From Eledone cirrhosa (Eukaryota): a DNA stretch of 64,000 bases. The notes beneath the pieces are model-generated. The model did no database searches and was not told where the DNA came from. It saw only the letters and a program-made list of their open reading frames with translations. Shown one piece after another: positions 1 through 64,000 of the stretch. The position numbers and the translations under genes are program-made. The stretch lies in the NCBI GenBank assembly GCA_964016885.1, contig OZ024746.1, positions 71,920,001-71,984,000 of the forward strand, written 5' to 3'. Positions within the stretch are counted from its first letter, which is position 1. The number at the start of each line of letters is the position of its first letter.

Positions 1-670
1 CACGAGTCTGTTGAAGAGAGCCCAAAACGATCACTGCACAGAAGACAATCCTTGGGCCTCTCCACAGAAACTTGCAGAAAGGTTGTCAAAAAGAATCTTA
101 AGTAGTACCTCTACGGAATATAGACGAAACAAAGGCTTACTGTAGCTGATAAGAGCAAGAGAAAGATTATGGCTGAGAAAATGCTGGAGAAGATGGAACA
201 CAACGCAAATTTTCTGAATCTGCTGTAGACATCTGATGAAAACCACTTTCACTCAAAGGGGAAGATTAACTCTAAGAACAATGTGTTCTGAGGGTCAGAA
301 AAACCTACTGAAGGAGGTATGTAACCTCTCCACTCTGCTAAATATACCGTCTGGGTTGTCATTTCTGAGAGAGGTTTGATTGGCTCTTTCTTCTTCAAAG
401 AAAATGGTATCAATGCTACAATCACAAAGGAACGCTATGTATATGTCCTGGAAGACTTCACAAAGGAGCTACAGACTATGTACCCATCTCTAATGTATAA
501 GTTCTGGTTCCAGCAAGACGGAGCAAGCCCTCTCACATCCAATGAGTTGTGAGAATGGCTGAAATATAACTTTGGAAATCCTGTGATCAGTTTGAAGACT
601 GATTTTGAGTGGACACCACACAGCCCTGATTTAAGCTCCCCGGATTTCTTTCTTTGGGGTTATCTGAAGA
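1..670 (+). mobile_element. Decayed Tc1/mariner transposase, DD41D (rosa) type, catalytic domain
   Basis: Manual translation gives TSDE.HFH, YTVWVVIS, WFQQDGA and WTPHSPDLSSPDFFLWGYLK. There are 41 residues between the second and third Asp. In-frame stops are present. Confidence 0.85.
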
Positions 671-709
671 ATCAGGACCATCACTGAACTAAAGGAAAGC
701 ATCAGGGAT

Positions 710-965
710 TGAAAATTCGTTTCGGGGACAGCCCGCTAATTTGGTGTTATATCGATAGCAGACGGCCCCCGAATCGAATTTTCTATTTCTATATTCTATT
801 TTTTGTTCTATTTCCTATCTTTTATTCTATGTTTGGGTTCAACGTAATCCTGTTAAATAATTCTGCAAATAACACCTGATGAAATCGCCTAGTCTTGCAT
901 CACAATCGGATGCTAGTGCTGGGCTATCTAAATATGTGTAGTGCGTTCGCGGAATTAAAATTTTA
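710..965 (+). mobile_element. Hairpin element with a degenerate hammerhead motif (same family as 36208-36540)
   Basis: cac-CTGATGA (876-882), a long stem II, TAAA instead of GAAA (929-932), then tatgtg-TA-gtg. Clear homology to 36370-36530. Confidence 0.55.
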
Positions 966-1070
966 AAGTAAATTTTCCAGTCCAGCCTTCTGCTGTTGTT
1001 TTAATGCGTATATATATATGTGTGTGTGAGTGTGTGTGTGTGTTTGTGTGTGTGTGTGTATGTGTGTATC

Positions 1071-1322
<252 letters not shown>

Positions 1323-1451
1323 GTAGAACTTCTATTTAAATTGTTGGGATACAACAAGCAAATTTTTTATAACTGGTATAAAGCACTCAACAAATAATTG
1401 GAGTAAAAATACAATATTAACAAATGGAAACTATATTTATAAAACCATATT

Positions 1452-1516
1452 TATTTCATTATACATATTTCAAGGACACCAAGTTAAATTATGGTGTGCT
1501 TTCATCAGATAAAATA
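1452..1516 (-). ncRNA. Minimal type-I hammerhead ribozyme (mirror copy)
   Basis: Reverse complement of 1660-1724. Confidence 0.8.
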
Positions 1517-1659
1517 TAATATAGAGCAGTTTTATAAATAAATATTGACATACCCTTAAAGAATGCAACCATTACTGTTACTATCCGGGAGCTTCCAACA
1601 GTAATGGTTGCATTCTTTAAGGGTATGTCAATATTTATTTATAAAACTGCTCTATATTA

Positions 1660-1724
1660 TATTTTATCTGATGAAAGCACACCATAATTTAACTTGGTGT
1701 CCTTGAAATATGTATAATGAAATA
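1660..1724 (+). ncRNA. Minimal type-I hammerhead ribozyme
   Basis: Stem I tattttat/atgaaata; CTGATGA 1668-1674; stem II aagcacacca/tggtgtcctt; GAAA 1705-1708; short near-palindromic stem III tatgta; predicted cleavage after UA at 1716. Confidence 0.8.
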
Positions 1725-1943
1725 AATATGGTTTTATAAATATAGTTTCCATTTGTTGATATCGTTTTCAATACCACCTCCACCACCATCATCAACATGA
1801 TTCTGGCACCCCCTCCCTCTCCTACCCTCTCCATTATCATCACCACCACCACTACCACCGCCACAATCACCACCACCACTACCACCAGAATCATGCGGTG
1901 CCCCAGCATGGCCTCAGCCGGATGGCTGAAACAGGTAAAAGAG

Positions 1944-2045
<102 letters not shown>

Positions 2046-2429
2046 GCAAACAGGCATATAGATTGACAGTCATACAAACATACACACATACAGAACTACT
2101 GGTAAAATAACGGACATACAGCCATGCTGACAGACTGACAACCATATAGACAAACAAATTGACAGACCGACTGACAGACATACTGACAAACACATGACAG
2201 GCAGACAGCTAAACAGACAAGCATACAAAACACAACAGACAAGCAGAGAGATACAAACAGAGAGAGAGGGAGAGGGAGAGAGTTAAACTGAGAGATACAA
2301 CGACAGCAAAGAGGGAAAGATGAGAGTGGCGACGGAAGCTAGGCTATCATCCATTCACAATTCTGTGGTGAATGAAAGGAAGGGGGGAGTGGGGAGTGAG
2401 AGAATGAGGGAAGGGGTGGTGTGCGATGG

Positions 2430-3040
2430 TGGGAGGACATGGTAATGGTGGTGGTGGTGGTGGTGGTGGTGGTGGTTGTGGTGGTGGTAGGGTCTGTGTG
2501 GGGAGGTGCTGCTGCTGTGGGGGGCAAAGGGGAGGGCATGATCATGATCGTGACGACGGTGGTGGTGGCGGTGCTGTGATGGTGTTGGTGGTGGGGAAAG
2601 GGGAGCGGGCTTGATCATGATGATGGTGGTGGTGGTGGTGGTGGTGGTGGTGGTGGTGGTGGTGGAGAGGGTTGGAGGGGAGGACAGAATTATGATGATG
2701 ATGGTGACGGTAGTGGTGGTGGTGGTGGTGGTGGTGGTGATGGTGGTGGCAGTGGAGAGGGTAGGAGGAGGAGGACAGAATGATGATGATGGTGGTGGCG
2801 CTGGTGGTGGTGGTGGTGGTGATGGTGGTGGTGGTAGTGGTGGTCGTGATGGTAGTGGAGAGGGTAGGAGGGGAGGGACAGAATCATGTTGATGGTGGTG
2901 GCGCTGGTGGTGGTAGTGGTGGTGGTAGTGGTGGTGGTGATTGTGGTGGTGGTGGTAGTGGTGGTGGTGGTGATAGTGGAGAGGGTAGGAGGGGGGAGGG
3001 GGTGCCAGAATCATGTTGATGATGGTGGTGGGGGTGGTAT
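2430..3040. repeat. (GGT)n-rich low-complexity tract with a recurring gagagggtaggagg..cagaat unit
   Basis: Direct inspection; about 4 degenerate units of about 100-120 bp. A related inverted copy lies at 1770-1895. Confidence 0.85.
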
Positions 3041-3212
3041 TGAAAACGCTTGTTGCAAAAGTGATTAATTCTAAACAGTTCTACTTCCGAAGTGTTAAGA
3101 GGCGGAATTAGAGGTAAGGAAATCCAGAGGAGAGACTGTTGGTCCATATCAGACGACCTCCGTGGGAAACTGGCGCTAGTACTAGATTTGACTTTTTACT
3201 AAATAATGACAC

Positions 3213-6200
3213 ATACTGTCACAGAACCACTACCGCCAACAACAACATCAACAACATCAACAAGAGTAAGTAACGCCACACACTGTCACAGCACTACTAC
3301 CGCCAACAACAACATCAACAACATCAACAAGAGTAAGTAACGCCACACACTGTCACAGCACTACTACCACCAACAACAACATCAACAAGAGTAAGTAACG
3401 CCACACACTGTCACAGCACTACTACCACCAACAACAACATCAACAACATCAACAAGAGTAAGTAACGCCACACACTGTCACAGAACTACTACCACCAACA
3501 ACAACATCAACAACATCAACAAGAGTAAGTAACGCCACACACTGTCACAGCACTACTACCACCAACAACAACATCAACAACATCAACAAGAGTAAGTAAC
3601 GCCACACACTGTCACAGAACTACTACCACCAACAACAACATCAACAACATCAACAAGAGTAAGTAACGCCACACACTGTCACAGCACTACTACCACCAAC
3701 AACAACATCAACAACATCAACAAGAGTAAGTAACGCCACACACTGTCACAGCACTACTACCACCAACAACAACATCAACAACATCAACAAGAGTAAGTAA
3801 CGCCACACACTGTCACAGCACTACTACCACCAACAACAACATCAACAACATCAACAAGAGTAAGTAACGCCACACACTGTCACAGCACTACTACCACCAA
3901 CAACAACATCAACAACATCAACAAGAGTAAGTAACGCCACACACTGTCACAGAACCACTACCGCCAACAACAACATCAACAACATCAACAAGAGTAAGTA
4001 ACGCCACACACTGTCACAGCACTACTACCACCAACAACAACAACAGTAAGTAACGCCACACACTGTCACAGAACCACTACCGCCAACAACAACATCAACA
4101 ACATCAACAAGAGTAAGTAACGCCACACACTGTCACAGCACTACTACCAACAACAACAACAACAGTAAGTAACGCCACACACTGTCACAGCACTACTACC
4201 ACCAACAACAACATCAACAACATCAACAACAGTAAGTAACGCCACACACTGTCACAGCACTACTACCACCAACAACAACAACATCAACAAGAGTAAGTAA
4301 CGCCACACACTGTCACAGCACTACTACCACCAACAACAACAACATCAACAAGAGTAAGTAACGCCACACACTGTCACAGCACTACTACCAACAACAACAA
4401 CAACAGTAAGTAACGCCACACACTGTCACAGCACTACTACCGCCAACAACAACATCAACAACATCAACAAGAGTAAGTAACGCCACACACTGTCACAGCA
4501 CTACTACCACCAACAACAACATCAACAACATCAACAAGAGTAAGTAACGCCACACACTGTCACAGCACTACTACCACCAACAACAACATCAACAACATCA
4601 ACAAGAGTAAGTAACGCCACACACTGTCACAGCACTACTACCAACAACAACAACAACAGTAAGTAACGCCACACACTGTCACAGCACTACTACCGCCAAC
4701 AACAACATCAACAACATCAACAAGAGTAAGTAACGCCACACACTGTCACAGCACTACTACCACCAACAACAACATCAACAACATCAACAAGAGTAAGTAA
4801 CGCCACACACTGTCACAGCACTACTACCACCAACAACAACATCAACAAGAGTAAGTAACGCCACACACTGTCACAGCACTACTACCACCAACAACAACAT
4901 CAACAACATCAACAAGAGTAAGTAACGCCACACACTGTCACAGAACTACTACCACCAACAACAACATCAACAACATCAACAAGAGTAAGTAACGCCACAC
5001 ACTGTCACAGAACCACTACCACCAACAACAACATCAACAACATCAACAAGAGTAAGTAACGCCACACACTGTCACAGAACCACTACCACCAACAACAACA
5101 TCAACAACATCAACAAGAGTAAGTAACGCCACACACTGTCACAGCACTACTACCACCAACAACAACATCAACAACATCAACAAGAGTAAGTAACGCCACA
5201 CACTGTCACAGAACCACTACCACCAACAACAACATCAACAACATCAACAAGAGTAAGTAACGCCACACACTGTCACAGCACTACTACCACCAACAACAAC
5301 ATCAACAAGAGTAAGTAACGCCACACACTGTCACAGCACTACTACCACCAACAACAACATCAACAACATCAACAAGAGTAAGTAACGCCACACACTGTCA
5401 CAGAACCACTACCACCAACAACAACATCAACAACATCAACAAGAGTAAGTAACGCCACACACTGTCACAGCACTACTACCACCAACAACAACATCAACAA
5501 GAGTAAGTAACGCCACACACTGTCACAGCACTACTACCACCAACAACAACATCAACAACATCAACAAGAGTAAGTAACGCCACACACTGTCACAGAACTA
5601 CTACCACCAACAACAACATCAACAACATCAACAAGAGTAAGTAACGCCACACACTGTCACAGAACCACTACCACCAACAACAACATCAACAACATCAACA
5701 AGAGTAAGTAACGCCACACACTGTCACAGCACTACTACCACCAACAACAACATCAACAACATCAACAAGAATAAGTAACGCCACACACTGTCACAGAACC
5801 ACTACCACCAACAACAACATCAACAACATCAACAAGAGTAAGTAACGCCACACACTGTCACAGCACTACTACCACCAACAACAACATCAACAACATCAAC
5901 AAGAATAAGTAACGCCACACACTGTCACAGAACCACTACCACCAACAACAACATCAACAACATCAACAAGAGTAAGTAACGCCACACACTGTCACAGCAC
6001 TACTACCACCAACAACAACATCAACAACATCAACAAGAGTAAGTAACGCCACACACTGTCACAGCACTACTACCACCAACAACAACATCAACAACATCAA
6101 CAAGAGTAAGTAACGCCACACACTGTCACAGCACTACTACCACCAACAACAACATCAACAACATCAACAAGAGTAAGTAACGCCACACACTGTCACAGCA

Positions 6201-8690
6201 CTACTACCACCAACAACAACATCAACAACATCAACAAGAGTAAGTAACGCCACACACTGTCACAGAACCACTACCACCAACAACAACATCAACAACATCA
6301 ACAAGAGTAAGTAACGCCACACACTGTCACAGCACTACTACCACCAACAACAACATCAACAAGAGTAAGTAACGCCACACACTGTCACAGCACTACTACC
6401 ACCAACAACAACATCAACAACATCAACAAGAGTAAGTAACGCCACACACTGTCACAGAACCACTACCACCAACAACAACATCAACAACATCAACAAGAGT
6501 AAGTAACGCCACACACTGTCACAGCACTACTACCACCAACAACAACATCAACAACATCAACAAGAGTAAGTAACGCCACACACTGTCACAGAACCACTAC
6601 CACCAACAACAACATCAACAACATCAACAAGAGTAAGTAACGCCACACACTGTCACAGCACTACTACCACCAACAACAACATCAACAAGAGTAAGTAACG
6701 CCACACACTGTCACAGCACTACTACCACCAACAACAACATCAACAACATCAACAAGAGTAAGTAACGCCACACACTGTCACAGAACCACTACCACCAACA
6801 ACAACATCAACAACATCAACAAGAGTAAGTAACGCCACACACTGTCACAGCACTACTACCACCAACAACAACATCAACAACATCAACAAGAGTAAGTAAC
6901 GCCACACACTGTCACAGAACCACTACCACCAACAACAACATCAACAACATCAACAAGAGTAAGTAACGCCACACACTGTCACAGCACTACTACCACCAAC
7001 AAAAACATCAACAACATCAACAAGAGTAAGTAACGCCACACACTGTCACAGAACCACTACCACCAACAACAACATCAACAACATCAACAAGAGTAAGTAA
7101 CGCCACACACTGTCACAGCACTACTACCACCAACAACAACATCAACAACATCAACAACAGTAAGTAACGCCACACACTGTCACAGCACTACTACCACCAA
7201 CAACAACATCAACAACATCAACAAGAGTAAGTAACGCCACACACTGTCACAGCACTACTACCACCAACAACAACATCAACAACATCAACAAGAGTAAGTA
7301 ACGCCACACACTGTCACAGCACTACTACCACCAACAACAACATCAACAACAACAACAACAGTAAGTAACGCCACACACTGTCACAGCACTACTACCACCA
7401 ACAACAACAACAACAACAGTAAGTAACGCCACACACTGTCACAGCACTACTACCACCAACAACAACATCAACAACATCAACAAGAGTAAGTAACGCCACA
7501 CACTGTCACAGCACTACTACCACCAACAACAACATCAACAACATCAACAAGAGTAAGTAACGCCACACACTGTCACAGCACTACTACCACCAACAACAAC
7601 ATCAACAACATCAACAAGAGTAAGTAACGCCACACACTGTCACAGCACTACTACCACCAACAACAACATCAACAACATCAACAAGAGTAAGTAACGCCAC
7701 ACACTGTCACAGCACTACTACCACCAACAACAACATCAACAACATCAACAAGAGTAAGTAACGCCACACACTGTCATAGCACTACTACCACCAACAACAA
7801 CATCAACAACATCAACAAGAGTAAGTAACGCCACACACTGTCACAGCACTACTACCACCAACAACAACATCAACAACATCAACAAGAGTAAGTAACGCCA
7901 CACACTGTCACAGCACTACTACCACCAACAACAACATCAACAACATCAACAAGAGTAAGTAACGCCACACACTGTCACAGCACTACTACCAACAACAACA
8001 ACATCAACAACATCAACAAGAGTAAGTAACGCCACACACTGTCACAGCACTACTACCAACAACAACAACATCAACAACATCAACAAGAGTAAGTAACGCC
8101 ACACACTGTCACAGCACTACTACCACCAACAACAACATCAACAACATCAACAAGAGTAAGTAACGCCACACACTGTCACAGAACCACTACCACCAATAAC
8201 AACATCAACAACATCAACAAGAGTAAGTAACGCCACACACTGTCATAGCACTACTACCAACAACAACAACATCAACAACATCAACAAGAGTAAGTAACGC
8301 CACACACTGTCACAGCACTACTACCACCAACAACAACATCAACAACAACAACAACAGTAAGTAACGCCACACACTGTCACAGCACTACTACCGCCAACAA
8401 CATCAACAACAGTAAGTAACGCCACACACTGTCACAGAACCACTACCAACAACAACAACATCAACAACATCAACAAGAGTAAGAAACGCCACACACTGTC
8501 ACAGCACTACTACCGCCAACAACAACATCAACAACATCAACAACAGTAAGTAATACCACACTATCATAGCACTACTACCACCAACAACAACATTAACAGC
8601 AACAGCAACAACAAATAACACCACACACTATCATAGCACTACTAGCACCAAAAACAACATTAACAGCAACAACAACAACAACAACAACAA
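3213..8690. repeat. Minisatellite array, 67-bp unit (58-bp and other variants), about 80 copies
   Basis: Unit cacactgtcacagcactactaccaccaacaacaacatcaacaacatcaacaagagtaagtaacgcca; gagtaag recurs at 3264 and 3331. Units decay at the right edge. Confidence 0.97.
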
Positions 8691-8694
8691 ATAA

Positions 8695-8842
8695 CTGTTT
8701 CCACTTTTGGCACAAGGCCAGCAATTATCCCAGTACATTACTGGTACTTTATTTTATCGACCCTGTAAGGATGAAAGGCAAAGTTAACCTCGGCAGGATT
8801 TGAACTCAGACCGTAAAGGGGCGTAACTATGCTGGAAAGCAT
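8695..8842 (-). mobile_element. tRNA-derived SINE (abundant family) inserted in the decayed edge of the minisatellite
   Basis: Reverse complement of the consensus gagttcaaatcc.gccgaggttaactttgcctttcatccttac..ggtcgataaaataaagtaccag. Confidence 0.85.
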
Positions 8843-9142
8843 ACACATAGTCATAGCACCACTACCACCAACACTAATGAAATTAACAGTAGCAACAACA
8901 CCAACAGCAACAACACCAAATAACGACACCCCGTCATAGCACCACTACCACCAACAATAAGAATATCAACAGTAATAATAACAGCAATAACGGTAACATC
9001 AACATCTAATAACAAAACACACTGTCACAGCACCACTGTTATCACAAACAACAGCAAAACAGCAGCAACATCAAATAACACGTTACATACGATTGGTAAA
9101 GTAGAAATAACGTATGATGGGGCCGTACATCTCTTACTTAGG

Positions 9143-9580
9143 TCAATCTTCTTCTTGTGCCATCACTGTGTCAGTGTTTGACGAACCATGACGTTCCACG
9201 TTGTTCGATCTCGGTGGAGATCCCATACTTCTGCGGCTTGTCAAAAAAGGACCTCCTTTGACGACCTCTAGCACGCTTCCCAGGAATTTTTCCGCTAATG
9301 GAAAGGTTTTCCAGCATGCTTTTCCTGATGACATGTCCTAGGAACATTAGTTGTTTCTTTTTAATAGTGAGCAGTATCTCACGTACCATCCACACTCTCT
9401 TCAAAACCTCTTCATTATTTATTTAGTCGGCATACGAGATCCTGAGTACTCTGCAATAGAAATACATCTCAGTAGACTCGACGTATCTCCGTGTCGGATT
9501 CGTGAAAGTCCACGATTCGTAGCAGTAAAGAGGCGTTGACCAAACAAATGTCTTCAGTAAACGAATTTTGATTCCGATTC
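9143..9580 (-). mobile_element. RTE-clade LINE 3' fragment
   Basis: LLKTFVWS, KKKQLMFLGHVIRK and GKIPGKRARGRQR motifs; frameshifted. Confidence 0.8.
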
Positions 9581-10470
9581 CGAATCAATAGTAAAACCTA
9601 AAAGCCTTAAAATCCACCTTAGAACCCATCATAAGAAGGCACTGCACCAGCGGTACCCAAACTGAGACCTGCAGACCCGTAGGAGTCCGCAAAGATAATA
9701 CTGGATCTTCGCGAGCTAAGTTCACATGTTCAAGTACTTTGTTGAAAACATAATGTATGCACACTATTCTTCTGTAAGTGACAAGAAACGCTGAGGTGTG
9801 CTAGACAGCCGAAGGTCTTCAGAGAAGAACCCCTCTCTCAAGCAAGCTCTTAACTTCTGGGGCCGAAACACTTGCTGCTTGAAGGGGGTGGGGGACTCTG
9901 AAAACCTCCTGTTGTCTAACTATTCTGAGAGTTTCTTACCACATAGAGAAGATCGAATACCCATTTCTCTCTTTTGGTTATAACAATCTGGAAGGGGAGT
10001 AATTGTAGCAAGGAGTCCTTAGTAGAGAAAGAGTTAGGAACCACTTGGGGGAGTGCCATGTGTGATCATATTCGCTGTTTGAGATGTGTAGCAGCCTTCG
10101 GAAGCACGTGTGATCAAACGCCAACATTCTTTGATGAATGTTCACTGCAAGTGTCAAGCTTTCGTCCCCATACAGAAGCATTAAAGTCACCAGTGACTTG
10201 TAGGGCTGATTAATGTGCATTTTCATTCAGGGATGAAATTTTATGGTTTTTTAGTGCAATATACGCTTCGCCTTTATCTAAATATTATTTTTCATCGCAT
10301 ACTCAAGCAGAGATGACATCGTCATTTCAAATTACATTTTGCTATCAATTATAGAGATTCATTTCTGTTGCTGCCTACTGAAGATTGTGGTGGTTAGCTC
10401 CCTTTATGCAGTATGAAACTTGAAGTTATGGACAGTTAAGTTTAACCAATAAGCATTATGATTTAGTTAT

Positions 10471-10650
10471 TGGCAGTATCGGTAGAGGGTTGGACGCCAT
10501 GCTTTGCAGCAAAGAGTTACGGCCCTTTATGGTCTGAGTTCAAATCCCGCCGAGGTTAACTTTGCCTTTCATCCTTACGGGGTCGATAAAATAAAGTTCC
10601 AGTAATACACTGGGATAATTGCTGGCCGTGTGCCAAAAGTAGAAACAATT
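10471..10650 (+). mobile_element. tRNA-derived SINE, near full length
   Basis: A box tggcagtatcggt, B box gagttcaaatcc, conserved central domain and tail ..aaagtagaaacaatta. Confidence 0.85.
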
Positions 10651-11734
10651 ATCATTTAGTTAATATATTCACAGTGTTTTATATATTGGTTCTCCATTTA
10701 ATTCGTAAGCACACTTTCAATCTCTATATACGAACGGAACATCTGGATAAGAGAATAACTGGTTGGCAGATTAACTAAATAGAAGAATAGCGAAATAACA
10801 GACAAAGTGAACAAGGAAATAGTGGAATGATATAATTCATTTCATAATATATAAACTGCATGCTATAACAAAACAACTAAATGAGCAACAGAGATAACAG
10901 GATGAGAGAATATTTAATTGAATGGTGGAATAATTTTGTGACAGCATAGCTGAACAACACGATAATTAAAATGACACAATAAGCAATATGAATGACAGAA
11001 TAAACGAATGATAGAATAATTAAATTACAGGCTGAATGATTTGAATGATAGGATAATTAAATTAACACTTAGTTTTGCAGAAAATGAGCCTAAAAAATAA
11101 ACTTTGTGGTGAAACAACGGAATGATGGAACAATTTCATGACAGAATAATGATATTTTGATGATGATGATGATGATGAGGAGGAGGAGGAGGAGGGGGAG
11201 GAGGAGGAGGAGGCGGAGGAGATGTTGGATCTAGCATCGGTTTCAACGTAGAGAATATAATTGTTTGATCAAATGAATGTCCAACTCACTCGCTTGAGGA
11301 TACGTAACGGGAAATTCCGAGTAACGACTCACGAAGATTCAGATTTGAACAGATATATAACTTTGCCTTTTATCCTTTCGAGGTCGATAAAAAAGTAATA
11401 GTCTAGTACTAGGGTCGATTCTTTATCTATATTTCTTTCTCACTTCCTCTCTATCACTTCCTATCCTTCTCTGGAAGAAATCTGCTATTTTCACACCTGG
11501 AGAGGGGTGGGCATCGCCAGGTTTAAAATGCCCAAGAAACGCGGTCTGCCACTGCAGTACCCCTACAACTCCATCAGGAGTTAGGGTATCATACCATAAC
11601 TGAATTACAGAACAGAAAACAATCTGCATGAGGAACTATAAAATTACGAATAACCGAACTATAACAAAATAGGCAGGATGGCAGGGTAAACAGAATCGAA
11701 CGATTAAATGATTGAAATATAAGATTTTTAGTCA

Positions 11735-11950
11735 AATACTGGGGGCTGACCAATCTCTTCCTCTTTACACCGGTCTCCGTCGAAACCTCTGGCACCCTTG
11801 GTCCCCGCACTGCTGAATTTATCTGTAAAGTCGGAAAGACGGCGGTCCACTTGAAGAAGGAGTCCCATGATGTGGAGTGGCTGTTACAGCGGGTGTCTCT
11901 GGTCATTCTCCGCGGCAACGCTTTTGCCGTTTTATCTGTGGGGCGTGGCT
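11735..11950 (+). mobile_element. CRE-clade (restriction-like endonuclease) non-LTR retrotransposon 3' fragment
   Basis: Translates to FTPVSVETSGTLGP...LLQRVSLVILRGNA, the typical C-terminal motif of CRE-type elements. Confidence 0.65.
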
Positions 11951-12580
11951 AAGGCATGGCTCAAACTGGAGTGTAGTGACTTCCCCTCACCCTTTCGTTT
12001 AGCGCTTGATCCTTCTTTCTTTTCCTCTTTTTCATTTATTTTTTCTTCTTCCTTTTATGTCCCCTTTAGTAGTGTATTTTGCTTTTATTTGATACTGCTC
12101 AATTATTTTTATATAATGTCAATGGCCTTTCATGACATTGCCAGATTTTGTATATTGAATAATTTGTATATTATATAAAAGATAAAAAAAGATGGAATAA
12201 ACGCATTTACAGAATAACTATAAACGAATGAATGAAAGTATAATGGAGTGTGCGGGATCCCCGTCAGTTCCGACGATGAGTGTTCCAGTGATCAACAAAA
12301 CAACCTGATCATGAAATCAACGTGCGGGTGGCTAAGAATTCCAAATGTAGTTCTTAGGAAGATTCAGCGTAAAATAGAATGTGATAGGACAGATCAATTG
12401 AATTACAGGTACAATCCATCGTAACTGAGCATTCCACAGACACGTGTACCCTTACAATATTTCTCAGCGAGATTCAGCATGTTGCAGTATATGAAAAGGC
12501 ATTTGAACTACAGGTACAACTCGTTCTTTCCCAGCTAAATAACTGGAACAATTTAAAATATAGTATCTTGCTCAAATGAA

Positions 12581-12905
12581 GGCGCATGGCTTAGTAGAGC
12601 GTCGGGCTTGCAGCTGTGAGTTTGTAAGTTCGTTTCAGAAACCCGGTGGTGCGTTGTGTCCTTCATCAAGATACTTTATTTCACGTTACTCCAGTTCATT
12701 CAGATGTAGAAATGTGTTGAAACGTCACTGATGCTGAGCTGTATCGGCATTTGACTTTCCTTTGGACAACACCCGTGGCGTAGACAGGGAAGTCTTATAA
12801 GTTTGGGTGACTTGCAAGTCTTCCAACACATGCCTGGACTTCTGCTTCAGAGGGGAACCTTCTAGGTTCAAATCTCATGGCCATTCGTGACCGAAGGCTG
12901 TCTTT
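12581..12905 (+). mobile_element. tRNA-derived CORE-type SINE (second family; other copies near 16130, 25570-25900, 27480, 38845-39120, 39450-39580, 63110)
   Basis: Head ggcgcatggcttagt, core tgtgtcctt..caaga.actttatttcacgtt.ctccag; repeated across the window. Confidence 0.7.
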
Positions 12906-13374
12906 ACCCTTTATCTTACTCAAGAAAACATCGCATTGTCGGCTATCGAAATCGCAACCTTGCGATCGTAGACCAAACACCTTAACCGCTAAGCCACGCG
13001 ACTTGACAAAGGTATAACGAAAAAAACTGAATGAATTTAGTTTAGTGAATGAATGATTGTATGAATATATAAAATAAATAGATAAATAGATAGATAAATA
13101 AAAAGATAAATAAAATGACAGACGAACAAAAATTACAATAGATGAATGACTGTAAGAATCCGTTACGTATCAGCATACATCTCTCCCTTCTCTTCCCCTC
13201 CTCTAGGTCTTCTAACAACAACCCATCACCATTAGGGCACCAGCATCACCATCACCATGAGGAATTACCATCACTACTACCATCACGATCATCATCAATA
13301 ATAATGACGTTCAACATGTCTATCATTTTTGACAAACACAGAGAAAAGCACAACAACCACAAGGAGAACCAGGG

Positions 13375-14800
13375 CGATGATGGTGATGGTGGTAGACGTG
13401 GTGGTGGTGGTGGTGGTGGTGATGGTGGTGGTGGTGGTGGTGGTGGTGGGTAATGGGGGTGATGGTGATGGTGGTAGACGTGGTGGTGGTGGTGGTGGTG
13501 GTGATGGTGGTGGTGCGTAATGGGGGTGATGGTGATGGTGGTAGACGTGGTGGCGGTGGTGGTGGTGGTGGTGGTGGGTATTGGGGGTGATGGTCTTGGT
13601 GGTAGACGTGGTGGCGGTGGTGGTGGTGGTGCGTAATGGGGGTGATGGTGATGGTGGTAGACGTGGTGGCGGTGGTGGTGGTAATGGTGGGGGTGATGGT
13701 GATGGTGGTAGCCGTGGTGGCGGTGGTGGTGGTGGTGCGTAATGGGGGTGATGGTGATGGTGGTGGTGCGTAATGGGGGTGATGGTGATGGTGGTAGACG
13801 TGGTGGCGGTGGTGGTGGTGGTGGTGGTGGTGGTGATGGTGGTGGTGGTGGTGGTGATGGTGGTAGACGTGGTGGCGGTGGTGGGTATTGGGGGGGTGAT
13901 GGTGATGGTGGTAGACGTGGTGGCGGCGGTGGTGGTGGTGGTGTTGGTGGGTATTGGGGGGTGATGGTGATGGTTGTAGATGTGGTGGCGGTGGTGGTAG
14001 TGGTGCGTAATGGTGGGGTGATGGTGATGGTGGTGATGTTGGTGGTGGTGGTGGTGGTGGTGGTGATGGTGGTAGAAGAGGTGGTGGTGGTGGTGGTGGT
14101 TGTAGTGGTGGTGGTGGGTAATGGGGGTGATGGTGATGGTGGTGGAGATTGTGGTAGAGGTGGTGGTGGTGGTGATGGTGGTGGTAGAGGTAGTGGTGGT
14201 GATGATGGTGGTGGCAGTGGTGGTGGTGGTGGTGGTGGTAGTGGTGGTGGTGGTATTGGTGGTAGTGGTGGTGGTGGTGGTGGTGGTAGAGGTGGTGGTA
14301 GTGGTGGCGGGGAAGGTGGGGTGATGGTGGTGGAGATTGGGGCATGATGGTGGTGGTGGTGGCGGTGGTAGTGGTGGTGGCGGTGGGTAATGGGGGTGAT
14401 GGTGATGGTGTTAGAGTTGCTGTTGTTGGTGATGGTGATGGTGGTGGAGATCGGGGCATGATGGTGGTGGTGGTGGTGGTGGTAATGGTGGTAGGGGGTG
14501 GTGGTAATGGTGGTGGTGATTTTAGTGGTGGTGGCAGTGGTGGTGATGGTGCTGCTGCTGGCGGTAGTGGTGGTGGTGATGCTGGTGGTAGTGGTGGTGC
14601 TGATGATGGTGGTAGTGGTGGTGGTGATGCTGCTGGTAGTGGTGGTGGTGATGCTGCTGGTAGTGGTGGTGGTGATGCTGGTGGTAGTGGTGGTGGTGAT
14701 GCTGGTGGTAGTGGTGGTGGTAGTGCTGGTGGTAGTGGTGGTGGTGATGGAGGTGGTAGTGGTGGTAGAGGTGATGGAGGATGATAATGAGGAGAAGATA
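13375..14800. repeat. (GGT)n-derived compound tandem repeat
   Basis: Recurring taatgggggtgatggtgatggtggtagacgt and gatgctggtggtagtggt units. Confidence 0.9.
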
Positions 14801-14994
14801 GTGATGATGATGATGAAAGTAAAATGAAACGGTGTGTGTGTGTGAGCTGTAGAAATGTAAATGTAAAAAAAAAAAACGGAAGTGACCGATTAGGGAATCC
14901 GGTAGAGCAAACAGACCTGAAGAGACTTAAATAGGGAAACTCTGTTGACATTTACTAAATGTTGGCGCCCCATAACAGAGATATACGGTAATTA

Positions 14995-15790
14995 CTGGTG
15001 GTGGTGGTGGTGGTGGTGATGTGGTGGTGGTGGTGGTGATGGTGGTGGTGGTGATGGTGGTGGTGGTGGTGGTGGTGGTGTTGATGCTGTTATGCTATTA
15101 CTGTTGATGGTTCTGTTGCTTGTTAGTGGTGGTGGTGGTGGTGGTGGTGGTGGTGGTGGTGGTGGTGGTGAGGATTGTGATGGTGGTGGTGGTGTGGTGG
15201 TGGTGGTGGTGGTGGTGGTGGTGATAGTGGTGTTGATGCTGTTATGCTATTACTGTTGATGGTTCTGTTGCTTGTTAGTGGTGGTGGTGGTGGTGGTGGT
15301 GGTGGTGGTGGTGGTGAGGATTGTGATGGTGGTGGTGGTGGTGTGGTGGTGGTGGTGGTGATAGTGGTGTTGATGCTGTTATGCTATTACTGTTGATGGT
15401 TCTGTTGCTTGTTAGTGGTGGTGGTGGTGGTGGTGGTGGTGGTGAGGATTGTGATGGTGGTGGTGGTGTGGTGGTGGTGGTGGTGGTGGTGGTGATAGTG
15501 GTGTTGATGCTGTTATGCTATTACTGTTGATGGTTCTGTTGCTTGTTAGTGGTGGTGGTGGTGGTGGTGGTGGTGGTGGTGGTGAGGATTGTGATGGTGG
15601 TGGTGGTGTGGTGGTGGTGGTGGTGGTGGTGGTGATAGTGGTGTTGATGCTGTTATGCTATTACTGTTGATGGTTCTGTTGCTTGTTAGTGCTGGTGGTG
15701 GTGGTGGGGGGGTGATAGTGGTGATGTTGCTGTTGATGGTTCTGTTGCTGGTTAGTGGTGGTGGTGGTGGTAGTGGTGGTCGGGGTAATG
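14995..15790. repeat. Tandem repeat of about 130-155 bp, 5-6 copies, with GGT spacers
   Basis: Recurring gttgatgctgttatgctattactgttgatggttctgttgcttgttagt. Confidence 0.9.
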
Positions 15791-16264
15791 TTGCTGTAGT
15801 AGTAGTAGTAAACGTAAAATATTTTGTATTAGTGTGTGTGTGCGTATGTGCATGTGTGTATGTATGCGTTGGTCTTTGAGAGTGTGCATGTGTATGTGTG
15901 TAGGTGGCGGCGGGGGAGGGGTTAAACAGTTTTAGAAGAATAGAATACATAAAATTGTGAACGCAAAGTGTATTAGGATAGACATCTGTATACCCAAACA
16001 TATCTACACAAATGTATAGAAACAAATGTATATATATTTTAAGGAACGATCGACTTTCGTCAAATCGGACCGAGGGAACAATGTTTCCGTTGGTCTTTCC
16101 AATTGCTAATACTATCTATCGGTCGCAACTCCAGGTAGAAGGAGCAACGTGAAATAAAGTGTCTTGCTCAAGGACATAACGCATCGCCTGGTCCAGGAAT
16201 CGAACTCACAAGCTTACGATTGCGAATTCAATTCTCTAACTGCTCAGCCACACGCCTTCACTTC

Positions 16265-16316
<52 letters not shown>

Positions 16317-16357
16317 ATGTGTGTGTGTGATTGTGTGCCTGTGTATGTGTTTATATG

Positions 16358-16422
<65 letters not shown>

Positions 16423-16469
16423 GTGTGTATGTGTGTGTGTGATTGTGTGCCTGTGTATGTGTTTATATG

Positions 16470-16520
<51 letters not shown>

Positions 16521-16525
<5 letters not shown>

Positions 16526-16720
16526 AAAAAGTATGACCCCGACGGCAGAGCTCAAGCCGTTTCGACGGCTATTTCTGGACGGTCCAGAAATAGCCGTCGA
16601 AACGGCTTGAGCTCTGCCGTCGGGGTCATACTTTTTCCTATTTCCCACTCTACTACCCTAAGTATTGAGTACTCTGGTGCGTTATGGTCTATCTGGTTCC
16701 TTACCACAATCCCTTTGTTA
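16521..16720 (+). mobile_element. Fold-back half-hammerhead element within (TA)n
   Basis: Perfect 60-bp arms at 16521-16580 and 16582-16641; GAAA(16599)-cggc..gccg-TC-ggggtc; about 80-bp tail; (TA)n on both sides. Confidence 0.85.
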
Positions 16721-19700
16721 TATATATATATATATGTGGGGGGGTGTATGTGTGTGTGTGATTGTGTGCCGGTGTATGTGTTTATATATGTGTGCATATA
16801 TATACACACACACAGACAAGCACATATATATATACATATATATATATACAAACACGCATATATATACATATATATATGTGTGTGTGTGTGTACATATATA
16901 TATAGGTAGGTAGAATTGCTTTTGATATAAACCTGTATTTGTGTGTGCTACAGAATGTGTGAATATGTACGTGTGTGTGTAGGTGTATGTGTGTATGTGA
17001 GTCTCGGTTGTGTGTGTGAGTGTATGTGATGTCAATTTTGCTTTTCATCTTTTCGCTGTTGATAAAATAAAGTACCAATGAAGTACTTGGATCTATATAT
17101 TCTTTCTTTTCTCCCCAAATTGCTGGACTTGTGTCATAATTAGAAACAGTTTAGGCCGATTGATTAACAAAATCGATAGAGTATTGGGCAAAATGCTTTG
17201 TGGTATTTGCCTCGGTTCTTTATATTTGAATGGCGCACAAAGGGTTAATGTTTATTGGCAAGAAGTGGCAACTGGGCTTGGCTTGCCTCGCTTATATAAA
17301 AGTAACATCTATTTCTATATATATCAGCTTCTACTACAACGTAATATAATTGTTTCTACTTTTGGCGCAAGGCCAGCAATTACCCAGTACATTACTGGTA
17401 CTTTATTTTATAGACCCCGTAAGAAGGAAAGACAAAGTTAACCTCGACGGGATTTGAACTCAAACCGTAAAGGGACGTAACTATGCTGGAAAGCATGAAC
17501 TACAACGGTACGCGATGGAGCCCACCCACAGCCCCGGTGGACAGAATGGAGAAGGAGTTTCCCCGGAGGACGGCAAGGGAGACTGTGTTCAATTCTCGCC
17601 CAGGCCAACCCTGTCTTACAACCTTCCAGGTGCTGATACATAAAGTACTAGAGAAGTACTGAGGCCGTATAATCGAGATTCCATTGCACCTTAGTTAAAC
17701 CCCTTTATTATCTCGCAAAGGTTAGCTTTGCCTTTCATACGTACGGGGGCGATAAATAAAGTACCAGTAACGCACTGGGGTCGATTTAATCGACTTTCAC
17801 TTTCCGCCTTGTGCCTATAGCAGAAACCTTTATTGTTGATGTTTTTGTTCCTATTTATCTTCTTCTAGCTGTTTTTGTTGTTACAGTAATTGTCGTTGTT
17901 GTTGTTATTGTTGTTGTTGCTGTTGACGTTGTTGTTGTTGTAGTTGTTTACTTTACAAAAGGTGAGATATCCATTTATTATTTACCCGGAACTTTGACTG
18001 AAGGGGAGATGTGACAATTTCTAGCGACGCCCTAAAAACAACAACGTGTGGAATAGAGAGAGGAGGTGTGCACGCGTGTGTATGTGTGTGTGCGCGCGTG
18101 TGGGAGGGTGGTGCGTCTGTGTGTGTGCACATATGTATGTTTTGCTAAATTTCCCGTTTGGAACGGAAGCAACCAATATTTATATTTATTCGGCACTTTG
18201 CCTTCTGATTTCGAATCACGCATATGTCAACGTTGCCATTTATCATTCGAGAAAAAAAGTACCAGTCCTGGCTGGTGGATTGGTAGAATCGTTAGAGCGT
18301 CGGAAAGAATGTCTTGCGTTCTGAGTTCAAATTCCACTGTGGTCTATTTAAGTGGTTGACTTAATCCGTCATCCGGTTTAACACCACCACTTGGCCATTG
18401 GGTATCTTTAGTGAAATCCACTACATTACAATCAATTAGATCAAGTCTCCTGATAAGACAGCTGATAAGACACCTGATAAGAGTTTTGAACATTGCTCCT
18501 TGTCTTTGCCGGTTAAAAACAATACTAGGGTGTGATGTAAGGCAGATTTCACAATTATTTCTATTTAAAAGATACACCCAAGCTGCGTCGTCTAACAGTG
18601 AACTTGCTCTCATATGTCAGTCGGTGGCTGTAAGCTCACACTAGAGAACTTTATGCGAAATCGACGCCAGTACTCAGTACCAGAATAACATAAGGTTGAA
18701 GTGGGCTGCAGTCTAGGACCTCATAATTTAGTACGCACTTTCGCGTTTTAAATATATATTTAAATATAACTTCCCGCGGGGCGGCCAGCGTGTGGGGCCA
18801 CATTTTCTTATAATAGTGAATGATAGGGAGAGCGAGAGGGACGGAAGCAGTGACAATGGGAATTTTATTCCATTGTGTTCAGACATATGTATGTATAAAC
18901 GAAAAAAATATTAAGTTAAATACTGTCATATATGAAAAGTTGGATTAGAAAAGGCTTTGATATTATATAATTTAGTTTCCCATTGCTGTTAAGAACAAAA
19001 TACTGACGTTTGCTTTCTATCCTTCCGGTAAAAGAAATATACAAGAGTTCTTCCTATCCTTACAATTACAAAAGATCTTACGCTTAATCAACAAAACGCT
19101 CACTATGAATCGTGCTATTAAATTATAATTGTTGTTCAACATGCTTTGTAGATTATAAATACAGCCGTTTAAATTCTGAGTTCAAATCCTGCCGAGGTTA
19201 GCTTTGCCTTTCATCCTTACGAGGTCGATAAAATAAAGCACCAGTAACGTACTGGAGTCGATTTAATCGACTTTCCTTTCCCTCCAAATTAGTGACTTTG
19301 TGCCTATACTAGACATCATTATACTTGTGGATTGGCAGTATCGGTAGACGGTTTGCCGCCATGCTTTCCAGCATAGTTGCGTCCCTTTATGATCTGAGTT
19401 CAAATCTCGCCGAGGTTGACTTTGCCTTTCATCCTTACGGGGTCGATAAAATAAAGTACCAGTAATGCACTGGGTTATTGCTGGCCTTGTGCCTAAAGTA
19501 GAAACAATTATATTATAACTGTTGTTCAACATGCTTTGTGGCTTATAATTATGGCCGTTTAAGTTCTGAGTTCAAATCCCGCCGAGGTTAGCTTTGCCTT
19601 TCATCCTTGCGAGGTCGATAAAATAAAGTACCAGTAACGCACTGGAATCGATTTAATCGACTTTTCCTTCCTCCCAAATTGTTGGCTGTGTGCCTAAATC

Positions 19701-20103
19701 AGAAACAATTATATTTTAATTATTGGTTAGCATGAATCCATGGTGGTATCTCAGCATCGTTCTATACGTAAGCCTACATTCGTGTACTTTTACTTTTCAT
19801 TAGGATTCTAGCGAACAAGTGTTGAGAGATCTAGAAGTTCTCTAACCCAGGTATCCTATTGCTTTAATCCGGAATACTCAGGAAAGAAGAAAGACAATGC
19901 CGACATCCGAATGTATGGTAATTAGACGAAATAGAATCCCTCAAGAAATTTAGTGCCCTAGTTCACCGATTGTGTCACCCCAGTATGACATGACAACCAC
20001 GACCAACCACATAAAAAAAACAAAAAACATTGAAACATGTTTGTTTATGTTTAATCATGTCAAAGGTGACTTTGTTGTTGTTTCATTGAAGATGAAAACA
20101 AAC

Positions 20104-20199
<96 letters not shown>

Positions 20200-20253
20200 T
20201 CACATATTCACATACACACCTGCACAGACTCACTCGCACACTTGCGCGCGTGC

Positions 20254-20287
<34 letters not shown>

Positions 20288-20297
20288 ATAGATATAC

Positions 20298-20344
<47 letters not shown>

Positions 20345-20350
20345 CATATA

Positions 20351-20515
20351 TTTCGTTCATTAGCTCTGTGTATTGTTATAGTAAATATAGTTCCTTCTGT
20401 TTTATAGATATATATATACAATATATAATATATAAATATGTATATGTATATATGTATATATATATATATATTTATACATATTAACGTATTATATATATAT
20501 GTGTGTGTGTGTATG

Positions 20516-20607
<92 letters not shown>

Positions 20608-20627
20608 TATATAAATATATATATATA

Positions 20628-20715
<88 letters not shown>

Positions 20716-20769
20716 TATAATAGAAGGAACTATATTTACTATAACAATACACAAAGCTAATGAATGAAA
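20351..20769. repeat. About 48-bp inverted repeats flanking about 320 bp of (TA)n
   Basis: 20351-20398 matches the reverse complement of 20722-20769 with about 2 mismatches. Confidence 0.85.
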
Positions 20770-22045
20770 ACAAGACCAAATTGAAAGAATATAACGGGTA
20801 GGGTTGGGGTTGGTTCTAATATTTCGAGTAGGATTTTCTTTGGTGAGATAGACATATAGATATTTCGGAGTTGTACTTGTCTAGCAAGTGATTTGATCTG
20901 AGACCGTATTTTGAAATATATGGTTGTGTGTGTGAGTTGGAGGTGGCGGGGTATGTTTTTTTTTAGGTGTGTGTGTGGGGGGGGGGGGGGTTAGCAAAGT
21001 CGTTGGGGTGTCAGATTAGCTGCTTTGGTATTTGTTCCGGCTCTGCGTTCTGTTTCACCGTTGTCAATTCTACATTCCATCCATTCGAGGGTTGGCAGAA
21101 ATAGGACCAGATCTGTCAACTCTTCCCGTCCGATGAGGAGATCTCCCACCCACTTTGGAGTGGATGAGGGATGTCTTCTCTTGCGAAAATAGGTATAGCT
21201 TTCATTATGAAAAATCTCCCCATCTCGCCTCATTTCTCCCCATTAGGGGGCACCTTTTCTTCATAGTACTCCCCGTTTCGGGTTTTAGCGGTTGGCAGAT
21301 CTGCAGTCTATTAAAGAAAGATAGGCGCAATTGTTATTATGTTGTTGGACAGGATAGGATTCTTTGCGGTATCTGTTCCGGCTCTGTTCATTCTGAGTTC
21401 AAATCTCGCCTCTTGCCACTGGACAAGCGGTAACGCTTCTGTCAGGAATAGTGACCGGCAGATAGTATCAGCAATGAAGCGATCAATAGAAACCTGATGA
21501 TCGGGTTTTTTTCCTTGAGCAGATAAATAATGTTTAGACATGTTGTAAACAAATTGGAATGTACAATGACGAACAGAGGTGGGGGTAACAGCAGAATGGT
21601 GCATGCGTTACCCAAGAGGATGGTGATGGGGTTGATATGCTGAAAAAGCTAGTTCAAATAGTAGGGACTTGCTCCTTCTTGTAGATAGCCACTTCCATCC
21701 TGATTGCAATAAGCAGGGAGGTGATTTGGAAACCCAAGATGCCAGATATTTCCAGCTCGATATTTTTGTCAAATAACCAGTCCATCTTGTGAGCCACGTT
21801 CTAGAAAATAGTTATCTCCATTCCGATCGGGTTGAATAAGGGTGATTCAGGAACCCAGAATGTTGATAAGGAACAGCTTTATTTACTACAACGATACACA
21901 AGGTTAATGAACAAAAAACAAATGCCATGTTCCCAATCCAACCTTTTCCCTTCACCCCAATGTTTAACTCGTATATGTATATCAGAAACAATTGTGACGT
22001 CATAAAGGGAAATTAGGATTGTTTTTGTTGTTTCTTAGGGGAGAG

Positions 22046-22079
<34 letters not shown>

Positions 22080-22839
22080 TTAATTTTTTAGGAACAGCTG
22101 TTATGGAATCTCACAGTGGTAAAGTATAATCGACTAAGTTGGTGTTCGGGTGGTGGTTGGATGTACAAGGGGGAAAGTAAGAACACTCAACAGCTGTTGC
22201 GAAGGTCAAATATTTGTATTGGTTGTTTGTGACTGAAATCTCTATTACTTCCAATATCCAAGAACTAAGAGACAGTCTCTCAGTAAAGACACACACGAAG
22301 ACATAGATAGAAGTATATTTACATTCACACACGCACACACACACACACATATATATATAGTACATACATGCATGCAAATATCCATGCATACATATATATA
22401 TGTATGCAGATATAGATACATAGATACATGCATGTGTGTGCGTGTTCTTCCTTTCTTTGTTACTTCAACCTCTCCTTCTTTCTCTCTAATTCTAAACACT
22501 TCTATCCCTCTATCACATGCCACATTGTTCCTAGGGAGGCAATGTTTCCGTCAAACTTCAACACAAGGCTTGTCGTTCGCTTCTTTCAGCGTCCCTGACT
22601 GACATTTTACCAAACTGTTTACGTTTTCTGTTTAACCATTTTGATACCAACCCGCCTGAAACCGCCCTTGGCTCTACAATACTGGGTTTTTTTCTTTTAA
22701 AGTACAGAAGTACCTTTGTAAAGTTATATTCCAAACACCATCTTGATTACGATAAAGTTAGATATCTCTCTAAGGCGGGTAAAATTCCCGAGATCCATGG
22801 ACGAGTTCTCTCCAGCGGTCTCTGTCCCTCATTATCGCT

Positions 22840-23070
22840 GCCATGTCCTGAGGATGAAAAACTCAGAGCTGTATGGGAGCATCCCAAAAGTCAGCTCAAA
22901 AGTGACACAGAGGAGACTGAGGTTAGCTGGACATGCTCACCGACATCCAGAGTTGACATTGCACTCAGTGCTTCTTTGGGAGCCCCTACATGGACACACT
23001 AGAAGAGGAAGATCAAGGTTAACGTATGTTGATGCCCTAAGGACAGACACTGGTCTATTGGAGACGCAGA
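22840..23070 (+). mobile_element. RTE/RTEX-like LINE 3' fragment
   Basis: ELYGSIPKVSSKVTQRRLRLAGHAHRHPE...LLWEP.HG..RRGR..LTYVD. Confidence 0.8.
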
Positions 23071-23413
23071 AAGTTAGAGATATATATTACTAAATCGCTT
23101 CAAATTTTTCATTATTTTCAAAATTATTCAAAAATCAGCGGCAGTATCTGTAATTTGAAATATGGTAATGAGAGAGTTAAGTTAACACACACTCTGCCTG
23201 ATCTGGTCCATCCAAGGTTCTGTGTATGTGTGTTACATTCACCAATGGAAGTGTTGATATGATAAGATATGATAGGGGGTACAAGTTGTTGGTAGCTCCC
23301 GATAAAAGAGGAAAAGCGCATCTTTCGACCTACTCTATTTATCTAGCTAGTTCAAGTTCCCCGCGAGCTCGCTCTCTTATTGTTTTACATTCTAGTTCTA
23401 GCTTCTTCTCTCT

Positions 23414-23471
<58 letters not shown>

Positions 23472-24008
23472 GTGTGTGTTTGCTTGAGTATCTATCTATC
23501 TATCTTTCTCGACCATCCCAACTTTTGACCACTACTATACACATATCAAACAAAATAACAAAGATGATCGCCATTACGTCAATGGCGGCTAGCCAACGCA
23601 AAACGGAAGTGACGTCACATTCCTGACAGTGTTTGTATTTTATATCTAAAAACGCTTCAAATTAATATTACATTTATATAAGTCTGTGTGTGTGTGTATG
23701 TACGCGCGCGTGTGTGTGTGTGTGTGGTATGTTCGCGCGTATGTACATGTAAGCATATGAAATCATACATACCCTCACGCGCCCACATATACACATACAA
23801 TACATAAGTGTTGGCAGACGTCCTAAGACGTAGCTAACTTACCGTTTCCGGATTCCTGGTCTTAACAGGTGTCTTATTTAGTAATGGGCTTAATTTCTGT
23901 CCGTCAATGTACATTCCACATTGTCAGTCTGTCGGTCTATCAGTCAGTCTGTCCATTATTCCATCCACATGTCTATCAGTTTATCTTCCATTCTTCCGTA
24001 TCACCATA

Positions 24009-24667
<659 letters not shown>

Positions 24668-24980
24668 ATCTATGTATGTATATCTATGTATATCTATGTA
24701 TAAATGCATGTATATATATACATATATATCCGATAGATGTTGACTAACCTGAGAATGAGTACTGAATACCGAAGTAGAGTTAAATATTATTTATCATTGC
24801 TAAGTTGTGAGTCTTGTTACTCTGGAGTTTCACCTGTGTATTCACAAGATCATTAAACTCCAGAGTAACAAAACTCACCACTTAGCTATAATATAGCACA
24901 CTTATATATATATCTCTTTACTCTTTGTTCTTGAATGTTTGGTTGGCAGAGTCCATAACACCAATCAAACCCCTTTTATA

Positions 24981-25025
24981 GCTCTGACGAATCCTACGGT
25001 TACGTAAGGAAGAAACATTGTAAGC
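24981..25025 (+). ncRNA. Hammerhead ribozyme motif (slightly decayed)
   Basis: gct-CTGACGA-atcctacg-gtta-cgtaaggaa-GAAA-cattg-TA-agc. Confidence 0.6.
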
Positions 25026-25067
25026 CAATAAAAATCTGTTGATGTTGTAGACGCTCTTGTGTTCTTT

Positions 25068-25085
<18 letters not shown>

Positions 25086-25106
<21 letters not shown>

Positions 25107-25302
25107 GTAGGTCCCGGGTTGAGTCGGGGATAACCACAGTAAGTAAGGTACTCAATACATGGCAGAGTAAATTTTTTTTATTTTATAGAAGGAGCTTCTA
25201 CAGAACTAGTACTGTTTCATTCAGATGAAATCTTCGGGTGAAGATTTCATCTGAATGAAACAGTACTAGTCCTGTAGAAGCTCCTTCTATAAAATAAAAT
25301 TA
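25086..25302 (-). mobile_element. Fold-back hammerhead-derived element within (TA)n (same family as 32447-32671)
   Basis: Arms of about 57 bp around position 25237; each arm has TGAAGA or CGAAGA, tttcatctgaat, GAAA-cagtactag-TY-ctgtag; tail gtattgagtac...ctacg. Confidence 0.75.
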
Positions 25303-25307
25303 AAAAA

Positions 25308-25344
<37 letters not shown>

Positions 25345-25422
25345 AGTGTTGAACAATGATAACAAAAGTCAGAAATTAATCCATTGTTTTAGGATGCAAC
25401 TGTCTTCTTCAGAAACACACAG

Positions 25423-25518
25423 TGTTTCTGAAGAGGACGGTTGGACGTAACCACTACCATGCCAGTCGATATATGGATCGCCCATGATCAACCAACCCTC
25501 TGAAACCATCGTAAAATA
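25423..25518 (+). ncRNA. Hammerhead ribozyme with extended stem II
   Basis: tgttt-CTGAAGA-ggacggttgg...ccaaccctct-GAAA-ccatcg-TA-aaata. An inverted partial copy lies immediately upstream at about 25370-25417. Confidence 0.7.
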
Positions 25519-26547
25519 ATGAACTAATTAACTACCTATCTGTGTGTGTGTGTGTGCGTGTGTATTTAAAAGACCCCCCCCCCCCTTTCGGTCACGATTG
25601 ACCATGGGATTCGCACCTAAATAATTCCCCTCCGAGGCACAAACCCGTGCAAGTTTGTTTGTGGAAGACCAGCAGTCGCCCATGTATACCAGTCTCCCCT
25701 CTCCACGCCTCTGATGTCGTCCAAGCAAAAAGCAAAGGTCAATACAGTTTGGCACCGGTAACGTCGCAACCCATGTTTACAGCAACGTGAAATAAAATGT
25801 CTTGCTCTAGGACATAACATAACACATCGCCCGGTTCAGGAATCGAACTCAGAACTTTACGATTATAAGCCTAACCCTCTAACCACTAAGCCATGCACCT
25901 TCTATTATATATCATACAGTATAATAGAGATTACACGTGTGTGTGTGTGTGTGTGTGTGTGTCTGTGTGCAGGTGTAGATGTGTATATATGTATGCGTAG
26001 GAAGGTAGGCATGCATGCACAGATGTATCTATGTATATACCTCGGCAGCTTGGGTGGCAATGTTGCCGCCGGTGTGTATATTTTATGTGCATTGTGTTAA
26101 TAAACATCCATGTTATACATTGATAAACACCCATGAGATTGTTTATACATGTGCAACACTGGGGTTATCTACGCATGGCTCTTTACTCTTTACTCCTTCA
26201 ACGCTTGTATATATATGTGCATAAGATACGTGTATATACATATATAAATATATATATATATATAATATACATATATATATATAATATATATATATATAAT
26301 ATACACATATATATATATAATATACACATATATATATATATAATATACATATATATATAATATACATATATATATATATAATATACATATATAATATACA
26401 TGTATATATATAATATACATATATATATATATAATATACATATATATATATATTATATATACAGTATATATATATAATGTAAATATATGTAAATATATAT
26501 ATATAATATAAATATATATATATAATATACATATATATATATAATAT

Positions 26548-26587
<40 letters not shown>

Positions 26588-26776
26588 GCACACATATATA
26601 TATTATATTCACATACACACACACACACACTCATATATGTGTGTGTGTACGAAACGTAACCGGAAAACCAAAAAGAAACAATGCAGTACAATGAAGATAT
26701 TAATTTAATGCTTGATATAGAACGAAGTGCCTTAACGTTTCCGAAGTTGGTCTTCCATATATACATATATATATAT

Positions 26777-26968
26777 AACGAAGGAAATGTGGTAAGGAAC
26801 CAGGTGGACCATAACGCACCAAAGTACTCAATACTTAGGGTAGTAGAGTGGGTAATAGGAACGAGTAGGACCTCGACGGCTGAGCTCAAGCCGTTTCGAC
26901 GGCTAATTCAGTCCAGAATTAGCCGTCGAAACGGCTAGAGCTCAGCCGTCGGGGTCCTACTCGTTCCT
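26777..26968 (-). mobile_element. Fold-back half-hammerhead element within (TA)n
   Basis: Homologous to 16521-16720 in the opposite orientation. Confidence 0.85.
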
Positions 26969-27031
26969 ATATATATATATATGTGTTAAAATGTAAGTAT
27001 TAATAAAATAGATGTTCTTTTGATCAATTAC

Positions 27032-27084
27032 ATTTTATTATACATATTTCGGATGTACAACAGTACGTCCTCATCAGACAAAAT
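27032..27084 (-). ncRNA. Minimal type-I hammerhead ribozyme
   Basis: attttgt-CTGATGA-ggacgtac-tgtt-gtacatcc-GAAA-tatgta-TA-ataaaat. Confidence 0.85.
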
Positions 27085-27199
27085 ATAATGATACATGACA
27101 TACCCTGAGATGTTAAATAGTTAAGATTTAATCAAGGTAGTCTACCTTGATTAAATCTTAACCATTTAACATCTCAGGGTATGTCATGTATCATTATAG

Positions 27200-27240
27200 T
27201 TTGTCTGATGAGGACGTACATCCGAAATATGTATAATAAA
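27200..27240 (+). ncRNA. Minimal type-I hammerhead ribozyme
   Basis: tttgt-CTGATGA-gga-cgtaca-tcc-GAAA-tatgta-TA-ataaa. Confidence 0.82.
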
Positions 27241-28684
27241 ATGTAATTGATCAAAAGAACATCTATTTTATTAATACTTACATTTTAATATTAATAACTC
27301 CTGAAAATTATTTCTCGTTGAGTGCTTCCAATCATCTCGTTGAGTGCTTTGACATAATCATTGAATATTGTTTAACAATTTTAATATTTTAAGGATCGAC
27401 CGACTTTCGTCAAATCGAACCGAGGAAACAATGTTTCCGTTGGTCTTTCCAATTGCTAATACTCTCTATCGGTCGCAACTCCAGGTAGAAGGAGCAACGT
27501 GAAATAAAGTGTCTTGCTCAAGGACATAACCCAACGCCTGGTCCAGGAATCGAACTCACAACCTCAATGTAGGATAACTAGTATACTACAGAGCCGTTAT
27601 ATATATATAAATAGAGAGAGAGAGTTCGGATCTAGCTGTCGAAACGGCCGGAGCACAGCCGTCGGGGTCCTGACTCTTTTCCTATTACCCACTCTAAGTA
27701 TTGTGTACTCTGGTGAGTTATGGTCCACCTGGTTTCTTTGTTATATATTATTTTTTATCATTTATTTTGTTTTGACCCGTTTAGCTTGATTTGGTTTTTG
27801 GCTTGGGTGGTTAATGCCTTCTTGACCACCTTTTCAGTTTTGTATGGCTTCTTAACACATTGTTTAGCTCTGGTTTTTAACTATTGAGCACTTTGCCAGT
27901 ATCATTTCTGATTTTTGCGTTTCGCTTCGCTTTTCCTACTGCGATTCTCGCTGAATCTTTTGTTTCTACTTTTGGCACAAGGCCAGCATTATCTCAGTGC
28001 ATTACTGGTACTTCATTTTATCGACCCCGGTAGGATGAAAGGCAAAGTTAACCTCGGCGGGATTCGAACTCAGAATGGCAAGGGCCGTAACTCTATGCGT
28101 CAAAGCATGGCGTCCGACCCTCTACCGATAATGGTTTCTTATATAGGCACAAGGCCACCAACTTTGGGGGGATGGGGAATGTCGATTACATCGACCCAGT
28201 GCGTGACTGGTACTTTATCGACCACGTAAGGATGAAAGGCCAAGTTAACCTCTGTGGGATTAACTATGCCTTTCATCCTTACGGGGTCGATAAAATAAAG
28301 CAACAGTAATGTACTGGGGTCAATTTAATCGGCTTTCCCCACCCCCCAAAAAAATTATTGGCCTTTCAAACAAGAAAGAATTCAACTGAGTTGTCCGCTA
28401 CCAGCGATAAAATTCGAAAAGGAGAATTATCACGTGATTAGCGTCCTACAAAGGTGGACAATGGCAAGTGAAAAGGCTGCTAAATATAGCAGTCCGGTTC
28501 GGCCAAATTCTTTACTAGACCTTAAGGGAGTAATTAACAAACATATTGAAGATATATACATATAGAGACCGCTGGAGAGAACTCGTCCATGGATCTCGGG
28601 AATTTTACCCACCTTAGATAGATAGATACATATATACACAAGTATTGTACTTTGAATAATGGATTCTTTATATATGTAACAACA

Positions 28685-28722
<38 letters not shown>

Positions 28723-30771
28723 GCATTTTTTTCATGTCTAGTTATTTCATATCAATCATAATAAAGTAGTAAGGCCGCGAAATATATTTTATATTACGAT
28801 GGAACAATTTAAATCTTATTTTATTTTTATTAACTTCAATACTACATCATAATTGATTAATGAACGATTCTGCTATTTAATATTGTTAGTGTTTTATTAT
28901 GATTGCTACAATGTAACTTAGCAGTGCATCCTCTTAAAGGTTTAGTGACAATAGCTTGGGTGGGTGGAATATATAGTGACAATGGCTTGGATTAAGGAAA
29001 TGTGTATGGCAACGATGATTAGGATGAGTGGAATGTATAGTGATGATAGTTTGGATGAGAGGAAGATACCAGTGACCGCAGCTTGGGTGAAGGGAAGGTG
29101 TAGTCAGTCTATAGAACCTTGTGATCTGGAATTATGAACAACTTCTAAAAGTACTTGGCCTGGCAATGCTACAGGAGAGAGGCTTTGTTGTTGATGTTCT
29201 CTACAGACTTGGCCATGTTGGTGCTACTAACTAATCGACTTTGACCGCCATCAGTGCTGAGCAACAAAACCGCCTGACATGTGTTTCATGCATTGTTGAT
29301 TTCTGGGCAGGCGTTATCACATGCTGAATGGCTCTGGCTATCAGTTGAGTCTATCGTAAAGGTAGTTTTTCTCTGCCTGGCAGCCACGGTGCAGGATATT
29401 GTGTGATGAACGAGCAAGCATGCACCTTCCTCTTCAAGAACCTGATGAAGACGAAGGTGAGGGTAGACGGAAAGAGGCAACCTTTCAGTAAATTTCATGA
29501 AAGGTGGGTGTGAGTGCCAAAATTGGTGGAGCTAAATAGACTTATTCTGTAGGTACATGAAAAGAACTGTGAAGGGTAATCCAAGGTTTTACGTGGAGTG
29601 TCACCATATATGGTTTCTCCCCCATTTTGGAGATCTTTTCTTTTGTTTTTCTTTATAGCTATTGTTGATTTGCCCTTTTTTTCCTCAACACAGCTCCCCC
29701 TCCTTTACTGTTTTTGTATTTCCTCCTTATGGATGGCTGTGGTGTGATGGTGTTGAAGTAGAGGTCTGGTGGTGGTGTTGAGATCATTTTCCAATGACAG
29801 TAACAAGGTGTTGGAAATGTCACAGGCACACGGTGAGACAATACAATTAAAAGGTTCTGACTGCTCATAGCAGTATCCATTCACACCACCATCATCACTA
29901 CTACTACTACTACTACTACTAGCACTACTATCACTCCCAAAACCATCATAACACTGCCACCACCACTACCACTATCACAACAACATTGTCTCCACAACAA
30001 TAACAACAGGAACATCAAAGAAGAAGAGGGGCAGGATGTTGCTAGTAAGGTGTCATTCGTTTGAAGGTCAGCAGACTAGATGAGGTGGGGGAGGGGATTT
30101 ACAACATTTAAACGTGATGTATCGTAGAATAATAGATATACACTTTTGTATTTAGAGAGGTAGCAACATCAACACTATTGCCACTGTCATCATAATCAAC
30201 ACAATCTCATAGTGGTTAGTGTGTTGCACTTATAAACATAAAGCCATGGGCTCAATTCCTGAATCAGACAACACATTGTATTCTTGAACAAGCCACTTCA
30301 TTTCCCATTGTTTTTCACGATAGGATTGGGGCCCCAATCATTAAAACTCCTCAGATACAACTTTGTATCTAAACTTGCATAGGTGTAAGCTGTAAATTGC
30401 ATTTTATTTTTCTAATTTTCAATATCATCAACATCATCATCATTGTAGATATTATCACCATTATCATCATCGACATCACCGTTCTCAACATCACCACCTT
30501 TATCATGAATCCCCCCACCACCACCACCACCAAAACCACCACTACCACTGCCATCATCATCATGGGTACTCATTTTCAGCTGAGAGAACCAGAGCATGAA
30601 AGAAAGTGTCTTGATATCGCCCAAAGAGTTGGACAGGGTGGTCATGACAGGAACACATATTGGTCATTGGTCTGCAAAATCATGGCTGACAATGTGCTAA
30701 ACAACAACACAACCAACACCGACAACAACAGGAACAACACCACAAACACATATAAAACAAAATAAATAAAA

Positions 30772-30777
30772 TTTATT
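30772..30777 (-). promoter_or_regulatory. Candidate polyadenylation signal AATAAA of TRMT5
   Basis: tttatt on the plus strand, about 130 nt downstream of the stop codon. Confidence 0.5.
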
Positions 30778-30904
30778 TTCATCTCATTCACTGTCAAGTA
30801 GTATACATTGTGAGCAGTGGGGGCTATTAATGAGGCTCCTTGTTGGCCCTATTCTGTGCTGATGAGAGGTGAATCACTGTTGATAACAGTGAAATATAGG
30901 ATCG

Positions 30905-30996
30905 TCATTTGGGTTCTGAGCAGTGAAGCTGTTGTTTGTGAGATCCAATCTCTGCAATTTCTTCAACACGTCGCCTTTTAGTCTCAGGTTGGGAAT
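30905..30996 (-). CDS. TRMT5: TRMT5 coding exon 5 (last); not shown in this frame in the ORF track
   Basis: tttcag acceptor; the phase-1 join gives DSQPETKRRRVEEIAEIGSHKQQLHCSEPK*. The basic KRRR patch resembles the C-terminal basic motif of vertebrate TRMT5. Confidence 0.72.
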
Positions 30997-31148
30997 CTGA
31001 AATATATATATATGTGTGAAGTATATGAAACATAGAAAATTTATGATATATATGAAATATATGAAATGCATGATATAAATGAAATGTATTATATATATAA
31101 AATATATGAAATTTATGATATACATAAAATATGATATATATATAAATA

Positions 31149-32397
31149 CTAGCAGTTTAGCCCGGCGTTGCTCGGGTTTGTTCATTTGCTATGAAAAGTT
31201 ACATACAGGTAAACGTGGCTTGAAAGTGAATAAGCTTATCAATTAAGTGCATAAAGCAGTTGAAACGGTTATTAAAAGTTACGAACCAATTAGCATTTTG
31301 GACAATCAATGATGGGTTAATAATCTTCCAATAGCGAATTTAGAAGACCAAAGTTGCAAGATGGTGGCCCTGATGCCGCTGGGTGACCCTACCGGGAAAT
31401 AGTTTTCCAAATGGCATAGCTCCAACACCTCCAACATCTATAGCACCTCTTTGTAGACGATATTGCGTGTCATCCCTTGAGGAGTGTAAGCAAAAAGTCC
31501 ATTCCTGCTCCTTACGCGGGAACAGGCAACATAAAGTTGGCCATGGGAGAAGCATGGCTCCCCCAAATGGATGCCCGCCACCAACAATGTTTGCCCTTGT
31601 GACTTGTTAATGGACATGGCAAAACATGGTCTCACCGGGAATTGGGATATCTGATGCCGAGGGGAAAAGGTTCATCCTTGGCAGTGTATTCGGCAGAATT
31701 GCCAGAAGTACAACACTATGGGTGTTGTCATATTAATATTTAACCAATGAAAGTCGTAAAAAATAAATAATTTAAACATTCCAATTCATATGTCTATACT
31801 ATAGTATTAATCTGTTATATGAAGTGTTATTTTGCGGGTTGTTATTTGCAATAAGCCGATTTAAAATACCCCAGAAAAGCCGTATGTCAATACGGAACTC
31901 CAATGACTCCCCCAGCAGTTAAATTATAGAGAGGGGGAATAATCTATTATAGAGAGAGGGAAGAGCGATGGAGAGAGTAAAGCTAAGAAACTATAGGGAG
32001 ATGTGATAAACCTCAAAGCATGAAGAGAGTAAAGCAGTTAAATTATAGAGAGGGGGAATGATCTATTATAGAGAGAGGGAAGAGACGGAGAGAGTGTTAT
32101 GACTATGTTTGTTGTATAAAATGATGTGTTGCTTAGTTTTCAAAGTTTTGTCGTTGATGGGTAGTAGAAAGAGGGAATAAGTGTGTAAGAGAGAGGGTTA
32201 CAGCATGTATTTAGTTTTATCGATTTTTTTCATAGAAGCAGGAAATTTTTGGCAAAGTTTATTACGTGTTGACCATCGTTGGTAAATTTGGAGCACATTG
32301 GAAAAGAAATCATCAAAATCGGTAGAGAAATGTGGAAATGCATAAAAATCATACACACACACACAGACAGACATCTTCCGTTTTATATATATAGAGA
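31149..32397 (-). mobile_element. Non-autonomous Helitron retaining a PIF1-helicase C-terminal fragment
   Basis: 5' A|TCTCTATATATATAAAA; 3' hairpin cccgagcaacgccggg plus CTAG|T; 31438-31635 encodes FAMSINKSQGQTL...FSHGQLYVACSRV. Confidence 0.88.
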
Positions 32398-32403
32398 TAA
32401 CTT

Positions 32404-32446
<43 letters not shown>

Positions 32447-32447
<1 letters not shown>

Positions 32448-32671
32448 GACTTCTACAGGACAAGAACTATTTCATTTATATGAAAACATTCTGATGATTT
32501 CATAAGAATAAAACAGTTCTAGGTCTGGGACATTCCTGATGATTTCCTACAAATGAAACAGTTCTAGTCATGTAGAAGTCATTTCTATATATATAATAAA
32601 TACTCTACCAATGTATTGAGTACTTTTTTATTTTAACTGTGGTTACCTCCTGATACAACTCAGGAATCTAC
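32447..32671 (+). mobile_element. Hammerhead-derived hairpin element within (TA)n, with a duplicated core
   Basis: CTGATGA at 32491 and 32536; the second is followed by tttcctacaaat-GAAA-cagttctag-TC. The tail is homologous to 25086-25170. Confidence 0.65.
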
Positions 32672-33189
32672 GCATATATGTATATATATATCATCATCAT
32701 CATTTTAACATCCACATGACCAAGTCGGTACTGAAGCAGTGCCACTGATCTCCCAGGTAGGTGTCTCACTTTGTGTATGATCGACACTCCGCCAAGTGCA
32801 CAGGAGAAGTTGTCATGTCCTTGACACAACTGGAGGTCCTTCCAACCCTTTGTTTGGTAAGCTTTCTGCAGCTGGATGCCCTTTCTATCACCAACCACTT
32901 TACAGTGTGTACTGGGTCCGTTTATCATGTAGATCACCAAACACTAGGGAGGCTGTCATGTCCTTGATACAACTGAAGGGTTATCCCAACCCTTTTTTGT
33001 TTAGCCCTCCACGACTGAATGCCCTTCCCATCACCAGCCCCTTCACAGGAAGGGGTGGCAGCTGCTAGGATTGAGGTGGGGGTACATGTGAAATGGGGTT
33101 GATGTAGTGATGTTCAGGATAACTGTTGGGGAGTGGTAGTGGAGGCAGGGGGGAGAGGGGCATGAAGGGAAGTCAGGTTACATTGTATG

Positions 33190-33965
33190 CTGGAGGTCGG
33201 GTCTTCCTCAGCACTGCATAGCGCCAGACCTTGTGGTCTTTAGTCAATTCTGTTATTAGGTTTAGTTTTTTTAAGGTCGGTTTTCAAAACCTCAACCTAT
33301 GTCTTCCTGGGTCTGCCTTTTCCATGGATCCCAGCCACTAGGGTTTCTCTGCATTTCTTTATGCGGCTGGTCTCTTCCATGTGCATCACATGTCCATACC
33401 AACACAGTCTAAGGACTAGATTGTCAGCATATAGGACCTCACATGGAGTGCTAATTTTAAACTCCTCAGTGCTGGCCTGAAGCATAATGATAAACAGGAG
33501 TGGACTGAGGACTGATCCCTGGGGGGACCCCCACACACACTTCAAATTCATCATCGTACTCTGCTGCTTGCTCCTTTATACATGGCTTGTATGGCTCTCA
33601 CAAGCCATTCATCTTAGCTTCCTAAAGCCCACCAGATTATAGAGTGTGGGATCCTGTCAAAGGCCTTCTCCAGACCAACAAATGCTAGATAGAGTGGCTT
33701 ACTCTTAGCTAAATACCTCTCCTGTAGTTTTTGCACCAGAAAAAGGGCATCAGTAGTACCTTACTTTGCATAAATCTGAACAACTCATCAAATCTGATTC
33801 TGTCCGTAATTAGCTGTACTATAACCCTTTCAGTAACTTTCATGACTTAGTCCGGTCCATCAACTTGATTCTTCTATAGTTACTTCTCTTTAGTGCATCC
33901 CCTTTGCCTTTGTAGCAATTTACAATAACACTGCTGTGCCAATCACTGGGTATGACATTATCCTG
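33190..33965 (-). mobile_element. Internally deleted RTE-clade LINE (RT fragments)
   Basis: IPSDW..SVIV..YKGKGD...NYR.IKL, PQGSVLSPLLF, LYADNLV, RLCWYGHV, GKGRPRKT. Confidence 0.85.
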
Positions 33966-34815
33966 TACTATATATATATCATCATCATCACCATTTAAGG
34001 TCCATTTTTCCACGCTGGCAAAGTTAGACAAGTTATCCTGTTGTGAGCAATGCTAGGTCAAGTGCTCATACAGAACCAATTTTGGCTTGGTGTCTACAGC
34101 TGGATGCTCTTCCTAGCGGCAACCTCATTTACAGTGAGTACTGGGTGCTTTTTGCCATGACACCTACATGACTGACCACTTTACATATATATCCTCATCA
34201 TTTTACATATGCTTGGGCGGGGAATTGGCAGTATCGGTAGAGAGGCGGACGCCATGCTTTCTAGCATAGTTACGTCCCTTTACAGTCTGAGTTCAAATCC
34301 CGCCGAGGTTAACTTTGCCTTTCATCCTTACGGGGTCGATAAAATAAAGTACCAGTAATGTACTGGGTGATTGCTGGCCTTGTGCCTAAAGTAGAAACAA
34401 TTTTACATATGCTTTTCGATACTTCCATTAATTATATATTTTATGTAAATTATGTAAAGCTTGCCAAAGGGTTTGGAGGACCCTTCAGTTGTGTCACGAA
34501 TATGACAAACCCCTAGTGCTGGTGATCTATATGAGAAATGCACCCAGTACATGCTATAAATTGGTTGGTGTTTAAGAAGGGCATCCAGCTGTAGGAAGTT
34601 TGTCAAACAAGAGGTTGGGAGGACCCTTCAGTTTGTGTCAAAAGACACGATAACTTCTCCTGTGCTCTCAACAGAACGTATAACCATATGTAAGCAAGAT
34701 ACAGACCCATCGACTTATCCGGGAAATCAGTAGCCCAGTTTCAGTACTGACTTGGTTTATATAGATTCATCCAATCCTTGCTAGCAGGGAAAGCAGACGT
34801 TAAACAACAATGATG

Positions 34816-34872
<57 letters not shown>

Positions 34873-34960
34873 TCCAACCCATGCAAGCATGGAAAAACAG
34901 ATGTAAAAACAATGATGATGATGATGTATAACAATATATATATATATATATATATGTGTA

Positions 34961-35140
34961 TGAGAAAGTATGACCCCAATGGCAGAGCTCAAGCCGTTTC
35001 GACGGCTATTTAGTCCAGAAATAGCCGTCGAAACAGCTTGAGCTCTGCCGTCGGGGTCATACTTTCTCCTATTACTCACTCTACTACCCTAAGTATTGAG
35101 TACTCTGGTGCATCTGGTTCCTTACCACAACTCCTCTGTT
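34961..35140 (+). mobile_element. Fold-back half-hammerhead element within (TA)n
   Basis: Homologous to 16521-16720. Confidence 0.85.
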
Positions 35141-35679
35141 ATATATATATATATACATATATACATAAATCTTGTTAGAAGAGAAAACAGACATTAAATG
35201 ATGATATATACAAATGTATATATATAATTGTTTCTATTTTAGGCACAAGGCCAGCAATTATCCAGTACATTACTGGTACTTTATTTTATCGACCCCGTAA
35301 GGATGAAAGGCAAAGTTAACCTCGGCAGGATTTGAACTCAGATCGTAAAGGGACGTAACTATGCTGGAAAGCATGTCCGACCCTCTACCGATACTACCAA
35401 TTCACCGCCCTTATGTGTAATCCTCATCCTCATCATGTATGTACACGTGTGTGTGTATGCATTGCGCATGTCAATGTGTATGGTGTTATGAACAGAACAC
35501 ACAAATGTTGGCAACACCATAAATATTTATTATGTCTCTCAGCAATGTAGAATTGATACAAGCAACTACTATCACACACTATCTCACTCCACTAACACCC
35601 TATATGTGAGTGTGTGTTTGCATATATACATTCAACCATGTGTATATAATGTGTGTGTTACTATATATATATGAACAAT

Positions 35680-35845
35680 TCAGAACCCTGGCAGCTGATC
35701 TCCAGCCGTTTCAACAGCTAGCTGTTGAAACGGCCAACACTCAGCTGTTGGGGTCCCAAATTTTTCATATACCCACTCTACTTCCCCAAGTATCGAGTAC
35801 ACTGGTAAGTAATGTTTTAACTGGTTTTTGTCACCTCCATTCTGA
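35680..35845 (+). mobile_element. Diverged fold-back half-hammerhead element
   Basis: Hairpin centred on cagctagctg; tail nearly identical to 1071-1160. Confidence 0.7.
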
Positions 35846-36207
35846 TATATATATATATATATATATATATTGTGAAAAGAAGAAAGATGGTATCACATAT
35901 TCATCATCATTTTATTCAATTACATCCGATACTTTACACCTAACACGTTATGGCATACATGATGTTGAGTGCTTCTGTCTGATTATACCATTATTATTTG
36001 ATTGATTGAAGCAACCATCACTAATTATCATAATAAATAAATATATATATATATACTTTCATTTATATATATATATATATATATATATTAAAACAACAAC
36101 AGAAGGCCGGGCAGGAAAATTTACTTTAGAATTTTCATTCCATAAAGGCACTATACATACTTTGATGGCCCAGCCATATCATTTGATTATGATGGAAGAC
36201 TAGACTA

Positions 36208-36540
36208 TTTCATCAGGTGTTATTTGCGAAATTATATAACAGGATTACGTTGAACACAAACAGAGAATAGAAAATAGAGGATTGATTCAGGGACAACCTG
36301 CCATTCGGGGACCGTCTGCTATGTCTATAACACTGGTTTTGGCAGGCTGTCTCCAAATCAATTCAGCCCTCTATTTTCTATTCTGTTTGTGTTCAACATA
36401 ATCCTGTTTATAATTCCATAAATAACACCTGATGAAATCACCCAGTCTTGCACCATGATCGGATGATACAACTGGGCCATAAAAATATGTATAGTGCTTT
36501 CGCAGAATTAAAATTCTAAAATAAATTTTCCTGTCCTGCC
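36208..36540 (+). mobile_element. Palindromic element with a degenerate hammerhead
   Basis: 36208-36300 is inverted against 36345-36437; cac-CTGATGA(36429)...AAAA-tatgta-TA-gtg. Confidence 0.65.
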
Positions 36541-39132
36541 AAGGTATACCATATCTACAATGGATGATTTTCATAATGCTGAGTGCTTTAAGTTGTTGTA
36601 TCATCATTTACCAACCCGAACCACCAGTTCTACCCATTGGTAAAGAACATAAATGGTATGTATATATATATATAATTTCCATCACAAGGCAAGTGTCAAC
36701 CCAAGACACTTGTCCAAGTTGCCACAGGGTGAAACTGAACGGATAACCCTTTAACCATACAACCACACCTGTGCTTATATTTCACTCAGCTCATCTATGC
36801 TGTTATTTGTACATACTTGTTATATAACAATCAATGCAAATATAATTCATATTTTTCAAGGCTTTACACAGCCTCCATACATATCTTACTATCTTGCAAC
36901 ATTGAACTTCCCACACAATCATCATACACTGCCTAGCCCTGAAAACTGATCACTGATCTCAATCAGGCAAATGACTAAAAGCTGAAACAGTGACAGTCTT
37001 ATATGCAAGAAGATACACAGCCCATGTCACATTACCATACAACACCACACTACATACATAGACATTGTATACTGCCCATACCAACACTACCATACATACA
37101 TAGGTATCATACAATTTAACTTTATACAGACCCCACATTCAACAGCAAACATTTAATTTCCCTACCAAAGCAGGGATTAAGTTTGTGGGCCCTGTGACAA
37201 GCATCATACTCATCTTGGGACCACTTCTGAAGCAATGTTTTACAGTTTTATGCTCTTCCTAGTGCCAACCCTTTTAGTAACTTCTAACAATATGCAGGAA
37301 TACAGTTACCTACTTTAAGCTGAAAACACACAGTGAATCTTTTACTGCTAACTACTCCAATCCATCTGCTTCTTTGTCAGCCTGTCTGTGATCACGCTAT
37401 ATCTTGTGTGTACTCATAGTTTACAGTGGGTACACAACATAGAATTCCTACCTACCTTTTCTGCATAACAAACAGGGCCATGTCCCAGATGGCATAATAC
37501 AAGAGAGTGGAATGTAGGGTGATGGAATGCAACGAAGTGGAGTGTATGATGATAGAATACAACTGAATGAAGTGTAGGGTGTGGGAGAGGAATGCAAGAG
37601 AGGAGAGTATAGGTTTGTAAGGGAGAGGGAACTGCAGAGTGGAGTGTCGGATGACAGTGAGAAGGGCAGCAAAGTAGAGTGCAGGATGGTGGAATGCAAC
37701 AGAGTGGAGTGTATGATGATGGAGAGGAGGAAGGATTAGAGGTCATGCTGACCTTTACGGAGAGATGTTAAACCACACACAGTTTGTTTGACATGAGAAA
37801 GATTAGATAGAGAGACAATGAGAGAGAGAGAGAGAGAGTGACTGACTGACACAATAAACTGTATAAGGGATGGTAGGCAGCTGGTGTACATATACATATA
37901 TAGCAGAGAAAATGGATGCAAAATGATGATGATATGTGTGTGTGTGTATAATTTTATATATATAGAGAGAGACTTGAATAGAAGACTGTAAAGGATAGAA
38001 AACAGCTGGAAAACACACACACTCATATAAATATATATATGTATATATATTTAATTTATATACTAGAGAGAGACTTGTGCGATAGATTGTGTAAGGGATG
38101 GTAGTCAGCTGGAGTACTGACTGATTGACTGATCTAGATATGTCCTACATACACACACAAGACATGTTTACATACATACACACACACACATACACAGATA
38201 TATATATATATATATATATAAATTTACTCAAACAACATGAACAAGCATATTAATCCTTTTGTAACCAGCTTATTTATGAGATTCACTGCCTGGGATTTTC
38301 TAATCATTTTGAAAATAGTCAAGAATTTGATTAATATAACAAGCATTCTCATTATTGAGTTGGTGTTTGAAACATATCAAAGTTCTTACATAAAATTGTG
38401 ATGGAAGAATTTTTGATAAATATAAACAATTTATAATAAACAGTTTTGTATTGCAGAAACAGTCAGTTTAAGGCAGTTTGGTGTCAAAAGGATTTAGAGG
38501 ATTCTTTTTGGTGCAATAAATTATAGCTGTGATTCCTACAACCTTTAGGTTGCTACTTATGACATGCCAAGGTACTGTGTACCTAGTCTAAACAATCAAT
38601 ACATCCAACCTTTGCTATCTGGGGAGGCAGACATTAAATACTAATGATGATTATATCATCATCATCATCACTGTCTAACATCTATTTTTCCTTCCATGCT
38701 TGCATGGGTTAGCTGGGTCATCCACATTATAGGACAAGTCTGACCAGCTGGCTGTGCTATACCTTGCTCAAATGGAACTGTATTTTGGTTGGGATTTTTA
38801 CAGTTGGATGCCCTTCCTAACACAAACCACATTTATGCATGTATATATGGCTTAGTGGTTAGCACATTCGGCTTGCAATCGTGATTTTGTGAATTTGATT
38901 CTCAGACCAGGTGATGCATTGTGTCCTTGAGCAAGACACTTTATTTCACGTTGCTCCAACTGTAGAAATGAGATTTGACATCAGTGGTGTGGACAGGGGA
39001 GATTTGTATAAATGGGCGACTGTTGGTCTTCCACAAACAACCTTTCCCAGACTTGTGACTCAGAGGGGAACTTTCTAAATGTAAATCCCATGGTCATCAG
39101 TGACCAAAAAAGGTCTTTACCAACTCTCTCTC

Positions 39133-39212
<80 letters not shown>

Positions 39213-39213
39213 C

Positions 39214-39253
<40 letters not shown>

Positions 39254-40699
39254 TCATCATCATTTTACGTCCGCTTTTCCATGCTTGCACGGGTGGGACG
39301 GGAACTGATTCTGGCATGATTTCTACAGCTGGATGCCCTTCCTAACACCAACCTCATTTACAGTGAGTGCTGGGTGCTTTTTTGCCGTGGCACCTCCACG
39401 ACCACTTTGCAGTGGAATGATAGAGACCCCAGTCCCTATCATCTCATTTCTACAGCTGAGTAAACTGGAGCAATGTGAAATAAAGTCTCTTGCTCAAGGA
39501 AACAACAAATCACCGGTCTGAGAATTGAACTCACAACCTTTCGATTGCAAGTCCAATGCTCTAACCACTAAGCCATATGCCTCCATATATGTATATAGTT
39601 CTGGTGTCACAAAACAACACCACCCATACACCCTAAGGTAGTTTGCAATAAGAAGAGCATCATGCTGTAGAAACCATGCCAAAAAAGGGCCAAGATGATT
39701 CTTCAGTTGTGTCGAGGGTATCCAACTGTAGAAAATCTGTATAACAAAGTATCAGGAGAAGAAGCTCCCTGGTGCTGGTGTCATGATAAAATGCACTCTG
39801 TTAAGTGCAGAAATACATTTAAGCAAAATATGGCCCCCAACCAATCTGAACACTTTATAGAGTGCAGGAACATATGTAAGCAAGATACAGTTCCCCAACA
39901 ATCTGAGAGATTAGTAGCTCTGCTTGAGTACTGACTCCATCTGTAACAACCTGCTTGACCCTTGCTAGCAATGAAAACAAGTATTAAATGAGGATGATGA
40001 TATATATCATTACCTTCATCGTTTAAGTTCCATTCTTCCATGCTAACATGTGTTGGACGTGTTATCAAGTCAGTACTTAATCAGAGCTACAGAGCTCTCA
40101 GACAGGCAGAAAGCCCACATCTCACTTATATATGTTCCAGCACTTTACAGAGTGCACTGGCTGCATTTTATCATCATTGTTATCACCCTTTTCAATACAT
40201 ACATGCATGGATTAGACAGGTTGTCATGTTCTGAGGCTAGACAAGTCAGGTGACCGCATTTATCTCATGCATTTCATTTTGAGGCATACCCTTGCTAGCA
40301 AGGGAAGCAGACATTAAATCGATAATGATGATGCTGATGGTTTCTAATGGTAACCATTTAACAGAGTGTACTTGGATCTAATTGTGCCAGCATTACCACA
40401 TTACAGTGTGGATTGGGAGCATTTTATGGCACCAACACTACTACTTTACAAAATGAGCTGGGTACATTTTTTATGCCACCAACAATAACCCATCACAACA
40501 CTAGGGAGATAGTGTTGTAACAGCATACATGATTTACCATTCATGTCACATTGTTTACCATTTCGTCCCACTCATGTGAGAAGGGGAGTCTTCTGTACTC
40601 AACACACATATATATATGAATATACACACATTCATACCAAATCCAAAGGGACCATAGCTTCTGCAGTTGTTATTGTTAAGTCTTCAGTTTAACACTCAC

Positions 40700-41536
40700 C
40701 TGTATATCTGTTGCTGTTGCAATATTTATCTGTCATCATGTTTGAGTGTGTCACCGGTTTCCATAGCAACGCCTTCGAAGCCACAAATTCTACACAGTAC
40801 ATGTCCTTGTTTGGTGCCACATTACGCACAAAACGAATAACAAGATCTTGGGGTGGTTGGTCTGTTCCAAGTGCCAGGCATACCCTCTCTTCAATGTCTA
40901 CTTCAGGACTGTCTCCCTTGTAGAAGCAGTAGCAGTAGACACGGGGCAGATGACACGCCCTCTGTTCCAGCAGAGATGCTATGGGGCTGGTGGCAGCAAT
41001 GTCACTAAACATTGACTGAAACACATCCAGGAATTCAACAGCAATGGCCGGCAGATTCATGACAACGTGGAACACCGGAGAAGTCAAATTTTTTGAGTTG
41101 TCATCGGAACTGTCACTTTCTCTGCAAGCACTAACATCCTCAAGACGAACACCACCACTGCTTCCAATGCCAACACACCTAACATTAATACAAACATCAC
41201 CAGGACTAACATCACCAGGACTACCATCACCGATATTGCCAGCATTGTGATTAGCCTTTGTATTAATCAACTGTAACCACCGACAACACATATCCTCCTT
41301 CACACTGTCCCTGATGAACTTGCGACCATCTAGGTTGTAGGCACAAAAGTCAGTTTTGATCCTGTTCATGGCTGCATTGTGCACAAGGGATTTGTATGAC
41401 TCTGGGTTCAAATCATTGGCAAGCACAACACAGCCCTTCTTGGCTGCAGGGATTGCAAATGGACCTACACCAGCAAACACATCATACACCACATCACCTC
41501 TCTGTAATTTAGACACAATTCTCTCGTGTTCGATGG
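40700..41536 (-). CDS. TRMT5: TRMT5 coding exon 4 (SAM-binding domain)
   Basis: DVFAGVGPFAIPAAKKGC.VLANDLNP, NLDGRKFI, HVVMNLP and VRNVAPNKDMYC motifs; ttccag acceptor and G|gtgagt donor. Confidence 0.96.
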
Positions 41537-44405
41537 CTGGAAAATGAAAAAAAAACAAAAAACAAGGCCAGATTCAAAATATAACAAGAACAGCAAAAAC
41601 AAATGTTTTAAGGCAATTTTCTCTGCTTAAGCAGAGGTTAGCTTTTCAAACATCATGACAGGTTTCATACTCATGGGGTTTCTTTTGGGGTTTCATATTC
41701 ATCGGGTCTCTTCCTGGTCTGAACCCTTTTAGTCACTGTTTAAAACACACAAGGATATGGTGTGCCTCTTCTAAACAGAATACACACTGCTTAGGTTCAA
41801 TATGCACTTCCCACATATTCACAAACTAATCTGAAGAAACATTCAACACATTAAATCTACTCAAATGAACACAAAAGGACATTTTTCTCAACTTGTGTGA
41901 TCAGCATGTGGTCAGTTATCATCGTTATTTAATGTTGGCTCTTTCACTGGGTTAGAGAGGTCGTCACGGTACCTAATTTGAGTTAGATAGCCCAGGTGCC
42001 ATGTCTCACCTCTTTCATTTGGTTAGACAAGTTGTTACAGTATATAATTGGAGTTATTGTCCTCTTAGACAGTCCAGGAACCATACATTCCAGTTTAGGT
42101 ATGGATTTTACAGCTGAATGCCCTTCCTACCACCAACCAATTTACAGAATAAACTCCTGATTTCCCTGCATCCCCTGCCAGCATGCACTCGACTCCCTCT
42201 CCCACACACCTTCCACTCTAAACCCAAAGAAGCAGAGTAGTGGAACAACATTCAAGTTACTACCTGCAAGTATACTCCTGGTTTCCCAGCCCTCTCTTCC
42301 TCGTCCAACCCATGCTAGCATGGAAAACTAAGAGGAACCTTCTTTAATTCACCTGCCCCGCCTAATCCATCTCCCCTCACCCCAGCACACTCACATTCCT
42401 GTTCAACCCAGACCTACACCCCATCACCACCAGGACCACTGAAAGCCAAGCATACACCACAATATGTTTGACAACACTTGCATGAAAGCCACTTCCATAA
42501 CCCTGCAATTCTTATACCACAGTGAGATCTGTCCCCCATTTCCTGCAGCAAGTAGTATATAGTCTACACCACTCTCAATTTGGGCCAATACAAAAAGCCA
42601 GGCATATGTTACAATGTTAAACACCATTCACTTGCTTCAGGGTCACTGCCATGACCCAGTACTTCTCCACTTCCTCCACTCCGACCCAGCAAGTACTCTG
42701 CACCTCTCTCATTTATACATTCATCAGTCCCCACCCACATCAATATCTCACCAGTCTGACCAGGCTAGCTACAGTTCATGACAACCCCGTCTAACTACTG
42801 GAAAATTCATTAAATGATGATGGTGGACTTTATTATGGCACCAGCATTCGGGATGCCGCTCAGCCAGATTTTGTTACACTTTTTTGACCATAGATTCCTA
42901 TCCAATAAATTCAATTATTCGTAGTCACTCTGTTAGCACGCAAAAAAAAAAAATAAATAAATGTTTCTATTTCAAGGGAGAGAACCGTAATATTCTTATG
43001 TACGAGTTACCTCCCATTATATTTTTTTCAAATCCCGCCGAGGTTGACTTTGCCTTTCATCCTTACGGGGTAGATAAAATAAAGTACCAGTAATGCACTG
43101 GGTAATTGCTGGCCTTGTGCCTAAAGTAGAAACAATTATATTTTTTTTAATTAACGTAAAAAATTGATATTTGTGTACAATCTATCAACTAATTATAATT
43201 GCGGATTAGCAGTATCGGTAGAGCGTCGGACAACATGCTTTGCGCCATATAATTAGATCACTTGACGGTCTGAGTTCAAATCGCACCGAGCCTAGCTTTG
43301 CCTTTCATCCTTACGGGGTCGATAAAAATAAAGTACCAATAAGACATTGGGGTCAATTTAATTGACTTTCCCCTCCTCCAAAGTTGTTGGCTTTGTGCTT
43401 AAATCAGAAACCATTATTATCACCATTGGCAGTATCGGTAGAGGGTCGGACGCCATGCTTTCTAGCATAGTTACGTCCCTTTATGGTCTGAGTTCAAATC
43501 CCGCCGAGGTTAACTTTGCCTTTCATCCTTACAGGATTGATAAAATAAAGTACCAGTAATGTACTGGGTATTTGCTGGTCTTGTGCCTAAAGTAGAAACA
43601 ATTATTATCACCATTCCTGAAATTGGCACAAAGCTAGAAATTTCAGTACCTGACTAATTAATTCCTACATTTTGCACAAGGCATGCAATTTGAGGGTAAA
43701 AAAACAGTTAAGTTAAACTAAGTTCAGTACTTGAGTGATACTTTATTTTATTGACACCAGAAGGTTGAAAGACAAAGCTGACTCAAACTCAGAATATAAA
43801 GAACCATAACAAATACCACAAAGCATTTTGTCTGTGATCCAATAATTCTACCAATCAAATGCCTCTTTTAATGGTTTCTAATTTAGACACAAGGTCAGCA
43901 GTTCAAAGGAGGGGAAAGTTGACCCCAGAAAGATGAATGGCAAAGTTGACAATGGCAGGATTTGAGCTCAGAATATTATAATAATGATTTCTAATATAAG
44001 CACAAGGCCAGTAATTTAGAGGGAAAGGGAAAGTCAGTTGTATCGACCCCAGTACTTAACTGGTATTTCATTTTATCAACCCCAACCACAGAAGAATGAA
44101 AGGCAAAGTTAATCTCAGCAGGATTGGAACTCAGAACATTATAATGATTTATTTATTTAATAATGGTTTCTGATTTAGGCACAAGGGAGTGGAAAGTTGA
44201 TTAAATCAACCCCAGTGTATTACTGGTACTTTATTTTATTGACCCCATAAGGATGAAAGGCGATTTGAACTCAGAACATAAAAGGCTGTAGCTATATGCT
44301 GCAAAGCATGTTGTCTGACACTCTACCGATATGGCCAATCCACTGCCATTTTTTAACATTATAATAATGCCAACAACATTACAACAGATGAATAAAATGA
44401 CTTAC

Positions 44406-44594
44406 AAAGTCTGGAATTCCAGTAAACTTTTGAGAAATCAAACTGATAGACACACTTGTTTTCCCGAACTGTGGCATAAAAATCTTCTTCACCTGCCAAC
44501 AACTCCATCTGGAAATTCCGGAAGGTATTATCAATAGTATTGAGCTTGTTAACCACTGTCCTTACACTGGGAATTTTGTCCAAAAGTACTTGAC
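44406..44594 (-). CDS. TRMT5: TRMT5 coding exon 3
   Basis: [31 protein letters not shown]...[12 protein letters not shown]; tttcag acceptor and gtaagt donor. Confidence 0.96.
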
Positions 44595-45090
44595 CTGAAA
44601 ATCAGAAAAGAAAAAATAAGTCAGATGTTTTAACTGTTTTCTTAACAATCTACATGAAATCAACCCAGGTTCTTCTATGATATAAAACTGTTTATTTTAA
44701 GGTGTTTATATTTATTTTAAAATCTTCCATCATAAATTTATGTAAGAACCTTAGTTAAGTTATGTTCCAAATGCTAGATAATAAATGAAATATGTTAATG
44801 TATGAGCTATAGTGTTTAACATCATTTAACTACTGTTTTCTCCACTAGAAAATGTTTGGGCATTTACCTAAAAACTTTCCAGCATAATTTTATATACACA
44901 CACTACTGTACTGTATGGTGCAGTTGAATGAAAGTACTAGAAGATTTTGTGACCCCAGGGGTGAAGTAGATGAAATACTGGCTACTGACATCTCTGTCAT
45001 TGACTCTTAACAGCCTGTAATGATTTAGTAGAAAATAACTAAAATGGTTTGTTAATTCAAATGCTTATGGTGTCATTATTATTAATATTA

Positions 45091-45740
45091 CTAGCAGAAA
45101 AACCACCCTTTGAGGTGGTTTTCTGCTAGCATGTGTAGTGTGTATTATACGCAAGTATATATACATGTCGATATGATACGTCAAATAAAATCGTAATTGA
45201 CAATATACACAGAAATTGAAGAGAGACTGTGTTACACTGTCTTACATAATCAGTAATGTAATCCATGATACATTAAAAAAAAGACGATATTATATATCTG
45301 CTAGCATGTGTAGTGTGTATATTGATATTATACGCAAGTATATATGCATGTAGGTATGATACATCAAATAAAATCGTAATTGACAATATATAATACATAG
45401 AAATTGAACGTTACACTATCTTATTTAATCAGTAACGTAATCTATGATACATTAAAAAAAGATAATATTATATATAAACTGCATTAGGAGAAAATTAGTG
45501 ACAGAAAATTAATGTTTATTTAAGCGATGGCCAACCGGAAGTGTTGACATTTCACAAATTTTAAAGAAGTGAATCTTTAAATAAATAATAAAATATATTT
45601 AATGAACAGCCACGAAATTTAGTAGTATTATGTAATATTCATTCATTATTTATTCAAAGTAATCCAACTTATTTTACTAAGGGGATAAAAAATTATAAAC
45701 CGTATGCAGTCCCACGCTTCTTACTTTATTATAGTTTAGA
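45091..45740 (-). mobile_element. Non-autonomous Helitron with an internal duplication of about 170 bp
   Basis: 5' A|TCTAAACTATAATAAAG; 3' hairpin ccacctcaaagggtgg plus tttttctgCTAG|T; duplicated blocks at about 45122-45295 and 45298-45475. Confidence 0.7.
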
Positions 45741-46125
45741 TTAATATTGCAAATTTTCACAAAGACTAAGTTATATTTAAAAAATCAGCTTAATAATGAG
45801 AAAGTTATGTAACTAAATCCCTCCAAATTTTCAAAATAATTTAAAAATCATAAGTAGTCTTTCATAAGAAATATGATAATGAAAACTTCCTTGCTAAAGT
45901 AAAGGTCAGCCTTGAGTGTTTTATGTTAGACATCATATTAATCATGAGCTTCTTTTTGAAGCAATGTTGTACAGCCAGATGCCTTTCCTAACGTCAACAC
46001 TATTAGTCAACTCTTACAAAACTGGATACACACAGCTAAATAATAATAAGGATTTCTAATTTTGGAACAAAGCCACTACTAAATAATAATAATAATGATA
46101 ATAATAATAATGGTTTCTACTAGAG

Positions 46126-48397
46126 CAGGGGTCACCAAACTACGGCCAGCGGGCCGGATCAGGCCCGCAATGTCAGTTCATCAGGCCCGCCGACGGTACT
46201 TGCATTTGAGTGATAAAACGGATGGAACATGAGATGTTTCTAATTCAATGTCTTTTTCATTTTCAGATCCCATTTTCTTCACCCTTTATTATGGCTACTA
46301 AGAAAAAAAAAGTGGACGCCAAGTGTTGCGTTTTCAATGAAGAATGGGGAGTAAAGTACTTCTTTGTGGAAACAAAGAACCAGAAAGCTAGTTGCGTGGA
46401 ATGCAGCGGAAGTGTTGCCGTTTTGAAAGAGTACAATCTTCGGCGTCACTATGAAACAAAACATCTATCACCATATTCAAAGTTTTCTGGAAATTTACGC
46501 GCTGAGAAATATGAGTTCATGAAACATGTTTTAGAATCTCAAAGAAATCTCTTCACGAGAAAGTTTGCTGAAAATGAATCTGTCATTCGTACAAGTTACA
46601 AAATAGTGCATAAGTTGGTAGAGCGAGGAAAATCATTTACTGATGGCAACTTCATCAAAGAGTGTATGATGGAAGCAGCAAATGACTTGTGTTCTGAGAA
46701 AGCTGATTTGTTTGGAAGTATCAGCCTTTCGGCAAGTTCAGTTGTGCGGAGAACAGAAGAACTTGGACAGAACATAGTGCTACAGATATGCGAGAAAGCT
46801 AGGAACTTGTGGTATTCTCTGCCGCTGGATGAGTCTACTGATCTCTCGAGTACGTCACAACTTCTCGTGTTCATTTGTGGTGTCAATTTGGACTTTCAGA
46901 TAACGAAAGAGTTGGCATCCGTTTGCTGCATGCATGGAACAACAACTGGAAAAGACATTTTCATGGAAGTGCAGAAAACTTTGCAAGACTATAACCTTCA
47001 GTGGAATCAGCTTCGAGGTGTTATAGTTGATGGAGGAAAAAACATGGCTGGAGTGAGGACGGGTCTGGTCGGGCAGATCAGGACTCAGTTGGAAGATTTG
47101 CAAATTCCGGGCGCTCTGTTCATACACTGCATCATACATCAGCAAGCACTCTGTGGGAAAGACTTGGATATTTCTTGTGTACTGAAATCAATCGTTTCTG
47201 CTGTGAACTTTATTCGGGGATATGCACTCAATCACCGTCAGTTCCAGGCTTTTCTTGAAGAAATTGATTCTGATTTCTGTGACTTGTCTTATCACACAGG
47301 AGTGAGGTGGCTCAGCTGCGGTAAAGTCCTGTTTCGTTTTTACAAGCTCTGAAACGAAATAGATGTTTTTCTCACTGAAAAAGACAGAGCTGATCCACAG
47401 CTGTCAGATCCTACCTGGCTGTCAAAGTTGTCATTTTTGGTCGACATCACATCCCAAATGAATGAATTGAACTTGAAACTTCAGGGAAAGGATAACCTCG
47501 TCTGTGATCTCTACAGAATCATCAAAGGATTTCGGAGAAAGCTGTCATTGTTTGAAGCACAACTGGAAGGAGAAAACTTCTCTCATTTTCACTGTTTCAA
47601 AGAGTTTTGCGCTACAATTGCTGAAGATGTCAACCTCGATTTTCCTAAAAAGATTATTCGAGACTTGAAGAAGCATTTTTTGGAGAGATTTTCAGATCTT
47701 GACAGAATTGAGAGTGACATCCTTCTGTTCCAGAATCCGTTTGATTGTAACCTTGATGATGTGCCAGTTGAACTACAGTTGGAGCTCATTGATTTGCAAG
47801 CAAATGACTTGTTGAAAGAGAAGCACAGAGAAGGAAAACTTGTTGAATTTTACCGCTTCCTACCTGATGTTGTGTTTCTGAAATTGAAGAAATTTGCCAC
47901 TAGTATGGCATCATTGTTTGGAACAACTTATGTCTGTGAGCAAACATTTTCAAAAATGAAGTATGTGAGGTCAACACATCGAACGAGATTGACTGATGAA
48001 CATTTGAAAACAATTCTCTTGATTGGATGCAGCAATTCCAAACCAAACATTGATGATATCTTGAAAGCCAAACGTCAGTTTCACAAATCTCACTAACCTT
48101 TTTTGCTGCTTAGTTTGTAAGATTCGGATATGTGCACACTAGGTCTGATGTAACTATATTTTTGCTAATGTCGCCTTCTTTGATAACCTTTTAGTAAATA
48201 AATATGTTGGTTGTCTTTGTTTTTTGTGCATTGCACGCCACTCACCCATTAACATGGAATGCTAAACGTAGTGTTTCGTCTTTTTCCCCAGAGCTTTTGT
48301 TCTGGCTTGCAAGTATTGAACAGAATGATTATGCGGCCCGCGCTCGTTATTCTTTCAGTTATCCGGCCCACTGTGAAAAAAGTTTGGTGACCCCCTG
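46126..48397 (+). mobile_element. Full-length hAT transposon of the Buster/SPIN/Charlie group
   Basis: TIRs caggggtcaccaaact / agtttggtgaccccctg; perfect 8-bp TSD tactagag at 46118-46125 and 48398-48405 with a central TA; subterminal ggccc repeats. Confidence 0.95.
46291..48096 (+). pseudogene. hAT transposase (GTF2IRD2/SPIN-like), about 601 codons, with a single in-frame TGA at 47350-47352
   Basis: BED-like C..C...NLRRHYETKH, LDESTD, DGGKNM, HCIIHQ, VRWLS and TYVCEQTFS motifs. The two listed ORFs are in the same frame. Confidence 0.93.
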
Positions 48398-49003
48398 TAC
48401 TAGAGGCACAAAGCCAGCAATTTGGTGGGAGGGAAAAGTCGATTAAATTGACCCCCAGTGCATTAATGGTGCTTTATTTTATTGATCACATAAGGATGAA
48501 AGCAAAGTTAATCTCGGCAGGATTTGAACTCAGAACGTAAAGGGCCATAACTCTGTGTTGCAACGAATGTGTTGTTGTTGGTACCCTGGGAATGATCAAG
48601 AAAAGTACCAACAAATTCTTTGACCAGACCTCAGGGAAACCAACAATCTACGAGGTTCAAAAGATTGAGCTGACTTCAACCGCTCACTTTCTCTCCATCT
48701 AGCGTACATACATGCCTTATGTTTCTGGTTGAAACCCGGCCAAAAGATGAAATAACATGGAAATCGTACGAAAATTAAAAGTAATAATAATAATTGTTTC
48801 TACTTTAGGCACAAGGCCAGCAATTACCCAGTGCATTACTGGTACTTTATTTTATCGAGCCCGTAAGGATGAAAGGCAAAGTCAACCTCGGCAGGATTTG
48901 AACTCAGATCGTAAAGGGACGTAACTATGCTGGAAAGCATGGTGTCCGACCCTCTACCGATACTGCCAAAAGTAATAATAATAATAATAATAATAATAAT
49001 TAC

Positions 49004-49388
49004 CTATAATATACTTATAAGGTAGGGTCTCATCTCTCAGGTTCAAATGAGCAATATGTCCCACATTGCTGAAACCAGAAACATTATCACAATCTTTTGG
49101 AAGGATAGCTCGTAGAATATCGGCAGCATTCCAGTTATCATAGTTCAACACAATCTCTGCCCAGAACAGAGCTGTCGCAACATTAACCCCGGCTTCGAGC
49201 AGCAGCTGACGGTCATCTGTGGAGAAACAATTAGCATCTCTGTACTTGGACGGGTTGAACAGAAACAGTCGGAAGTCTTCATGATGTGGGTCAGACTCAG
49301 ATAGCTCAGCAATAGGCTTGATTTTCTTAAAATGGGCCAGAGATTTCTTCAGATGCTTGCTTAGCAATGAGATGTGTTTCCGTGGTAC
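49004..49388 (-). CDS. TRMT5: TRMT5 coding exon 2
   Basis: LNYDNW.AADILRAILP...SGFSNVGHIAHLNLRD..LPYKYIIG; ttgcag acceptor and G|gtaatt donor. Confidence 0.96.
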
Positions 49389-50399
49389 CTGCAATAATAA
49401 TGATGATGATGATAATGATTTCTTTTATTTTAATAACAAAGATTTCTTTTATGTACAAAACATATACTCAGGACACCCTGTTAAATGGTTGGTGATCCAG
49501 TTGTATAAATCAAGCCAAAAAAGGAAGTTTTTGAGGACATGTCAGTTGTGTCAAGGGCATGACAGGCTCTATAGTATTGGTGACACAATAAAATGCACCC
49601 GGCACACTCTGTAAAGTAGTTGATGACAGGAAAGACATCCAGCTATAGAAAACTTACCAAACTAAGGGTCAAGAGAAGTCGTCTGTGTCAAAGACATGAT
49701 AACCTCCCTAGAGCTGGTGCAATGATAAAATGCACCCTGTGCACTATGTAGGGTGTAACATCATATGTAATTGAAATGTAGGCCCATCTGAAAAGTCAGT
49801 AGCCCCAATTAAGTACTGACTCAGTCTCTGACGACATGTCCACCCCTTGTTAGCAGGGAAAGTGGACATTGAATGACGATGATGATAATTACTTTCAATA
49901 CAATAGAAATAAGAACATCAAAAATAAAACTGCACAGTGGCAACACAATGAAAATAAGACTAATAATTATAATAATTCTTTCTAACATTCACACAAGGCT
50001 ATCAATTTGGGGGGAAAGGAAGTTGACTATATCAACCCCACTACTTAACTGGTACTTTATTCTATTGACCCCAGAAGAATGAAAGACAGAGTTCACCTTG
50101 GCAAGATTTAAACTCAGAACATAATAAAGAGCCAGAACAAATACTGCATAGCTACAGAGAACATTTATTATAAGAACAGCAGAGCATCCGAGGAAAAGGA
50201 AAAGAGTCAGAAAGATGGAGATATAAAAAAGAAATATATAGTAATAGAGAAAGAAAATGATAAATGAAAATGAATGGTGGGGAAGAGAGATAAATAACAC
50301 AAAGTCTGTGGTGAGTCTGAAGGGGATGAACAAAAGATTATTGCATAAAAATGAGAGTGGGAGGAAAAACAGGATTTATACACAAACAAACTTTCTCAA

Positions 50400-50560
50400 A
50401 TGTACATATATAAGATTTCATTACTAAGAGCACCTTTTTGAATTCCATGTGTCTAACACCCATGCTTACAAAATCATAAAACAGCACAGCTTCCATGACT
50501 TTTGGAAACATTTTTTCACGATAAGAGTTACTGAAGAATGGAACTACCTGCATCAGTTGT
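50400..50560 (+). mobile_element. CR1/L2-like LINE 3' end fragment
   Basis: HDFWKHFFTIRVTEEWNYL resembles the FFS.RV...WN.L terminus. Confidence 0.55.
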
Positions 50561-51691
50561 TAGCTGTTGGGACACTGCATCCTTCAAAACTTCCATGTTT
50601 CATGAAATTCGCCAATGCTACACCTGATATTCCCCCTCCATACACACGCATGCATGTGTGTGTCTGTGTGTGTATATCATGACTCATACACTGTTCACTT
50701 TCCTGACATTTATGCATTATTCTATGTACTATACATGCACCTTTGATGAGTTGTAGTGCACCTGAGCACTGTACACAGTAATTTTCATTATCATTATTAT
50801 CATTATCATGTTGGAAGATTTTAATTTAAATAGGAACCCTTTAAAATGGGTGGTTTTGTTTTATAGAACCAGAGCAGGTTTTGGTCAGACTGGTGTCAAA
50901 AGATTGTATGGTGTAATTTGAAGGTGATTTGGCTACTATTTCTAGTAGGCTGACCACCTAAAAGATCTCACTTTGTTGTTATGAAATGTAGTTTCTGAGA
51001 CACTGACTCCCTAAAACCCGAGTTTGTAACTAAAATGATTTTTCTCTTCATTATATCATCATCATCATCATTTATTGTGAATCAATAAGCATTCTTTTAC
51101 ATGGTTGCTCAACCTGCTAGAAATTGCAGAAAAATCTTTCTCCAATCACATGTTACTGTCTTATTTTGGATTCAAGATTCTTGTAGTTTGATAGTTTATC
51201 AAAGAGAGAGAATAAACAACATTCTCAATATGATGATTCCATGCTAATTTTGGTCAGAATTTGCGTTTTTATTTGAGAAATATCGGTCAAATTTTGCCAA
51301 TAAAAATTATATTGTGCAATGAATATTATTTTGTAGACTATTAAAGTCTGACATGATGTTTCCTTTTTAAAATTTTGAATACAATCAAATAATTTCTATA
51401 TGTTTATATTTTCACAAATAGAGCCAATTTGTTTTTGCTTTTTTTTTTCTCCCTCCTTCTAAAAAGTTTATTTACAGATGGTTTTAATGCAAGGAATTAG
51501 TTTTCACATCTTGTTTGTTTTTTTTTTAATCTAGGTTTGTGTTTCCTTAGCAATTAGTTCATCCATTTCTTGAAATTCTGGTTCAAACTGAATATTTGCA
51601 GCAGTGAGGTTTTAGTGCCATATACATATGTTCAACAAAGCAAATGAAAATAACAATAAGAATTTTCATTGTTTTAGTTTCAATCATTCAA

Positions 51692-52098
51692 CTAGTCTGC
51701 AGTGATATACCCAGCTTCACCCGGGTAAACAGATAAGAGAAGACTGACAGAAGAGAAAACAACTGTATTGGGTGTGTTGTCTGGTTTACAGTATTAATGT
51801 GCGTGTAAACCAGCATTCAAATCAGAGATGCTAGCTGTGAAACACGATCATCACTGACAACAAACACGCAGAGAGAATCCCTTATGGTTGTCTCCGAACC
51901 TGCTAGAAATAGCAGTCAGCTTGGTTAGCATACCCGAGATGTTTTTCTTCTTTGATTTTATAAAATTAGTATCAATAAATCTTCCTGGATGTAGCCTTAT
52001 TCCATTGTTGTACTTACTTTTTGATTGTCAGTTTTCGTTTTTGTGTGATGCGCAAAGGAATCAACCTACAAACATCTCTCTTTTATATTATATATAGA
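51692..52098 (-). mobile_element. Short non-autonomous Helitron
   Basis: 5' A|TCTATATATAATATAAAA; 3' hairpin acccgggtgaagctgggt followed by CTAG|T. Confidence 0.75.
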
Positions 52099-54848
52099 TT
52101 ATCAATCTCTATTTACTAAAAGACTACATTATGAGACAAAAACAAGATCATACATACTCACACACAGAATAATTAGTCTAAGTCTAAAGTCTGACTCGAG
52201 TCCGGAGACTCATCAAGCAGGCGCTTATCCCAGTTTCTGTGACATGAAGCAGCAGAAAATCTAAGGCTCCCTACTAGACAGGATGTCAGTCCATTGTAAT
52301 GATATACTATTGCTGAGTATACTGGAGGAGCAATGTAAAATAAAGTGCTTTGCTCAAAAACACAAACCAGTCCAGGAATTGAATCCACATGATTGACACT
52401 AAATATAAACACGTTTTAAATAATATATTTATGCATAGTTGCAATTATTATTCCAAAGAAATTGCCCTTTACTGAGCCATTTTTTTCCACAGCTAGTCTA
52501 CTATACATTTGAGAGCGTATGCATCTATGTATGTATGCAGCTGAAAGGCTCCAAAACAGTAAGGCCTAGAGAAAAACAGATTTGATTTTTGATTCATGGG
52601 GGATGAGCCACGAGGAATAAGTAACGGAGGAGACATGGAATAGAAAAAAATTGAAGAAAGGCATTCTATGGTAAAAATTGCACAGCAATGACAGGCTACT
52701 AGAATTGATGAAAGTAGAGCTTGTTTGAAAAATTTGACACTCTAGAGTCCAATCAAAGTTTTCAAACCCTCTATAAACATGAGGGTATATCTTGGTGGAG
52801 ACAAACAGGCAGGGTAATTCACACAAGATATCTTAATGTTTGGGGACAGAAGACTTTCCATAGATAGCAAGGGAGTTATTGATATAAGTACCATAGCCAT
52901 GATAGGTAGAATCCATACCTGATCTCATAGTGTTACTAAATGTTGAAGATCTGTTTGCAAGTCTCAAACGACTTAAATTTTCAGTGAGTCGTAGTTTTGC
53001 TATGACAATCAACAAATCGCAAGGGTTGTTGGTTTACAGCTTGAAGAGCCCTGCTTCATATTGGATGTTCAAGGGTAGAAAGTAAGAAAAATATTTTCAT
53101 CTATGCACCAAACGGAAAAGCAAAAAACATTGTTTATTGAGAATTGATAGATTGCATCAAATAATGCAGAAATCCATCCTGATCAAGAAGCCTATCTATT
53201 GAAGAAGACCTTACTGAAGAAAGAAAAGAATTCCTTTCATGTATAAATCTGGATACTTGCACTCCTAATAAATCAGCTTTACCTAAATCTACATCCCAAT
53301 AAATAATGGGTAATGAAGTACCGGGCTGACATGGAATAAAGAAAATAATTGAAGAAAGGTATTCTATGGTGAAAATTGCCTGGCAACGATGGGCTACCCT
53401 ACTAGTGATTAATAATTTTAATAAATTCCTCAAAGTTTTTCATATATTAATTGAAACAAAGTGTATTTCATTAGAAATATAGTTAGGAAAGAGATTTTTT
53501 AAAATGATTAAATATGATGATATGGTCCTAGATACACAGTATGTAAACAGCCCCCCCCCCCCCTCCTAAAAAAACTGGGGTGGTGTTGCCAGAAATGACT
53601 GTTATACATTAAGAAAGTTATGACAAAGTCTGGGAGTGGGTGAACTAAATTGTAGTAATGTCCAGAATAATATTGCATCGTAGAATGTCCTTGTTACCAA
53701 GGAGCCAAGCCGCACGACATACTAGAAATAGTAACCAAATCTCCCTCAGATCACACCCTACTATCATATATGTATATATATATATATATGAACAAGTGGA
53801 GGAGTCATCTACATGCCAGCTAGATATACTAGAAATAGCAGCCAATTCTCCCTCAAATTGCACCATACTGTCTTATGTATGTATATATTTATGTATGAGC
53901 AAATGAAAGCGTCTTCTACATGCTAGAAATAACAGCCAAAAATCCTTCAAATCACACCATACAGTCTTTAAAAAATAAAATATGGAGTTCGATTCGCAGA
54001 CAGTGAGATCACATAGATCCAGTCCACATAGAAAATAAGTAGTACCAGTAGCAGAAGTTGGTTTACTCCTGGGATGAACTGGCGTCTATCAATAAATCAC
54101 CCCCAGAAAGCTCATGTGTGCAACTTCGTAGAAGTCCAGCTAAACATACAAAGGAGTGAGTTGTAACAAAAACAAACAACATCAACAACAATTCAAAGAG
54201 AGTAGAGCATCTATGTGGTTGCTCGACCTATTATAATTAAAAATAGCAACCAAATCTGTTCGAATCATATAGAATGTCTCAGATTATATGATCCGAGATA
54301 TAGAAGAAAAAAAGGCAAAATAATCGCGATTTTGCTTATAGGATCAGAGTTGACCTAGGGATAAACAATAACAAGACCTAGCAAAAAAAAAACAAAAAAA
54401 ACAGACACGATTCTCTACTATCCGACTTATTATAATTAGACACAGCAGCCAAATTCCCTCGAATTACGCTCAAATATGTCTGTGCGACTCTAGATGTAGG
54501 AAGAAAACTAGGAACGATCATCATAACTACAACGTCTTTGTTTATTCGATAAGACTGACCAAGGGCTAAACAACAGCAACAACATTCTAACAAAGAATTA
54601 TATGACAAGAATTCTGATCAAAGTCCGGTAAATAATCGAAACATTTCATTTTGCTTTGAACTCATACAAATACACACCATAAACGAGAACGTCAACTGTC
54701 GTAAAATAACTCAACGTAAAATGTTTCGCAAGTCGAGCTTAGCAGCTTACCACGTAGAAGCTCCCTCGTTAGTAGTGGGTGTGTATATGTGTATGTATAT
54801 ATATATATATATATATATCTTTCTATATATACATACATACATATTCAT

Positions 54849-54951
<103 letters not shown>

Positions 54952-55543
54952 TATACCTTCTTTCCTGATTTATATATATATATATATATGTGTGTGTGTG
55001 CGTATGTATACACACATATATATTCTTTTAATGGTTTCAATCATTAGATCGAGGCTATGTTGGGGCACCGCCTTAAAAGGATTTAGTTGTCGATATCAGC
55101 CCTAGTACTTTTTTTTCAAGTTTGGTACTTTTTTTCTATCGATCCGCTAAGTTACGGAACATAAATACAGACATTAAAACATGTAAACACATGCACATAT
55201 ATATTATATACATAGTAGAATTGTATCCATGACTACGTCACAAAAGTTCATCGAATTGTTTGGACTATTTATAATAGATAATAAAACCATTAATATTATC
55301 CCGCCGAGATTAGCTTTGCCTTTCATCCTCACGCGGTCGATAAAATAAAGTACTAGTAACGCACTGAGTCGATTTAAACGACTTCCCTTCACCCACAAAA
55401 TTGGTGGGCTTGTGCCTAAATCAGAAACTATTATTATTATTATTTGAAATAAACGAAAGTGAATGTAAGACGTCACCGATACTTGGTCAGCGTATTCCAC
55501 ACTAACAGGAAAATAATCCCTTATTGGATTGTTTATATCAACG

Positions 55544-55586
<43 letters not shown>

Positions 55587-56067
55587 CCAGACTAGAAATG
55601 GGGACAGATTGATCGGTTGGCATGAACCTGTTTTAGTTATTTTATTGTTTGAGAAACGCAACTCGTCAAAGGGCGAAGACACACGGGGAAGTCAACAGCC
55701 ATCCAATAACGTATTTTACTTTATTTATTTTTGAGCGATAGACTCCTAGTCTTCATAAAGACATCTGTCTAGGAGAAGGTCACTTTGATATAAAACCTGT
55801 GATTTCGTTTGCATCCAATGCAGATCAGTTCTAATTCGATGTTCAGAGAGTGGTATTGGCCCCGTTCAATGCCTTTCCTCACTTAAAAAAGCTTCAAGCA
55901 CAGTCATTGCTTGATATGTGACATTTTTTTGCGATGCGTGTCATTGCTGGCCATAAGTAAGTCCCTAGCAAGACTAAAAACCACGTCCGTGATGCTCATG
56001 CTTAAGTATTAAGTATCAAGCAACGACACAACTCGAAATCGAGTAGAAGCCATAAAATATATTCTTC

Positions 56068-56169
<102 letters not shown>

Positions 56170-56213
56170 CAAAATGTTAACAGATGAAAAATATTCGCAT
56201 AATCAAAATATAT

Positions 56214-56250
<37 letters not shown>

Positions 56251-56269
56251 TTTGTCTGGTGACCCTGTG

Positions 56270-56300
56270 ATAGACGAAACTCCAGAGAAACAAGACTCAC
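56270..56300 (+). other. Decayed hammerhead motif within (TA)n; related to the hairpin at 24800-24886
   Basis: ttttgt-CTGGTGA-ccctgtgatagac-GAAA-ctccagag-AA-acaaga (about 56250-56300). The 24860 relative retains gagTAacaaaa. Confidence 0.45.
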
Positions 56301-56317
56301 TTTTTAACCTTAATAAT

Positions 56318-56371
<54 letters not shown>

Positions 56372-56578
56372 CCCTCCACACACACACACACTCAAAAGCG
56401 TGAACCTAATAAACTCATATTTATACTGCCTCTCTGTTTTTGTTTCCGTCTAAGGATATATATATATTCCGCTTAAACACAGGTTTGACAGGTTTGCTCA
56501 AACTCGAGACTGACAAGGAACTAAACAAGAAGCAATATAAGCTGTACAAAGAGTCACGCATATGCACACACACATTAC

Positions 56579-56992
56579 CTTTAAAGCTGGAACCATTACA
56601 GTCTGTTTAAATGCCGACCTGTCTAGATGGGTCATTCCTCTCACCGATTCCGGAGGTAGAAGACTTCCTTCAAGCTGGTCGCAGGGTTCAACATCATTGT
56701 ACATGACCGGGTAACGATATCGATCTCTTAACAACAATGACGATAATATTGATTTCTTTGACGATGATGAAATATTAGTGCCGCGGTTGACACTAATCAA
56801 CCTTCGCACAAATGAAATACATAAACTGAAAACGGCGGGTGGCGGTCTTGCGTTGGTGACCGGAGTATCTAATTTGTAAATATTCCGCTGTAAAATTAAA
56901 AGTCTGGGGCGTGGTGGAGCTTGGGTGGTAAAACCGGAAAGATTATTCAACCAACATAAAACGTTAAAAAGCTTATGACGCCATGTGTTCAT
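56579..56992 (-). CDS. TRMT5: TRMT5 coding exon 1 (probable mitochondrial targeting peptide plus start of the D1 domain)
   Basis: LLPPESVRGMTHLDRSAFKQTVMVPALK|gtaatg. First ATG at 56992 and second in-frame ATG at 56704; the true start codon is uncertain. Confidence 0.85.
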
Positions 56993-57789
56993 CTCTGAGA
57001 CCGGTGTAACAAGTAACAATAGTTCTCTGTGAAAATTTCATCCGAAACTATTTTTGTTTCTTCTGCTTCCTCCCCACTTCTTGCTCTCTCTGCCTCTCTT
57101 TTCACTCTCTCTTTCACTCTTTATCTCTCTCACACTCACTCTCTCCTCTCACTCCTTTCTGTCTCAACTCTCTATTTCTATTTATCGATCTATCTCTTTC
57201 TCTCCCTATGTCTTGTTTTTGTTTTCTTAATTGTAAGGGGCATTATATAGTTTTCCCAGTCTGTTGTGTCTCTGCACTGACGTTTAAACTGTGTAAATAA
57301 ATAAATAAATATTATATTATATTTTTGTTGTTTTGTTATTACTTTATTTGGGAATTATTATTATTTTATTTTTGTGTTAGTTTCATTTATATTTTACTTC
57401 TTCACCCAACGTTGTTTTAATGCGAGCGCGCGTGTGTGTGTATGTGTGTATGTGTGTGTGTGCGCGTGCGTGCATTTGGTATGTGTGTATTAGCAAAGGT
57501 GTTCAAGGCAACATAACTCGTGCTAGAAAATATTATACAAGAGAAGTTCACTCCCATAACCGTATAGTCACCACTAAATTTAGTCAGAATTCTTTACGTT
57601 TGTTATTTTTTTCCGTTTAATTTCGGGGCGAGAGGGGGGGGGGGTAATTGTTTACACTTTTTATCTATATAATAATTATCATTTACAAAAAATAAAATCA
57701 AATAACAGAAATTAGAAAAAAGAAACGAGAGAAAACAAAGTTTAGTGTTTACTTCTAAAACATTGCGATAACCCAAGACACTCACGGTA

Positions 57790-58100
57790 TTACTGCGAGT
57801 GATAGCGAGGCTAAAACGAAGGACTAGCCAAGCACCCTCACCAACATCACCTGATACTTCATTAAGCCCAATGGATAGCGAAGTTAAAGCACTGAAATAG
57901 CCAAGCTCATCACCAACATCACCTGATACTTCAGTAAGGCCATGTGATAGCAAGCACCCTCGCGTAGAACATCATCTGATACTTCTATAAGGCGAGATTA
58001 AGGCGTTGGAATAGCCAAGCACTCCCTTGAGCACCACCAGATACTTCAGAAAGCCGAGTGATAGTTAAGCACCCATACGAACACCACCTCAGTAAGATAA
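57790..58100. repeat. Degenerate tandem repeat of about 60-70 bp, about 5 copies
   Basis: Recurring ccaagcaccctcaccaacatcacctgatacttca. Confidence 0.75.
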
Positions 58101-58740
58101 ACTGCAAAGAATGACAAAAACCTCGTTGTCAGCAGCCCTGCTTACCCGATCTTCTTTTTACTTGTTGCTTTTGCTTTCTGCTTTACCAAATACAAGTTAC
58201 CTTTAGATTCCCAATATTTTTTTCATGATGTAAACAACGATATACGGTCGGTTGACTTGTTGCAAATAAGGAACAACTGGGGAAACACTGGCCCCTCCCG
58301 AAAATTTATGTTGAATCATAAGTATAGAAGGATATCAGAGACATGATCGAAATAGTAAATAGTTTCATTATGGAAATATATTAAACAAATACTTCCGTTC
58401 TTTAAATACTTCCCTACCAATTATTCGACGCAAACACTCGTGTCTTTGTCAGTCATTTGTAAAAATACCCGCTTCTCAATCAATCATTTGACCATTCTCT
58501 CCCGCTTTTCTATCAGTTCTTCGACCACAACACTGCTTTTCTTTAATTCATTCGACACACAATCCTAATTTCTTATCAGTCATTCGACGACACCACCACT
58601 TGTATGTCAGTCATTCCACTACACCCACGCTTCCCTATCCGTCCGACACTCTGACAATACTGTCAATGCATCATTCTGGATTGGTACATTTTTTATAGGA
58701 ACAAATGTAAGGTTTTTATTAAATTATATATATTATATAC

Positions 58741-58929
58741 GGGCGGTGGATTGGCAGTATCGGTAGAGGGTCGGACGCCATGCTTTGACGCATTGAGTTA
58801 CGGTCCTTGCCATTCTGAGTTCAAATCCCGCCGAGGTTAACTTTGCCTTTCATCCTTACGGAGTCGATAAAATAAAGTACCAGTAATACACTGGATAATT
58901 GCTGGCCTTGTGCCAAAAGTAGAACCAAT
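58741..58929 (+). mobile_element. Full-length tRNA-derived SINE, representative of more than 20 copies (e.g. 17349, 19174-19710, 27961, 34226, 35226, 43030-44340, 48794, 55300, 60033)
   Basis: A box tggcagtatcggt and B box gagttcaaatcc. The central gcctttcatccttac.gggtcgataaaat..gtaccag resembles the MetaSINE domain (inference). Confidence 0.88.
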
Positions 58930-59633
58930 TAAATTATATATATATGTGTGTTATTTTATTGAACCCGAAAGAGATGGAAGGCTGGATTTTAACTCAGCCC
59001 ACAGAGAGGTGGAATAAATACCGCAAAGTACTTAATCATATGTTTCTTGAAATCCATGACACAAATAAACTGTACCTCCTCGCTGTTATTGCCCCTACTG
59101 GTCTAAGACAGGGATGTTCCAATCGAGTCAATGTGAAGAAGGCGGTTAATGATGAATGCGACCACAACCACTGACATCGACTCCAGACAACGAGTGAAAT
59201 CAAGAAGAAACATTTTTATCCTTATCCAGACTCTAACAACATTTTGAAAAGAGACCAGATACCAGTTTTGTATAGAGGTTTTGAGAATGCCCCTCATTCA
59301 ACTGAAATGGGAATCCTCCCTTCTAAAGACCTTCTTCCTCTTACATAAAAAAAAAAAGCCGTGGGATCAGATGAAAATCTACTTTAGTTAAATAGAGCTA
59401 CAGTACTCTTTCGGACACCTCCGAATGTGGAGAAGCAAACAAAACTATGCAGTTCAAATGACCTTGCGGAATTTAATGAAAGTACAAAGAGCTATTTGGA
59501 AAGGGTGAAAGCTGTTACATAACCGTCCTGGCTTCGAAGAAATGACAGGAAGACTTTCTAACGACTCTGCTAATTCGAAAAAACCATTATTGCCAATAAT
59601 AGAGAACAGTAGTACAGTAACGTCATTCTGGCT

Positions 59634-59772
59634 GACCAATCATACGAATCTTGCAGCCACGTGATCAGTGCGATCTCAAATCTACAATAGACGTCTCGGT
59701 GCGTTCCAGTGTTGTTTTCGTTTTCAAAAGAAACAAGAATAGTCCGTTATTGCGCTGACTAAGCTGGTAAGT
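59634..59772 (+). promoter_or_regulatory. Candidate promoter and first non-coding exon of a gene divergent from TRMT5
   Basis: gaCCAATca (59636), CACGTGA E-box (59658), TCAGT Inr-like motif (59665), CpG enrichment, consensus donor ctg|gtaagt at 59766/59767. Confidence 0.4.
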
Positions 59773-59948
59773 TGATGTATTTCTTTAAATTGTACTTTAT
59801 TGTACCTGTTGTGTGATCATAGAGAGGGTTGGATTATTGTATTCACGAAAAAATTTCCAACAATTTCTTAGACAAACTGTTCAGTGGCTAGTAGTTCACA
59901 TTAAAGTTTTAGGTCTACCTTGCACATAAACATAGAAAGAAGGAGAGA

Positions 59949-60006
<58 letters not shown>

Positions 60007-60189
60007 GAGAGAGAGATCTTGTGTTTATAATAATTGTTTCTACGTTAGGCACAAGGCCAGCAATTACCCAGTGCATTACTGGTACTTTATTTTATCGACC
60101 CCGTAAAGATGAAAGGCAAAGTTAACCTCGGCGGGATTTGAACTCAGAATGGCAAGGGCCGTAACTCTATAAACTTGTGTTTATAATAA

Positions 60190-60790
60190 TAATCAACGCA
60201 GAGGAAAGGAAGATAACTAAATACCAAGCATTAACTAACCGTTTCCTTTTTGTACCGATCGCCATTGAGACATCTGGTATTCTCAATTCCTTGACTGCCA
60301 TTTTTATCCATCAAATCTGGACGAGGGCTTCACGTTTGACGAAGGAGACCCGTCTGGCGAAATGGTTAATCCAGCAGATACCATTGGCTGTTCTCCGCGG
60401 CAATGCATTCGCCATCGTGTTTGCTTTGGGATGTAGTTTAGAACATAACAAAGGTTCATACATATAATACTGACATTGTTATTTGGAACACTTTCAAATA
60501 TACAGTTAATGTGGTGTGGTAAATAAATATATAGATATACAACACCAGGCCCGAACACAATGGAACCAAACTCTCATTGTCACTGTCTCCATCTTTGCCG
60601 CTCTCCCCCCTCTCTCACTATTCTGAGCAAATGGGGGCCTACATGCTGGTTGCTCCGTGGCCCCGGCGGACAGAATAGAGAAGGCGTTTCCCCGAAGGAT
60701 GGTGAGGCAGACGCGCTGGAAGAGCCCTTCCAGCTCACGAGACTCACACCTGCGGGTAGCCAACCCTGTGCAGATGGTGGTGATCAGCTT
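60190..60790. mobile_element. Two convergent CRE-clade retrotransposon 3' fragments
   Basis: Plus strand 60190-60430: EERKITKY...FVPIAIETSG...LAVLRGNA. Minus strand 60650-60790: LFQRVCLTILRGNA. Confidence 0.65.
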
Positions 60791-61265
60791 AGCTATATCG
60801 CCTAGCCAAGGATATACAATTTATCTCCATCTTTTCTATACTTTTCTTTTTTTTTCTTTTTTCTCTTTCTTAATTGTCAATCTTCTTCTTCTTCTTCTTC
60901 TTCTTCTTCTTCTTCTTCTTCTTCTTCTTCTTCTTCTTCTTCTTCTTCTTCGTCGTCCACTTACTCTGAGAGGGTCACGATAACAGAATTCCCAAACACG
61001 CCTTCCAGAGGGTCCTATGAGAAGTGACTAACCCCAATTGATCCCGTTGGATCCCCAACCGAGCTCATTGATGTTATCCAACCATCTTGCTCGTGATCTA
61101 CTTCTGGGTTTCTCACCTGTTGGCTTTGCCTGTAACATCTGTCCAGCAATTCTTTCTTTAGACATTTTAAGCCCGTGTCTGTAGTATCAGAGCTATGGTC
61201 TCTGAATTCGGAGAAGTAGCGGTGGGATTCTCTGATCTCCGAGATACGCACTCTATCGAGTAACG

Positions 61266-62130
61266 TTACACTAAATACCCTTCGGAGAAACCCAATTTTG
61301 GCCGCTGTAGTCGTGGCCGTAATCTTTCAGTCATTTCCAAAGATTCATGGACATAGGTAAGAGTTGGCACGAACACCGAAAAGAAGATAGAGAGTTTGTC
61401 TTTTACACCTACGTCCTTTCTTCTGATGACGGAGTACTGAAGCTGGCGCATTACTGCACCGTCTCCTGCAACCGAATGCAGATCCTTCATTGATGAAGTT
61501 ACTGCAGCACTAGATGTAGTTAAGACTGTGTCATATATCTTATTGGGAGATTTCAATGCACATGTTAGCACTGATTACCTGACATGAAAAGGAGGGATTG
61601 GAGGGAACTGTGATTTCTGATAAGACGGTGATTTCTAGAAATGGGCTCTCTATTATGAACACCTCCCAGCACAACAACATCCATAAGAATGCGTGCTATA
61701 AAGGAAATCAGAGACAGAGATCAAGCATTGATTTTCTTTTTATTGTCTTAATATACTCGATTTTGTGCTGAATGTTCGTGTTAAGAAAGGGGCTGAGCGG
61801 TCAACTGATCACCATCTAGTTATCGGCAGCCCGAGGCTACCTTAAGTCAAGAAAACCCACAAAACTGATAGGTCCAACCCAACCTACAGGCTACAGTGGG
61901 AAGCGTTGGCTGATTAGGAAGTCACGAGCAGATATGCGAATACAATTGCATCCAAATTCAGAGAACTGCCTGAACAAATTGAGAACGTTGAAACGGGGTG
62001 AATAATGTTCAGATCAGTAGTTTCTGATTCAGCTGTTAAATACTGCAGGCGAAAGCGGCTCAGTGGGGCACCGGGTGGAAGAAGGAGCCCAAGGTTCAAT
62101 CAAGAGGTGAAAGATGCCATCCATTCTTAA
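61266..62130. mobile_element. RTE-like LINE fragments (APE endonuclease on +, RT 3' part on -)
   Basis: LLGDFNAHV and TDHHLV on the plus strand; KLSIFFSVFVPTLTY on the minus strand. Confidence 0.7.
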
Positions 62131-62199
62131 TAAGCGGAAATATTATGAGAAAATATTTGAAATAACGGAACATATTGCAAGTATAGTAAAAATAAAATA

Positions 62200-62520
62200 G
62201 CTCTTAACCCAGTGCAGTAGTTTTTCATGGACTCTAATGCAAGATAGCTTTAACAACAGGATGCAATGTCTGGCTCTGTCAAAGCTCTTGCTAAAGTCAA
62301 GGTATATGATAACTGTGTTTCATCACCTCCCTATAATAAAATATATCTATAGGAGATTGTTACCCTCTTCTGAGTCAGTTATTCTGGATTTCACCACTCT
62401 TTCAAATACTTTGATGATATGAAAGGTAAGTAAAATTGGATAGTGATTTACTGCAAGTGAATTGTTTCTCCTTTTTGAAAACTGGGATGACAGATTAGGA
62501 TGGAACAGCAGTTCCCAACT
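62200..62520 (-). mobile_element. L2/CR1-like RT remnant
   Basis: VIPVFKK... and YPILLTFHIIKVFERVVK across a frameshift. Confidence 0.55.
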
Positions 62521-64000
62521 TAGGGTCCACCAACTAAATTCAAAATTTGGAGCATTTAATTATAAACATATGTACACACAATTGGGTATCCACATTTCTA
62601 AGCACAAATATTTCCCTTTCAATTGCTATTATAACAATCTTCGACGGGAGTAATTATAGAGATGACATTCATTTAAATAAAATGGTTCCTTCGTATTGAA
62701 AAGATTATGAACCACTGGAATAGAAAAATGTTCTGATGTATAGTCTGTGTCTGGCCATTTTCACCATAAATAGCGAGAGGCGATATATGTTAGTGTTAGC
62801 ATTCCTTCAGGATACTAGCGGGGTATAGATCGGTGCCTATTAGAGAGTAATGTTGCTATGGCGTCTGCTTTGCCAAAAGTTATGTCAGAGATGTAATGAG
62901 GTTGACTTCCTTGGTACCACCCCAGTTAACTTCAGTGTAAGTCCCCGAACAATATGGTTTCTGTTGAATCTCAGCTATTTCTTGAACATCTTTGTGGAGA
63001 AAAATGTTGTTCCCATCAGCCAGTGGGCCAAATGGATGGAACAATAACGATCCTATGTTCATTAACAAATTAGAACACGTTTTTCTATTTTTAAGTAAGA
63101 CATGGCCTGAGTCAGTACTGGGTAGCGCATTGTGTCCTTTGTTTCATATTGCTCCAGTTCAATCAGCTGGAGAAAATTAATTGAGTCGACACAGCAGCCA
63201 AACTGTATCAACCTTTGTCTTTGCATTGGACTCCATCGATGGTGTTAAGAAAGGAGACAGGCATGTATGGGAGACTACTAGTACACTAGACACCTTATCT
63301 AGGCGAGCAACCTACATAAGGACTTTCCAGTTGAAAACTTATGGTCGGCCTTGATCGAAGCAGGCGTTTCATCCAATGAACCAGTGATATAAATTAAGAA
63401 AAAAATAAATAAATAAATAAAACGTAAAGATGGCGGAGGAAAAATGAAAACCAGACGTTGGTGAGGAGGGGTGCAAACGATAGGCCACAATGGAAATGCT
63501 TCTCATGGGACCACGCAAAGTATAACAGGGGGAAATGGTAATTGTCTTAAGATAGTTGTTGTAAAACATGAAATATAATCTGTACATGTTTTCTAAATAT
63601 ATTTCAGATGCAGCCATCTTCTTATTTCCACCAACTGCGGCAGCTGACAAAGAAACGGCTGAAATAAGCACCGAGATTTCATCTTTATTTTAATTATCAG
63701 CAGCATCAGCTCTAGCAAGAGCAACAGCAGCAGCAATAGCAGCCGGCACTAGCCCCTCATTCCAATTGCAACGGCAAAAAAAGCAACAACAGCAGCAGCA
63801 GTAAAAGGAGGGCAATCAAATTAATGATAAAGTCGAAGAGGACACAACCTTGATGGTCAAATAGCAATAGCAAACCAGCATTATTGAAACACCGACAAAA
63901 TGGAACAGTGTTCTATAGATAAGAAATAATAGTTACAACTCTGAAGAAGGGAACGGCCATAGCAAGCGCGGTGATACGAGAGAGACAAATACATTAATTA

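What the first reader, a model, noticed from the sequence alone, without database searches (positions are those of the whole stretch)
26984..27290. Second, divergent double-hammerhead palindrome shows covariation with the first
The architecture matches 1419-1757 but the sequence is largely different. What is conserved is CTGATGA, GAAATATGTATAAT and an upstream gacataccct. Stem II is entirely different yet still paired (ggacgtac/gtacatcc versus aagcacacca/tggtgtcctt). The only large indel between the two arms shortens stem II and keeps it paired. This pattern supports conservation of RNA structure rather than a chance motif.
Basis: partly seen in the sequence, partly recalled or inferred. Interest (0 to 1): 0.8.

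Follow-up and report, generated by a model that had tools for sequence, protein, structure and literature searches.

The report
Mirror-image stump of Penelope retrotransposon
The palindrome is real: it is two back-to-back end pieces of a common Penelope-type jumping gene, each carrying a hammerhead-ribozyme motif whose base pairing is preserved between element families; this copy is likely a dead insertion, not a working double ribozyme.

Summary
Observation confirmed. 26986-27140(-) and 27142-27288(+) form a near-perfect inverted repeat with a type I hammerhead motif pointing outward on each arm. They are two 5'-truncated 3' ends (pLTRs) of a Penelope-like retroelement with Hydra-clade motifs, joined head-to-head; the right arm carries the known PLE 'tail' to about 27387. 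The same repeat follows an RT+GIY-YIG ORF in 8 of 10 ORF-selected loci; 1,451 exact copies of the intact core exist. The 1419-1757 palindrome is a sister family (ORFs 53-59% identical). Within the family, cores decay like flanks (5/312 vs 33/2201). The 8-nt indel is a GTAC-GTAC slippage seen in 16 copies, not selection. One strand carries one sense ribozyme, buried in the hairpin, so this is no double hammerhead. Extras: 80,656 such motifs genome-wide, and twin RCUC...GAGYRCUU stem-loops just 3' of the two preferred insertion ends. This scan noted the same architecture in other animal genomes.

The parts
26986..27140 (-). Short inverted arm: 5'-truncated pLTR of the family-B Penelope-like element, ending at the first preferred 3' end (about 55 nt past the predicted cleavage site), no tail
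27141..27141 (.). 1-nt centre of the head-to-head junction; both arms truncated 63 nt 5' of the core
27142..27291 (+). Long arm, pLTR part
27292..27387 (+). PLE 'tail' (sequence between pLTR and ORF start in full-length copies); here with a private duplication of the GTTGAGTGCTT word
27027..27089 (-). Intact type I hammerhead motif: helix I 12 bp, core 27077-27071, helix II 3 bp + C·A + 4 bp, GAAA 27050-27047, UAUGUA, U16.1/A17 at 27040/27039; predicted cut between 27039 and 27038
27190..27250 (+). Damaged hammerhead motif: core 27205-27211, helix II cut to 3 bp by the 8-nt deletion, G·A mismatch in helix I; predicted cut between 27235 and 27236
27216..27219 (+). Single GTAC left by deletion between two GTAC direct repeats
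27176..27185 (+). AGGGTATGTC (mirror copy 27097-27106): conserved upstream word containing GTAYGT, splice-donor-like, untested
27297..27327 (+). Predicted stem-loop 1 (ACUC ... GAGUGCUU) 6 nt 3' of the first preferred insertion end
26968..26982 (.). (TA)n target run at the left junction
1326..1768 (.). First palindrome (family A, sister family): arms 1408-1579 and 1597-1768, tail on the - side to about 1326, cores at 1508(-) and 1668(+)

Best explanation
The palindrome is two shortened copies of the end repeat of a Penelope-like retrotransposon joined head-to-head beside a TA run, each carrying the element's hammerhead motif, and it likely arose in one retrotransposition event and is likely inert. 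Shown: the repeat lies about 1.5 kb behind an RT+GIY-YIG ORF; copies end at two fixed positions; pairs are head-to-head; helices covary between families and decay neutrally within one. Inferred: the element's protein nicks a (TA)n target and reverse-transcribes an uncleaved pLTR-ORF-pLTR (read-through) RNA from internal start sites, one arm from site 1 (no tail) and the other from site 2 (tail); both cDNAs stopped about 63 nt past the core and were joined. The hammerhead likely works only in source-element transcripts, as a dimer through the self-complementary A-UAURUA-U helix III and/or with protein help, which is where selection kept the pairing. The 8-nt loss is a later slippage.
For: L037 runs without a break from ORF end through the 3' UTR into the repeat. 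Family-B repeat downstream of 8 of 10 ORF-selected family-B loci, sister repeats downstream of 2 of 2 ORFs at about 70% and of 6 of 8 at about 58% identity; full pLTR-ORF-pLTR units L079, L085, L089, L090 and family-A unit L125. ORFs show SDKT, Q(M/L)DI, LYRDD, CNCRxxxxC, VY..Y(I/V)G, as in published Hydra elements. 17 of 18 close pairs among the first 100 listed copies are head-to-head, 0 tail-to-tail, starts 93-3326 nt apart. 3' ends bimodal: 37 of 91 at +56 and 33 of 91 at +164. Covariation; neutral decay; 56 arm-only vs 9 shared variants in 23 two-armed insertions. Published: inverted 5'-truncated copy plus tail, HHRs in pLTRs including pairs on opposite strands 100-700 bp apart, internal RT initiation at two sites defining the tail.
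Against: No Rfam hammerhead family matched, at gathering score or E<=10. Pfam gave no RT or GIY-YIG hit for the 4+1 ORF pieces scanned; RT/EN identity rests on motifs and on likeness to published Hydra proteins read in a supplement, with no tree. The predicted dimer helix III is weak (-2.2 kcal/mol), and helix I had probability about 0 in 150-250 nt transcripts starting at the centre. Only 1 of 15 family-A loci extended showed the direct pLTR-ORF-pLTR unit. No cleavage, expression or RT data.
Confidence: 0.92

Rival explanations
1. The palindrome is a locus-level functional RNA: a conserved double ribozyme or hairpin RNA kept by host selection.
For: Very stable hairpin; two similar palindromes in one window; core words identical.
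Against: Over a thousand dispersed copies with arm spacing from 85 to 3465 nt; core mutates like flanks; the ribozyme folds are buried in the hairpin; the right arm has lost most of helix II.
Confidence: 0.02
2. A separate non-autonomous foldback element (MITE- or retrozyme-like) that moves as a fixed palindromic unit.
For: Many copies are short palindromes; 10 of 23 two-armed insertions in hand have core-to-core spacing of 85-137 nt (this set is biased by the query).
Against: Junction sequences differ between copies and spacings form a continuum to 3.4 kb; the arms are unequal (tail on one); no tandem monomers as in retrozymes; the sequence is the pLTR of an ORF-bearing element.
Confidence: 0.04
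3. The hammerhead motif is retained in these elements for a role other than self-cleavage (protein binding, promoter or splice signal).
For: Weak helix III; min-HHRs of PLEs cleave poorly in vitro; HHR mutants did not affect insertion in vitro and cleavage needed protein; genomic ends lie 56 and about 160 nt from the cut, not at it.
Against: All 12 core positions are kept in 9 of 9 ORF-linked 3' pLTRs printed from families 53-94% identical (rows were those in which a motif had been found, and L086, L087, L091 and L078 gave no intact motif); a 40%-identical family appears to keep a compensated U3-A8 core.
Confidence: 0.2

Closest known systems
Hydra-clade Penelope-like elements (Craig et al. 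2021, PMC8557442; includes Hydra-1_Obim)
   Same: Single ORF with C-terminal GIY-YIG, DKT motif, CxCX5C linker, (TA)n insertion, type I HHR in the pLTR, inverted 5'-truncated copies.
   Different: Units here are about 4.0-4.3 kb with a 1.5-kb 3' UTR (published: generally <3 kb); HHR has UAURUA in helix III and a helix II broken by a C·C/C·A mismatch, unlike the listed Hydra HHRs; tail about 90-100 nt (published for PLEs: 30-40).
Head-to-head inverted pLTR plus tail insertions of EN+ PLEs (Arkhipova et al. 2013, PMC3846280)
   Same: Inverted truncated pLTR joined at the 5' end, palindrome at the junction, tail on one end only.
   Different: Here both arms are cut down to the pLTR so no ORF remains; no target-site duplication is discernible.
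Minimal type I hammerheads of metazoan PLEs (Cervera and De la Pena 2014, PMC4209133)
   Same: Type I topology, core, long helix II, short palindromic helix III, family-wise covariation, pairs on opposite strands.
   Different: No extra nucleotide between 9 and 10.1; longer helix III palindrome (8 nt with A15.1 and U16.1); U-A at 15.2-16.2; AUA triplet; G10.1-C11.1 often A-U; 80,656 motifs vs about 2,000-9,000 reported there.
Non-LTR retrozymes (PMC7229834; bioRxiv 10.64898/2026.07.22.740005)
   Same: Type I HHR repeats related to PLE pLTRs.
   Different: Retrozymes are same-sense tandem repeats; this is an inverted pair.

Membership tests
Type I hammerhead ribozyme | Core CUGANGA, GAAA, UH | tested here: met
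   Both arms; cleavage triplet AUA
Type I hammerhead ribozyme | Helices I and II supported by covariation | tested here: met
   6 of 8 and 7 of 7 pairs with two-sided change over 16 chosen family representatives
Type I hammerhead ribozyme | Helix III (short or formed in a dimer) | tested here: inconclusive
   A-UAURUA-U is self-complementary and the R keeps pairing, but these letters were fixed by the search pattern; duplex only -2.2 kcal/mol
Type I hammerhead ribozyme | Match to a curated Rfam hammerhead model | tested here: not met
   none at gathering score or E<=10; so not filed under an Rfam family
Type I hammerhead ribozyme | Site-specific self-cleavage | not testable with these tools
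   needs an assay
EN+ Penelope-like element | Single ORF with RT and GIY-YIG flanked by direct pLTRs | tested here: met
   L079, L085, L089, L090, L125; domains called from motifs, Pfam silent
EN+ Penelope-like element | Inverted 5'-truncated copy and one-sided tail | tested here: met
EN+ Penelope-like element | Intron retention | not testable with these tools
   no RNA run listed; donor-like GTAYGT noted
Hydra clade | DKT in place of DKG | tested here: met
   SDKT in 7 of 8 ORF translations; the eighth starts after it
Hydra clade | CxCX5C linker, C-terminal EN | tested here: met
   CNC..C..C..Y(I/V)G pattern in 5 of 8 translations; of the others one is 5'-part only, one ends just after the linker, one has the third Cys changed
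Hydra clade | CCHH motif absent | tested here: met
   one Cys only between VY and YIG, by inspection; same layout as the published alignment
Hydra clade | (TA)n insertion | tested here: met
   most copies run into TA repeats; at this locus the left end only
Hydra clade | Monophyly with reference Hydra RTs | not tested
   no tree with reference sequences was built
Non-LTR retrozyme | Same-sense tandem repeats each with an HHR | tested here: not met
   17 of 18 close pairs inverted; the one direct pair is 4 kb apart

The most novel reading that the evidence does not exclude
The PLE tail is set by a duplicated RNA signal: two RCUC...GAGYRCUU stem-loops, each 4-6 nt 3' of one of the two preferred insertion ends and kept across families only 40% identical in protein, are the sites where the telomerase-related RT docks and starts copying internally, one start per arm; and the invariant C·C/C·A mismatch in helix II is a tertiary or protein contact of a distinct hammerhead subtype present in about 80,000 copies in this genome.
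Probability: 0.45. Interest if true: 0.55.

Novelty: new member of a known kind. Interest (0 to 1): 0.3.

Why it matters
As a locus it is ordinary: one of thousands of truncated insertions, and a caution that covariation between repeat families says nothing about selection on a copy. The family set is still useful. It gives a deep natural alignment of PLE hammerheads (about 27 motifs per Mb), a conserved helix II mismatch, and a precise, mutable candidate for the cis signal that fixes the two internal RT start sites, which is an open step of PLE retrotransposition. A young sister family with many intact ORFs offers protein for such an assay.

Tried and rejected
Rfam scans: no hammerhead; only hairpin miRNA models, which any long palindrome attracts. 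Pfam on 5 ORF pieces and 3 homologues: only a sub-threshold RVT_1 hit in P0072. First within-family test suggested a conserved core (p 0.04-0.09), but the flank counts were inflated by misaligned element ends and by an insertion in L098; redone with flanks limited to -66..-13 and +51..+80 the difference vanished. z-scores of single arms are weak (+0.8, -1.2, -2.4), so folding energy alone does not support the motif. Expression: no RNA holder listed, no reads laid. Lunse et al. on dimer cleavage was not held; known only through a review's passage. Place look-up in earlier findings was empty. Considered and dropped: indel as compensatory change; palindrome as intramolecular double hammerhead; MITE; gene conversion keeping arms alike (56 arm-only vs 9 shared variants). 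L034's 704-aa and L074's 501-aa frames are unrelated neighbours.

Full report
OBSERVATION. The arms are 26986-27140 (-) and 27142-27288 (+): 147 aligned columns, 2 mismatches, one 8-nt gap, 1-nt centre. The + strand folds as one hairpin, -215.1 kcal/mol, z -34. Each arm carries a type I hammerhead motif pointing away from the centre: helix I, CUGAUGA, helix II, GAAA, UAUGUA, UA, helix I. The register with A-UAUGUA-U as helix III gives a 12-bp helix I on the left arm and a predicted cut after AUA, between 27039/27038 (-) and 27235/27236 (+). Rfam has no hammerhead match at gathering score or E<=10.

IT IS A REPEAT. The window lies in a 3.0-Gb genome. The right arm gave 1,020 candidates, 40 scored; the first palindrome's arm 1,095. 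The intact family-B core-to-core word has 1,451 exact copies, control 0. The general pattern CTGANGA-N10-40-GAAATATRTATA has 80,656 matches against 193 for the reversed control. For scale, papers report about 2,000-9,000 minimal motifs per genome (PMC4209133, parts 1-2 of 4 read) and up to 120,000 retrozymes in the axolotl (PMC7229834, passages). The host is probably a cephalopod (inference: microsatellite-rich genome, best named protein hit from Argonauta hians at 39%).

IT IS THE END OF A PENELOPE-LIKE ELEMENT. In L037 an ORF end, about 1.5 kb of 3' UTR and the repeat run without a break, and that stretch is collinear with the upstream DNA of other copies. Of 20 loci picked by ORF alone, 8 of 10 family-B ORFs have the repeat downstream in the same sense (one only in part), as do 2 of 2 ORFs about 70% identical (sister repeat) and 6 of 8 about 58% identical (repeat like the first palindrome); L079, L085, L089 and L090 show pLTR-ORF-pLTR. 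The first palindrome's own family gave one such unit, L125, among 15 loci extended. Family A and B ORFs are 53-59% identical, so the two palindromes are sister families, not copies of one locus. The ORFs show SDKT, Q(M/L)DI, LYRDD, CNCRxxxxC and VY..Y(I/V)G. Craig et al. define the Hydra clade by DKT, a CxCX5C linker, no CCHH, (TA)n insertion and HHRs (bioRxiv passages; PMC8557442 supplement passages, which list Hydra-1_Obim with the same motifs). Pfam did not recognise the ORFs and no tree was built, so the clade call rests on motifs. Unit length (about 4.0-4.3 kb) exceeds the published '<3 kb'.

WHY A PALINDROME. Among the first 100 of 1,451 listed copies, 18 neighbours lie within 5 kb: 17 head-to-head, 1 direct, 0 tail-to-tail, 93-3326 nt apart for the inverted ones. 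3' ends fall in two classes: family B 37 of 91 at +56 and 33 of 91 at +164 from the cut; family A 24 of 63 at +46..51 and 32 of 63 at +144 (BLAST ends run a few letters into TA repeats). At this locus the left arm stops at the first end and the right arm runs on to about 27387. In full-length copies that extension is the sequence between pLTR and ORF start. This is the published form: inverted 5'-truncated copy plus one-sided tail (PMC3846280 passages), with min-HHR pairs on opposite strands 100-700 bp apart. Frangieh et al. showed in vitro that RT starts at two internal sites bounding the tail, that HHR mutants do not block insertion, and that cleavage needs the protein (PMC11167929, parts 1-2 of 4 read).

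COVARIATION: WHERE IT IS AND IS NOT. 153 distinct motifs from 182 loci and the window fell into 39 clusters; helix II pairs 1-3 and 5-6 and helix I pairs 1-5 stay paired while changing type, and position 4 of helix II is unpaired in 39 of 39 clusters (C·C 27, C·A 7, others 5). On an alignment of 16 representatives that I chose, 93% of cells pair (shuffled 80.5, slid 33-52), 13 of 17 pairs change on both sides, 0 of 500 shuffles reach this (relatedness inflates such counts, and the core and helix III letters were fixed by the search pattern). Within family B, 30 copies found by the upstream UTR alone, 26 after dropping second arms, give core 5/312, helix I 8/621, helix II 9/520, flank 33/2201 substitutions; core vs flank p 0.81. 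An earlier version of this test was spoiled by misaligned ends. In 23 two-armed insertions 56 variants are arm-only and 9 shared. So selection acted on source elements; inserted copies, this one included, decay neutrally.

THE INDEL. The gap removes TGTTGTAC between two GTAC words. It stands in 16 exact copies, 5 tailed and 11 untailed; in the 4 with a recognisable partner arm within 1.5 kb the partner is intact. That is recurrent slippage, and because the word is repeated on both sides of the stem the remainder pairs by construction. It costs the fold: helices I+II score -2.6 kcal/mol on the right arm against -12.5 on the left.

NO DOUBLE HAMMERHEAD HERE. Dimeric folding needs two same-sense motifs. 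A transcript through this locus has one sense motif, and its helices have probability about 0 inside the hairpin; even from the centre helix I is not favoured. Tandem source elements do supply two same-sense motifs.

A LEAD ON THE TAIL. In six read-through templates (families B, B2, A, two A-like, and a family 38-42% identical in protein) each of the two ends is followed by RCUC...GAGYRCUU: ACUC/GAGU after the first end, GCUC/GAGC after the second; 10 of 12 sites match fully, both exceptions in L079, and the stem is in the local minimum-energy fold at 8 of 12 (-3 to -8 kcal/mol). The stem starts about 4-6 nt 3' of the end. These are about three independent lineages and weak stems, so this is a hypothesis: the RT docks on each stem and starts just 5' of it, using TA-like letters to pair with the target. 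Searches (listings only) showed no paper on octopus hammerheads or on such twin signals; a repeat annotation of Octopus vulgaris does not mention ribozymes (PMC13282606, passages); supplementary figures not seen may bear on this. The retrozyme preprint was read in part 1 of 5.

EARLIER NOTES. Four notes from other genomes describe similar fold-back PLE stumps; they came after my reading was set and were not used as support.

VERDICT. Real feature; new families of a known kind. Interest 0.3.

Noticed in passing
window 26772-26970, 16521-16724, 27633-27738, 34967-35145, 35719-35826; L183-L185: 3' ends of another, young Hydra-like family (784-aa open frame, many near-identical intact copies, 3.5-kb tandem arrays); three of the five are small head-to-head palindromes, one directly left of the finding.
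   Followed up: partly
L183 5206-5302: That family's pLTR has no CUGANGA but, by inspection, a candidate hammerhead with U3-A8 core (UUGAGAA), 5-bp helix I, bulged helix II and a 6-bp helix III with GUC triplet, so possibly monomer-competent; pattern has 2,094 matches, control 0. U3-A8 cores are known.
   Followed up: partly
window 24195-24330 (-): Third hammerhead family (CTGC/GCAG helix I, same C·C mismatch), sitting between 145-bp inverted repeats 24009-24153 and 24451-24595 of another element.
   Followed up: partly
window 27176-27185 and related loci: GTAYGT, splice-donor-like, lies within 70 nt upstream of 114 of 153 motifs; CAG|G sites precede the ATG in L079 and L089. If spliced, the ribozyme would lie in a 5' UTR intron. 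No control computed.
   Followed up: partly
window 27143-27181: A predicted hairpin (UACCUUGA ... UCAGGGUA) begins exactly at the truncation point of both arms; several other copies are truncated near it, but that set is biased by the query.
   Followed up: no
L085 oriented 7927-9863: Five same-sense hammerhead motifs about 485 nt apart (CTAG helix III): a tandem retrozyme-like array.
   Followed up: no
window 39518-39575 (-): tRNA-like match, 34.8 bits, partial; probably a SINE head.
   Followed up: no
window 3100 onward: Long minisatellite with 67-nt period and strong strand skew.
   Followed up: no
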